In this document: in pieces, positions 1 through 64,000 of the stretch
Position numbering within the stretch: the stretch's first letter is position 1
Layout of the letters: each line of letters begins with the position of its first letter
Assembly (NCBI GenBank): GCA_024704765.1
Contig: JAKMXF010000032.1
Location: 1-64,000, forward strand
DNA length: 64,000 nucleotides
Direction of reading: 5' to 3'
DNA from: Oopsacas minuta
Lineage: Eukaryota > Animalia > Porifera
Position numbers and translations under genes: made by a program
The notes under the pieces: generated by a model
The model's input: only the letters and a program-made list of their open reading frames with translations
The model's database searches: none
Told to the model about the DNA's origin: nothing

Positions 1-131
<131 letters not shown>

Positions 132-450
132 TTACAGTGGAAGCCGCTCAATCGGGGCTCGGATAATCGGGATATCCGCTTAAACGGGACAATGGTTTGG
201 GAACAGATTTTTACATAGAAAAATCGTTGGATAGTTGGGACATTGAATCGGTTAATCGGCATTTTTTATCCCGATTACCCGAATAATTGAAAGTTCATAA
301 TAGGTTATTTAGGATTTCTTATCCCGATTAACCGGATATGAATTATATTCGCTCAATTTGGATTTTTATCCCTATTTTACGATTCTATATTCATTCAGAA
401 TCATTGTAAATGGTTTGTTCTAAAACTAGGAATTTGAATATTATCTACAA

Positions 451-890
451 CAGGGGTCGGTAACTTTATTTGAGTGCGGGCTATATAAACTCTTTTCATA
501 GATGTGCTGGCCACTAGATGACTATTTGTTGATGTACATATATGGTGAATATCCACTAATTCTACAAAAATCCTTGAAGGAATTGATGTATCTATTCAGA
601 GTCAATTTTCTTTTCTTGCTGCTACTACTACGAATGGACATGATGGTAGGATAATGATGGAGTTTAATCGTTTCGTAATCTAATGAAAAATATTGTATAA
701 CAAATAAAAAAAGTATGTAGTGAAAAGGAATATTTTTGTGTTGGAAAATTTATGAAAGTGATGAGCAAATTTCTAATGATATCAATGAATATATACGTAA
801 GTAGAAAATTATGGTAATATAATAAGGTTGTAGCTGATTCTTCGGCGGGCCATGAAAATGCTTTTGCGAGCCGCCAGTTGCCAACTGCTG
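451..890. mobile_element. hAT MITE
   Basis: CAGGGGTCGGTAAC ... GTTGCCAACTGCTG termini; perfect 8-bp TSD ATCTACAA at 443-450 and 891-898. Confidence 0.85.
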
Positions 891-1104
891 ATCTACAACC
901 ATAACAATACAACACCGATGCGATTACCATTTACTATACTAAGATTATTAACATTGCTCACTCGCCTCAGTTTCCATTGGCTATTCCACGGTGTATCATT
1001 CCCTCAATAATGACCAGACTGTTGGATATCCAAACGTTTTGCATGGGTTGCAGTAATAAGCACATGCATTATTATTTAAACTTTATTTTCTTACTTTCTA
1101 AGTA

Positions 1105-2436
1105 CAGTTTGTTCCATAATTATTGAGACTAACATCATTTTAATGCAACCTTGACTACTTTCCTTAATACATTGTTGCCGTCAAGTTTTATTCTATTGAA
1201 CAATAGTATTGACTCTATTAATAGATTTGAGCATGTTTATACTTCAATTTTATTTGTAATTTTAGTTTTCAAGTATTTTTATGATGATGACGTAACAATT
1301 ATTGATAATAATTATTAAATTATAGATTATATATTATTATTTCTTAGATGGAACAATTTATCAAGCGGGATGAAATTAGAATACTTCTCCAAGGAGGAAA
1401 ACACACAGTAAATCAAATAGCTACCATTCTAGGAGTTGGGCGGGCGATTGTATTTCGCGTTCAGAAAACTCTCAAAGAAGGTACAAATTTACTTCACAAG
1501 AAAGGTGCTGGAAGGCCTGCTATTCTTAGAAACCTCATCAAGCATAGCATTGCGCAATATGTTAGGCATGATAAAAAGAAGACTATACGTGGAATTGTCA
1601 CAAATCTAGAAGAGAAAAGTGGCACTAAAGTGTCCAAGAGTACAATTGGAAGATGCCTACAGGAAATGGAGTACAGCAAGCCTTGGGCAACACCTGTACC
1701 AATGCTAAGTGAGAAAAACAGGCTCTTACGTATTGAGTGGGGCAAGAAAAATGAGAATATTCATTGGTGTCACGCTGTGTTTGCAGATGAAGCTTCTTTC
1801 TGGCTCAAACCCGGTCGAGTTAGGCTATGGACAAAAAGAAATCGGAAAGTCATTCAGCCAACAACCAAGCATTCCGCTAAATTACACATTTGGGCAGCCT
1901 TTTCAAGTATGGGAACCTTCCCTCTGTGTTTCTTTCGAAGGAATATGGACGCTACCTTCTTTGTCACATATTGGAATGGCATTTGATTGAGCAAGCTGAG
2001 GTTTTTCATGGTCAGAAGTGGTTTCTCATTCAGGATAACGACCCAAAACATACCTCAAGGATCGCCAAAGCTTGGATGGAGAAAAATATGAAGAAAAACC
2101 AAAGAGAATGGCCAAGTCAAAGTCCTGATCTCAACCCAATTGACAATATATTGGGTTGGATGAAGCAAAAGCTATATAAGGACAACTTTACTAGCTTGGT
2201 CCAATTGGAAAAGAGGATCCAAGAAATATGGGATTCTATCACTCCCGAATTTTTAGCACCATACTACAAGTCTATGAGTCATAGGTGTAGACTAGTGGTA
2301 GAACAGAATGGTTCAAAAATTAATTATTGATCTATTCGTTAGAGGTTATCGATATAATAGTAGAAAAATATTCAATGAAAAATGTGGAGTAAAATATTCT
2401 CCTTTTAGTTAGTCTCAATAATTATGGGACAAACTG
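1105..2436 (+). mobile_element. Tc1-family transposon
   Basis: TIRs CAGTTTGTTCCATAATTATTGAGACTAAC / GTTAGTCTCAATAATTATGGGACAAACTG; TA on both sides. Confidence 0.95.
1348..2330 (+). pseudogene. Tc1 transposase, frameshifted near 1960-1990
   Basis: HTH with GAGRP; FADEAS; QDNDPKH; SPDLNPIDN (35-aa spacing, third acidic residue D); split over ORFs 1348-1986 and 1890-2330. Confidence 0.92.
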
Positions 2437-2884
2437 TATATAGCGTAACGTATTCTATGACCTCTTGAAGCGGAACTATACCCATACCACAACCAAATCT
2501 CTGCTAGACCCTATATAAATCAGGATTAGTAGTATAGAAATAAGATATATCTGGTCATGTGACAATGAAAAACTAGTTTTGAATACTTAAATAATCATAA
2601 TCGGTTAATCGATTCATCGGGATAATCGGGACAAAATATTGACTCCCGAGCTGTCCCGATTAAGCGGCTTCCACTATAATAATAAATGTTCATTTAATTT
2701 GTGGTCAGGATGATAATTTACATGCTGTAATTAGGCAAGGATCTACACCTCCGAGAATATAGTACGAATCACTGATTCTTGTAGACAAACACCTAAGCAA
2801 TCTACAGGACCAATAACCCCCCCCCTCCACCATCACCATATACTTAGCCACTCTTCCAAGAGAATTTCATTTCTCAATTTGAAT

Positions 2885-3540
2885 TTGGGGATCTTGGGAG
2901 TCTTTGAAGTAGTGGGAGATGAAAAGGTAACTTTTCCACGTTACGTATCTTCTTTTTCCCTCTCAGCGAAGATAGATAAATAGGCAGCGAAACATATTTT
3001 GTTATTGTCTACTTCTATTAAATCTTCTACAAATACTCTTTAGTGAATTTCTTTTTCTCAATATTAATGTTGGTCTCTTGTGAGTCTTTGGAGTAGTGGG
3101 AGTTGAAAGGTAACTTCCTAGATGGTGTTCCGTATCTTCCTTTGCCCTCTCAGCGAAGACTTTAATTCTTTCATAAGATTTTCCTTCCTATTTGCTTAGG
3201 TGTTTATGAATACGTAATGGATGAGCTTAAAATTCTCAACCCAAAGAATTGGTACAAATAGGAATAGATGAGCTCCATTCTCTGGGGAACTCATTCCCTC
3301 AAGTAATTGATGTTTGGGAAAGGAAGTGGAAAGAAAATCTTATAAAAGAATTTACTTCTAAGCTGAGAGGGAAAGCGAAGATACGTAATATCAAGGAAGT
3401 TAGCTTTTCATCTCCCACTACTCCAAAGACTCCCACGACACCGAAATTAAAATTGGGAAAAAGAAATTTAGAAAGAGTATATGTAGAAGATTTAATAGTA
3501 GTAGACAATAACAAAATATGTTTCGCTGGCTATTTATCCA
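2885..3540. repeat. Tandem plus inverted repeat block (about 210-bp arms 2975-3187 / 3329-3539)
   Basis: GAGTCTTTG(G/A)AGTAGTGGGAG...CCCTCTCAGCGAAGA occurs twice directly (about 2895 and 3080) and once inverted (about 3360-3435); GATAAATAG.CAGCGAAACATATTTTGTTATTGTCTAC at 2975 is inverted at about 3500-3539. Confidence 0.85.
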
Positions 3541-3918
3541 GCTCGTCAGTAACAAACACAACAATAGTACTAATTATAACTGATTGCTGCTATTCCAAGG
3601 TTTGAAGGAATTTCTAGATTTCTGAGTAACAAAGAGATGATAAAGTGTATATGAGCTTACTAATATTATTTATGGGAGTTACTATATAAAGTGGATTTGA
3701 ACAATGGTGGTTTCTGAAAGTGTTGATTGCTGACAGGCCATGTAATCATGTTGGTTTAGGGACGATCATTTGAATTTTCTGAACTAGTATATTCTAAATC
3801 TGTTGTAATTGTGGTATTGATTGTGACATCTGGAGCATTATTGGGTTCTTCGTTAGGTGGTTGACTAATAGTTTCGTAGAAAGGTTCTTGAATAGTAAAG
3901 ATTTGTTGTATACTACTA

Positions 3919-5264
3919 CAGGGTGTGACAAAAGTATTGTCGTTTTTTATAATGAATCCAACGTAAGCTAATATACAACAATTAGTACATTATTGCTTCT
4001 CAATATAGTCTCCTTGTCTTTCTAATACGGGTGCTACTCGCCTGGGCATACTGGAGACCATATTCTGCAAAACATTTCCTGAAATATCACTCCATGCCAT
4101 TTCCAAATTTTTGATGAGGTTATTCACAGTGCTTGCTTGCTCAAACTCTTCCACTTTGTCTTTCAGTATTGACCATAAGTTTTCAATGGGATTGAGGTCA
4201 GGTGAGTTCCCAGGCCATTCCGCTTTCTGCCAAAACGCTGGAAGATTCTATTTGCACCATTCTTGCGTTAGCTTGGCCGTATGAGCGGGAGCCCCGTCTT
4301 GCATGAAAATTATCTCGGACATCTTTGAAGTCATGGCCCGCTGTAAAACCGATCCATTTTTTGTTCTTCTATTGATCGCATCTTTGCAAGATCCAGTCAA
4401 AATCTTCGTACGATAGTACTCTCCATTAATAGTTTGCATCTGAGGTATAACATGCAGCTCAGATAGTGCTTGGTGAGATATCATGCCCCAAGCATGAACT
4501 TTCGCCGGAAATTTTATCTTTGTACAGGGTTCGATTGAACCTGAATCCTTGCTCCAAACTCGGTTATTCTGTCTGTTTGGGGTTGGAAATAATTCGAATG
4601 GAGATTTATCCGACCACAGAACTCTATTCCAATCTTCTACAGTCCAATCCTTGTGTTTCTGCGCAAATTCGATCCGGTTTTCCTTCATTTTCAAGGTCAA
4701 TCGAGGCCTTCTCGGCCTTTTAAATGGCGTAGTACCTAGAGACTTTCTCAAATATCGATGAACAGAGGTGTGAGTGACATCATAACCACTCCTCGTTAAT
4801 CTGAGAGCTAGCTTTCGTGTAGATTGCCTTCTCTTCCCCAAAGACAAAGCGATGACAATTTTCACAATTCTATCAATTTTCGGCGGAAGTCCATACTTAG
4901 ATTTGATTCCATTGAAAATCCCAATTTATCGCTAGGCCCCCCATCTCTGAACTGATCGAATATTGATATTCAACACTTAAGCAACCTTTTTAGGCGTTTC
5001 TCCTGCTTTAAGCATCCCCAATGCCTGAGATCTTAAAGATAATCCGTAATCCTGGACATTCATATCACAACAATAAAGTAGAAATTTCCAAAATGACGAA
5101 AATAATTCCAAAATATATCCTTGTAAGATTTGACTCCACTCGAGTTTAACTAAGTAGTATAAAAACATATTTACTGAGAGAAATCAATGGCAAGGGTTGT
5201 ATACGAATGTGAAATTTGAATTTAATGTGTATTAATATGACGACAATACTTTTGTTGCACCCTG
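3919..5264 (-). mobile_element. Tc1-like DD37E transposon with disrupted transposase (about 3990-5063)
   Basis: TIRs CAGGGTGTGACAAAAGTATTGTCGT / ACGACAATACTTTTGTTGCACCCTG with TA flanks; WSDKSPF, MQDGAPAH and WPGNSPDLNPIEN motifs with in-frame stops. Confidence 0.93.
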
Positions 5265-5290
5265 TACTACTACTATTATTATTATTATTA

Positions 5291-5378
<88 letters not shown>

Positions 5379-5387
5379 TATTATTAT
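5265..5387. repeat. (TAT)n/(TAC)n microsatellite
   Basis: Direct reading; abuts the Tc1 right end. Confidence 0.97.
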
Positions 5388-6867
5388 GTTATGAATATTA
5401 TGAATAAATGTTCACAATTTTTGCACTAAAGGAATGAATGAATAATTAGCCGAAAAATACCAAAAATAAATTGAAAGAGAGTAAAACAACCAAAGAGAGG
5501 GAAAACGAAATACAGTAGAATCCGCTTAAGCAATCCTAATCTATACTAAACTAAAATTTCGTCAGTCGATGGCAATATATTTGAATTATTACTTCATATA
5601 AATGTATAAAGCCAATTAAATGAATAATACAGAATAAACATATAATAATAACAAGGCAACATTAGATGATCATAATTTTAGATATACATCTTCACTCATA
5701 ATTTAACAAAATATGACGTAATATATGTTGTCAGGCCTCTGATTAGAAGTAAAGTTAAGAATTAGAATCACAAGAAAAGACAATTTCTAACGCACGATTA
5801 CTTACTCAAATCAAATAATGAATTTCCTATAGTTCTACAAAGATCATTGGATGTATTGCTCAAGAGGCATCGTCTGAATAAGTTTCAAATCAACTCCACC
5901 TTTTACAGGAGATATGAGACCTTACACGTACCCAAATATTATGATAACGTATACTTATAATTGCTAAAAATATGCTATGAGATATCTCTAACATTCACAA
6001 AGCGTGGCAAAATCTAAGTTCAATGAAAATATTACGTGAAAAGTTTCCTATCCAATTCTAGTTAACTTAACGAATATTAAGAGATGTTGCATACCTTTTC
6101 CGAGTAAGGAGTTTGGATAAATTTTGCATTTCCAAAGGCCCCATTACTTCTTACTGACAAACGCTAACAGTGAATCTAGTTTGGTAAACACCTACATCAA
6201 AGATACTGATATCAATGTACAGAGTTTACAATGATACTCGCTACATGATAAATGCAATTAGAAGGGCTCAGTAGTAGAGACTGGTTAGGTTATCACTTAT
6301 ATGTTGTAACTCCCAGAAGTAGTAACTTATGTAAATATGAAAGAAGTTGAGAGATAAAAATAATTACCAATTAAATAATTAAAGTACAAAAGATGGACTA
6401 GAATAATTATACTGTGGAGAGAGTGCTATTATAGTACTAGTTGAATTTATGTACTGAATTCCAGTAAATTCTAAGAATGTTATCTTCAATTTGAAACCAG
6501 CAGTTATTACAGCTAGATATGCCGATTATATTCAAATACGGTATAGAATTTAGTATTTTATGCGGGATTTTATCGTATTTATTCATCTATTCAAATATTA
6601 TTAGTGGTTACATGTGTTTGCTTACAGAAATGCATACATTAATTTGGTAGATTAGTAGGAGTATGTATTATAATGTATATGATGATAATGTATCCACCTG
6701 GGTCAATTAAACAGCTTACACGATCGTTGTTCATCGCTTATAATAGATGGATAAATATACAATAACTGATTCAGCAGATATAACTCTCGTTATAAAAGGA
6801 ATAGAAGCAATTACTCACATTATATAGTGGGTAAAAATCATTACGTTATAACCAGAGTTTCTTCATA

Positions 6868-7374
6868 CAAGTGAAACCTCTGGAATCGGGGCATGTGGGA
6901 TACTGGGAAAATTTCTGACGCCCCGATTGTGGATTTCAGTGTGGTATTGTGTCTAAATCACCATTACCCGTGTATATGTAGTTCATATTATGTCATACTA
7001 TTGTTTCGTATTGCTAGTCAAACTGTAACGTAAAATATTTCATTCTGCTACATATTGCTTATCATGAACACCTCTCTAAAGTGAAAATTTCACTTACGTA
7101 GCATTTATATTATGTTTTATTCGATAGTTATCGCGAAAATAAAAGTTTATTGAGTTGATTTCAGTATTGATGCCCCGATTGCGTAGGGGATATTAGTATT
7201 AGTCCTATGCAAGCTGAAAGAATTAGATTTTCAGGGTTTGTCCCGATTTCCCGATTGTCGCTAATTCCCCGATTCCAGAGGTTCATTTGTATGGGAAAAT
7301 ATTTTCGCGAAATTCAATGACCCGATTTCAGAGGTTCCCCGATTCCAGAGGCCCCGGTTAGAGAGGTTTCACTG
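6868..7374. mobile_element. pogo-type MITE
   Basis: TA|CAAGTGAAACCTCTGGAATCGGGG ... CCCCGGTTAGAGAGGTTTCACTG|TA, with CCCCGATT subterminal repeats; a second pogo-like right end follows at about 7405. Confidence 0.7.
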
Positions 7375-8067
7375 TATACTACTTGGTTATAACGGGAGTT
7401 TACTGTACACATGTGAGTATTGTTGTGGATAATTAGTATAATGTCTGTATTGCGAAGGAACTAGGATAGATAAATCTTTATACAAATTTCCATATACTAC
7501 TATAATGTGAATAATGTGGAATCATAATATTCCTTAATCAGAGCAATCACTTAATTAATGCAAAATAGAATAATAGAATGAATCAATTATTTTAATATCA
7601 AGATTCAGATGTTTGGAAAGAAATAACTGGGGACAGTGTAGCAAGCATTATACTACATTAATAAAAGTAGTCTTATTATAGAAGGAATTATTCTGAAAAA
7701 CTTGAGCCCTGCCATCCCATGGACATAAGCCTCATAAGAACCCAACATATGCCCTCGTTTGCCACTACAATTCTTCTACAAATAACCACAATTCGAAATA
7801 AAATTCTAAATATCAAACTGATCTCAATTGCATCAGGTGAGTTGGCTAATTAGCATAAGGATATAATCCTCAAACATTTTATTATGCTTACTTTGCGTAT
7901 TAACTAGAACATCTGCTGTTGTGGCGAAATTAGACGAATATATGCTACATTGGAAAATGGATTCGAGCTATGACAATTACAGCAGGCCATACATTGCAGA
8001 AAGTATTATACAATAGAACCTCTGAGATCTGTACAGTCTCGTCCATAAGGAAATTAGCTAAATTTCA

Positions 8068-8221
8068 AATATATTTCGAACTTTTGGAAAATTGTGCACA
8101 GATCTGGAGGTCTGACTATAATTATGATATGAGTTAGTATAAAAAATATATTTCGAACTTTTGGAAAATTGTGCACAGATCTGGAGGTCTGACTATAATT
8201 ATGATATGAGTTAGTATAAAA
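8068..8221. repeat. 77-bp tandem duplication
   Basis: AATATATTTCGAACTTTTGG...GAGTTAGTATAAAA repeated at 8068 and 8145. Confidence 0.95.
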
Positions 8222-8940
8222 TACTGTCTTAGTATAATAATACAAAATTAGCTAGTAACATAGGCATAAATATTTTGGGTGCCAAGATAGTTTAAAGGTC
8301 TGTTGCCTAACCAGGAGTATAATGAAATGACAATTTTGTACTAGTAATAAATACGCAATTCAGTATTACATATGGTGCTAAGATTAACATTTGTGAAGTG
8401 GATAAACTGCACAGACACCGATGGTGTAGCATGATTTTTATCATCTAAAATGGAAACATAAATTCATATGAATTTGCGAAACCTGCTGACATGAACTCAA
8501 TAGGTTAGTTAACATACAACTGTAAAATATATATTTTGGATATAACATTCATAAACCCACGCTAACCAAACAGATGGAACAAAATCAGTAAATGCGATTT
8601 GTAATACAAAGATAATTCCCTTAAAATCCCTCAATTATTTCTAATAAATATATGTATAATTATTTCATTATTCACAATACTAATATAAATACTATATACA
8701 ATAAAGTAATAGGAGAATGCTATACCCACAATATTTGAAATAAGCAACTCTAGAAATGAGCAAATACAATAGTAATAGGCAAGGTATAAAAGTAAACAAC
8801 TCTATACGAGTCTCTTGGACGGTAACTACGGTATGAATTAATATGAGAATAGAAAGATTTGAAATGTTGGGGACCCCTCCACTACTTGGCTCTGTCAACA
8901 ACAACACCACCTACAAGGATAAATTACAAATGTTAGAATA

Positions 8941-9095
8941 CAGTGGATGACAGTTATAACAACACCGGATATAAGAACATGTCGATTATAAGCACCATCC
9001 TCTGTGGATAACGGTTCTCATATTTCCAGTATATTTCATGTAGGATATAAGATATATTGCCACTCCCAGGTCGTTCTTATATCCCCAACCTACTG
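8941..9095. mobile_element. Small pogo/Tigger-like MITE
   Basis: TA|CAGTGG ... CTACTG|TA with imperfect inverted ends and GATATAAGAAC / GTTCTTATATC inverted motifs. Confidence 0.4.
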
Positions 9096-10164
9096 TAGTA
9101 ACAACTCCTGTTCCTGTCAATAACATTATAATATTGAATGAAGAAGGACAAAATTAACTAGCAATTACTTTCTATTTTGTCTATGAAACAGAGAAGTTTG
9201 TGAATGAATTGTCCATTATAATTAGTAAGTGATTTGGTAATTAATTGTAGTAGATTGTTATACGTACAAAAGTATATTCTACCCAACTTTATAAAGTAGA
9301 ATTAACATTAATGTGGTCTATGGAACCGCTATATTGAGTCGTATTAATGGTTGATATGTATACATCCAATAGTAAATAAATAAGAATACAAGACACCTGA
9401 AAGTCTGACAAAACGTTTCACAACATTTCGTTCCAGACATTTCGTTCCAGCGACATTTCGTTCCAGAGATTTTGTTCCACTTTTGAATGGTCAATTTTTG
9501 TTAATAATTTAACAGGTTTTACATGGCTAAATAATTGAACTACTTTCTTGTCTGAATTCGTTGGTTAATTCTAACTTAAATTAAATTGGTTTACCAATTG
9601 CTGTGCAGAATTTGCTAAAATAGATCAGCGAATTCAGTGGGTGCTAAAACGTGTTTTTCGGAGCCCGCTTATTTGTCCCGGTTGAATTCCAAATTTTCAA
9701 TAGACATTAACATTAATTGATTTCAGAATTACCGACACCCCATAATTCCGACTTCCAGCCATTTATTAATACCAATTTATATTGATAACCCCGAAATTAC
9801 GGCCATTTACCTAAGTCCAAGGGTGACCGTAATTCAGATGTTCCACTGTATATATATATGTGTGTATGTGCTGTTCAATGTCTATTTATCCTAAAGACAG
9901 GCAGATTGATGCCCATTTATCCTATATACTTCCTATGGCTCAAAATAAAATGTGCATTGTTGTACATATCTCATAATATGTATAAACCCATCAATAACGA
10001 TGTGGTTAACGCATATACTTGGGATATTCAGAGTACACTTTAGAACTAAATCATTGGTCTTGCAAAACGACAGATTTCGGACCAGTTATTTCCCCTAGTA
10101 AAGGAGACCCGAACAATGAATATGGATACAAGTTTTGAGTAATTTAATATAATATATATATATA

Positions 10165-10740
10165 CTAGCGCGCTACGCTTGCTTGCGAACACTTCGTGTC
10201 CGTATTCGGGCCTTCGGCCCTCGCTTTGGGGAAAGTTACTTTTGCTGTCCAAATTTAATAATTGTTTACTGTTTAATTGTAAACAACAACAATATTAATC
10301 ACATGTTGTTGGAAATTTCATATTAATATTTCAATGCACATAATTAACAAAACTACAAAGTATGGGCTCGCACAGATACAACTATTTATCAAATGTTGGT
10401 GACAGTATCATATTTTAAATCAGCACACCCAATTACCCAATAATAATCATTGAAACCGCGTTTCCCGAATAATTGTTAAATTCGTTCGCTTTTTAGTCGT
10501 GAACAACAACAAATATTAATCACATGTTAGCAACAATATCATATTCGGAATCAGCGCACCCGGTTACATAACCTCATCGTACTATGTTTCTGGGAAAATT
10601 TTGAAACTTCAATGAGTTGTATTTACTTTATAATCATTATAAACAACATTAAAATTACATATGACAAACTCAAAAGTGCGAAATTCGGATTCACCATATT
10701 CGATAATCTTTAGTCAAGTTTTATGGAATTTGTTTCCTTT
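10165..10740 (-). mobile_element. Helitron-like non-autonomous element, 3' end at 10165
   Basis: Minus strand ends ...GCGCG-CTAG|T, preceded by hairpins GGGCC-GAA-GGCCC and ACAC-GAA-GTGT; internal direct repeats (ACAACAACAATATTAATCACATGTT twice; TATCATATT..AATCAGC twice). The other boundary is uncertain. Confidence 0.5.
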
Positions 10741-10763
10741 CCTGATTAACACCATACACAAAA

Positions 10764-10808
10764 CACAGTGGCACGAAATGGCTAAAACCTGGAAGTAGGT
10801 ATTAGGGT
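10764..10808 (+). repeat. RSS-like TIR of a RAG1/Transib-superfamily element
   Basis: CACAGTG, 10-bp spacer, GCTAAAACC (10781-10789), then GTATTAGGGT (10799-10808); lies about 300 bp beyond the stop of the minus-strand RAG1-like fragment. Confidence 0.65.
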
Positions 10809-11099
10809 ACTAGATAACGTATTAAACTATATTATTGACATATGGGGAATCGTACCCAAGGAATCGATTGACCTAACTAGATTTTTTCTAAGTCTTTGGG
10901 TGTGACAGTAATGATGTCATTGTCACATTCAAAAATATTTTGATCTTTTATCGATTTTAATTAAGCCAATTTGTGAACTATAGGTTCAGAAATTGAATGT
11001 TTATGTTTTAATATTATTAACACTATTTAGTGTACATTTTTATAAACTTATGAGACCACATTTCTTGTTGAAATGACCTACCGTTCATTGAACTACAAA

Positions 11100-11600
11100 C
11101 TATAACGTATTTATGATTAGAGAATTCACCAAAATATCTTGACAGCTCTTTAACTCAGATAGATCTGGCTCCGAATCGTTTTTGGTAATATTACGAAATG
11201 ATGCTAATATTGGATCACTTTGAGAGATAAGCCTGAAGAACACATCTTTAACGTTGTCCTCAAAGCTAAATTTTCTTGAGAGTCTCTCACGGTATCGCCT
11301 GACCAATTAATTGCAAGATTCAAGCCCTTCTTCAGACAAATCTTCTAAGCCTAACCCATCGTTATGATCCGAAATTATTTGTGGTGCATGGGCTAGAAGT
11401 TTATGTAAAGTAGGGGTTACATGTGCCCATGGAAAATTGTTAAAATGGATTCGTAAGTCTCTCGGCATACATTATCAAGGCCTTCAGTGTCCACTTTCCT
11501 GTTGCTATTATACAATCTCAGGATAGCACTCAAATTATTAAAGATTGTAGTGACAACTTGATGTGTCTCTTGAGGAACAACCGTCAATACCCAATAACCG
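11100..11600 (-). pseudogene. RAG1/Transib-like transposase, C-terminal fragment (copy 1)
   Basis: Manual translation: ...FNNLSAILRLYNSNRKVD...FPWAHVTPTLHKLLAHAPQIISDHNDGLGLEDLSEEGLESCN*LVRRYRERLSRKFSFEDNVKDVFFRLISQSDPIL, matching the HK..AH zinc ligands and catalytic E region. Confidence 0.85.
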
Positions 11601-12366
11601 AAACTTGGGAAATAATTAAGTGATCAACTCTCTCTAAGTTTTTGTTAGAAAGTTGAAATATGGTTCTATATACTTGCACTGAGAAATACAAGCTTAGAAC
11701 TGCTATTACATTAGAAATATAGGATGATTAGTATATATTGAATGCCCCTGTAGATTCTAGATATATTCAACGAGCGATATATAAAGTATCAGATGAAACA
11801 GTAAAGTATTTCTATTTTTGTTGTCAGTCAAATGTAGGACTTCATTGCTGTATTCTATGTTTATCCATACATTATATAAATGACAGAAGGTATCTCAGTA
11901 ATCTTTCGAATTTATGATGCATACTATTGTTCATATACATGCTTTCCCAGCAAAGTGAGTGCGCTGAATTTGAATGTATCAATGAATTTCTTCAGGAGCG
12001 AAAAGATTAATCAGAGATTACGGATACAATACTGGGAAAATTTGTAGAAATTTCTCTCGGCCATTAGCCATCCTGTTGGCAGCAAAATTTCTTTCCACTA
12101 GTTTTCCACCCTGAATTTTTAGTATATATCTTGCAAGTAATATAATCATTATATTAGAAGTACAAATGCCGCTTCATTGCGTAACATATTAAATTTTGTC
12201 AAATTCCATTCTCACATCTACGTACCTATGGTACAATGTAATGTAATTACATGATAATTTTACACCAATATTACGCAAAAATTATTCATATACACTGCAT
12301 ATTACGGGGTAGCATACAAGTTCATTAATTTGATAACCTATTGAAAATCTACTTATCAATTTACAG

Positions 12367-14567
12367 ATGGCTGAAGCAACAATTGTATCTGAAAGCCCGA
12401 AAACACGTCTTGACTTGGCTACCATATTGAAGGTTCACGGCTATGATATCAATCAAGCTGCAGATGAAGTGGTGCGTATACTAAATCTCGAAGAAGACAA
12501 GATACATTCTGCATACTCTCTGATGTCTAAAGTATTATTTAATTTCAGAAAGAGTAAGAAATCTATTGAGAGCTTAGATGGTGAGTGGTGGAGTGCAAGT
12601 ATTCCATGGATCCCTGTTAAACCCAAGAGCACTCAATCATTCATTTCTGTTTCAGGTTGTGAAGTAGAAAGCGGTGTTATATTGGTTCCAAATGTAGAGA
12701 GGAGAAAATCAATTGATAACATTCAAGTTCGTTCAAAGAAGATAAGGTTTGATCAGACTGGGATACTTACTTCCATCCGTCAGTTAGCACAACTTGAAAA
12801 TATTTCAGTTATTCGCTACGTTGCTCTCCTCTGTATATTGTAGCTGTAGAACAAATTGGTTTTAAAGGTATCGCAATATCGCTTGGAAAATCTATAAGGA
12901 AGAATCGATACTAACCCTTAGTAACATAGTTTCACCAGAAAAATCAACATTCTTAGCATACCAACTTAAGCTGGGGAAAGGAAAATGGCGAGATCTTAAA
13001 TATTATCTCCAATCAGAAGGCCTCGATTTGGCAACTTGGGAAAAATTAGTGAAATTAGAAAATCAATTGTTCCAAAATTCGACTGGTATCCAAATGTTTC
13101 CAATCTTATAGGAGTCTATATATCTTACTCATCACATGTAATTTCTCTCTTTGACCTGTTGTTAAAGGAATGTGTGCTAAATCTTCCTGTACCACACTTC
13201 TATCCATTAACACTCAAACTCAAGCATGGACTGGATGGTTCTGGATCTCATTCCTCTCCTGGGTTATTGTCAGCCCTGAATATAGACCGATCAAGTTATA
13301 TTGTCTTCATGGTTTCACCCATTCAAGTAATAGATCGTTTCGGGAATGTTCTGTGGGAAAATAGGCATCCTAACTCCTGTTTTTCCAACCAACCAGTAGC
13401 ACTTATTTGCCAAAAGGAGACTATTGACACTGATAGAATTGAGCAAGTTACTAAACCCTGAAATTGTTTCACTAAATGAGAATGGTTTTGATCAGCTAAA
13501 TGGCCATGTTAAAGTAGAGGTTAAAGCTTCAATGTTTGACGGAAAAATGTTAGCAACAATGACAGGTAAAGGAGGAGCGCCATGTATTGCCTGCAAAGCA
13601 ACCCGAAGTGATATCGATAGTATTACGAAAGTTGTTTGCGGGTTTCCTTTAGATTGTTCGATAGAGGATATAAAAGAGACAATCCGTCAGTTAACCTCTG
13701 ATGGAAAAGAGCTGATGAGCTACAATACAAAGCAACGGTGTGGGATTATACACGAACCTGCAAGTGGCATTGATGTATTTCCTGCAGCACCTTTACATTC
13801 TTACCTAAGTATTTTAGATTGGTTTTTTACCTCATCTACCGAATTGCAGCAGGAAAGTCCAAGTGGACTGAAGATTAAATGGTGCGAGATTATCGAGGTT
13901 TAGTATGCAAGCGTATCCATGAGCTTACGAACTTATTATTCGACCAACCAGGAGGAAGTGGGAACACAAGCACTGATAACATGGCAAGAACATTTTTTCA
14001 TATACAAACCCGTGTTTTATGATCGCTTTATCGTTTGTACCAAATGTTTATAGAGATGCTCTAACAGAGATTCACAGGAATTTATCTGCATTACTCAGAG
14101 TTGCTAGTAGTAATGAAGTTGTCGATGTAGACAGATTTCGTGTGTCAAGTCAAGAAACCTACATACTAATCTTGCAAACCTTTCCCTTGGTATCTATTAG
14201 CAATACACTACACAAATTCTTGCCTCATGTCCATCAGTTTATTGAGAGAAATGACAGCGTAGGATTGTGTAGTCTTTCTGAAGAAGGGTCAGAACAAAGA
14301 CTTAAGTTGATCCGAGAGTTCTCAGCATATTTGAGCAGGAAATCAGATTTTCTAAGTGGGTTAAGTGATGTTGCGATGAGGCTCTACATCTATGGTTGTC
14401 CAATTCTGAATGAAAAATTCAGAAAGACCATCATTTGTTCCACCTGTGGTCAAGTAGGTCATCAAAAGAATTGTGTAAACACCAGGCAAGGTGAAAACGT
14501 TACTAATAATATTGATAATGAAGATTCTCTCCTTCAAAATTCCATAAATGAACTCTTCTTGTATTAA
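12367..14567 (+). pseudogene. Near-complete RAG1-like (RAG1L/Transib superfamily) transposase with several stops and frameshifts (copy 2)
   Basis: NBD-like RRKSIDNIQVRSKKIR...; VSPEKSTFLAYQLKLGKGKWRDLK; KHGLDGSG (D at 13234); LWENRHPNSCFSNQPVALICQKE; MFDGKM (D at 13538); CIAC; PLHSY; TLHKFLPHVHQFIERNDSVGLCSLSEEGSEQ (E at 14292); C-terminal CSTCGQVGHQKNC (14436-14474). Motifs are colinear with RAG1 core as recalled. Confidence 0.9.
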
Positions 14568-14852
14568 CATTAAGTCATCAATAAGACACTCGTATGTTAG
14601 TTATTCTTCAGTTACCATAGCCATAATATATTCATATTCTATTTCTTTTAATAAAAACTAAGTTTAGTGTATATCTAGATTTCTGTGTTACTGTATATTG
14701 TACTTGAGATTATGTCATATATATTGAAAGCCTGATGTGATACAACAAATTGAAATCAACAAAAGAACCGCAATAGTCGACTTACTATACAGTAATAATG
14801 TATTTTATAAGCCTATCTCTAAAATTGAATGCGTAAAACCCTAATACTAGTA

Positions 14853-17193
14853 CAGTATGTCCTCTCTAATAGTCCACCTACTGGCAACGGTAGTTGAGGT
14901 GGACTATTACAGGTATTGGACTATTAGAGTTTAACATGTGTAAATACCGAAATTAATGTGCAGTATATACATATTTATACATCACATGAAGTGTCCAATT
15001 GTGGAACAAAATACTCCCTAAGGACAGTTTGCTTTGAGTTTAGGTCCTTTATCTCAGCTTTCAAGTCTAGGCATTTGGGATACACCCTTGTGAGCATATA
15101 AGTAGCTTCATCTTCATCTAATGATGACATTATTTGTATAACCTTCTCAACCATTTCAATGCCTTCAGTAATGTTCACACTATTGAGAGCTTCCATTCGA
15201 GTAAGAGGTTGTACTTCAGAATCTGAATCATCATCTGCACTTAATGGATCTGGCGGTATGTCCACGCTGCTAGGATCTATCTCCATTGAAGTTTCAGTTG
15301 CACCATCGTTTCCTGCAGTGGGTTGCACATCTTCTCGTTCAAGTGCCATTTGAACTTCATCTTGTTTAACAAGATCACCATCTTCGATATCAAACCAGTC
15401 ATTTAGTACATCAACGAGACCTGCAGGATCATTTTTAGCTTGCCATTGAAGAGCAACAAACTCTCCAATGAAATGCTCTCTCCCTATTGCAGGAGGAGGT
15501 TGATCATTGTCATCCTGGCTCGAGGGTTGACTGCTGATAGTTGCATACTGCAACAAACTGCTTAACTCTTCAACAGCTGGCAGACTCAATGGTCGACGAT
15601 AAGTCTCAAGACCCTCTACATGACATGTAGGCAGAATGTCTGCTTTCAACCAGCAATTTAGTAGAGTTGACTGGTTCATTGATTCCCACACCTCGTGCAC
15701 TATTGTTGCAGCATCTAAGAGGTTCGGTGGGTAAGCATGATTTAGCCCTCTAACTCCTGCTGTAATGGAGGCTCCAATTGCTCGCAATTCATCATACCTT
15801 TCAAGGTTTTTAACCATTGAATGTAGCATGTTGGACTTGTACTTCCTCTTAAGTGCAGCGATAATGCCCTGATCCATAGGTTGATGGACTGATGTACAGT
15901 TTGGTGGTAGCAAAACCCACTTGACCTGTGGGTCTTGAAGAGCAGCATCAGTTTCATCATGGGAACCAAAGTTGTCAGCTATCAGAATGACTGGTCTGGA
16001 TGTCCTCTTTCGAATTGCTGGCAGAAAGACATCATGGAACCACCATTTAGTCAGTACATGATCATTCCATGCATTCTTCTGCGAGTTGTATGGCAAAGGA
16101 GATGGACATGTTCGAAAGCAACGAGGCTGGGCTGCCTTCCCAATCATAGCAAGAGGAATCTTGTGTGTGCCTATTGCATTAGTGCACGTGATAAGGGTGA
16201 CACGATCCTTTGCTTTTTGAGCTTTAGTTCCCCGTGTACGTCGTCGCTGTTCATTTGGTGCAGTATACGTTGCACTAGGAATCAATCTAAAGTACAAGCC
16301 AGTTTCATCCCAGTTGTATATAAGCTCTGGGTCATACTCCTCTAGCATTTTTTTAATTTCCTGGATCCTCTCTTTAATATCTTCTGGGTTTACGTCGCCT
16401 GCTTCCCCATGCAGGCGAACACTCTTTCCTGTGCTGTTTCTTTTCATCAGCTTTTGCCACCAACCATTTGATGCTTTAAACTCATGTTCACCAAGGGATT
16501 TGGCCACTTGTTCAGCATACACCTTTATAATACTCAAAGAAATAGGCATAGGTTTGCGTCTGTTACGAAGAAGAGAAACAAATGCTACTACTTTTTCTTC
16601 TATAGCCCTATACTTGATCTCACGATTACGTCGAAGATCACCAGATGTCGTAAGAAGTTGTTGCTTGAGCTTCTTTGCACTCCACAAAACTCGGTTTATC
16701 GTCTTTACAGTGACATTATACTGTTTTGCAAGCATAGTCTGGTTAACTCGGACCAAGGTGGATTCTACAGAGTTGGGTTGAAAGCCACTTTTTAGTGCTT
16801 GATCAATCACATCACATTTCTGCTTCAGTGTAAGCTCAACCCTTTGCTTCTTTGCGGCAAGCTGAGCTGTGGTGCATTTCTTGCCTTTTCTTGTTGAAGC
16901 ACCTCTTAGGTGAATAGGTTGCTTTCGACCAGGAGCCATTGCTAAAAAACTGAGCTAGAAAACTGAGCTAGAACTAAAACAGGCTAGCAGTTGTCAGCAG
17001 TGCAGGTTATAACAAGCAGCTGCCAGATTCTAAATAGTGCCTGTTTTAACAAGCAGCTGCCAGCACTGCAGTGCACTCTGTACACTTATGTAACATTGTT
17101 TACACCTACAAATACAAATGGGTTTTGGGTATCTGCTAGACTATTAGAGGATTTGGACTATAAGGGAGGTGGACTATTAGAGAGGACATACTG
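14853..17193 (-). mobile_element. Full-length pogo/Tigger transposon
   Basis: Perfect 27-bp TIRs CAGTATGTCCTCTCTAATAGTCCACCT; TA on both sides. Confidence 0.97.
14975..16939 (-). CDS. pogo transposase (CENP-B-type HTH plus DDE_1), intact 654 aa, DD33D
   Basis: FKASNGWWQK; YNWDETGL; LIADNFGSH; QPMDQG; uninterrupted ORF. Confidence 0.95.
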   Translation of the reverse strand: MAPGRKQPIHLRGASTRKGKKCTTAQLAAKKQRVELTLKQKCDVIDQALKSGFQPNSVESTLVRVNQTMLAKQYNVTVKTINRVLWSAKKLKQQLLTTSGDLRRNREIKYRAIEEKVVAFVSLLRNRRKPMPISLSIIKVYAEQVAKSLGEHEFKASNGWWQKLMKRNSTGKSVRLHGEAGDVNPEDIKERIQEIKKMLEEYDPELIYNWDETGLYFRLIPSATYTAPNEQRRRTRGTKAQKAKDRVTLITCTNAIGTHKIPLAMIGKAAQPRCFRTCPSPLPYNSQKNAWNDHVLTKWWFHDVFLPAIRKRTSRPVILIADNFGSHDETDAALQDPQVKWVLLPPNCTSVHQPMDQGIIAALKRKYKSNMLHSMVKNLERYDELRAIGASITAGVRGLNHAYPPNLLDAATIVHEVWESMNQSTLLNCWLKADILPTCHVEGLETYRRPLSLPAVEELSSLLQYATISSQPSSQDDNDQPPPAIGREHFIGEFVALQWQAKNDPAGLVDVLNDWFDIEDGDLVKQDEVQMALEREDVQPTAGNDGATETSMEIDPSSVDIPPDPLSADDDSDSEVQPLTRMEALNSVNITEGIEMVEKVIQIMSSLDEDEATYMLTRVYPKCLDLKAEIKDLNSKQTVLREYFVPQLDTSCDV

Positions 17194-17195
17194 TA

Positions 17196-17218
17196 ATTCG
17201 CAATAATATCCCACTGTG
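17196..17218 (-). repeat. RSS-like terminus (CACAGTG) downstream of RAG1-like copy 2, split by the pogo insertion
   Basis: CACTGTG at 17212-17218. With the pogo removed, the minus strand reads CACAGTGGGATATTATTGCGAATTACTAGTATTAGGGT, sharing CACAGTGG and GTATTAGGGT with the 10764 end. Confidence 0.7.
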
Positions 17219-17222
17219 CTAC

Positions 17223-17650
17223 TGTAACAAATTTCAAAGATTAATCCAAAATTGTTGTCCTTTTTCGTATATTGCATTGTAAACGTGATGTACCCCAATT
17301 TCTTAAAGTTCATGGACTACAATAATTGATAGATACAACTAGCAAAAGCTCATGACAATTTACTAATAAATATCTATAGCTATTACTGCATAATCTCCAA
17401 TAGAGAGTACCTTATCAGTTAATTTACTCAATCAACTCTATTACAATACTTCCTCTCTACTTCTAAGCTCGTCCCTGAGCTTATCAGGTGATATAATCTC
17501 CCTGATAACATGGCTTCTTTCTAATTCTGGCTGATCTCCTTAATTCTTTATTACTACTCAGTAAATTGATTATAATAAAGCATTATTGTAAAATCAGTCA
17601 TAGAGATAAGAATTTGGTGCAAATATATTCTGAGCAATTCTTTATGACCT
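17223..17650 (-). mobile_element. Gypsy-like LTR retrotransposon 3' remnant (pol tail, PPT, about 223-bp LTR)
   Basis: Minus strand encodes LSSNKELRRSARIRKKPCYQGDYIT*, then purine tract AGAAGTAGAGAGGAAGTA, then an LTR TGTAA(17445)...TTACA(17223). Confidence 0.7.
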
Positions 17651-18229
17651 GCACAGTATATTCATAAAACAACAATAAATTTACATATGATTAATCCAAA
17701 AGTATTAAAATTGGATTCAACATGTTCGATACATTTAGTAAAGATTATTGAATTCTATTTACTTCCTTGATAAGCACGACAATACATAGTTATGCGGAAA
17801 TTTCAAAAGTGTATACCATAAATCCTTTCCTTGACAACGGATAAACAAACAATATTTGAGATATATTAACATAGATTTCATGTAATCGAGTTGAGTTTGA
17901 CTGCTATAAACTAAGGATGGGAACCTTTTGAATTCCCCAAGTAGATAAATTTATAGGACACATATGTTAGTGAGAGAATAGAATATCATTTTTTGACGTA
18001 ATTGAAATTATTTCATTCAATTGTTGTCCTATTTGCGTCAATTCCGCATTCTCCCCTATGCTATGTATATATGTGCCAAACCATATAGTTGGCCCTAGCC
18101 ACACCTATGCTCGCAACAACCTTTCCACAAAAATTATAGGAACCTCTATTCAAAATCCTCTCACAAATTCAAGATTTTATTTCATAAAGATTCTCGCAGG
18201 ACCCATTCATACTTAGGTATATTTAATTA

Positions 18230-18830
18230 ACATTTCCTCACAAATATTCTAGTGACACATACTCAAGGATCGCTTTGGCTCAAGAGACGGACAAATATAA
18301 TATCTCTGTAATTTGTTGTGAATAAGAAATTCCTAGCAAGTTGTTTACGGTAACTTGGGATTAATTTATTGCATGCCTCCAATGCTTCTTCAGAAAAATT
18401 CTTCAACCCACAACCTCCATTACAATCTCGAATTGGTTCAGTTGGAGTGAGCTAGTAGACTATGGAGAGATGGAGTAACATTTTCTAAGAAAAGTTAGAG
18501 AATTTCGATTCGTAGGTACCCTTACCAAAGAATCCAGTCTCTATCTACTGCATGATTACTAATACGTATAATGTTTGTATTGAGAAAAACTTGTCTGCCA
18601 TATTTCAGTAGAAGTTGTTCCCCCATCACTGGATTGTTGGGGCCATTCTCAGCCCTGTTGTCTCGCATAAGAACCAGAAAACAGGGATGAGAATCGAACA
18701 AATTTCATTGAATCTTTTATACCTCTAGAGTTTGGCAACCATTCAAAAGTACCTGAAGCATGTGGTAGTTACGTAGCGTGATCTGAATATTTGCTGTTCA
18801 CAGGTGCGAAAGGTCCAGGAAACATTTGTT
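18230..18830 (-). pseudogene. RAG1/Transib-like transposase, C-terminal half fragment (copy 3)
   Basis: Manual translation: HASGTFEWLPNSRGIKDSMKFVR...SSDGGTTST...ENVTPSLHSLLAHS...GCGLKNFSEEALEACNKLIPSYRKQLARNFLFTTNYRDIIFVRLLSQSDP*. Confidence 0.82.
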
Positions 18831-18906
18831 CGTATTAGTATAGTCAACATACATTCAAATTCATGTGATGATATATTATTAAAAACGGAAGCCATATACC
18901 AATCTA

Positions 18907-20280
18907 CAGTGTGTTCGGAAATTATTGGGACTGATTATAAATGTATTCTACTATGAATTCATGACTCGTAGAGATTTCTCGTTTTAACACTAAGTTAAAA
19001 TACATATAGTTGAAGAAAAACTAGCATTATTATCACATTCTATCAATAATTATTTTTTTTCCCAGCATTGTCTAAACACAATCTAATTCTTTTGGGCATT
19101 GAAGTGCAAAAGGGACCGGAGAAAGTCTGGATCAAATGTTGCCCATATGTCCTGAATTGCCTGTTTTAGTTGGCTTACAGTTTTAGGATGAAGTACAATC
19201 AACCTCCTTTTCAAAACTGCCCACAGATTCTCAATGGGCGCTAGGTCTGGACTATTTGGCGGCCAATCAATTCTAAGGGGGACGAACTCCGTCTTCCACT
19301 CCTTAGCTGCTCTGCCAGTGTGCACAGGACTGTTATCCTCCTGTAAAACCCAGCTATCTCCGTATTTTGCGTTAGCCTCCTCAATAAGACACTCGCGAAG
19401 AGTGGAAATATACACCACCTGATTGAAATTTTCTGTGAAAATCCTCAGATGTGTAGTCCCCATTATCGAAATTCCACCCCAAAGATGAACTTTAGATGGA
19501 TGCCTGAAGGTTGGCAGATGAACCGTTTGTCCCTTTTTAATCCACATGTTGACTCTTCCAGAGTCAAGCCAAACTGAACATTCATCCGTAAAGAAGGTCT
19601 TACCTCCAATCAAAACACTTCATTTCTTTACACCAGGCGATTCTTTTGGAAATATGGAGGTCGGTGAGTACTGGAACTCGGACAGCCCGCTTGCTGACAA
19701 AGTTTTGCCTCTTTACCTGAGCATGAAGAGTACTTATGGATACAGGAGAGCTCAATCTCGGTAGTATAGAGCGTAGAGAGGTCCTCGGATTGCTTTGATA
19801 CAAAGCAGCTATCCTTCTTTTGTCATTTGCCTTGATTTTTGAAGGCCGACCAGCACCCCTTTTGTGCTGAAGGCTTTTTTTATCTTTTATCTGATTCAAG
19901 ACACGATATACAGTCTGCTTAGGTATACTTGTTCGCTGGCAGATATCCACTCCTTTGGTAATTCCTGCATTGTATAGTGTCTCTATTTGATTTCTGCGCT
20001 GTTGTTGGGTAGAGTGCTTGTACATTGTACAAAATATGCGGTCTTAGATGACGGAAATGGGGTCTCGAAATATATATAGGTATATTTGCTTGGGAATCAC
20101 AATATTTCAGCCAAACAAACGAAATATTATGTGAAATAGCGAATCTATTGGTTTTCTAACAATTATAGGAAGTGTATATATACAGTAAGGTAAATGGTTG
20201 TATAATATGTGCATAACCTGATATCCTTCATGGTGATTCAAGTTAATCATGAAAAGTTCCAATAATTTCCGAACATACTG
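18907..20280 (-). mobile_element. Tc1 DD34E transposon; transposase 19083-20025 frameshifted near 19600
   Basis: TIRs CAGTGTGTTCGGAAATTATTGG / CCAATAATTTCCGAACATACTG, TA flanks; FTDECS, QEDNSPVH, SPDLAPIEN. Confidence 0.94.
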
Positions 20281-20869
20281 TAGTAATATACATTTATACA
20301 ACTGTTTGAATACACTGTATTGCAGTGAGTTGATTGAATGCAATTACTTAGTTGGATATCATCCAAAAAACATTTTAAGAAATCACAATAACTATAACTG
20401 TAGTTTTGAAATTATAATCTATAATACAAAGGATTTATATTCTTTTATGTTATACAAAACAGGGTTTCTTGCAGGATAGTTTGCTGGGGGAACTATTGAT
20501 CACGCACTATAGAGAACACTTTCTGTATATTGTATCATGCGTACTGTTAGTGTTGTCATAACACCAAATATTAGGAATTATGGCTAGGGGCAATCCTAGG
20601 GCGCCCCCTCTGTTTAAACCCGATTAAATTGTTTTGTTAATTGAGACAAACTCTGGTAATAGAGTGAAAATTTGGAACTCAATCAATACGAAAATTCTCT
20701 TGAGTTAGGAAACTTTAATATACTAGGTACATGTATAAAATGTGGAGTAATATTTGTGAGTAAATTGGCAATATCAAATACTATATTGCAGTCATTGTTA
20801 TTAACATGACTAACGTAAGAAACAAAAAGAAGCGAAAGTTATATAAGTTGTGTATTCGATGGCATAACT

Positions 20870-22950
20870 AAGGGGTCTCCAAACGTTTTGCTTTGAAGGG
20901 CACTTTGTAACTTTTGATCATAATCCCTAGGCATATGAAAATTCGAAAGACTTGATGAAATTGTTTTATCATAACATGAATTTAAATACATACATTATTG
21001 TCATGTGTGAAATTGTCTCGTGTCATGTAAAAGCGTATCTATACAAGGTGCTATTTCAGTTGATGCGATACGCAATACATCATGTAGATGTTCATCCGTC
21101 ATATTTGACCAATACCTATTCTTCGTATACTTCATTTTGCAGAAGAGGGCTTCACAAGTATAAGTACTCCCAAATAAGCTGGCCATCCTCCTTGCGTGTC
21201 CAAGGATAAATGGATATGTATCAGTTGGTAGGACTTTGTAGAAGTCTAAAATACTGAGATTCTTGGATATCTCATCTAATTTTACCTCCCTAAACTTTTC
21301 CTTTCAAATTAATATTGGCTTGTAGATCAAGAAGCTCCAGCTGAATTTCATCAGAAGCACACTGGACATCAAAACAGAAAGGCTGAGTGAAGGGCATAAT
21401 TTTCTGTCCGTCCCTTCTAAAATCAGCAAATCGAGTTTTGAATTCTTCTATCAGGTGTGAAACTATCCTTGCATATCTTTTTCCGTCAGGATTTTCCATA
21501 GATCGAAGCTCCGAAAAGTGTGAGAAGTTGTTTTTTGAGAGCTGCGTCTCAAATAGACTAGGCATCGCCTCAAAAGCACATATGGTGCCGAAAAGCTCAT
21601 GATTATGCTTCATTTACCTTGAAGAGCAGAATTTAAACTGTTTAGATGAGTTGAGATATCCACCAAAATGCTACATCCATGAGCCAAGCGGGATTTTGAA
21701 ATTCATGAACCTTATTCCCCTTTTCCTCCATAAAGCACGATTTCTTATCGCATAACATTCACACCCCCTTAAGAACTGCTCTTCTACTAAGCCACCGAAC
21801 AGCTGTGAAATAGAGTACATCACCGTACTCTGAATCTAGCTTTTTTAAAATATGTTTAGATTTTCTATGGTTGATTCCCTTGGCTCTGATAAAATTCACA
21901 GCATCAAGAATAAGTTTCTTAACGTTATTTATACAAGTGTTTTTGCGCATAAAACTTCCTGGTGAATAATACAGTGGTACCATATCACTCCGTCACGGCC
22001 ATTAGCAGCTAAATACCGCGACAACTGTCCCTTAAGACCACTTCCTATTCCAAGCATGGACGGCGCTCCGTCTGTTGTAACTCGAGACAGTTTCGTGACC
22101 TATAAAGTAGCTTTTGATTAGACTTTTTGTGCTTCATCAAAAATATCAATACCATGGGCTTTTCCATACATAGGACTGAGTGATAACATTCCTCAGTTAT
22201 TTTGAAGTTATTATCAACTCCCCTAATCCAGATGACTAATTGTTCCACATCAAAATGTCTTTGCCTTCATCTATTGCGATGCTGTAAGAGGTGAAGTTTC
22301 GAGCCCTTTCTAAAAGTTGTTCATTAATATTATTCGAAATTGATTCTACACGTCGCATTACGGGTGTATCACTAAGACTCAGCTGTTGTGCAAGATCATT
22401 CTTGTCTGGACAGCAAATTATCCATGAACACAGCTAGGCACTCTTTGATATACTCACCATCTGTAAATGGTTTCATTCGCCTTGCAAAAATATTACTAAT
22501 GGCTTAACTTGCTGCTGTTACCGACTTTCTTGATGTATCCACTTTCTTGAAGACTGACTGTTCCGTAGTCAAACTTTTCTTCATTTGATCAAGTTTAATC
22601 TGACGAGCTTCGCTAACATCACTAGTGAAATCTTCTCCATGTTTAGTATTAGAATACCTATCCAGATTTCTTCTCTTATTGCAAGCAATGGTATCACGGT
22701 AAATCAGAAATTTATTTTTCTCTCTGTCCTTGACCAAGAAAAACTCGTGCTCCCAATCAATATTGAAGAGTCTATTTCCTTTAAATATCTTAAGCTTTGA
22801 GGACGGATGTGACGCCATCTTGAAACTCAGTAAAATGTTTAAAGATCTTTGATTAAGAATCTCGCTAGCTTGGTAAGTACAAGATTAATCAATATAATAT
22901 AATACTGTAGTATTGTTAAGATTCTATTTCAATTTATATATCACAGTACT
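20870..22950 (-). mobile_element. hAT (Buster/GTF2IRD2-like) element, copy 1, 5'-truncated pseudogene
   Basis: AGGGGTCTCCAAAC end at about 20871; fragmented ORFs ([32 protein letters not shown]) nearly identical to the 34221-36486 copy in inverted orientation. Confidence 0.9.
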
Positions 22951-25900
22951 AATCTTGTGAATACAGCATATCACTAATATTGCCCCAGGGATAGCATCCC
23001 GAGAATGGACAACTATTACTTTCTATACCTGACTATGTTCTTGGGTATGCTCTTATATAATATCCACCCGAGTGCGAATACGGTACTTATTCAACTCTCA
23101 CTTACATATACTTTAATTTGGTAAAGAAAGTTATCGTTATAATGAAACCCCTGGATTAGGTTTCATTTGTTAATATGAAGAGTAAATCAGTTAATTTAGA
23201 ATATTTGTGGTAATGAATCCTTGCATTTTCATACCGCGAGTTTACTGCATCTCACAAAAGTAATCTGGGTATAGCAGGGCCGGATTAAGCATATTGCGCG
23301 CCCTGTGCGTTACCCTCCGTTCGGGCATTTCCTTGACAACGGACAAACAAACAAACAGACAGACAAACAGACGAAAATGCAGATGTAATAATATAGATTC
23401 ATAGAATTTTACGAATTTTTTGATCCACAAATTTTGAGATAATTTCTTTGTCGTTGGTTTCTTCCAATAGCTCCGCTCAATCGTAATCATAGCTAGATCA
23501 GTGAATCGGTCCTCTGACATTGATGTGCATGGTACATTTTTTATACGTTTCATCTAGTTAAAACATCGTTCATCAGCCGCTACCACGCACATGATAGTCA
23601 AACAAATTCGCAATGCTATGGTGACACTGGGAAATATGTTGTCAATGGTATGGTTGCACATATAGAGATATACACCCCCGAAGCTTATACGATTATCACC
23701 ACCGAGATTCCTAGAAGTACACTTTATTCTCAGCTCTTCCCTAGGTGTAACTGACATGAGAATACGATAATGTATGACCTCCTCAATAATTTCATGGACG
23801 TCTTTGAGGTCTTTAGGATATTTGGATATCAAATGTTGAACCTTCTCAACAACTTCTTCTTTTGGGGCCGTCGAGCATAAATTAATCAGAAAGCCAAACA
23901 ATGAGTAGACATCCTTGTAGACCTCTGTACGACGAATCAGTTCCACAATGAGGAGGTCTATAATTGGTAGAAATACATTGATCCTGAATGGATCAATTTT
24001 GCTGGTTGAATGTTGTCCTTGATGTCTACAGCTCCCTCGGGAAGGATCTTTTCTTTCCTTATGCGAAAGATTATTCGCATCTAACAGATCGCAGTGAAGC
24101 GTTCCCTCAATGGCTTGAAATATCCAACCAATTAATTTAGGAGATATGATGTTTCACTAAGGTCTAATGAAGCATCTTGAAGGCATTTGTTGACGCTGTT
24201 GATTCGATGCAGTATTTGATTCCACAATTCTGTAAGAAGTAGGGTATCCCAGATCGACAGTGTACGTGTAGCAGGCAGATTTTCAGCTTCATGTCGAGTA
24301 GATTGCTTTTGTTGCAAGTCTTTGCAATTTCTTGCAATGCCTCGTCCAGCGGATCATAACCTACTTTCAAAACACTTATCGCCTGAGCGTGCACTGACCA
24401 TCGCGTATAAGCGAGATTCTTTGGTCTGGTTTATCTCCAAGGTAATCGGTCAATACTTTCCATCGGTGAGTAGATGCTACGAAAAAAGTATACACGTTCT
24501 GTATGAAACTGAAAAAATCGTTGCTCTATCGACAGATAAAACTGCTGCCTGTCCTACCAAATTTAGAGAGTGTGGTGAGCATGGAAGATAAATTGCAAGA
24601 GGGGCATGTTCAAGAATTTTCTTTTGCATTCCGTTTTACTTGCCAGACATATTTGCAGCGTTATCGTAACACTGTCCCATCATGCCTCCAAGATCAATTC
24701 CTAGTAATTCGAGTGTTACATTTGCAAGTGACTGCCCAGTGGGTGAGAAAATGGGGATGAAGGTAAGAAAGCGTTCGAGAGGTTCATGTCGATGGGGGTG
24801 AATATAACGGATCACGACCACAAGCCGGTCTACATGACTGATATCTGGGCTTGAGTCAACACTAATGGAGTAATATTGTTGCCTTTTTTACTTCAGCTAC
24901 GGTCGTATCAGTTATTTTCTCTGCGATCACAGCGATGAACTCATCAGCAATATAGTGGAAGACTAATTTGATACACTCCCGCGCCCTTTGTCGCGTATTT
25001 GGCGATGTGACCAGGAATGAAAGCATCGAACATTGCAAGAAGCTTTAGGGTGTTAATATAGTTGCCTGAGTTAATACTATTACATCTCTCATCTGTTCCG
25101 CGGAAAGCCAATCCGTTGGATCCAAGGAATTTTACTACAGCAATTGCTCTCTTTACAACCTGTGACCCAATAAACACGTTCAGACTCGATAGAGTGACCA
25201 TGTTGACTTTTTCGAGTAATCAGATCAGAGGCGCTCCCAGGGGGGGTCCAGGGGGTTCGGACCCCCCTTTCTGAAGGAATTAAATCAAACCTGGACAAAA
25301 TTAAGATAGTAACAACAAGTCTACTAATATTTGTTATTCTCATATCTATATTGTAATCCGTATCAGTGCTGATTGTGTACCTGTATTGTTCCATAAATTA
25401 ATAAGTAACAGCTGTCAGTCAATAGATGCAATAACTAGGTAGTAACCACAGCGAGTTTCAGAAAATAGGTTAGAATTACCCTATGGCTTCAAACTCATCC
25501 TTCAATAAATATCGGTCACATTAGTTTTATATCATTTTGTTGGTATCCACTCTAACATCTACATACATTCTGATTTTCAGGTCTAAACTGAATGTCGGCG
25601 CAGAAGGGAGATGCTCCTGAATTACAACAAACTTTGTTGGCGTTTAGCATATCAAAGAGAGCAAGGAGTAACATTAACGAAAGAGAATTGGCTATTGAGG
25701 TACAGCCCACTAGCAACTCCCAACCACCTGAAGCAGGTGCTACTTCTTCAGTGCATTCCCAAGATATACAAATTTCTGACTCGCCGAATGTGGTAGATGT
25801 TTCGAATACTTCATCAGGGGTTAATATATTCACTGAGCTCCATGTTCCAGATGTCACAAATTCATCCCCATAGGATTCAGACTTCATAGTTAATGAGCCT

Positions 25901-26482
25901 GCTTTGCAAATATAACTTTATGACGTTGGAGATATCTTAAAGGGTGATGTTATAGTAAAAAATCTCAGTGACAATGCAAAGGCCAACTAACTGTCACACC
26001 ACTTTACTCCTGGGAAAAATTTCCAGGCGTTTATAAAACAGATGATTGTTCGTGGAAAAACAAAACAGAAGAAAGTTCTCGTATTCCAGCACTCTTGGCT
26101 GGAACGATATGGGTGATGAGTGTACAGTCCTGCTGGTGGGGGAGGACTCTGCAAATATTGTATAATATTTTCATCAGAAAATGACAAAAGGAAATACAGT
26201 GGCGTGCTTGTAAATAAACGGTTAATTAACCTGGTCAGAGCTACTGGAAAAGATGGTGCGTTGAAACATCATCAAAGTCTCCAATATCACAAAGATGCGG
26301 TTCAACATGGCTTGCTCTTATTGCAACATCTAAAAGCCCCCAAAACATCCCTACCATTCATCATAAATCAGGCCAACCAGGAGGTATATATGAAGAACCG
26401 CCACATCTTGAAGAGTGTCATTGAAGCTGTAGTATTGTGTGGGAAGCAGAATTTGTCACTTCGTGGCCACAGGATGACAATA

Positions 26483-27791
26483 CAGGGTGGCCAATAAGTT
26501 CTGTCCCCTCCCTGAATAGTGATAACTATTTATGTAGCCATTCTTATAGATTATTACTTGGCATATATCTAATAGATATGTCTAGCAATACATAAACAAA
26601 TCCTACTCTATGTAGCCACCTTTGTTCTTGACTACACTTCTTAGTCGCGTCGGAAAGGACTCCACTGCGGCTCGCAGGACCTCCTGAGGAATCTTTTCCC
26701 ACTCTTTGGCCAATGATCTCTTCAGAGAGTCCAAATTGTTGTGAGACTTTGCACAAGCCTTTGCTCCCAATATGGCCCAGATCGAGAAGTCCATTGGGTT
26801 CAAATCTGGACTTGAGGGAGGCCATTCCTCCTTTGAAAGAAATCCTGAAATGTTCTCATGTAACCATTTTTGAGTGATATTGGCGGTGTGAGCCGGAGCA
26901 CCGTCTTGTTGGAAGACAAATGGTTGATTTCTAAAGATATTTCTGCTCGAGTGTTTAATTACTGGTTCAAGGATCAACTGCCGATAGGTTGCAGCATTTA
27001 TCTTGACCCCTTCAGGTATAAATATTAGCGGAGTCCGTCCATTCGCCGAAATACCGGTCCATACCATAATAGATCGGGGTTTTTGTGTCCTAGCTACATA
27101 CAAAACATCCTCAGGGATGCTTGAAGAGTTTGGAGCTAATATTGTGTCATTCTGTTTGTTAGTAGCCTGCTCTATACTGAACAATTTTTCATCAGAGAAC
27201 AGAAACCGGTCAAGATTTTCAATTTCGAGCCGAGTAAGAAGGCCCTTGCTTCTCGAGAGCCTTTTCAGCTTAATAGTCTCCGAAAGGAAATGAACAGTCT
27301 TCCTTTTATACGACCTGAAATCCAATTCATTCTTGACTAAATTTTGCATCGATCCTTTGGATATGTGGACCTCAGCTGCCATTTTCCTCATGGATCGTAG
27401 AGGATTCCTCCTTATTCGGTCCCTAACTAACTTCTTCATCCTGGGAGTAGTGATGGACTTCGGACGACCACTTCGGGGCATATCCTGAATGCTGCCCGTC
27501 TTCTGATAACGTAGGATAGTTCTATATACGAACTTTCTCCTTGATTTTTTAAAATTCAGCAATTTTAAAATTTCGCCTTGTGATTTTCCTTTAGAAAATA
27601 ATTCAACAATGGCAGCCCTTTCACAATCCATAGAATATTGTACAAGATAAATTGAATAAACGGCATATAGTTATAAAATATAAAGTATAATGTTCCTGAG
27701 AGTGATTTAATTGTATTAAACTTGTGGTAGCCTAATTAGTATTTATGTGATATTGCATCAAAGAATGGGACAGAACTTAATGGCCACCCTG
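26483..27791 (-). mobile_element. maT-type (DD37D) Tc1/mariner transposon
   Basis: 25-bp TIRs CAGGGTGGCCA(A/T)TAAGTTCTGTCCC, TA flanks. Confidence 0.96.
26603..27631 (-). CDS. Intact DD37D transposase, 342 aa
   Basis: RSGRP HTH; FSDEK; FQQDGAPAH; SPDLNPMDFS with 37 residues between the second and third D. Confidence 0.95.
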   Translation of the reverse strand: MDCERAAIVELFSKGKSQGEILKLLNFKKSRRKFVYRTILRYQKTGSIQDMPRSGRPKSITTPRMKKLVRDRIRRNPLRSMRKMAAEVHISKGSMQNLVKNELDFRSYKRKTVHFLSETIKLKRLSRSKGLLTRLEIENLDRFLFSDEKLFSIEQATNKQNDTILAPNSSSIPEDVLYVARTQKPRSIMVWTGISANGRTPLIFIPEGVKINAATYRQLILEPVIKHSSRNIFRNQPFVFQQDGAPAHTANITQKWLHENISGFLSKEEWPPSSPDLNPMDFSIWAILGAKACAKSHNNLDSLKRSLAKEWEKIPQEVLRAAVESFPTRLRSVVKNKGGYIE

Positions 27792-30700
27792 TACAAGTTA
27801 TATCTTCTAATAAAGGTAATTTTTGGGCAATTCTTGAGATGATGTCCAGGCGTGATGCTGTTTTACGGGAACATCTCGAAAGTGGAAATAAGAATGCGCA
27901 GTACACTTCAAAAAGAATCCAGAATGAGGTATTGATTTAGTAGCTGAATATATTCGAAAGGAAAACACGCGAAGCCTGCTATTTGATAACACCTTCTTTG
28001 CTATTATGGCTGATGAAGTTACAGATCCTCATAGCAATCAAGAGATTCTATCCGTGTGTCTGAGGTTACTTGATGGTAACGAAATCAGAGAATTTTCTTT
28101 GATTTCGTGTATCTTGAGAGGACAACTGGGGAAACAATAGCCAGTGCTATTATCGAAAGCCTCAAACATAACCACGTCGATCTTACTAAAGCAAGGGGTC
28201 AAAGCTATGATGGTCCCGCTTGTATGTGTTCTGATAAAGTTGGGGTACAAACAAGGATAGGATAAGTATCCCCACGTGCACTGTATGTACATTGTAACAG
28301 CCATGTATTCAATCTAAGCATTCCCAGTGCTTGTAAACTGCCTGCAATCAGGAATATGATTGGTACTCTCAATGCTGTTTTCCTGTTCTTTGGTAAGTCT
28401 CCCAAAAGGCAGCGATTTCTTGAAAGAATAGTGAAGAATTTGGCACCTGACATGCATAAGACAAAGCTTATTGGACTCTGTAAAACAAGGTGGGTGGAGC
28501 GGCATACTTGTTTTGATAGCTTCTATACTATGTATGAGTCATTGTGCGAATGTCTAGACGCAATGCTGGATCCATCTAGCTATCACCAAATTTACGAGGA
28601 TGCTTGGAGTGATCATTGGGATCAGGATACAAGATCTAAGGCACAGAGGCTTTTGTCCAATCTGGAGTCATCAGCAACTATCATCGCGTTCATTTTGCAA
28701 AGAATGCATTAGAGATCATTAGGCCCATTGCCTCCAAGCTGCAGAAAAGGGACCTGGATATCTATCAGGCATATGCCATGATCGACCGGACAAAAGATCG
28801 AATCACTGCCTTAAGGTATGATACTGAGGATGCGTATAGCAGCTGGTATGAAGAAGTAGCCCACTTTGCCTCGAAGGTTGAGGTTAATATCACATCTCCT
28901 AGAAGAGCTGGACCTAGATCTTCTCGACAAATATACAGCGCCAATGCTCCAAGTACATGTCCAAAGGAATATTACCTGCGAAATCTGGAAATACCATTTG
29001 CTGACCATTCATTAGCTGAATTTAACAGTCGATTCAATCCTGAGGACAGGAAAGGCATAGAGATCCTTGCATTACTCCCCGGTGCCATCACATTAGGTGC
29101 TGTTGACTTAGAGTCTGTTGTAATTGGACTAATGGTTTGGGAACCAGATCTGCCATTTAGTTCCTCACTTAGATCTGAAATGAAGGAATGGCAGCGCTAT
29201 TGGAGTTCCAAGGAGCCCAATCAATTATCAGTAAACTTGTCCGAGTGTCTGAGTCATGTAGATGAAGATATTTTTCCCAACATTCTAACCCTACTAAAAT
29301 TGGATGTACCCTTCAAATTGGAAGTTGTGGGTCAGAGCGCTCATTCTCATGTCTTCGCCGAGTAAAAAGCTACCTTCGTAGCACGATGGGACAAGAGCGA
29401 CTCTCTGGGCTAGCGCTGATGAATATGCATCATAGTATAGATATAAACTTAGACTATATTTGCTTGAAATTCCTAGAAAAAAACCAAAGGAGAATGTTTT
29501 CCAGTTATGTGTTATTTGACTAGATACGATTAAAAACTTACATTTATACGTAATATGCAAGTATATCCATAGCAAATATTATGAATCTTTTATCCTCAGA
29601 AATTGCGTCTGGAACTTTGTAAAACTAGACCCCCACCCTTTTTTCAAATCCTGGGACCGCCGATGTAGATCGAGAGTACATCGGCGATGATAGAGAGAGT
29701 TTCCATGACATTTTATTCGGTCGAAGTGTCTCCAGTCATTGAAGCCTTGTACGAACGAATTGTTGGATTCTTTCGATGTAGTTGACATAATAGTTTGCAC
29801 ATTGGAAGCAGTATACATTACCCGACAACGGTGAGTAGCAGAGCCATTCATGCTTGCCCAATTCGCCATTTGTATGTTCAATAATGAGCATTTTGTTCTG
29901 ATAATATCTGGACTCACCATCATTGTAGACCCTCTTCGATGCCGGATAACTCGTTGAGCGGTTGTGCGCAGCTGCAGGGCCTAGTTGAATTAGCTGGTCT
30001 GTCATTTCTGGAGCAGAATTTAGCGATTCACGCCAAGTTGACGGATCTTTAAAATCTATAGACAATTGAGATATTACGAGAGGAGGTGAACTGTCTTCTC
30101 CAGCAGAAAGATTAAGCTCCTCATCTACCTGCCGCAATTGTCCAAGATCATTATTAGATTGTGTTGGTTGTATAGTCGCATCCTGGGGCTGTGGTGCGGT
30201 TGTGTTGGTGCGGTTGTGTTGGTGCGGAAGAAGTTGTCAAGTTTTGGCAGCTTTGATAGATAACGCTCTGTGGAAGCAGCAGCATCTCGTTTCTGCGACC
30301 CCACTTTTGAGTTTGTAGGAAGACATCGAATCAAAAATATTGCAAAGACAACTTATTAAGGAAAGTATCAAATTATACAAATAATTTGTAATAGTCTCAT
30401 ATATAGTAGGAAATGATAATTTGTTATGAATGAACAACTATAATATGTTTTCACAATTTCACCTTAGCTAATTCATAGAGTTCATTGTTGACAAATTTAT
30501 CTCCAGCCTTAAAAATAAGGAATTGTTATGAATTGAAGAATACAAAGAAACACAATTCCATTATGAGCAATTAGCTAATAATTAAAGTGGACAATGAAAG
30601 TAAACTAAAACATCTAAAAGATTACCTAAACCGGCCCGGGTCTGCGATTAGGTAAATATTCACTGGTTGGGGGCCCTGCGAGCCCCCAAACCAGTTCGGG

Positions 30701-33599
30701 CCCTGTGCGATCGCACATTCCGCATGTGCGGTAATCCAGCCCTGGGGTATAGAGTAGCGCAGCCGTTCCCAGCCTTTTCACCTGTGTACCACTCTACCAA
30801 TTATATCACATTCTGCGGGCTCAGGTATATTTCAATACAAAGTTTAAAGTCCTATGGACGGTCTGCTGTTATTCGTGAACCGCTATGGTGTCCTTGGATC
30901 CCGTTTGGGGATCGCTCACTGGAGTATTAATGAATTGTAAAATAACATTCACTTGTTCATTTGTTCATCTCAGAGTCTTAAATTTGTCCAGAAATAGTTG
31001 CTCCTAAACTGGTTTTATCCGGCTAATTATCAGTAGGGAAGAAAAGACAAGTATGTAATCAAACTTTTTGCAATATCAAATGTTTAAGATACTCCATGTA
31101 ACTGGCAGGCCATGTTGCAGATTGTAAATGTAGAATATAATAATTTTGAGTGCACAGGTAGAGTGGCACTAAGTTATTGTTAACAAAATCAGGCTTGGGG
31201 TCCACAAAGAAAAGTCGCTGCTCCATCAATGTACATTTCACAAAAAGTACGGACTTGTCCACCAAACCTTGGACTCCTGACCCCACAACCAAGGTACCCA
31301 AACTTGGTAAGTACGGTAAAGAGCAGAAGTGATATACAAATACATGTTGAATATATTTGTGTTATAGGTGAATTTAGTAAGTTATAATATATTCAACTTT
31401 TTGGAATATGTTAAAATAATTGTTTTCAAAGCATTGTTTATTTGGCTGTTGACATAATGTGAGAGTAAGTTCACGTGGTACTACTTATTCACTGTAAACA
31501 ATTTTGAGGTATTGAATCGGCAAGGTTTGAATAGAGAATATAATATGGGGGAGGTCTAATGAGATTAAGTTGGAACAATGTCAAGTAACATGACCAAATG
31601 GGTTGTAAGCTACAGTATTGTATACATACTTAAACCTGCCTGTATATCCTCTTTGATGATTGGAGATTTAGTGTTTTTGAATAATTATGACTTGATACCT
31701 ACTAAACAGTCAACACCTGCTAACTCGAATGCCCCTTTAATCGGGCATTCTTATCTGCAACGCATTATATTTTCCCTCTTTTACTATTTGGTTTATTCAG
31801 AAAAGAATTGCGCTATCTGGAACAGATTTATGGTTTCGAGTTACCGGTTAAATGTTTACTAAATCTAATTGTTCAAAATATTATATTCTAGATGTGAAGG
31901 TTTTTGTTACATTTTTTGCAAAGATTACAAATAACTGAATATGCTCTAACAACTTCAGCTCGTATTAAATTGATAAAGTATTAGGGAAATTGTGAAATTA
32001 ATTGGAGGCCATCCGTTAAAGGGTATAGTAGTGGTCAGTTGGAATAAGTACTCAGATACCATTTTTGAAATTCTCTTTAGCACTAATATTTAGGTCTCTA
32101 TGGACGTTTGAAATGGGCGCCATCGTAACTTTAGCATTATCAGGCAATAGGAGGCATGTGGCCCGGCACCTTTGGTCCAGAGCCAAAGTATGGACATTTT
32201 GTCCGATCTCAAAGCTCTAGTTTGTTTACAAATGTTCAAGAACGTGTATGAGTGAAACCGATTTTCAATATTTTTCAAATATATAATATTCATCACCGAA
32301 AATTGACCTGACGTCGCAAAGAAACAGGGATATTCCTGCATGAGTCCTGTGGCGAAACGGTAGACGCAGAAAAAAATCGATTCTACTCATTCACTAACTT
32401 GAACATTTTACTTCACTAAGAACTTTAGGATCAGGGCCCTTGGTGCTGAACCGAAATGTGCGGGCATAGGTGACGGTTTGTGGGGGTCAGTATCATAATA
32501 CCTGGGTTATCAAAACGTAAAGTCGATAAGGGAATTATTTCAAAAGAAAGTCTAACTCAATTCTCGATATCAACCCATCTGATGACTCGTTTTAATACTA
32601 TAGCCTTATCAAACTATTTTTGATTTTTGCATGAATAAAACAAACGTTGATGGGCACATTGTGTTCGCTCAAAATGAAAATCTAACAACTAGAGAGGTGT
32701 TAAAAGTGTTTAAGGAAATTAGTGTGATAGAGGATACCTATTGATGGAAACTCGAGAATAGTTATTATAGGTGTTGAATTTGATCACCGTATAATTACAT
32801 GTGGGATTTGATCATTATTTCAAGCCAGTGTTGCCCTCGGATAGAAATTTTTGAGCAAGCTAGGCCACGAGCCCGCCAAGTAGTCCGCAAATAGCCGCAT
32901 AAATATTTTTGGCTCGCAAGAGGCAACTAATAAGTAATATATCTTTGAGGAAGAATTTGATAACCCGTTACTTAAAAATCCAAGGTAGTATCTAACATAC
33001 GATTTTGTTAAATGACCCAAGTCTTGTTTGGTGAACTGCAGATATAATTCAGAAGTGATTAAGGAACAGGTAAGAGCCAAAGGGGTGAAATTTGGTATGT
33101 AGGGTCCATAGAGAGCCATCTAAGACCAGTTCAAGTTTGAACGAAAATACACAGCTGACGGAAATATAACATAATTGTCACCTTTTTCACTTACCTGGAG
33201 ACTGCTCAGCCATAATATAGATGATAGCTAGGTTCATATTAATAGAATACGTCCACCACTAATAACAAACAGCTGATCAAAAATTCACAAGAGCGTTAAT
33301 TCATGGTGTAACTATTAATTAAGTATCATTATTTATCAATAATTAAAAAATAGTCAAATGCTTGTCTTTTTTCGGAATATGGATACTACTTATGGCATTC
33401 AAAAAGTTTCCATCTTAGTCTAATATCTTGACAGTACAACGATTTACTAATTAAATTTCTACATAAAAAATGTTCGAAATACTCGCCCTCTACATCTATA
33501 CATAGTTTTAGCCTATCAACCCACTTCGAAAATGTTTTTTATACTCGTCTCTGTCCACTGAATTGAGGTAGTGATTGATCACTTTTCCTAGCTCTTGTT

Positions 33600-33960
33600 G
33601 GGTATGAAATAGCCGTCCTCCTAGATGTTTTCCAATTCAGTGAATAGCCACAAATCACAAGGTGATAGATCTAGGGAATACGGAGGATGTTCTATCGTTT
33701 CAAACCCGATTTCCTCAATGACTTCCCTAACGTGTTTTTGGAGCGTGAAGTCTGGCATTATCGTGGAGAAGTTTGATTTCTCGAATTCTTATCTGCGGAC
33801 GTCGTGTTTTATTGACTTTCACGACTTCTCTCAGACATTTATCCACCTAAAATTCTCCATTGAGTCGTTCTCCTTTAGGCACAGGTATTTGAGCCACTGG
33901 TCCATACGCATCAAATAATATGCTGTAACCATATCGTCTCGGAAGTCAGAACATGCCTTT
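33600..33960 (-). pseudogene. mariner transposase fragment
   Basis: Manual translation ...FDAYGPVAQIPVPKGERLNGEF*...KLLHDNARLH / VIEEIGFETIEHPPYSLDLSPCDLWLF. Confidence 0.8.
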
Positions 33961-34220
33961 CGGGGGATAAGAACCTTTCGAGAATACAGATTTGCTTTGT
34001 TCCTCACGAAGAGGTTCAGAAAGATTATTCCTAGTTTCGTCGCCAGTAACGATTTGATATAATTTTCACAAATCACAATCTCTATATTCTTAAACAAATA
34101 AAATAGGTAGTCGATAGGACTATTAGGAAATACTATGCATTTCATGTAAGCGAGTAGAACTTTGTAGCTAAAGACTAAGGATGTAACGTTTTGAATGACA
34201 CAACTAGACGGCGTCTAGAT

Positions 34221-36486
34221 CAGAGGCTTCAAACTGAGGCTGGCTAGCCAAACGTGGCTCGCGAGCATGTTTTTCGTGGCTCTCGACATCCGTCAATCCA
34301 ATGCCCAAAATTTTTAAGAATATATTGCTTTGATTTTTCTGTGATAACAGTTGCATTGTTAAATTTGCTAGAATTGCATTTGTTTGATTTCATTAAGGGT
34401 CTATTTAGTATTGTGATATATAAATTGAAATATAATCTTAACAATACTACAGTATTATATTATATTGATTAATCTTGTACTTACCAAGCTAGCGAGATTC
34501 TTAATCAAAGATCTTTAAACATTTTACTGAGTTTCAAGTGGCGTCACATCCGTCCTCAAAGCTTAAGAGATTTAAAGGAAATAGACTCTTCAATATTGAT
34601 TGGGAGCACGAGTTTTTCTTGGTCAAGGACAGAGAGAAAAATAAATTTCTGATTTACCGTGATACCATTGCTTGCAATAAGAGAAGAAATCTGGATAGGT
34701 ATTCTAATACTAAACATGGAGAAGATTTCACTAGTGATGTTAGCGAAGCTCGTCAGATTAAACTTGATCAAATGAAGAAAAGTTTGACTACGGAACAGTC
34801 AGTCTTCAAGAAAGTGGATACATCAAGAAAGTCGGTAACAGCAGCAAGTTAAGCCATTAGTAATATTTTTGCAAGGCGAATGAAACCATTTACAGATGGT
34901 GAGTATATCAAAGAGTGCCTAGCTGTGTTCATGGATAATTTGCTGTCCAGACAAGAATGATCTTGCACAACAGCTGAGTCTTAGTGATACACCCGTAATG
35001 CGACGTGTAGAATCAATTTCGAATAATATTAATGAACAACTTTTAGAAAGGGCTCGAAACTTCACCTCTTACAGCATCGCAATAGATGAAGGCAAAGACA
35101 TTTTGATGTGGAACAATTAGTCATCTGGATTAGGGGAGTTGATAATAACTTCAAAATAACTGAGGAATGTTATCACTCAGTCCTATGTATGGAAAAGCCC
35201 ATGGTATTGATATTTTTGATGAAGCACAAAAAGTCTAATCAAAAGCTACTTTATAGGTCACGAAACTGTCTCGAGTTACAACAGACGGAGCGCCGTCCAT
35301 GCTTGGAATAGGAAGTGGTCTTAAGGGACAGTTGTCGCGGTATTTAGCTGCTAATGGCCGTGACGGAGTGATATGGTACCACTGTATTATTCACCAGGAA
35401 GTTTTATGCGCAAAAACACTTGTATAAATAACGTTAAGAAACTTATTCTTGATGCTGTGAATTTTATCAGAGCCAAGGGAATCAACCATAGAAAATCTAA
35501 ACATATTTTAAAAAAGCTAGATTCAGAGTACGGTGATGTACTCTATTTCACAGCTGTTCGGTGGCTTAGTAGAAGAGCAGTTCTTAAGGGGGTGTGAATG
35601 TTATGCGATAAGAAATCGTGCTTTATGGAGGAAAAGGGGAATAAGGTTCATGAATTTCAAAATCCCGCTTGGCTCATGGATGTAGCATTTTGGTGGATAT
35701 CTCAACTCATCTAAACAGTTTAAATTCTGCTCTTCAAGGTAAATGAAGCATAATCATGAGCTTTTCGGCACCATATGTGCTTTTGAGGCGATGCCTAGTC
35801 TATTTGAGACGCAGCTCTCAAAAAACAACTTCTCACACTTTTCGGAGCTTCGATCTATGGAAAATCCTGACGGAAAAAGATATGCAAGGATAGTTTCACA
35901 CCTGATAGAAGAATTCAAAACTCGATTTGCTGATTTTAGAAGGGACGGACAGAAAATTATGCCCTTCACTCAGCCTTTCTGTTTTGATGTCCAGTGTGCT
36001 TCTGATGAAATTCAGCTGGAGCTTCTTGATCTACAAGCCAATATTAATTTGAAAGGAAAAGTTTAGGGAGGTAAAATTAGATGAGATATCCAAGAATCTC
36101 AGTATTTTAGACTTCTACAAAGTCCTACCAACTGATACATATCCATTTATCCTTGGACACGCAAGGAGGATGGCCAGCTTATTTGGGAGTACTTATACTT
36201 GTGAAGCCCTCTTCTGCAAAATGAAGTATACGAAGAATAGGTATCGGTCAAATATGACGGATGAACATCGACATGATGTATTGCGTATCGCATCAACTGA
36301 AATAGCACCTTGTATGGATACGCTTTTACATGATACGAGACAATTTCACACATCACAATAATGTATGTATTTCAATCCATGTTATGGTAAAACAATTTTA
36401 TTAAGTCTTTCGAATTTTCGTATGCCTCGGGATTATGATCAAAAGTTACAAAGTGCCTCTCAAAGCAAAAAGTTCGAAGACCCCTG
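34221..36486 (+). mobile_element. hAT (Buster/GTF2IRD2-like) element, copy 2, full length, pseudogene
   Basis: CAGAGGCTTCAAAC ... GTTCGAAGACCCCTG; flanks GTCTAGAT / GACTAGAT (7 of 8 identical, consistent with a TSD). Confidence 0.92.
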
Positions 36487-36823
36487 GACTAGATCAAATA
36501 ATATTTGTTGTGAAAACTAAGTAGTCTTATTACGTTCATTATAACTTATTATTTAACACTGTAAATTTATGCAGGTAACCGTTTGAACCAGAGATTACAG
36601 TAACTATTGCAGGATTCTTATTAATTTATACGATTTCGTAGCACACCAATATTTGTTATTGAATTAAGGGATCACTCAGCGTATTCAATCCATATACAAG
36701 TATGCAAGTTCTGTGTTCCGAAAATTTTACAATTTGTTAATGAAAATTGTCTTGATTAATCATATTAATGTATAACTAGCACCAAGTTCAAGTGATAAAT
36801 CGATAAACATACCTGATGGTTTG

Positions 36824-37220
36824 TCACATCTGATTCGGATTATGTCTGCTTAAGAGGTTCGTATACAATGCAGACACGTTCTGCAGAGATGACAAGATGT
36901 CATCGTATTTTTCTTGGACGTCTCGAATGTCCTCCTCTAGCATGGTGATCCTTGCATCCTTATCAACTAATTGAGTTTCCAGCAAGGACACCTTTTCATT
37001 CAAAATGAAATTCTCTGCAATGCTAAGTTCTAATCTATTGTCAGTCATTGAATTCTTGCTCTCCAATTCTGAACATTTCTTTCGTATGTCCAAATTTTCC
37101 TCCTCTAATTGTGTGATTCGTGAATCAACACGGGAGAATGTCTCTCCAACATTTCTTGTCACCAAATCGGCGATTCTAGCAGACAAACTCTTGAGAGTGT
37201 CTTTGGGTAGCTTGAATCCT
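36824..37220 (-). CDS. Coiled-coil-rich exon or ORF of unknown origin
   Basis: Open frame with heptad pattern (RITQLEEENLDIRKKCSELESKN...), preceded on the minus strand by a pyrimidine-rich TTTTTGTACTTTAG acceptor-like site. Confidence 0.4.
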
Positions 37221-37577
37221 AAAGTACAAAAATCACCATATCTTCAGAGTAATAGCATTGTATACACGAAACCATGGCATGAACCTTTTCTAGAAAAGGG
37301 ATTGTGTAAATGAGTCGGGCATTATTAAATAGTTATATATTTCAGAAATGGATTGACGACAAGTGCTTGAATTCATGAAAGCAAATATTCGTTGAATGTG
37401 CCAAACAATTTGCATAATAACCAATTATTTGGCGAAATGGATCCCACATTGAGGCTTCTAAAAAGTTATAACTGTATCTGCAATTCTAATGCTGAAAGAC
37501 TTAATGTTTCAAAGGAATTTTATACAAAATATATATATATATATATATAGAGTGGTAAAGTTGGCACGTTCCTGAGT

Positions 37578-39916
37578 CACAGTAGTGAGCATGGAAAATA
37601 TATATTAGCCAAAACCTTAAAAACCTGACAACATTATATGATTATTGACAAATGATTCCTGCAATTGTGCTTTATACTCCGAGTGTCAATGCCCTTGTAA
37701 TTCATCAAAAATCAGATACCCGTTGACAATAAGTCAATCTGAATTTTAACAAAGTCTAAAGTGAAGTTAATCTGTTTCTGATATATATAAACCATCCAGT
37801 GAAAGATAACACTTTCTACCTATTCTTAGTCGAGAAAAGTCTTTTGGTGCCAATGGCTTAGTGTATTATAAATTTTGATTCAATGCTTCGAAAATTTCGC
37901 GAAAGAAATTATGAAGAACGTATACAGTGCAAAGTCGATTATTAGAACCATTTGTTCATCCTAAAGGTTCTGTTCGGTTCAAACGAGTAGGGATGATTGA
38001 GTTTCAATCCAATACAAAATCTATATAGTATTTCTATGGCAGATTTTGGATAGCCATTGGGTGAGTTATGACGACCTGGGCAATATATATATTCATATTG
38101 TATTGACTTATCCATGTACGGTGTCTCCATCTAATGTGGAGTTGCAGATTCACAAGTAAGATATTCCTGGAAAATTTGATAGGAAGCACACAGGGGTTGT
38201 TCGCTTTCAGTAGGGAAAATTTACATAATAAATCTTGTCAATGTATATAGTGAGAATGATGAGAAATATGCAGGCGTCTCCAAATCTACTATTGCTTTTT
38301 ATCTAAATCAAATTACATGAGTGTTGTACTATCTCAAAGTCTCACCAAATTATGTTAATATCCGGCCTTTGTGAATCATATTTTTGTTCACCTAACATAA
38401 ATTCCTATGAATATAATTTCAACCTTCAAAATACTATCAAACTTATACTGGGTAGTTCTAATGTTACTTTTTACAACTCTAGCCCAATTTAAGTGAATTT
38501 TCATTAACTTTCTCTACTTAAACTTTGTGATGATACAGCAAAATTATAGGTTACATAATACGAATAATGCGAAAGTATTTTGGTGTGAACAAAGGTTTCT
38601 CACAATTTCCCACACTATTCAGGATATTATCCTCATGACAGACTATCTAATGATACTATTCTATAAATATTTGTTCAGCTAAACTAAAATAATGTCAGCA
38701 GTCCATTCTATACCTTTGATTACTATGGTATGTAAAGCTAAATGTTACTACGTTGATGCAATGTTTAACTCAACTATTATTCACAAGTTCAATTCCATTC
38801 TCGAAGCCAGTTGTTCGTCAATTTGTAGATTCAAGAAATTCATTAGAGTAGTGACACTTTCAATTAGCTCTTTTGAAGATAGCAATGCGATTGGCTGGTT
38901 AGGGAATCTAGAAATTGGGTATTGATTAGGTAGATAAAATTTCCTTGACAATCTTTCAATACAAGAGGAGCAACCATAAACAAAGGAAAATGTGAACGAT
39001 CACGAGCTGTTTGAGATCTAAGATTAGATACACTGTGACTTCCCGACCCATCTACATCATGCTTAACTATAAAGTTGAGCGGGTACATTAGGGGTTCTTC
39101 AATAGATTGTAAAGAGTGTGATGATACATCCCAAGAGATTTATGTGGTCAATGTAGTTGACTATTACTCCAATTGGATTTGAGACTGATGGGTATAATTG
39201 GAATGGAGTTTCAGTACTTGTAACATAGTCCTGACGTTTAAGAACTATTTCTTCAAGATTATATTCGACTGATCGTGGTGCATTGTTTATCTAACCCGAG
39301 TACACGTCAAATGGTGGTTCTTCTTATCTTATGAGAACGTTGATAATTGGGAGTCGATTTCAAGTTTTTCTCCAATTATTCTACTTGCCAAATTGACATC
39401 TACTTTAGCATTTCGATTGCCCTCTTTAGTATCCAGAAATAGTTCACTTACTTTATGAAGTGTAAGTTAAATTTTGCAGCTTTATATCACTAAAATTTAT
39501 GTGAAACAATTTGATATACACTAATTTAGGGTTAAATATATATATTTATCTTGTAGTTGACCTAAAATAACACATTCCCATACAACATATCCGAATCACA
39601 ATAATATGCTTCATACAAGATTGGGATACGATTCTTCAATAACTAATGCGTTGCCTAGTTACGATATTCGTTATTGAAATATGATATTAGTTTGAATATC
39701 CTATATATTCATGGATTATACAAAACGAAAAATATTGAATATTTTTGGAAATTAAACATGATGTCATAATTTCCAAATGCTAAGTCATTCACAAAATCTG
39801 ACATGCAAAAAGAATTGTCTTTAGTTAAAATCCCAGTAGCTAAAATTCAGCGGACAATAATAACCATTGTTGAAGGTATAGCCTACTGAAATATTCACAC
39901 AAAATAACCCACTGTG
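37578..39916 (-). mobile_element. Internally deleted RAG1/Transib-like transposon with both RSS-like ends
   Basis: Left end CACAGTA, 23-bp spacer, GCCAAAACC; right end CACTGTG (39910-39916) whose reverse complement CACAGTGGGTTATTTTGTGTGAAT resembles the 17218 end; flanks TGAGT / GAAGT (3 of 5 match). Confidence 0.65.
38690..39660 (-). pseudogene. RAG1-like transposase, N-terminal/core fragment (copy 4)
   Basis: ISITNIVTRQRI (NBD-like); QLYPSVSNPIGVIVNYIDHI; MYPLNFIVKHDVDGSGSHS...RSHFPLFMVAPL; NQPIALLSSKE. Colinear with copy 2. Confidence 0.82.
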
Positions 39917-42191
39917 GAAGTATCTAATAGGTATTTGAGAGGATTTGCTTTGCTTTGATTTGGATTTGAGTCCTACATACAAAATAACGCGATATGGCTC
40001 TTACAGGTTCTTGAATCCATTCTGGTGCGAGAATAATAGGATCATCAATTAGAATAATCCACAATCAAATGTGTGCGAGTATATGCGTGCATAAATAAAT
40101 ATATATATAATGTTAAAGTACAAAAGCATTCGACCACTAACAGTATCTATACTAAGTACGTACATCAAACTAAATCTAATTACTCTGATGTATAAATATC
40201 TATTGGTTATAAAGCAGAGAATAAGCGTGAACAAGATTCATCTATGTAGATTGACGGATATCGAAGTATCAGAACATCTCAGTTACAAGGGTGAATAATA
40301 ATATAACAAAATATTTGCAATTCTGAATTGTTCGAATACTTTTGTCCTTTAACTGTATATGCTATACTCCAATCGGACAAAAGTATTTGAAAACTGGCAT
40401 TTGTGTCACATATTTCACAAGTGGCAGAGACACTGGTATATAAAGTAAGCAAGTGTCAATTTGTAGTAGATTCATACTTTCAACGGCTATTTTTGGGTAA
40501 TCGAATATGCTGAGTCCAAATATGATACGTATTGTAAACAAAATTTCACAAATATTTGTTTTGATAATATCACACAGGTACACTTTCGCCTGATTAATGA
40601 ATTGCATATTTGTAGAACAACATATTATCAACTATAATATGGTAAAAAATTCAGGAATGTGCCAAAATATGTGACTAGTAAGCATTTGTTAGCTCATATA
40701 TGCTTTGTAAAACATTAAATTTACATTTTTCCGTTCAAGGTGAATACATGAAATGTTCAATAGATTTATTTATAAAAAACCCAAAATTTGAAATACAAAA
40801 GTCGGTTCGTTCTTGAGTAAAGGAGAGACCAGAGATGACACACTTTTATGAATATTGGATAAAAATAAATTTAATAGCCAAATCATCCGCCAATGTATAG
40901 TGTGTACACGACTTCCAATACTCGAATAATGCATTCCGATATGATTTCTCTAACGACTAGGACACAATCATGGGAAATTTCCATATAGTATGGTCATATT
41001 ATTATTATTACGTCATTATTATGGGAGAAGATATCATATCAGAATGTATTAATGGTGTATGGAAAGCCAGCTATACACTACACAGCAGGGCCGTCGCCAT
41101 GAAAATATAAATGGTCCAGTTGAATAGAGCATAAACAAGACAAAGTGGTCAGTTTAACTTGTACAACTGGAACAGTTGGTGAATTATTGGAAAATTTGGT
41201 AGCAATACGGTCTGGTTAAAACGTGACAAACCGAGCAGATGGCTACGGGCATGATATGTTATATGATAGTGTGACTCTAGGAAGGACTAGAATTCTAAGT
41301 GAATGAAATTTATAAATATTCTTCCAGAGGTGGGTTAAAAGTATACCCAAAACGCCATAAGGATCTAAATCGATCTCTGATTGTAGTTACGTGTTGGAGA
41401 TCAGGTAAATACTAGGTCGGAATATGATCATACGTATGTCGCAAAGAAATACAAGAAATATTTGTTAACTTGAGCTCACTAAATTACTATGCTCGGAACT
41501 GGATGAATACCGTGTATTAACAGTTAGATGAAACCCGACCATAACTTTGTCAACCTGACTAAGTGGTCAGGTTGACCTATTAAGCTCAACGAGTGGTGCT
41601 ACATTGGGGAAATTCAGTAAACCAAAGTGTTTAGGTTCAAATCTGACCAACTTTACCAGTGGCTGAACCCTGTACATAGGCAAGATGATTTGGCTATTAA
41701 CATCATAGATTGGTGAGTTATAGATGAATTTTTGACAAAAACGTGCTTCCATTGTCAAAGAATAAACATAGGATCGTGAGAACACTTTTCAAGCAATTTT
41801 TGTATTTTATGTACAACAATAACTTCAGATAATTGGAATTTTACTCTGGATTCGTGACTGCAATATTTATCATCTAACAAAATTTCAAATTTGGGACATT
41901 TTTGAAGATATATTTGTTTATAAACTACCCAGATCACATCATTTGCTCCATAAAATATTGGGGATTGTACATTGTGTATTATTATCTTTCAATAATACAC
42001 TCCTTAGAGTAAAATGTTCCAGTGATAATATCGAAACTAATAGAATTCTGATCTGATTACACTTTACTTCATCTTAACACTGGTTAAAGTGGTGAAATGG
42101 CATTAGGTTTAGTACGCTAAATTTCAGACATCAGGTAGATCCAGAGGAAATAAACACCATATCATAATGTGAAAAGCCTACGTTCTGATAT

Positions 42192-42624
42192 CAGGATTGT
42201 AGTTTAACCGGTTAAATAGGTTTAGCTCGGGCCAGTGGGTAAAATCCGGTTGAAATCGGGTTTTACTTGTTTAACTCGGGTTTAACCAGAGTAATCAAAC
42301 AATTGAAGTGTATTTCCCCATATTGGAAACTCAATTTTAATATAAGTAAATACATATATATATATAAATATATATTTGGAATGAAAGCTAAAATTGCTAT
42401 TAAATAACATCTGGTTTAAGTAAAATGTACGATTACAGATCATTCTTTATGAAGACTTTGAATATTTACTGTGTTCACAATATAATCAAATTATAGCCTG
42501 GAAATCCTAAATTAAAGTCAGAAACACAGTTTAGCTAACTTACCCAATTTAATGAGGTTGCACAGTGTAATACCCAGTTTTTACCATGGTTTAAACCGAG
42601 GGTGGGTTAAACTAGCCAACCCTG
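42192..42624. mobile_element. hAT MITE
   Basis: CAGGATTG ... CAACCCTG ends; perfect 8-bp TSD TCTGATAT. Confidence 0.88.
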
Positions 42625-44094
42625 TCTGATATGTCAATCTTTGACCACTATATAGGTTTGAAGAATATTCAATCTAGAATTATCTATATCCCAATTCAAT
42701 AACTATACCCCAAAAATGTACCCTTGTGCCAATATTCATTCAATCGGACAGACAGATTATCCAGAACCTCGTGGACTGACATACGGACTTCATACAACGT
42801 CCATGCAATTAGGGCATCTTTCTATAGAAGTTGTACAAACTAAGAAATCATTTTCAACCATGGAAGTATTTAGGAGCGCTTGGCACTCATCCAGGGGATA
42901 TAGATGGGAAGAAAATATATTTAGGAGAGTTTAAAAATATGTGTCTCCTTGCTCAATAGAGTAATATAAAATTTCGTGATGATTATAGTATAAACTCTCT
43001 AACATGGAGCATTAGCAGCTTGCGAAAGAAACTGTAGAGTAACACGAATAAAAATTTCACAAATATTGGATAAATAAAGTTGCAAAATAATCTAAATTAT
43101 CAAATTATCCCTTGTAGAATTTATTTCCACGAGTTAAAATTGGTTTATCTAGATATTGAGCTAATAAAATATTGGGCATCGAAGGTCAACCAAAATATTG
43201 ATATGAAATAAAGTTTGATGCCATATTCTGAGTAGAAATTCATGAATAACACTCAATCAATATTTTCTAATCATTTACTACATCCCAGCTGAACAATTTG
43301 CAGCGGTATAGTGAGAGAAGCACCGCTTGCCACTTTAACTTGATTAATTGTGTTGTATTTATATAATGTACATTAGTTTTTGGAGTTGCCTGCCTTTCGT
43401 ACTCTAGTAAACTCTGCTTAATAGCTTTATATCTGCGCCAAGCCATTTTCACCCGATTAAGCGGATTAAACGTGTTGGTCCGGTTACCTTGAGTTATTAA
43501 CATAGTATTGTACTGTTGATCGCCAAGTGGCCCTATTAACTGTGATGAAGCATATTCTGGACCATAATAACAATGGGGAACTTGGACTGTGCCCAGTGCT
43601 GCCAAGTATGTATCCGTAAATTTAAGTGGTCTAGGTAAATTGACAGCTATCTACGTGTCTACGTATGAAGACACATTTCTACGTATTTCCAGCGAATTAC
43701 ATATAGGTATAATACTTTTGTTAACGATGAAGGTCAATATACAAAATTCGTCATCATTTGTTAATACCCCGGAAATGTACGAGTTATTTTCTCAAAGTAT
43801 GTACGACTATAAAAATAGTTTGATAGTTTATTGCATGCTGATAGTGATTATAGCATATTGTTTACAAACGCGAAAGCGTCCATAAGTCTACATTTTAATG
43901 TTTAAAATAAAAAGTTATTAGCTAACGGGATTTGTAGATGCAAATTAAGACCTGTTGGGGGTCATCAAGGGATTTTAAAATGCTCCAAAAAATAGGATTT
44001 CTCCGTAGAATTTTCGGCTAATTACCATAAATTTTTCAAAATCGCTTGACAGCACTTGCTGTGCCCCAGGGCCCTTCAAAATTTATGGCCCCTC

Positions 44095-46700
44095 CACTGG
44101 CATAGCCAGCACCTCCCGGGTGGGCAACTTTCCCACCCGGAGCAACAAAAGTGAAGAAATTGAAGGATAAAAGACACTACTCGAAATTTGGAATATATGA
44201 GGTACTTAGACCAATGGCAGTTTCGATTCTATTTATAGAGAGTATTAGGCATTGCGCTTCTTTTATAAAATCTTTATCGCTGGAAGAATATCTGGCTTTG
44301 TGATAATGTTTTTCAATACTTACAGCTAAGCGGGCGGGAATTTTGCACATCGCTTGTTTAACATTTAGGCCAATACGTAGTATACTTTGATTCACATAAC
44401 TATCTTAAAGTTTTTCAGTGACCAAATTACATTATAACCTTGATGGCCAGCTACAATATGTCAAGCAAAGAAAATTCAGAATGTAGTTTTTGTGGTGCCA
44501 TAATGAGGATTGATAATTTTGATAAACATAACAAGAAATAACATATAGGGTTACCAGTTAGGGAGAAAGTTCCCAAGGGCTCCACAGATATGGCATCTGC
44601 AGTTTCTAGTACAAAGCGATCAAGGCTAGAAGAGACTGAGAACACAGACATGCAAGATAAGGTTGGTCCAAATCACGATGGTAATGAAAGTGAAAGAATT
44701 GACGAAGAAGATTCGACCTCGAGATTTTCCTATAGCAAATCCCATCTATGCCTACTGGCATTGCTGCCCCTCCTTTGGGGATACTCCTTCAGTTCCAAGA
44801 GGACTAACCTCAAGTCGATGCAAAAGGTACTATAGATGGGAATAGGAGGTGGTTTAGAAAGTGGAATTGGAACAGCTGGCAATATTAAAGGAGGTGGTGG
44901 TGAACCATCAATTTCCAATCATCATCATTCTGTTACATCTCCAGCAATTAACACGTCTACCCTCATTTTCGGTATGACACATCCATTTGTAACTGATCCT
45001 GCTCATTATATCGACAAATCAATGACACCACAAATGTGTGAGATACTACTGGATGAAGGACCTAGTCAGCCAGGCTTAAATGAAGAATATGACTTACAGA
45101 AAAACGAAAATGGGCGCCGATTCTTGCGACAGAGGTACAAACCTGAAATTCAAAAAGGAATGCGATCTTACCTAAATTGGCTGGTACACTCACCCATTAA
45201 TGACAGAGCATATTGCTTCCAAAGTTGGCAATTTTGAATAAAAGCCGTCCAGACTATGAATCAAACTTCTGTGAACCAAAATTTTGTTATAATAGATGGG
45301 GAATGCAACTATAAACTTCGCACATGATGAAGGATGTAAAGTACATAAAGATGCGTCAAGCTACTGCTAGAAACCAAGCAAAGCCTAAAGCTGGGAAACT
45401 TGGTGAATGTAGAACAACAGAGCTCACGAAATACAAGCTGCTAAAAACCGGAAGGTTCTATGTTGTTTAATAGATGCTTCTCTCTTCCTGGACAAACAGA
45501 ACATCGCATTCAGGGGCCATCATGAGTGCATTGATCATGCTTGCGGTACATGTACCATGGACGCATTATTGGGATAGTTCCAAATGATGGTATTTTTGGG
45601 AACTAATAAGACTTCAATCCAATTATGATAGTGCTTTAGTTCGACGTTTAGCAATTGCACAAAAGAATGCAAGCTACTTAAGCCCAACAAATTAAAATGA
45701 GTTTATACACGCGATTGCACGGGTGATAGCAATAAAAATTGTTGCTGAGGTGAAAAATGCACGTTACTTTGGAGTAATCATAGACTCGACAATAGATATT
45801 TCGTACACAAATCAACTGTCCTTCTGCAAAGGTAGGTAGATGAGGACTTCGTCATACAGGAATGTTTTCTTCTCTCCACAGATATCACTAAATCTGATTC
45901 AGAATCAGTTTTCACTATCCTTAGGGATTTTGACAAATTTGGGACTAGAACTCAACTAATCATCAGTCAATCGTACGGTGGAGCAGCCAATATAAGTTGC
46001 AAATATCAGGATTATATACTGAGACTCGAGTTTACAAGAAAATGAGTATGCACAGTTTGTCCATTGCTGTGCACATAATTTAAATCTCGTTTTGAGTGAC
46101 GCTTGTGGAGAATGCACGGAAGTTGTTACTTTTGTTGGTACAACACAAAATTGTACAATTGTTAACCAAAGGTTAGCTTCGGCACAGTACCTTAGAGGAG
46201 GCTTTGGACTAACTAGGACTCCCTACTAAAAGCCTTCAGAGACAGTGTGAAACTAGATGGTATTGTAAGTATGATGCTGTGAGATCGAAAAAAACAAATC
46301 CTGGTCTCTGCTAGCTTGAGAGATTATCTGAGAATCAACACGCAATACTGAAACACAAGCAGAGAGTTGAGCCCTTTTGGGTTTTATCGGCAAAATATAA
46401 TTTGTGCTGATGCAAGAAATCTGGATGGAGATATCAATAGAAGTCAAAAATCTTTAGGGACTCCTACAGCGCAAGGCTATGGATTTAGTTACAGCAAGTG
46501 TGGAAGTTAGATCTGCTTTACAAACCTCGTAGGATAATAGAACAGATCAACATTTTAAGATTCTGCTAGTTCCTGTACTAAAAATTGCGAAGAAGAGGAT
46601 GTTGAAAAGAAATTAAAGTCCCGAGAACCACAAAAAAGAAGAAGATGCCTCGTGAAGTTGCTAGTGATCAGCCAATTAGTGATACAGAGGATAGATTTAA
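44095..46700 (+). mobile_element. Degenerate hAT (ZMYM1-like) element
   Basis: CACTGGCATAGCCAG left-end-like sequence; WLVHSPINDRAYCFQ, QNIAFRGH, DSTIDIS, VHCCAHNLNLVL fragments. Right end not identified. Confidence 0.75.
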
Positions 46701-47113
46701 GGAAAAGGGAAGTCAGCTAAATAATATATTGGCTGTCCTGAATTTACCATAATTGTTGGGTATCGAGTTACAAAGGATATTAACAAAACATACGACATCC
46801 ATGGTCTGTGGGATACCAGAGAAAAGGTCAACTTTAACATGACAAATTTTATATATTGTACAAAAACAGTTTTTAGAACACTTGGAATTTCAACATTTTG
46901 AACATAGATTAATGATTAACGTTCTACATTGTTTCAAAGTTTGAGCATCATGCTTTTATGAATTCGTACATTTTCATAATACAGATATTCGCGTGGAAAC
47001 GTACCAATTTCATATTAACGATTAAAGAATTCCCATCAAATTATATCCACTTCCTCTCATGCATGATCCAAGGTAGTGGTCAGGGCTTATCACTAGTAGG
47101 CTATGGGTTAGGG

Positions 47114-47255
47114 CAGTGGTTCTCAATCTGGGGTCCGTGGCCCATAGGGGGTCCGCAGCCCTAAAATGTTTTCGTTATGTTTATTAACAGGGGTCCGCGG
47201 ACCCCATAAAATGGACCAAAAAGGTCCGCGGAAGAAAAAAGGTTGAGAACCAGTG
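47114..47255. mobile_element. hAT (Charlie-like) MITE
   Basis: CAGTGGTTCTCAA ... TTGAGAACCAGTG; perfect 8-bp TSD GGTTAGGG. Confidence 0.9.
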
Positions 47256-47440
47256 GGTTAGGGTTTACGTATATACCTGTGAGTCGTTTTGGAATCTAGG
47301 AACGTAAAGAATTATTTCATTAGACCATGGTTTCGCTGTAGAGAGGCATTTTTCAGGAACGCAACCCCTCGACGAACGGCGAGAACTGTGTATTTTCCCC
47401 CCCAAAATCCTGTTTGTTAAATAATAATACCAGTAACTTT

Positions 47441-47507
47441 TTAACGACAAAAGATCAATCCCAAACAAGATTGAAATTCTTGTTTGGGACTGATCTTTTG
47501 TCGTTAA
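47441..47507. repeat. 30-bp-arm palindrome (1 mismatch, 7-nt loop)
   Basis: TTAACGACAAAAGATCAATCCCAAACAAGA-TTGAAAT-TCTTGTTTGGGACTGATCTTTTGTCGTTAA. Confidence 0.9.
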
Positions 47508-47509
47508 GT

Positions 47510-49833
47510 TTGGCGGGCCACATGGACCAATTGATAAAGTTCAGATTTCTTTAGAGAAAATTTGTTGGAATATCCAAGTGGAAATGCTACAGAAAGGGAA
47601 CACATATATGAAATATTGGCAGACTACAGTAAATGATCAAAAATACTAACAAATAAGAAACCCGAATACTGAATATACCAGCACTAATATGAGTACAGAC
47701 AATGATTTATTACTTTGACATGGATGACGATTGATGACGCATATGTCTGACTATATGGTCGATGTTTTGTTCCATATCCGTAGTAGCTATTCTTAATGTA
47801 TCTTCGGGATGTTTATCAATTATAACAGTTCTGCATTTGCTTCTACTAGCTTTATTTGTGAGAACAGTTGTTGACATATGTATGTGCCCTAATAAACAAG
47901 CCATTATCTTACAATGCTTGATAAGATTGGGATAATCTGATGATGATAAATACTTTTGATAAAAGTCCATCAGTGTGACATCATTGAATTTTGCTTTCAA
48001 GTCCTGGTTACATTGCATGTCAACCAATTCTAGCCAGAGATGCTCGGGGAGTTCAATAGGTTCTAAAGAGAAAGGATTTGAAAATATAGCGAAGTTTACA
48101 ATATTGCTACCAAGATCTTTAATCTATTCTCGAATTCTTTGCGCAGGTAATTGATTTCGATTGCGTATACACCTGTATCTAGAGGGGAATGTTTAGATAA
48201 GGTTTCAAAGTGATAAAGATTCCCTTCAATTAATTGTTTTCCAACATCTTGAGCTTTCTTTCAAAAGCGCAAATGAAGTCAAACAAATTGTAAACAAGCA
48301 AATATTTTCCTTGTAATTTTCAGTTGAGGTTTTCCAAATATTGAGTGACATCGACCAAAATGCCAGCTCACACAACCATAATGGATCATTGAGATGAAAA
48401 ACGGGTTTTCCCTTCTCCTCCATAAAATGAAATACTTCTTTGAGTTCATAAAAACGTCGAATCATCGCACCCCTACCTAACCATCGTACTTCCGTACAGA
48501 AAAATGATCTTCATATTGAGAATCCAATTCGCCCAAAAGTTTTCGAAATTGTCGATGATTGAGTCCTCGAGCACGAATGAAGTTGATAGTTTTCACTACT
48601 ATTTCCATTACACTCTGCATTCTTAATGACTTTGAACAGAGACTTTTCTGGTGAAATATACAATGCCACTTTGACTAATTTCATAGTACTATTTCCTGAA
48701 TTGATCCGTTCTTTCTCCAGAGGAACAACAAAGCCCTTTTCCCTCCCAATCATTGATGGTGCACCATTTGTCGTTACCCTACATAGTTATTCAACCTAAG
48801 TCCGAAAGTATCAATTCCATTCCGCTTTATAAATATCAACTACAGTTATTTTATCGTGAAGGCTGTGTAAGTTCGCTAAATCTTCTGTAAAATTAAACTT
48901 CGAATCGATACCCCTTACAAAAACAGCAGTTGGACAGTACCAGTGGCATCTGTGCTCTCATCAAGGGCAAGAGAATAGCACTCGAACTCACTCGCATGTT
49001 TTTCTAAAGTAAGTTTAAGTCTGTTGATAAATTCTCTATCCTTCGGCTAATTGTCATTCTGGAAAGGCTAATATTTCCAAATTACTTCTGTTTGTCTGGG
49101 CACATAATTTGCGCCAATGTAATTACACACTCCTCGATAATTCACAATCAGTAAATGGCTAATATTTCAGTGCTATAAGTTTGCATATGGCAAAACTTGC
49201 ACGAACAGCTTATTCTGACTGAGAATTAGTATTTGTGAAAATATTTTGCTGTACCGAAAGTTCCTTTATAAATGATTGTACTCTATCCTTCCGTATCTGC
49301 CCTGAGCATGCTTTGTAATCTTGATGATTAGCACTATAGTATCTTTGGATGTTGTACTCTTTCATCACTGCGATGACCTGCTTGCATATTAAGCAAGTTG
49401 GTTTGTTTTTAAAGTTGGTAAAAGTATTTCTCGGTCCAGCTGTCGTTGAAATTTCTACTCTCGATATCAACTTTCCTATTCTTAGAACAAGGCTCCATTA
49501 ATATAAATGATATATATATATTCTACAGGCAATTTAGGAGATGAGTAAACGCAGTATCTGAATTTCAATTATAAGCTTAGAATTATACTAGTGTATATTT
49601 ATACACCGCTAAGGATTATTATTACTAAACCCATGCACCTGTCGTGTATTGAAAATGAATAAGAAACCTTCAAAGGTCAAATACATTGAAATTCGACACC
49701 CAGTAGGAATGTGATCGAAATGTGGTCTAGGAATTGTTCATGAAGAAATAGTATATATCACAAAGTGCAAAAGTCTTAGTACGTGCTTGCGCGGGCCGGA
49801 TCTGGCCCGCGGGGTGTATGTTGGGCACCCTTG
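47510..49833 (-). mobile_element. Second Buster/GTF2IRD2-like hAT family, degenerate
   Basis: 5' end CAAGGGTGCCCAACATA at 49833; [55 protein letters not shown] fragments. Confidence 0.85.
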
Positions 49834-50279
49834 ATCTATGAAGTAACCAAAATTCTATTTAATTAGGTGCAACCTATATATTACTAGTTGGGGGGCAATT
49901 CCGAATATGATAAGGAAAGGGGGAGCCCTCTCCTTGTAAAAAGAGGATATCCATAGGTTGAGGCTATCTTTTTTGGAACTAACACGGAATAAAATGTGCA
50001 AAATCACACTAACAGCAACTTAAAATCTACAAATAGAGCATTTCCATTACCGAAAAAGGCCGAAGTATCACAATCGTAACAATAACCAATACCAACCTTT
50101 AACCCAGAATAATCATTAATTTCATGGTCTATTTTCACAATTCGGCCTTTCCTTGGAGTGGGAATTCAGGAATTTTGCCGGATGTATTCGGTTAATTACA
50201 ATATTCATGGTATGGAGTAGGAAACGTCTATTGCTAGAGAGCATGTATTCGGTGCAGTAGTATCATTCTATAATGACCT

Positions 50280-50680
50280 CGTGATAATATCTCGAGAAAG
50301 CCCAAATAGAAATAGCTGGGTTGATCAAATATTTTCTAAAATCTATAGATGGCTCATATACTGCACATCCTCATTTACAGGTATGCGTTGCTCTTCAATA
50401 TTTTGCTTCCTGTAACATCCCAAATCATATGTGGAGAGGGAGTTCAAGTAACCAAATTCTCAGCTGGAAGATACATTAGAACTGTTTCACTCGGATTAGA
50501 ATCGATATAAGCTCCGTATGAAGCCAGTCTAAGCATTGCAGAAATAGGAACAGTTAAGTTTCAGTTTAATGATTTCGCAAGAAAGAGATTATAATGTAAA
50601 CTTAACAGGTGTATTTAGGGTTGATGATGGCACACACGTTCGTATTCGTATTCAGAGACATAGCTAGAATAAAGCAGATG
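50280..50680 (+). pseudogene. PIF/Harbinger transposase fragment
   Basis: Manual translation HPHLQVCVALQYFAS.../ CGEGVQVTKFSAGRYIRTVSLGL... / NLTGVFRVDDGTHVRI, resembling the HARBI1-type GAIDGTHI region. Confidence 0.6.
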
Positions 50681-50733
50681 AAGTGGAAGAGCACGTATGC
50701 CATTCAGTAAATGTACAAGCAATCTGACTAGAT

Positions 50734-52070
50734 CAGGGGTCTTCAAACTGTGGCTCAAGAGTAAGTTTTTCGTGGCTTCCGACATGTATCAATCCAACGC
50801 CCATATTTTTTAAGAATATATTGCTTTGATTTTTCTGTGTATAAAATTGGATTGTTAAATTTGCAAGAATTGCATTTGTTTAGTTTCATTTAGGGTCTAT
50901 TTAGTATAGTGATATATAAATTGAAATATAATCTTAACAATACTACAGTATTATATAATATTGATTAATCTTGTATTTACCAAGCTAGCGAGATTCTTAA
51001 TCAAAGATCTTTAAACATTTTACTGAGTTTCAAGATGGCGTCATATCCGTCCTAAAAGCTTAAGATATTTAAAGGAAATAGACTCTTCTATATTGATTGG
51101 GAGCACGAGTTTTTCTTGGTCGAGGACAGAGAGAAAAATAAATTTCTGATTTACCGTGATACCATTGCTTGCAATAAGAGAAGAAATCTGGATAGGTATT
51201 CTAATACTAAACATAGAGAAGATTTCACTAGTAATGTTAGCGAAGCTCGTCAGATTAAACTTGATCAAATGAAGAAAAGTTTGACTACGGAACAGTCAGT
51301 CTTCAAGAAAGTGGATACATCAAGAAAGTCGGTAACAGCAGCAAGTTAAGCCATTAGTAATATTTTTGCAAGGCGAATGAAACCATTTACAGATGGTGAG
51401 TATATCAAAGAGTGCCTAGCTGTGTTCATGGATAATTTGCTGTCCAGACAAGAATGATCTTGCACAACAGCTGAGTCTTAGTGATACACCCGTAATGCGA
51501 CGTGTAGAATCAATTTCGAGTAATATTAATGAACAACTTTTAGAAAGGGCTCGAGACTTCACTTCTTTCAGCATCGCAATAGATGAAAGCAAAGACATTT
51601 TTGATGTGGAACAATTAGTCATCTGGAGTAGGGGAGTTGATGATAATTTCAAAATAACTGAGGAAATGTCATCACTCAGTCCTATGTATGGAAAAGCCCG
51701 TGGTATTGATATTTTTGATGAAGTACAGAAAGTCTTATCAAAAGCTTCTTTACCGGTCACGAAACTGTCTCGAGTTACAACCGACGAAGCGCCATCCATG
51801 CTTGGAATAGGAAGTGGTCTTAAGGGACAGTTGTCGCGGTAGTTAGCTGCTAATGGCCGTGACGGAGTGATATGGTGCCAAAGTATTATTCACCAGGAAG
51901 TCTTATGCGCAAAAACACTTGTATTAAAACCGTTAAGAAACTTATTGTTGATGCTGTGATTTTATCAGAGCTAAGCGAAACAACCATAGAGAATTCAAAC
52001 ATGTTTTAAAAGAGCTAGATTCAGAGTACGGTGATGTACTCTATTTCACAGCTGCCGGTGGCTTAGTAGA
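50734..52070 (+). mobile_element. hAT (Buster-like) copy 3, 3'-truncated
   Basis: GACTAGAT|CAGGGGTCTTCAAAC; same family as 34221, with fewer lesions in the ORF (SFSIAIDESKDIFDVEQL, VTTDEAPSMLG). Confidence 0.9.
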
Positions 52071-52079
52071 GGAGCAGTT

Positions 52080-52343
52080 TTTCAAACTTATTGTCAACTG
52101 AAAGACAAAGTGGAAGAGTTGAGCAAGCAAGCACCGTGAATAACCTAGTCAAAAATTTGGAAAAGATATGGAGTGGTATTTCAGGAGATGTTTTGCAAAA
52201 AATGGTCTTCAGTATGCCCAGGCGAGTAGCACTCGTATGAGAAAGACAAGGAGACAATATTGGGAAGTAATAATGTACTAATTGTTGTATTTTGCTTACG
52301 TTTGATTCATTATAAAAAACGACAATACTTTGGTTACGCCCTG
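52080..52343 (+). mobile_element. 3' fragment of the DD37E Tc1 family seen at 3919-5264
   Basis: Homologous to the reverse complement of 3919-4170; ends ACGACAATACTTTGGTTACGCCCTG|TA. Confidence 0.85.
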
Positions 52344-52419
52344 TATATTCTTTGTCCAAAATTTCACAAACAATGACGATTAATTCGTTCTTCTCAATAT
52401 CAAGTTTTTCAAACAAAGA

Positions 52420-53000
52420 ATGAGTAATCGAAATTAATAATGCAGCAGGTGACTCACACTCTTCAGGATCTTCGAATTCAACTCTTCAACAAGGACATTA
52501 TACTTCACCTCCCCGTAGTTATCACACTACTGATAAAAGTACGTTACAACCTTTTGCTAAGCGACCACGCATTCTCTTATCTGAATGCAATGATCTAGCA
52601 AGCTATATCGGTATTTCGACACAATACCGGATTCTGACAAATATGAGCTACTTGTTAATCGATTCTGTCTAGCTCCTGATTATATATTTCAAAAGAATAA
52701 CAATGGACGTACATTTCAGTTCCGTTGGTTGCAGATGTATCTATGGCTGGCGTAAAGTAAGCAGGAAACCCTGTATTCCATGTATTCTCTTTGCTACATG
52801 TGAATACCGTGGTAATCTCCTGGAATACTTGTCCAACGTCCTTTGACAATGTTCCGGAAGGCTTTAGAGTTGTTGAAAAATCATATAGAAAGGATTATCA
52901 TAAGACTTTGATAGTGAGAGCAGATGAGTTCCTTCGGGTGATGACCATTCAGCAACGAAGTATTCGGCATTGAATTGATGATAAAATGGCTGAGAGAATT
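52420..53000 (+). pseudogene. hAT transposase N-terminal (TTF zinc finger) remnant
   Basis: IPDSDKYELLVNRFCLAPDYIFQKNNNGRTFQFRWLQMYLWLA*...CIPCILF. Confidence 0.6.
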
Positions 53001-53099
53001 TTTGCTATAAAAATCCAATATTTTATAGTAGTCATCTTTAATTTAAGCTCTAATCCTCGTATGACTTTCAACCTACGATAATATGAGCATATATTCGTC

Positions 53100-53460
53100 C
53101 TATACCCATTGTAGCTCTATAACGATAAGGTTTCGGTAATCTCTCATAAATATAATGGACCTTCGATGCAATTTGGTCGGACCAATATTTTCTGGCCCAC
53201 CTTGTATGCTGTAAATCCTGGGGAATGTGAGCCATTTATATGCGAATGCTCCTGAACCATGACCAAATGTAACAGAAATGAGGAAATTCGTAATTTGGAT
53301 ATGGTACAGTCTGAAGTAGCTATAAGGGAGCCACTCGCAGAATTTGCATGTTTGAAGATGACAGAGAATTAGATGACTGTTTGATGATACTGCTGCTATG
53401 GTCAGGCGTTTGCGACAAATATTCTCCACTATCCTCCTGTTCAGTGACAAGGAAGAGCCA
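53100..53460 (-). pseudogene. Probable hAT N-terminal remnant
   Basis: PYPNYEFP / VTFGHGSGAFAYKWL resembles the pre-TTF region of hAT transposases. Confidence 0.4.
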
Positions 53461-54136
53461 TTAGCACTTTGGGATCACTTAAGGCTTCTTCATCGGAAGA
53501 CTTTCTACAATGGCCTTTTTACACTACTGTTTTACTATTGTGAATACAAGAAAATCGGAATGCCAATTTAGAAAGTAGTTTAATATGAAACGTTTCTATA
53601 AGTCAGTAGAACCCCGATATTACGACAATCGGATAATACCACCAATTTATAAGACTTATCAGTCCCCTTCGATTACTTTTCAATGAAAATCACTTCGGAT
53701 AATAAGCACTCCAATACGGAGTACATACCTCGACGGTCCCTTGGTGTACATATTGAACAGTGTATATTTAGGACCCTTTTTTATCAAAGTCGAAATTTTT
53801 TAATATTATGGCCTGGACTGGGATATGGAGTAAGCATGACTTCCAGTCCCACGTTCGAGATATCTCAGTGCCCAACGCGTGGGTACAAACACTGAATTGG
53901 CTATCCTAGGGCACTCTCGGATAATTGTGGTGTTGACTCAAATAACTGGAGGATCTGTGGCTATTCATTCATGATGCTCAGATCCTTCTTTAGTATGTGC
54001 TCCCATTTATGATGGTCATAAAGAGTTATTTTCCACAACATTGACCATAAGAGGCAAGGAGCACCTTGATACATTTTACATGTAATTCTACGATCCTACT
54101 AATCCGTATGTGTATTGCATTTATTTGTAGTATATA

Positions 54137-55481
54137 CAGGGTGTAACGAAAGTGTTGATACCCTAGATACCTCATTAAAACTTAGAATATATTTGAGTTA
54201 TTCGAAATATTATCGGTTTATATATGAACCATTTCGTTCTAATACAATTCTTATACGTTCCGGCATGCTAGCTACTAAATTCTCTAAAATGCTTGGGCTA
54301 ATGTCTCTCCATGCTGATTTGACTGTTTCTATTAGCTGTTCACACCTTGTGATTTGGCCCTCTTCATTAACCTTCTCTTTCACTATTCCCCAAAGGTTTT
54401 CAATAGGGTTTAAGTCAGGGGAGTTCCCAGGCCATTCAATCTTACGCCAGAAAGCATTTAAATGATCTTGACACCACTTCTGCGTTGCATTGGCCGTGTG
54501 TGCCGGTGCACCATTTTGCATGAAGATGAATTCAGACATATTTTCCAACATTGGCCGCTCCAAAACCGATCCATTATTTCGACAACGGTGAACTGCCTCC
54601 ATACAAGTCTTGGCCAAAATTTGATTAATGTAGTATGCACTATTTATTGATTGCCCTTGAGGGATTATATGCAGTTCTGAAAGTGCCTGATGTGACATCA
54701 TGCCCCACACATGAATCTTTGCTGGAAACTTAACTGAAAATACCGAAGGAACATCTTGCTTATTCTTTGCCCAAACCCGATTATTTTGTTTGTTTGGCGT
54801 TGCAAAGAGCTGGAAGGGAGACTCATCTGACCAGAGAACTTTTTTCCAGTCGTTAACTGTCCAATATTGATGCTTCCGAGCAAAATTCAGACGATCTTGG
54901 ATGTTCTTTTGGGATAACCGAGGTATTTCTTGCCTTTTGAAAGACCTAACACCCACAGATTCGGTCAAATGACGATACACACACATATGAGATACAGGAT
55001 TGCCTCTATTCTTCAATCTCTGTGCAAGTTTTCTTGTGGATTGCCTGCATTTACCGAGTGACTTGGAAATAACAATTTTATCCGCCCGTTTCAAAATAGG
55101 AGGCCTCCCTGAACGAGGTTTAGTCACTAATGAACTACCTTTTTTATACAAACTAGACCATCGTTTCACCGAAGAGATTGAAACATTCAAGTCTTGGGCC
55201 ACTTTCTTCTGTGTGAGCCCTGCATCTAGCATGCCCATAGCTCGAGAATGAAGCAAGATTCCATGATCACGTACATCCATTAATACGAAATAATGTAACG
55301 ATGCTAAAATTGGAAAAAAATTCAAATATTTGAATAATATAAGTAATTAATGTAATCAGAAATAATCTAAAGTACTATAACTATATTTAAGAAAAGTATA
55401 GGAAACAAACTCTGTATGGTTCATTAATATTTAAGATTTTCATAGGAAAATAAAAGGTATCAACACTTTCGTTACACCCTG
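54137..55481 (-). mobile_element. Tc1-like DD37E transposon
   Basis: Perfect 26-bp TIRs CAGGGTGTAACGAAAGTGTTGATACC, TA flanks. Confidence 0.97.
54210..55325 (-). CDS. DD37E-type transposase, open ORF, second catalytic D replaced by N
   Basis: WSDESPF; FMQNGAPAH (AAT codon where D is expected); WPGNSPDLNPIEN. The true start is probably M17 (MDVRDHG). Confidence 0.9.
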   Translation of the reverse strand: MNFFPILASLHYFVLMDVRDHGILLHSRAMGMLDAGLTQKKVAQDLNVSISSVKRWSSLYKKGSSLVTKPRSGRPPILKRADKIVISKSLGKCRQSTRKLAQRLKNRGNPVSHMCVYRHLTESVGVRSFKRQEIPRLSQKNIQDRLNFARKHQYWTVNDWKKVLWSDESPFQLFATPNKQNNRVWAKNKQDVPSVFSVKFPAKIHVWGMMSHQALSELHIIPQGQSINSAYYINQILAKTCMEAVHRCRNNGSVLERPMLENMSEFIFMQNGAPAHTANATQKWCQDHLNAFWRKIEWPGNSPDLNPIENLWGIVKEKVNEEGQITRCEQLIETVKSAWRDISPSILENLVASMPERIRIVLERNGSYINR

Positions 55482-55499
55482 TATATGGATTGGTTTGCG

Positions 55500-56010
55500 A
55501 ACTATTGTGCACATTATTCGTGAGATCTGGTGTCTGTTTATACTTAAAGCGCTCAACTGGGCAAATTGAGGTGCGAAAATATGGCTTTGTCGATGTTTTG
55601 GTATTCATTTACAGACCATTTGAGGCTGTTTTCGGTTTTCGTATTATGGACTGGTGCATTACCTTGATGAGTCTCTGATAGGCTTTGCTGGGTGTTCGCA
55701 TGGCGAATGAGCACTCCATTTTCTGCAATACTATTTCAGTTGTGCCAAACTGTGTTAGCGCCGTTCCCTATGGCAGAAGCAGATAGTACATATGCCTGAT
55801 AATTTGGTGATATTCATTGCATTATTACTTTTTGCTGGGTTCTCCTTTGTGAAGGAGTTGTTGAATTACTGAAAGAATAGGATATCCGTTGAAGGAAAGT
55901 TTCTACCCTTCCCCTCTTAAAATGGATCACCACGTGCGAAGAAGGGTAGAGAGTGCGTCCCAAGTGCACTACTCCTTCAATTATAGAACAACATTGAGGC
56001 ACTGAATTTG
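55500..56010 (-). pseudogene. Highly degenerate LTR-retrotransposon pol (pre-integrase) remnant
   Basis: SIIEGVVHLGRTLYPS and SETHQGNAPVHNTKTENSLKW loosely match Gypsy integrase zinc-binding regions. Confidence 0.35.
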
Positions 56011-56158
56011 CATTACTGAATGATAGTCAATTCTTTTGCGGTTCAGATAAGCTACTTTTTAAAATATTAATTATTTCACGTTTTTTACTAATCTAGCTAT
56101 GTCAAATGGAGAAGTGACATCGGAGGTGGGGGCTATTCAATGAAACTTAGGAAATATC

Positions 56159-57251
56159 CAGTGATGTTTTGGGGGGGGGCTCGGGGGGGCGCCGCCCCCC
56201 CACTTATTCGCTAGGGGGGGCGCTCTTTCCTAGGGGGGGCGCTCTTGTCACATAATCTGGAAGAACTTTGGCCTCATTCTAGCACCCGACTCCCGAGTTT
56301 ATCAGTTAATGGACTTAATTTATATATATTTACTGACTTACTATGATATTATTGTCTTTATTAGCACTTTAGCACTACGTTTCACTCGCATAAATATCGG
56401 ATCTATTTTCTTTACCATTACATATTTTATTCTTCCTAAGATTTCTAAATATAATGAAAAATAAGCACAGTTTTATTGGAATGTCTTGTCAACAGGATGA
56501 AGGACAGATTATTTGTTACTACATTTTCCAGGTCGCCAACTGATCAAAATATTTACCATACCCTTATGAGTGAGTTCAATATTTTGAACAAGGATAGCTG
56601 GCCTATTGAACATCAACCTGGATATGGTGAATCTGAAATTAAAAGTCTTTGTCAACGATTCGGCCTTAACGAAGCTTTATATGTTAATGCTTTTTGTGAC
56701 TATTATGAAAATTCCAGTACATTCTTGCCACCCACATTAAAACCATTGTTTAATTGTATCCAACTGGTCCCATGTAGTACTGCAGAATGTGAATGTGGGT
56801 TCAGTCATATGAATATCATATTGGAGGATCGGCGTTCTCGGCTGCTTGTGCCACACATATCTGCTCTTCTATTCATTAAACTTAATGGCCCTCCACTTTC
56901 TATATGGGATCCTAGTGATTATGCTAGATGTTGGCTAAGAAATCACCGGAGTGCATCAGATACTCAAATAAGGGGTAGCAATAGTCAGATAGTTGAAGAA
57001 AACCCAGTTTGGAAGTATATTTGAAACCTTACATATTATACATGTTTCAAGTAGTTGTTTTTTATCTGATATAAATATAAACACACCATTATATATAATA
57101 ATAATCAGTGGTATTTAGAAGGGAGCGCGCGGGTGGGAAGTAAGGCGCCCCCACTTCATTATTGGGGGCCGTTTTCACCTATGTTTTCTAAGAAAATGCT
57201 AAATTTGAAAAGAGAGCGCCCCCCACTTCTTTTTTTGGCAAAACACCACTG
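56159..57251 (+). mobile_element. hAT deletion derivative retaining the C-terminal dimerization domain (56476-57024)
   Basis: CAGTGATGTTTT ... AAAACACCACTG; perfect 8-bp TSD GAAATATC; LVPCSTAECECGFSHMNIILEDRRSRL. Confidence 0.9.
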
Positions 57252-60234
57252 GAAATATCTATTAATGATGAGAAAGATTAAGATTAGCGATTTGCATGTT
57301 TGTAATAGAGGAAAATTGTTATGATAATTTCATGAATGTATTAGTATTTAGGATTTTGGAACAGTATATTAAGTGAAAGCAGAGAATTGATTTAATTAGA
57401 AGCTAAAAAATTTATTCTCGATTCATTCGAAAAAGCACGAAGTAGTCAGTTTAGAGTCACCGCGAAGCGGTCATATTTGAGGTTTCGCCGTGAGGCGGTC
57501 ATAGTGAAGATGTCACCGCGAAATAGTGAAAATGTCTCACGTCGTGATTGACCATGCAAGCAAAGCGCGCTCGTAAAACATACTAAGTGCATGTTCAATG
57601 ATATTTGATCTATGTCATGTATCATTAGAATGCTAAAAGGTTTCTTGAATTTCCAATACTTCCTCCCTCTGGCACTAGATGAAGCAAGACAATTTCAGGT
57701 TAACACAGTTGTTCCACTTTACGCCACCCATGAGCTACACCAGCTTCCGAAACTGCACAATCCGCAAAAAAGACATTTCAGTAGGTGTTGTAAAAATTAC
57801 TATTAAAAATAAGAATCAAAAATAGAATATTAGAAAGTAAGATTTCTTTGGATTAACTGAAGAAGCTGTCTCTATTAGCAAATGATATGTCGAACTCTGA
57901 TCAACATGTTAGCTGCATTTGTAGAATGAGTATACTTGGGTCATTCAATAAGTTCGGAAAAACGGATCATATTTTGAGATATAAAAATATATTATCATAA
58001 CCACTTTTTGCCCTACATCACGTATATTTTAAAGCGGTTATAGAGCTTACTCATTGCTAGATAGCTCAAAAATACTCTACTAATTACACATACTATATAT
58101 CACTGGAGTGATTAGGGAGTTGTTCTGCAGACCTTTGGATGCTCCTAAAATCAATCGTGACCAGGGCAAGAAAACACATTCCCAAAATTTTCCTTTGAAT
58201 ATCATGAACAGCTACCGATGATAAGTTTATGTAGTTGTTTAATCATACATTACTACATAGGTATCTTCACAGTATATTTTTGAAACATGAGTGGCATTAT
58301 TAAGGTAGTCATAATGATCGTGACACTTTCCCAAGGTCATGTGCAATCGACGCTCTGCCTCCACTAAATAGATCAATTCAGTCCTTGATTTTTGATTGCA
58401 AACTTGCATGAGTAAGTTTATTAGTATAAAATTGTTGAGATCATATATTGAAATATCGTTTAGTAATAATGTGTATTGATCTAGGCTCTTTATTTCAGTG
58501 GATATTATAATAAGTAATTAAATTTGGAAGCCATAAATCACATATGGTAATAAATGCTAATGGTAAAAGCTGCAACCTGAAAATTTATCGATAGATTGTT
58601 GAAACATTGTTGTAAATATAGAAAATAGAAAATAGTATATGGAGGTCAAATAATAATCTACATTGCAGAGTTACAAAATTTTTGAATGCTGCAAGTAGAT
58701 TGAGGTTTATGAAGCAAAAGGTTCAAAGGTACAAATAACAAATCTAGGTATATCAAGCATTTAGACCAGTGGTTTACAATCTTTTTGGACAACTAGACAT
58801 TCCCAAGTCATGCAGAAATGTCAATCAAGTAGGAAATATATGGCTATATTTTAGTCAGTAAAACACTTCTTTTTGCTAGGTAGAAGTCAAAGGGAGTATT
58901 GCATATTGGCAATATCGTTTCCTGGAGAATTTCAAAAATATTTCATATTACTCACTTCATACACAAAATTCTCTCTTTCAACCATAGATAGTAACAAATT
59001 TTACAATTGAGAATACAATTCGCTTTAATACATTGTTGAAATGTATGATTTTGGATAAGAAACGAGTAAATACAAATATTATTGAATTTCTCCCAGTAAA
59101 ACGATATTGAAAATATTAGCATTGTTCTCTACGCAGTAATAAAAGTCTTTCGAAGACCAAATCATGAAAACCATATTTTTCATACTAAAGGCCTCTGGGC
59201 ATGCCGTGGAGACACAGATTTTGTCCAGTTTTTGAATTTCAACCCATGCTTTCACTCACATTCATTAACAGATGTCAACAGTTTGAGGCCAATAAATCCT
59301 GACACTACAAAGAATAATTAGTCCAATTTTTCAGGGGGACTTATAGAAAAAAGCCCTAAAAGAAGCTGTTTTTGGAAAAATCGGACAAAGTCCGATTTTT
59401 CATAAAATATCAAAATTATAATATTAGTATTGAGATTAATATAAAACCAACCTCTCTTGTGGGAAACTTTTCTCACCCTGTAGGGTGCCGAACGTAGAAG
59501 TCGGTCTAAAGTACACAAGATATTATAAAATATTACAATAAGGAAAATAGGTAAATAATGAAAAGTTCATCGTGAAAAAAAAAACAATCAATTAAACTGC
59601 AAACAATGTACCATCAATTGATGGAAATAGCTAAACACCTCGTACAACAAGCATAGGCGTAAAGCTTTGCCAAAAATATGGAAAATCACCCCGAGCAAGC
59701 TAATTAACACATTCCACAACAAATACTTGTAAAAGAATGACATCTAATTCTAAATTGATGAAATAAGGTTTAACAGATGCCAGTTGTATGGGTATTGGAC
59801 ATTTTTGAGGGAATAAAAGAGTTGGCTCTGCTTTGTTGTTTTGATCGATTATCAATTGACCTTTTAGCAATTTCTTGTAACTAGATTGCAATAGAGCAGA
59901 GAGTGAATGAATACGAATAGGCTACGATGAATTATGTTTAACCAATTATTAACTATGGCTCACTAGAAAGAACAAATATCACAAATACTGGTACTATACT
60001 TATCTATGCAAAAAAGTTTGTACAAAAAATCTGCCCAGGAGTGTACGGGCTACTTCTACGCCTATGGCAACAAGTGCAAGTAATATCGCTCTGAAATACC
60101 AAGAGTCTTGTGGCAACACTAAACTAAAATACACTACCAGCTCACAAGTATTTGAACACTCAAATTGCTTACATAAGAAATGGTAGTAGAATAGAAATAC
60201 AATTGTCTTAAACGATAAGGGATATTGGAAATCT

Positions 60235-60389
60235 CAGGGTTCATTTAGGGCGGGGCATTTGTCCCACCCTTAGATCTTATGTGCTCCCTATTGGGATTTG
60301 AAAAATACCTTGAACAAAACTGAAGATATTAAGACTCACATTCCCAAAGTCTATTTGCCCCCTTGCCTGAAGGTCTGGATGAAACACTG
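60235..60389. mobile_element. Small hAT-like MITE
   Basis: CAGGGTTCATTTAG ... CTGGATGAAACACTG; only AATCT is shared by the flanks. Confidence 0.4.
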
Positions 60390-60632
60390 AATCTGATTAT
60401 CGATTCGATTTCTACCCATTCGAATTAATTATTCTTGAAACTTTCGGCATTAATACACATCTTTAAATATAAACTATCAACACTAGCCCCTCGGTCTCGA
60501 TCGTTTCGCGACATGAACTCACGCACTAAGGCCGCTTTGTGGCTTTGATAGTTCGTGCTCGGCCCTCGTACTCAAAATAATTTTTGAAATACGAGATTGA
60601 TTAAGAGAAAATTTTGGAAATTTTACTATAAA

Positions 60633-61989
60633 TGTTGCTGTGTATTAGAGATTATCGTGTACACGGACACACGAGATTTTCATCGTGTTATACGTATAAA
60701 CTAAATGTTCTGGGTGCACGCATACACGCGAATATTTTTCAGTGTATTAGAGTTCACCATAGCATATGGTTTGTTTATAATACCAAGTGTATTTCTAAGG
60801 CATTGTGCTTAGAAGTGTTCAAATATTATGTATAACTTGTCAACTGCAAGATCACGATGCATTCAAGTTTATTGCTTCATTTTCTTGATATAGTCTCAAT
60901 ACTTTGATTGTTTTCATATTTCCATTACATTAGTGTTCAATAGATTTGTTGTCTTGTTTGTTTAGCTCTTGTTTTGGCTCTTGATTCCTTCTAAGATAAT
61001 TATGTCACGCATATCATTCCTATGGATAGTATATCTTATTCTTATTCTGTGGCATTAATTTCATAATTTGTTCCGGGAAAACATAGTTACAATGTTACTG
61101 TATTTACTACATGTTTGTTTACATATTTTCAATGTGATACACAGTTGTTATCCTTCGATTGTCATTCTCTAATCCAGAAATATACACAGCGTAACACATT
61201 TAGACGGTATACTTAACAAAACTTCGTTATCTTGTAATTATCATAGACAAGCAAGAGAGATAGAAAATGAAATGCAACTAGAATGATGCACCATAAAACT
61301 GCATAACTATTGAATAATTTCAGCAGTAGAAGCATTTCACTCCCATATATCATTTACTGCCACAACTTCGGCACGACTTTCTGCAAAGACATCTGTTTGT
61401 CTTGCAGTGACAACTTCTGCAACAGGAATTCGTGTCAATTCGCAAAGAATCATTATCAGTGCAGAGGTCTGGGTAATAGTAACAGATGGTATAGATCTGT
61501 AACAATACAGAAAATGTAGTCTAATATTGTTACAGATATAGTATATATCCAGGAAATAGCATCCGATTAGCAGTAACGACGACACAAACGTAATAACATC
61601 TGGTGCCGTGTTCACTAAGCATACTAAGTATGTACTTAGTACTTAAGTACTAAGTACATACTTAAACCGTATTCACTAAGATTGGTATTCACTAAGATTT
61701 AAGCTCACACTTAAGCATGTACTTAAGTACATACTTAACACTTAGTAAATACGACTTAAGTACGTACTTAACTAAGTACATGCTTAGTACTTAAGTACCA
61801 AGTATGCTTAGTGAATACGGCGGCAGATGAACGACGCTACAGCTGGTATGTGCTAATCCAATCAAATCACATATAAACAACCCACATGCTATGGTTAACT
61901 CTAATAAACTAAAAATATTCGTGTACACCTGCACCCGAAAACATTTAGTGTATACGCGTACACACGAAAATTTCTAACACACTACAACA
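60633..61989 (-). mobile_element. Non-autonomous Ginger-type element
   Basis: TGTTG...CAACA termini, about 120-150-bp imperfect TIRs, 4-bp TSD TAAA; internal minus-strand Cys-rich remnant SCCRSCHCKTNRCLCRK typical of Ginger2/KRBA2-type integrase C-termini. Confidence 0.75.
61597..61829. mobile_element. Palindromic Harbinger-like MITE built from (TA)CTTAAG(TA)/TACTAAGTA motifs
   Basis: Inverted ends GCCGTGTTCACTAAGCATACT / AGTATGCTTAGTGAATACGGC. TSD not clear. Confidence 0.65.
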
Positions 61990-62624
61990 TAAATATCTAA
62001 ATAATAACTCCAAGATCAAAAATTTGCTTAAAAAAACCAAAGACTGTAGTCGCAGTTAAAAAATACCCTATTGACCAAATTTTCAGCATTATATCTCTCC
62101 AAATCTTTTCTATTAATTCGGAGCAAACACATAAAATCAAACAATCGTGTAGATATACTACAACAGTTTTGGCCAGGCAGTGTAAAAGCATTAGGAATCA
62201 AATAATTAAAGGTACATCATGCCTAATTTCAATATTAATTATTTAATATAGATTATTATATTCGTCTCTGCTAAAGAAAGTTTGTCATAAATAATTTCGA
62301 GGTACGAAGTGGTGCTCATTAGATGCAGGGGTGTAGTTTAGGAGCAGCGCTCCCACACAACAAATTCAAAGGGGAGAGGCGCTGTTGCATAGATTAGTGA
62401 GGCACGTAGAATATTGAGGCACTGTCTACATAGACCATGGATGAATATCTACTGTAGAATATTGAGGCACGGTAACAGAAGGAGAAACTATATACAGAAT
62501 ATGTAGTTATCATTATGCGGTTTATTTGTAGTATTGACGTAATAATGACTTGACACATTTGTGACCAAGATAGCTTTCTCGAATTCGCATATAAATTGTA
62601 AATTATTTTCAAGTAACAATAAAG

Positions 62625-64000
62625 ATGGAAGTATTTTATGAAAAAATTATAAAGTTTATAAAAGATGGAATATATCCTGAACCTGACGGAGTTTCCTCTG
62701 CAAAAAAAAGATGGAATTTTAGAAGAAAAGTTTCACGATATTTCTCGGTAAAGATAACAAACTTTACAAGGTAAAACCTCAATATTATTTATAATCTACA
62801 GTTGTGTTCGCCAAATGGCAAGTGGTACCTTGCTGAAAATTTGCTGACAAATAGGCGATCACTACTGTATATAAATATTTAAGTTATTGATGCAATATCA
62901 TATGAACAATTATTTAGAAAGTGGACATCAATGGTTCAACAGTTGATTTGGAAGTCCCGTTAGAAACGGAAAAGGATCATATAATGAAAAAAACATCATG
63001 ATCAAGTTGGTCACCCTGGAATCAATGCCACTGTTGATTCCATACATCAACAATATACATGGAAAGGCTTATATACACATATCATTGATTATGTAAGTAC
63101 GTAACTTACTTGAGTACAGTTCATTCTCAATATTTCCGAAATTGAAGGAATAGTATTATTATTACTATGAATATTTTGTTATTATTGAGAGTTGAGAAAC
63201 TTGTATGCTTCCCTAAAATCCTTTTTCTTAAATTCAGAGTACATAATTTGATATTCATTGAATATTTAATATACTAGGTGGTTTCCTGTAAGATATGCCA
63301 AATGACAGCAACAATTCCAAAATTAACCAAGAAACTTCAACCCAATCAACCTCCTTCTAGAACATGGAAACACTTAGGCATGGACTTGATTTGTGACCTC
63401 CCTGTGAGTTCCGAAGGATTAAGCATGTTCTTGTCAAAGTTTGCTACTTAAACATGTTCGTAGTTATAAGACCCCTTAAGAGAAAAACTTCTGAAGAAGT
63501 TATTCAAAATCTTCAAGATATCTATGCTACAATGGGATTACCGGATATTATTCAACATGACAAAGGCTCGGAGTTTACAATCAGTTTAAGTGATATTAGA
63601 ACTTAATATATCTGAAATTGCTTAATTAATTAATATATTTTCTTTAGATGTTTCAGGAATTCCATTGCAAACTACACATTGACAACCGTAGTACTAGAGC
63701 TTATCATCCTATGGCTAACGGTTTGGTAGAGGCACACAATAAAATCTTGAAAACGTAAGTTATAATTCCGAAGATTAGATCGGCAAGTTACTCAGTGTAA
63801 TAAAGATATTGAATAACTATTACTTATTGATCTTAGGAAGTTAACAAAGATGGAAGTCCAGACAGGAAATCACTGGTCCCAATTACTCAAGCTCGCATGT
63901 CTCACTATGAATTCTACAAAGAAGAAGTCACATGGACAAACTCCTTTAAATGTGATGTGGGGACGGGAGTCAAAACTGTTGTCTACATATCCAAACCTGG
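62625..64000 (+). CDS. Spliced Gypsy-integrase-like protein (Ginger transposase or GIN-like gene), probably with small frameshifts, runs off the window
   Basis: GT-AG introns at about 62771-62917, 63093-63277, 63584-63647 and 63755-63836 join HHDQVGHPG...CKIC (HHCC), GMDL, HDKGSEF and NGLVEAHNK (DDE); no RT/RNase H upstream; TGT-started repeats at 62383 and 62453. Confidence 0.82.

Follow-up and report, generated by a model that had tools for sequence, protein, structure and literature searches.

A decayed single-gene Transib transposon with RAG1-like layout in the glass sponge Oopsacas minuta

V(D)J recombination is traced back to Transib transposons by way of RAGL transposons and then RAG, and the features by which RAG1 reads 12/23 signals and binds RAG2 are regarded as predating the capture of RAG2. 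The Transib superfamily, as reportedly described by Kapitonov and Jurka in 2005, has a single gene for a RAG1-core-like transposase, terminal repeats starting with CAC and a 5-bp target duplication. In BbeRAG1L, the RAG1L protein of amphioxus ProtoRAG, a C-terminal CCGHC tail clamps the inner box of the terminal repeat (TR2).

Within Transibs, Tao et al. (2022; Natl Sci Rev, PMC9435367) characterized Subgroup I by asymmetric TIRs, an alpha11-12 segment, a CTT1 tail and an NBD equivalent, and named its members "intermediates"; alpha11-12 was found in bacterial Transibs too. Martin et al. (2023) restated that Transibs with tails and NBDs of this kind had been known before. A model in which Transib arose from RAGL by loss comes from Martin et al. 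(2020), who recognize RAG1L by N-terminal Cys pairs, RING or zinc finger and by more than ~22% identity to the RAG1/RAG1L core. As far as we searched, sponges are not mentioned in published RAGL/Transib surveys.

Here we compare with these systems a locus of the glass sponge Oopsacas minuta, situated in the first 64,000 nucleotides of contig JAKMXF010000032.1 (the window). The first-pass annotation of this DNA proposed that it may be a RAG1L-only lineage intermediate between Transib and two-gene RAG transposons. In our analysis the locus is very probably a decayed copy, no longer able to move, from a Transib family whose autonomous elements are 3.2 kb long and carry a single gene.

The transposase relic and the limits of the element

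The locus is composed of the following features:
11751..12366, forward strand: truncated 5' non-coding leader of a family-A Transib copy, delimited by the start of similarity to copies L001 and L002.
12367..14567, forward strand: Transib transposase pseudogene, identified by translation, homology searches and a 4-copy consensus. Its parts follow in the order N-terminal region with NBD-like region, DGSG (first Asp), FDGK (second Asp), CIAC, alpha11-12-like segment, H-x4-H, SEEGSE (Glu) and CCGHC-type tail.
14568..14852, forward strand: 3' non-coding tail up to the point of pogo insertion, delimited by comparison with other copies.
14853..17193, reverse strand: pogo/Tigger-type transposon, not a part of the Transib, identified by domains, terminal repeats and TA duplication.
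17196..17218, forward strand: the 23 outermost bp of the 3' terminal repeat of the Transib, with the same exact end point in four copies.

The region 12367-14567 is confirmed as a transposase pseudogene of the Transib/RAG1 superfamily. All motifs listed in the first-pass annotation are found on its forward-frame translation: KHGLDGSG, LWENRHPNS..QPVALICQKE, SMFDGKM, CIAC, PLHSY, LHKFLPH and SEEGSE. The CCHC tail noticed there is equally present at the C-terminus, as CSTCGQVGHQKNC, which reads C-x2-C-x3-G-H-x3-C. The window copy possesses the residues by which a Transib transposase is recognized, namely the Asp of GLDGSG and that of MFDGK, the Glu of SEEGSE, CIAC and H-x4-H. Five pieces of the window copy lie in order on positions 125-689 of a profile with 699 positions, which was built from 19 full-length members among the nearest relatives (the clade profile).

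The last of these pieces matches the PDB sequences of HzTransib (E 2e-10, 44 bits), BbeRAG1L (E 2.6e-7, 34 bits) and RAG1 (E 4e-4, 24 bits), and a search of 1.8 billion representatives finds 509 relatives for it at E<=1e-3. Direct searches of PDB with the middle and N-terminal pieces gave no significant match, the evidence coming from the C-terminal piece and from profiles. Because of the PDB matches, the 509 relatives and the colinear mapping on the profile, the similarity to RAG1/Transib proteins is confirmed to be far above chance.

The gene is broken into at least six frame pieces instead of the four ORF fragments originally counted. Compared with the consensus of four family copies, it carries 2 in-frame stops and 7 frameshifting indels, located near 12831, 12874, 13043, 13432, 13827, 14042 and 14563; near the first six, the un-shifted state is seen in other copies. 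Three of the seven frameshifts lie in homopolymers, so some of them could be errors of long-read assembly. The copy is a relic all the same, given its stops, its truncated 5' end, the pogo element within it and the 6-10% divergence between copies. Because its 5' end is gone, its 3' end is split by pogo and its ORF is broken, the window copy can neither move nor make protein; it is a dead, immobile relic. Further, an Arg that is invariant in relatives (xRP motif) is replaced by Gln in the window copy and in L001, the only two copies readable at this place.

On the 5' side, similarity to L001 and L002 begins at 11751. Both of them extend 73 bp further, to CACAGTG, and contigs of other copies continue at 11751 into family 5' sequence (loose ends). 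These 73 bp, with the 5' terminal repeat CACAGTGGGCTACTAGG among them, are missing from the window copy. Another CACAGTG, at 10764, was considered as the left end and ruled out, because family similarity starts only at 11751 and the 5-bp flanks mismatch (CAAAA vs CTACT). It is the end of a minus-strand element from another Transib family, whose C-terminal fragment (11103-11623) is 38% identical and has no CCHC tail.

On the 3' side, the element is interrupted by the 2.3-kb pogo/Tigger insertion. Perfect terminal repeats of 27 bp and a TA duplication mark this insertion, and its intact ORF of 654 aa contains the domains DDE_1 (E 5e-34), HTH_Tnp_Tc5 and CENP-B_N. It sits in the spacer within the 3' terminal repeat of the Transib. 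The inner conserved box of this repeat, ATTAGGG, lies within 14568..14852, and other copies run uninterrupted past the insertion point into ...ATTCGCAATAATAGCCCACTGTG (contig loose ends at 14849-14852). The Transib itself finishes at 17212-17218 with CACTGTG, which reads CACAGTG on the opposite strand, and the flanks of four copies diverge beyond 17218. With pogo excluded, the 3' non-coding tail measures 308 bp. The terminus that had been placed ~270 bp past the stop codon is the left edge of the pogo insertion; a Transib end near 14840 is ruled out, since this is the pogo junction.

The sponge family and its presumed transposition

Close matches of the locus are proteins recorded for O. minuta. 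Three copies from the assembly GCA_024704765.1 (L001, L002 and L004) show 89-94% DNA identity and have exact termini in common. Full-length family copies are 3.2 kb long and consist of a 687-bp leader, one gene and a tail of about 310 bp. Both termini of L001, L002, L004, L005 and L006 are CACAGTGGG, with one gene in each copy; the window copy retains the 3' one only. Every family copy examined is broken by frameshifts and stops. The 560-754 variant contigs obtained per run on this stretch show that the family is multi-copy, contig depth giving no finer figure than a rough "dozens", and internal-deletion derivatives are present among the variant contigs.

The assertion that no RAG2 follows downstream is correct: the full-length copies have a single gene. 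No convergent RAG2L (kelch, usually with PHD) was found within the terminal repeats, nor a second ORF in any copy examined, and copies in three assemblies have neither room for nor trace of a second gene.

The 5' end of the family is formed by the heptamer, 14 bp and ATTAGGCCC, the 3' end by the heptamer, 23 bp and ATTAGGGTT. These asymmetric 14/23 ends are kept in copies from other assemblies, for which our analysis gives both "~70% DNA divergence" and "~70% identical". The target duplication is apparently 6 bp, not 5 bp: paired flanks match over 6 bp in L005 (CGGCAG), L006 (CGACTA) and L004 (GAGCTG/GAACTG), and in the 5-bp register the flanks of this small sample of three copies are mismatched.

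The majority consensus of four copies comprises 563 + 187 aa with one frameshift remaining. It matches the clade profile in two stretches, with E 2.9e-83 over positions 68-518 and E 2.7e-56 over 526-688, and the ancestral transposase of the family would have had about 745-750 aa. We suggest that this ~750-aa protein had the layout of the RAG1 core. It probably consisted of an NBD-like helical region and an RNase-H-fold DDE centre (presumed catalytic residues: the Asp of GLDGSG, the Asp of MFDGK and the Glu of SEEGSE), a zinc domain with C-x2-C / H-x4-H ligands that retains alpha11-12 and, finally, a CCGHC zinc-knuckle tail. By homology to HzTransib, BbeRAG1L and RAG1, its dimer would nick at the border of CACAGTG heptamer and flank, form hairpins on the flanks and then integrate the excised element. 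The tail, the NBD-like region or both would probably dock at the inner box, in the way that the BbeRAG1L tail does at TR2. A second gene would not be needed, and the copies contain none.

RAG1-like traits and the alternatives

The CCGHC tail motif occurs in 63 of the 150 nearest relatives. Judged from alignments, the alpha11-12 segment is a third RAG1L-like trait besides the NBD-like region and the tail. The window piece 13400-13900 fills profile positions 386-439, which align to BbeRAG1L and RAG1 and which HzTransib spans with 13 residues only; direct alignment of L002 with HzTransib gives a 45-aa excess in L002. In an AF2 model of a relative, the segment forms confident helices. The clade profile keeps alpha11-12, the NBD-like region and the C-x2-C-x3-GH-x3/4-C tail, and HzTransib is without all three.

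The proposed NBD-like region shows at profile level. Homology is found via the clade profile, which aligns to the NBD of RAG1 (from GRPR) and to the NBD* of BbeRAG1L, but the family's own N-terminal piece, searched directly in PDB, finds no NBD homologue, and that of the window fits the clade profile weakly (i-E 0.26). The GRPR motif is not kept in the sponge family, where it reads ERRK. The N-terminal part (first ~100 to 158 aa) contains 2 Cys and 2 His and has no Pfam match; the RING/zinc-finger non-core elements typical of RAG1L are absent from the N-terminal region.

The core of the protein is closer to Transib. The clade profile scores 243 bits with HzTransib, 203 with BbeRAG1L and 148 with RAG1. 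The catalytic motifs were rightly called Transib-like, because DG[SA]G and DGK are common to the family and HzTransib, unlike DGMG and DEK of RAG1/RAG1L. An AF2 model from the clade superimposes on the RAG1 core with TM 0.7-0.78, and in Foldseek alignments the model for the closest intact relative has 21-22% identity with HzTransib and 16-18% with RAG1/BbRAGL, the latter below the ~22% expected of RAG1L. At the position of RAG1 R848, our alignment reads Thr in the sponge copy and HzTransib and a hydrophobic Met in RAG1L. In an unrooted tree of relatives (without RAG1, RAG1L and HzTransib), the sponge sequence nests among tail-bearing Transib-like proteins.

These data allow the alternatives to be weighed. 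An unrecognized RAG1L-only lineage between Transib and two-gene RAGL, closer to RAG1L than the described Transibs, could be argued from the reality of the NBD-like region, alpha11-12 and CCGHC tail, and from the nearest intact relative, whose AF2 model spans ~640 aligned columns with the RAG1 core, NBD included. Sponges are, moreover, unmentioned in the surveys searched, and the family is only ~32-37% identical over long pieces to the closest full-length protein among 1.8 billion representatives (higher on short stretches only). We nevertheless hold this to be improbable: the same set of traits is that of the published Subgroup I Transibs (PMC9435367; restated by Martin et al. 2023), and profile and pairwise scores that are higher for HzTransib than for RAG1L, Transib-type catalytic motifs, the Thr shared with HzTransib and the nesting in the tree all speak for Transib. 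Still less probable is descent from a two-gene RAGL transposon, with RAG2L lost and the RAG1L half left over. The general scenario was raised by Martin et al. (2020), and alpha11-12, which binds RAG2 in RAG1, is kept in the sponge family. This segment is found in bacterial Transibs also (Tao et al. 2022, PMC9435367), so that a RAG2 partner need not be implied; besides, copies in three assemblies leave neither room nor trace for a second gene, N-terminal RING/zinc-finger elements are missing and the identity to RAG1/RAG1L falls under the line of Martin et al. (2020).

A host gene domesticated from the transposase hardly deserves consideration. The only thing in its favor are gene models called on fragments, against which stand multiple copies with terminal repeats and target duplications, frameshifts and stops in all copies examined and, at the locus itself, a truncated and interrupted copy whose disrupted frame refutes it.

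We therefore return to the single-gene Transib. Judged by diagnostic features (asymmetric terminal repeats, retained alpha11-12, type I CCGHC tail) and profile scores, the family appears to fit Subgroup I of Tao et al. The first-pass annotation had named nesting among Transibs with NBD-like region and tail as an outcome contrary to its proposal; this is largely what we see, considering the 63 tail-bearing relatives of 150 and the preference of the profile for HzTransib. Its intermediate lineage is right in substance, the mixture of traits and the single gene being real, yet it is not new, because Tao et al. (2022) and Martin et al. (2023) describe the same set of traits and the former published it as Subgroup I. 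The sponge host and the apparent 6-bp target duplication appear to be new here.

The sponge family adds one more case, in an early-branching animal, of an enzyme that has the RAG1-type features named at the outset and asymmetric ends but no RAG2; it supports the published model without changing it. We find it conceivable, if rather unlikely, that hexactinellids harbor unsampled deep Transibs of Subgroup I type, with a complete RAG1-core layout, 14/23 ends, a box that is not A-rich and a 6-bp duplication. If this is true and the enzyme pairs short and long ends without RAG2, then the 12/23-type rule and the target stagger would predate RAG2 capture; both would in that case be properties of the RAG1-like subunit. 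Phylogenies would gain an additional sample from the family, and it could possibly serve for experiments on the pairing of ends without RAG2 and on the 6-bp stagger. In the O. minuta proteome, gene models (P0001, P0002, P0004) are called on family fragments; because these fragments pass for host genes there, the inert window copy is relevant to annotation, and to annotation only.

Comparison with described systems

The Subgroup I Transibs (for example MleTransib, PbaTransib, HvuTransib-9) share with the sponge family a single transposase gene without RAG2L, asymmetric repeats starting with CAC, alpha11-12, the CCGHC tail and, at profile level, an NBD equivalent, the likeness being judged by features. 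The sponge family differs from them by its hexactinellid host, a tail with GH-x3-C instead of GH-x4-C, the absence of the GRP motif and target duplications that look 6 bp long. HzTransib (Helicoverpa zea, PDB 6pqn and related entries), a member of Subgroup II, is the best-scoring solved relative. Both have DG.G, DGK, SEE..E, CxxC/HxxxxH, a single gene, the terminal heptamer type and a cut-and-paste organization, as far as sequence tells on the sponge side. Unlike the sponge family, HzTransib is devoid of NBD-like region, CCGHC tail and alpha11-12 (13 residues vs 54 profile positions).

BbeRAG1L (PDB 6b40) and other RAG1L of RAGL-B and RAGL-A are colinear with the sponge family over ~575 profile positions. 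BbeRAG1L shares with it alpha11-12, the CCGHC tail and, at profile level, an NBD*-type region without GRPR. In contrast, the sponge family has neither a convergent RAG2L nor the N-terminal RING/zinc-finger region, reads DGK instead of DEK and DGSG instead of DGMG, and reaches ~18% identity in structural alignment, with a score below that of HzTransib. Compared with vertebrate RAG1, the sponge family is a mobile element and not a recombinase, has no RAG2, carries the inner box ATTAGG in place of an A-rich nonamer and ends with a zinc-knuckle instead of an acidic tail. What it has in common with the vertebrate RAG1 core is the fold, the catalytic and zinc ligands and the CACAGTG heptamer, and its ends combine a short and a long spacer (14/23) as the vertebrate 12/23 recombination signals do.

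The window copy and its true ends

Translation of the three forward frames of 12200-14900 gives a broken reading frame that runs from an ATG at 12367 to a stop at 14567. All motifs quoted for it in the first-pass annotation are present in this translation (KHGLDGSG; LWENRHPNS..QPVALICQKE; SMFDGKM; CIAC; PLHSY; LHKFLPH; SEEGSE), and the C-terminal tail reads CSTCGQVGHQKNC. The pieces are colinear with positions 125-689 of a 699-position clade profile, built from 19 full-length relatives of 583-794 aa (alignment A4), and they fill its segment 386-439. When piece 14019-14567 was compared with sequences of solved structures, it matched HzTransib of Helicoverpa zea (E 2e-10), BbeRAG1L of amphioxus ProtoRAG (2.6e-7) and RAG1 (~4e-4). 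With the same piece, a search of 1.84 billion representative proteins returned 509 relatives at E<=1e-3; the RAG1 match of this piece in Pfam falls slightly below the cut-off. Judged by sequence, homology of the pseudogene to Transib/RAG1 is not in doubt.

One residue deserves separate mention. At 13382-13390 (NQP in ..SNQPVAL..), Gln replaces the Arg of the xRP motif that all 19 aligned relatives share. Gln is present in both copies compared at this position, that of the window and L001 from the same assembly. The residue is Arg in HzTransib and BbeRAG1L. In mouse RAG1 it is presumably Lys.

The window copy starts only at 11751 and lacks the first 73 bp of the element, including the 5´ terminal repeat; contigs of other copies run on into family 5´ sequence exactly at this point. 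Compared with the four-copy consensus, its reading frame is shifted by seven indels and interrupted by two in-frame stops. Three of the seven indels fall within homopolymer runs and may reflect errors of assembly, and at six of the seven sites the un-shifted state is carried by other copies in sequencing runs. The 3´ side contains another transposon:

14853-17193, minus strand: pogo/Tigger transposon, 2,341 bp, in the spacer of the Transib 3´ terminal repeat

Because of this location, the real Transib 3´ terminus is the CACTGTG at 17212-17218, and the terminus formerly placed about 270 bp downstream of the stop turns out to be the pogo junction. The pogo/Tigger element is bounded by 27-bp perfect terminal repeats (CAGTATGTCCTCTCTAATAGTCCACCT) and a TA duplication, and its minus-strand ORF of 654 aa (DDE_1, HTH_Tnp_Tc5, CENP-B_N) is uninterrupted. 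It looks young and is possibly active. The Transib copy itself is an inert relic.

The sponge Transib family and its neighbours

The near-identical protein matches are entries named for the glass sponge Oopsacas minuta (Hexactinellida). Assembly GCA_024704765.1 of this species yielded three more copies (L001, L002 and L004), which share 89-94% DNA identity with the window copy; the O. minuta copies define a full element of 3.2 kb. The family begins with CACAGTGGGCTACTAGG..ATTAGGCCC and its 3´ end, read inward, is CACAGTGGGCTATTATTGCGAATTACTAGTATTAGGGTT. Each terminal repeat consists of a heptamer, a spacer of 14 bp (left) or 23 bp (right) and a conserved ATTAGG box, a layout kept even in copies of only ~70% identity from two ENA assemblies (L003, L005, L006). 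There is one gene per element, and the absence of RAG2 that was noted from the window holds across the family copies compared.

Every O. minuta copy examined is broken. The majority consensus of four copies still gives 563 + 187 aa with one frameshift left between them; it aligns end to end with the clade profile (E 2.9e-83 and 2.7e-56), which argues that the family formerly encoded a transposase of ~750 aa. Contigs from sequencing runs suggest, as a rough estimate, dozens of copies. Some of these contigs are internal-deletion forms with joints at 12677-14261 of the window, skipping 427-787 bp, and L005 carries a MITE-like derivative of 1.27 kb, so the family includes non-autonomous copies. 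In the O. minuta proteome, pseudogene fragments of the family are annotated as host proteins (P0002, P0004, P0143 and P0210). For example, P0004 (KAI6659434.1) corresponds to L002 10001-10824. The name "Out at first protein", given to one of them, seems to reflect either mis-annotation or a chimeric gene model.

Flanks of two-ended copies match over 6 bp, not over the 5 bp described as the target duplication and hallmark of the superfamily:

L005 5466-6737: CGGCAG
L006 2683-7027: CGACTA
L004 5309-7436: GAGCTG/GAACTG

Further, CAGCTC follows a solo 3´ end in L002 (2779-2993) and precedes the full L002 copy 5 kb downstream (8146). As the sample is small, we record the 6-bp duplication as a lead.

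Other transposons of the window are the following:

10764-11750, minus strand: 3´ part of a second, divergent Transib family, terminus CACAGTGGCACGAAATGGCTAAAACC
18266-18451, minus strand: fourth Transib-like fragment, catalytic-Glu region (profile positions 596-647, E 1.5e-13)
18905-20282, minus strand: Tc1/mariner-related stretch of 1.38 kb, 99.3% identical to L001 21146-22521
37578-39916: internally deleted Transib of a third family, left end CACAGTA..+23..GCCAAAACC, right end CACTGTG

The second family contains a C-terminal transposase fragment (11103-11623), 38% identical to the 12367-14567 transposase and without the CCHC tail; stretch 11593-11752 reappears inverted in L001 8122-8280 (92%). 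The CACAGTG at 10764 was considered as partner end of 17218 and rejected, since it belongs to this different family on the minus strand. Fragment 18266-18451 has 73% DNA identity to L001 13093-13210, adjoining the L001 copy. A Tc1/mariner transposase gene (DDE_3, HTH_Tnp_Tc3_2) was called in L001 21146-22521, and the transposon family of 18905-20282 is very recent. The third-family element retains a DGSG-region fragment (38867-39203, minus strand); its flanks show no match at 5 or 6 bp.

Presumed mechanism

Domain order, catalytic and zinc ligands, terminal repeats, single-gene structure and multi-copy state are direct observations. From structures and biochemistry of HzTransib, BbeRAGL and RAG, we suggest that the ancestral enzyme was a dimeric DDE transposase. 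It would nick at the heptamer border, then form hairpins on flanking DNA, and the excised element would be integrated by the transposase. The zinc-knuckle tail, the NBD-like region or both would recognise the ATTAGG inner box, and short ends would consequently pair with long ones.

Relation to Transib and RAG1L

The clade profile was searched against solved structures.

Matches of the clade profile to solved structures
HzTransib: 243 bits; two stretches, beginning at position 147, with 13 residues across positions 386-439
BbeRAG1L: 203 bits; single stretch, positions 81-656
RAG1: 148 bits; single stretch from position 60, the site of its GGRPR motif

HzTransib outscores the other two, which argues that in sequence the clade is nearest to bona fide Transib. 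The catalytic motifs point the same way, being the Transib-type DG[SA]G and DGK rather than DGMG and DEK. Where RAG1 has R848 and RAG1L has Met, the alignments, as we read them, show Thr in the sponge copy and in HzTransib. However, HzTransib has lost a zinc-domain segment (alpha11-12, RAG1 numbering; profile positions 386-439) that the sponge-family clade keeps; aligned directly, L002 exceeds HzTransib by ~45 aa in this same segment. The closest intact relative, modelled with AF2 (pLDDT 78, pTM 0.72), resembles the structures of RAG1 core, BbRAGL and HzTransib at TM 0.7-0.83, with 21-22% identity to HzTransib and 16-18% to RAG1/RAGL.

The tail motif C-x2-C-x3-[G]H-x3/4-C is found in 63 of the 150 nearest relatives. 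An unrooted ML tree confined to the full-length relatives places the sponge family on a long branch, sister to one protein from large ENA contigs (SH-aLRT 93). A krill-type group is the next neighbour with weaker support (81), all within the tail-bearing clade. The N-terminal region of the clade is colinear with the RAG1 nonamer-binding domain, and the NBD-like region proposed in the first-pass annotation stands at the profile level, both for clade profile against structures and for consensus against clade profile. The sponge N-terminal piece alone, however, gave no NBD match in PDB, and the AT-hook position reads ERRK instead of GRPR. The NBD-like assignment is thus the weakest point of the architecture.

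A RAG1L-only lineage between Transib and the two-gene RAG transposons had been proposed for this element. The mixture of features partly supports such a reading, but the category has been published. Tao et al. 2022 (PMC9435367) divided Transibs into two subgroups, of which Subgroup I, called intermediates, combines terminal repeats of asymmetric type with counterparts of alpha11-12 and of the NBD and with the CTT1 tail that RAG1L also has. According to Martin et al. 2023, tails and NBDs of this sort were known from Transibs before. Martin et al. 2020 (PMC7204232) separate Transib from RAG1L by <22% identity and lack of N-terminal non-core elements; the sponge family shows both. Since it matches these published descriptions, the proposal amounts to a rediscovery of a known category. 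Sponges are not mentioned in Tao et al. 2022, including the accessible part of its supplements, or in the papers of Martin et al., and the O. minuta genome paper has Transib only within a RepeatMasker bin, "Other (Mirage, P-element, Transib)" (1,552 fragments, 1.22% of genome). The new part is thus the host range: sponges are a new host phylum for a known Transib type.
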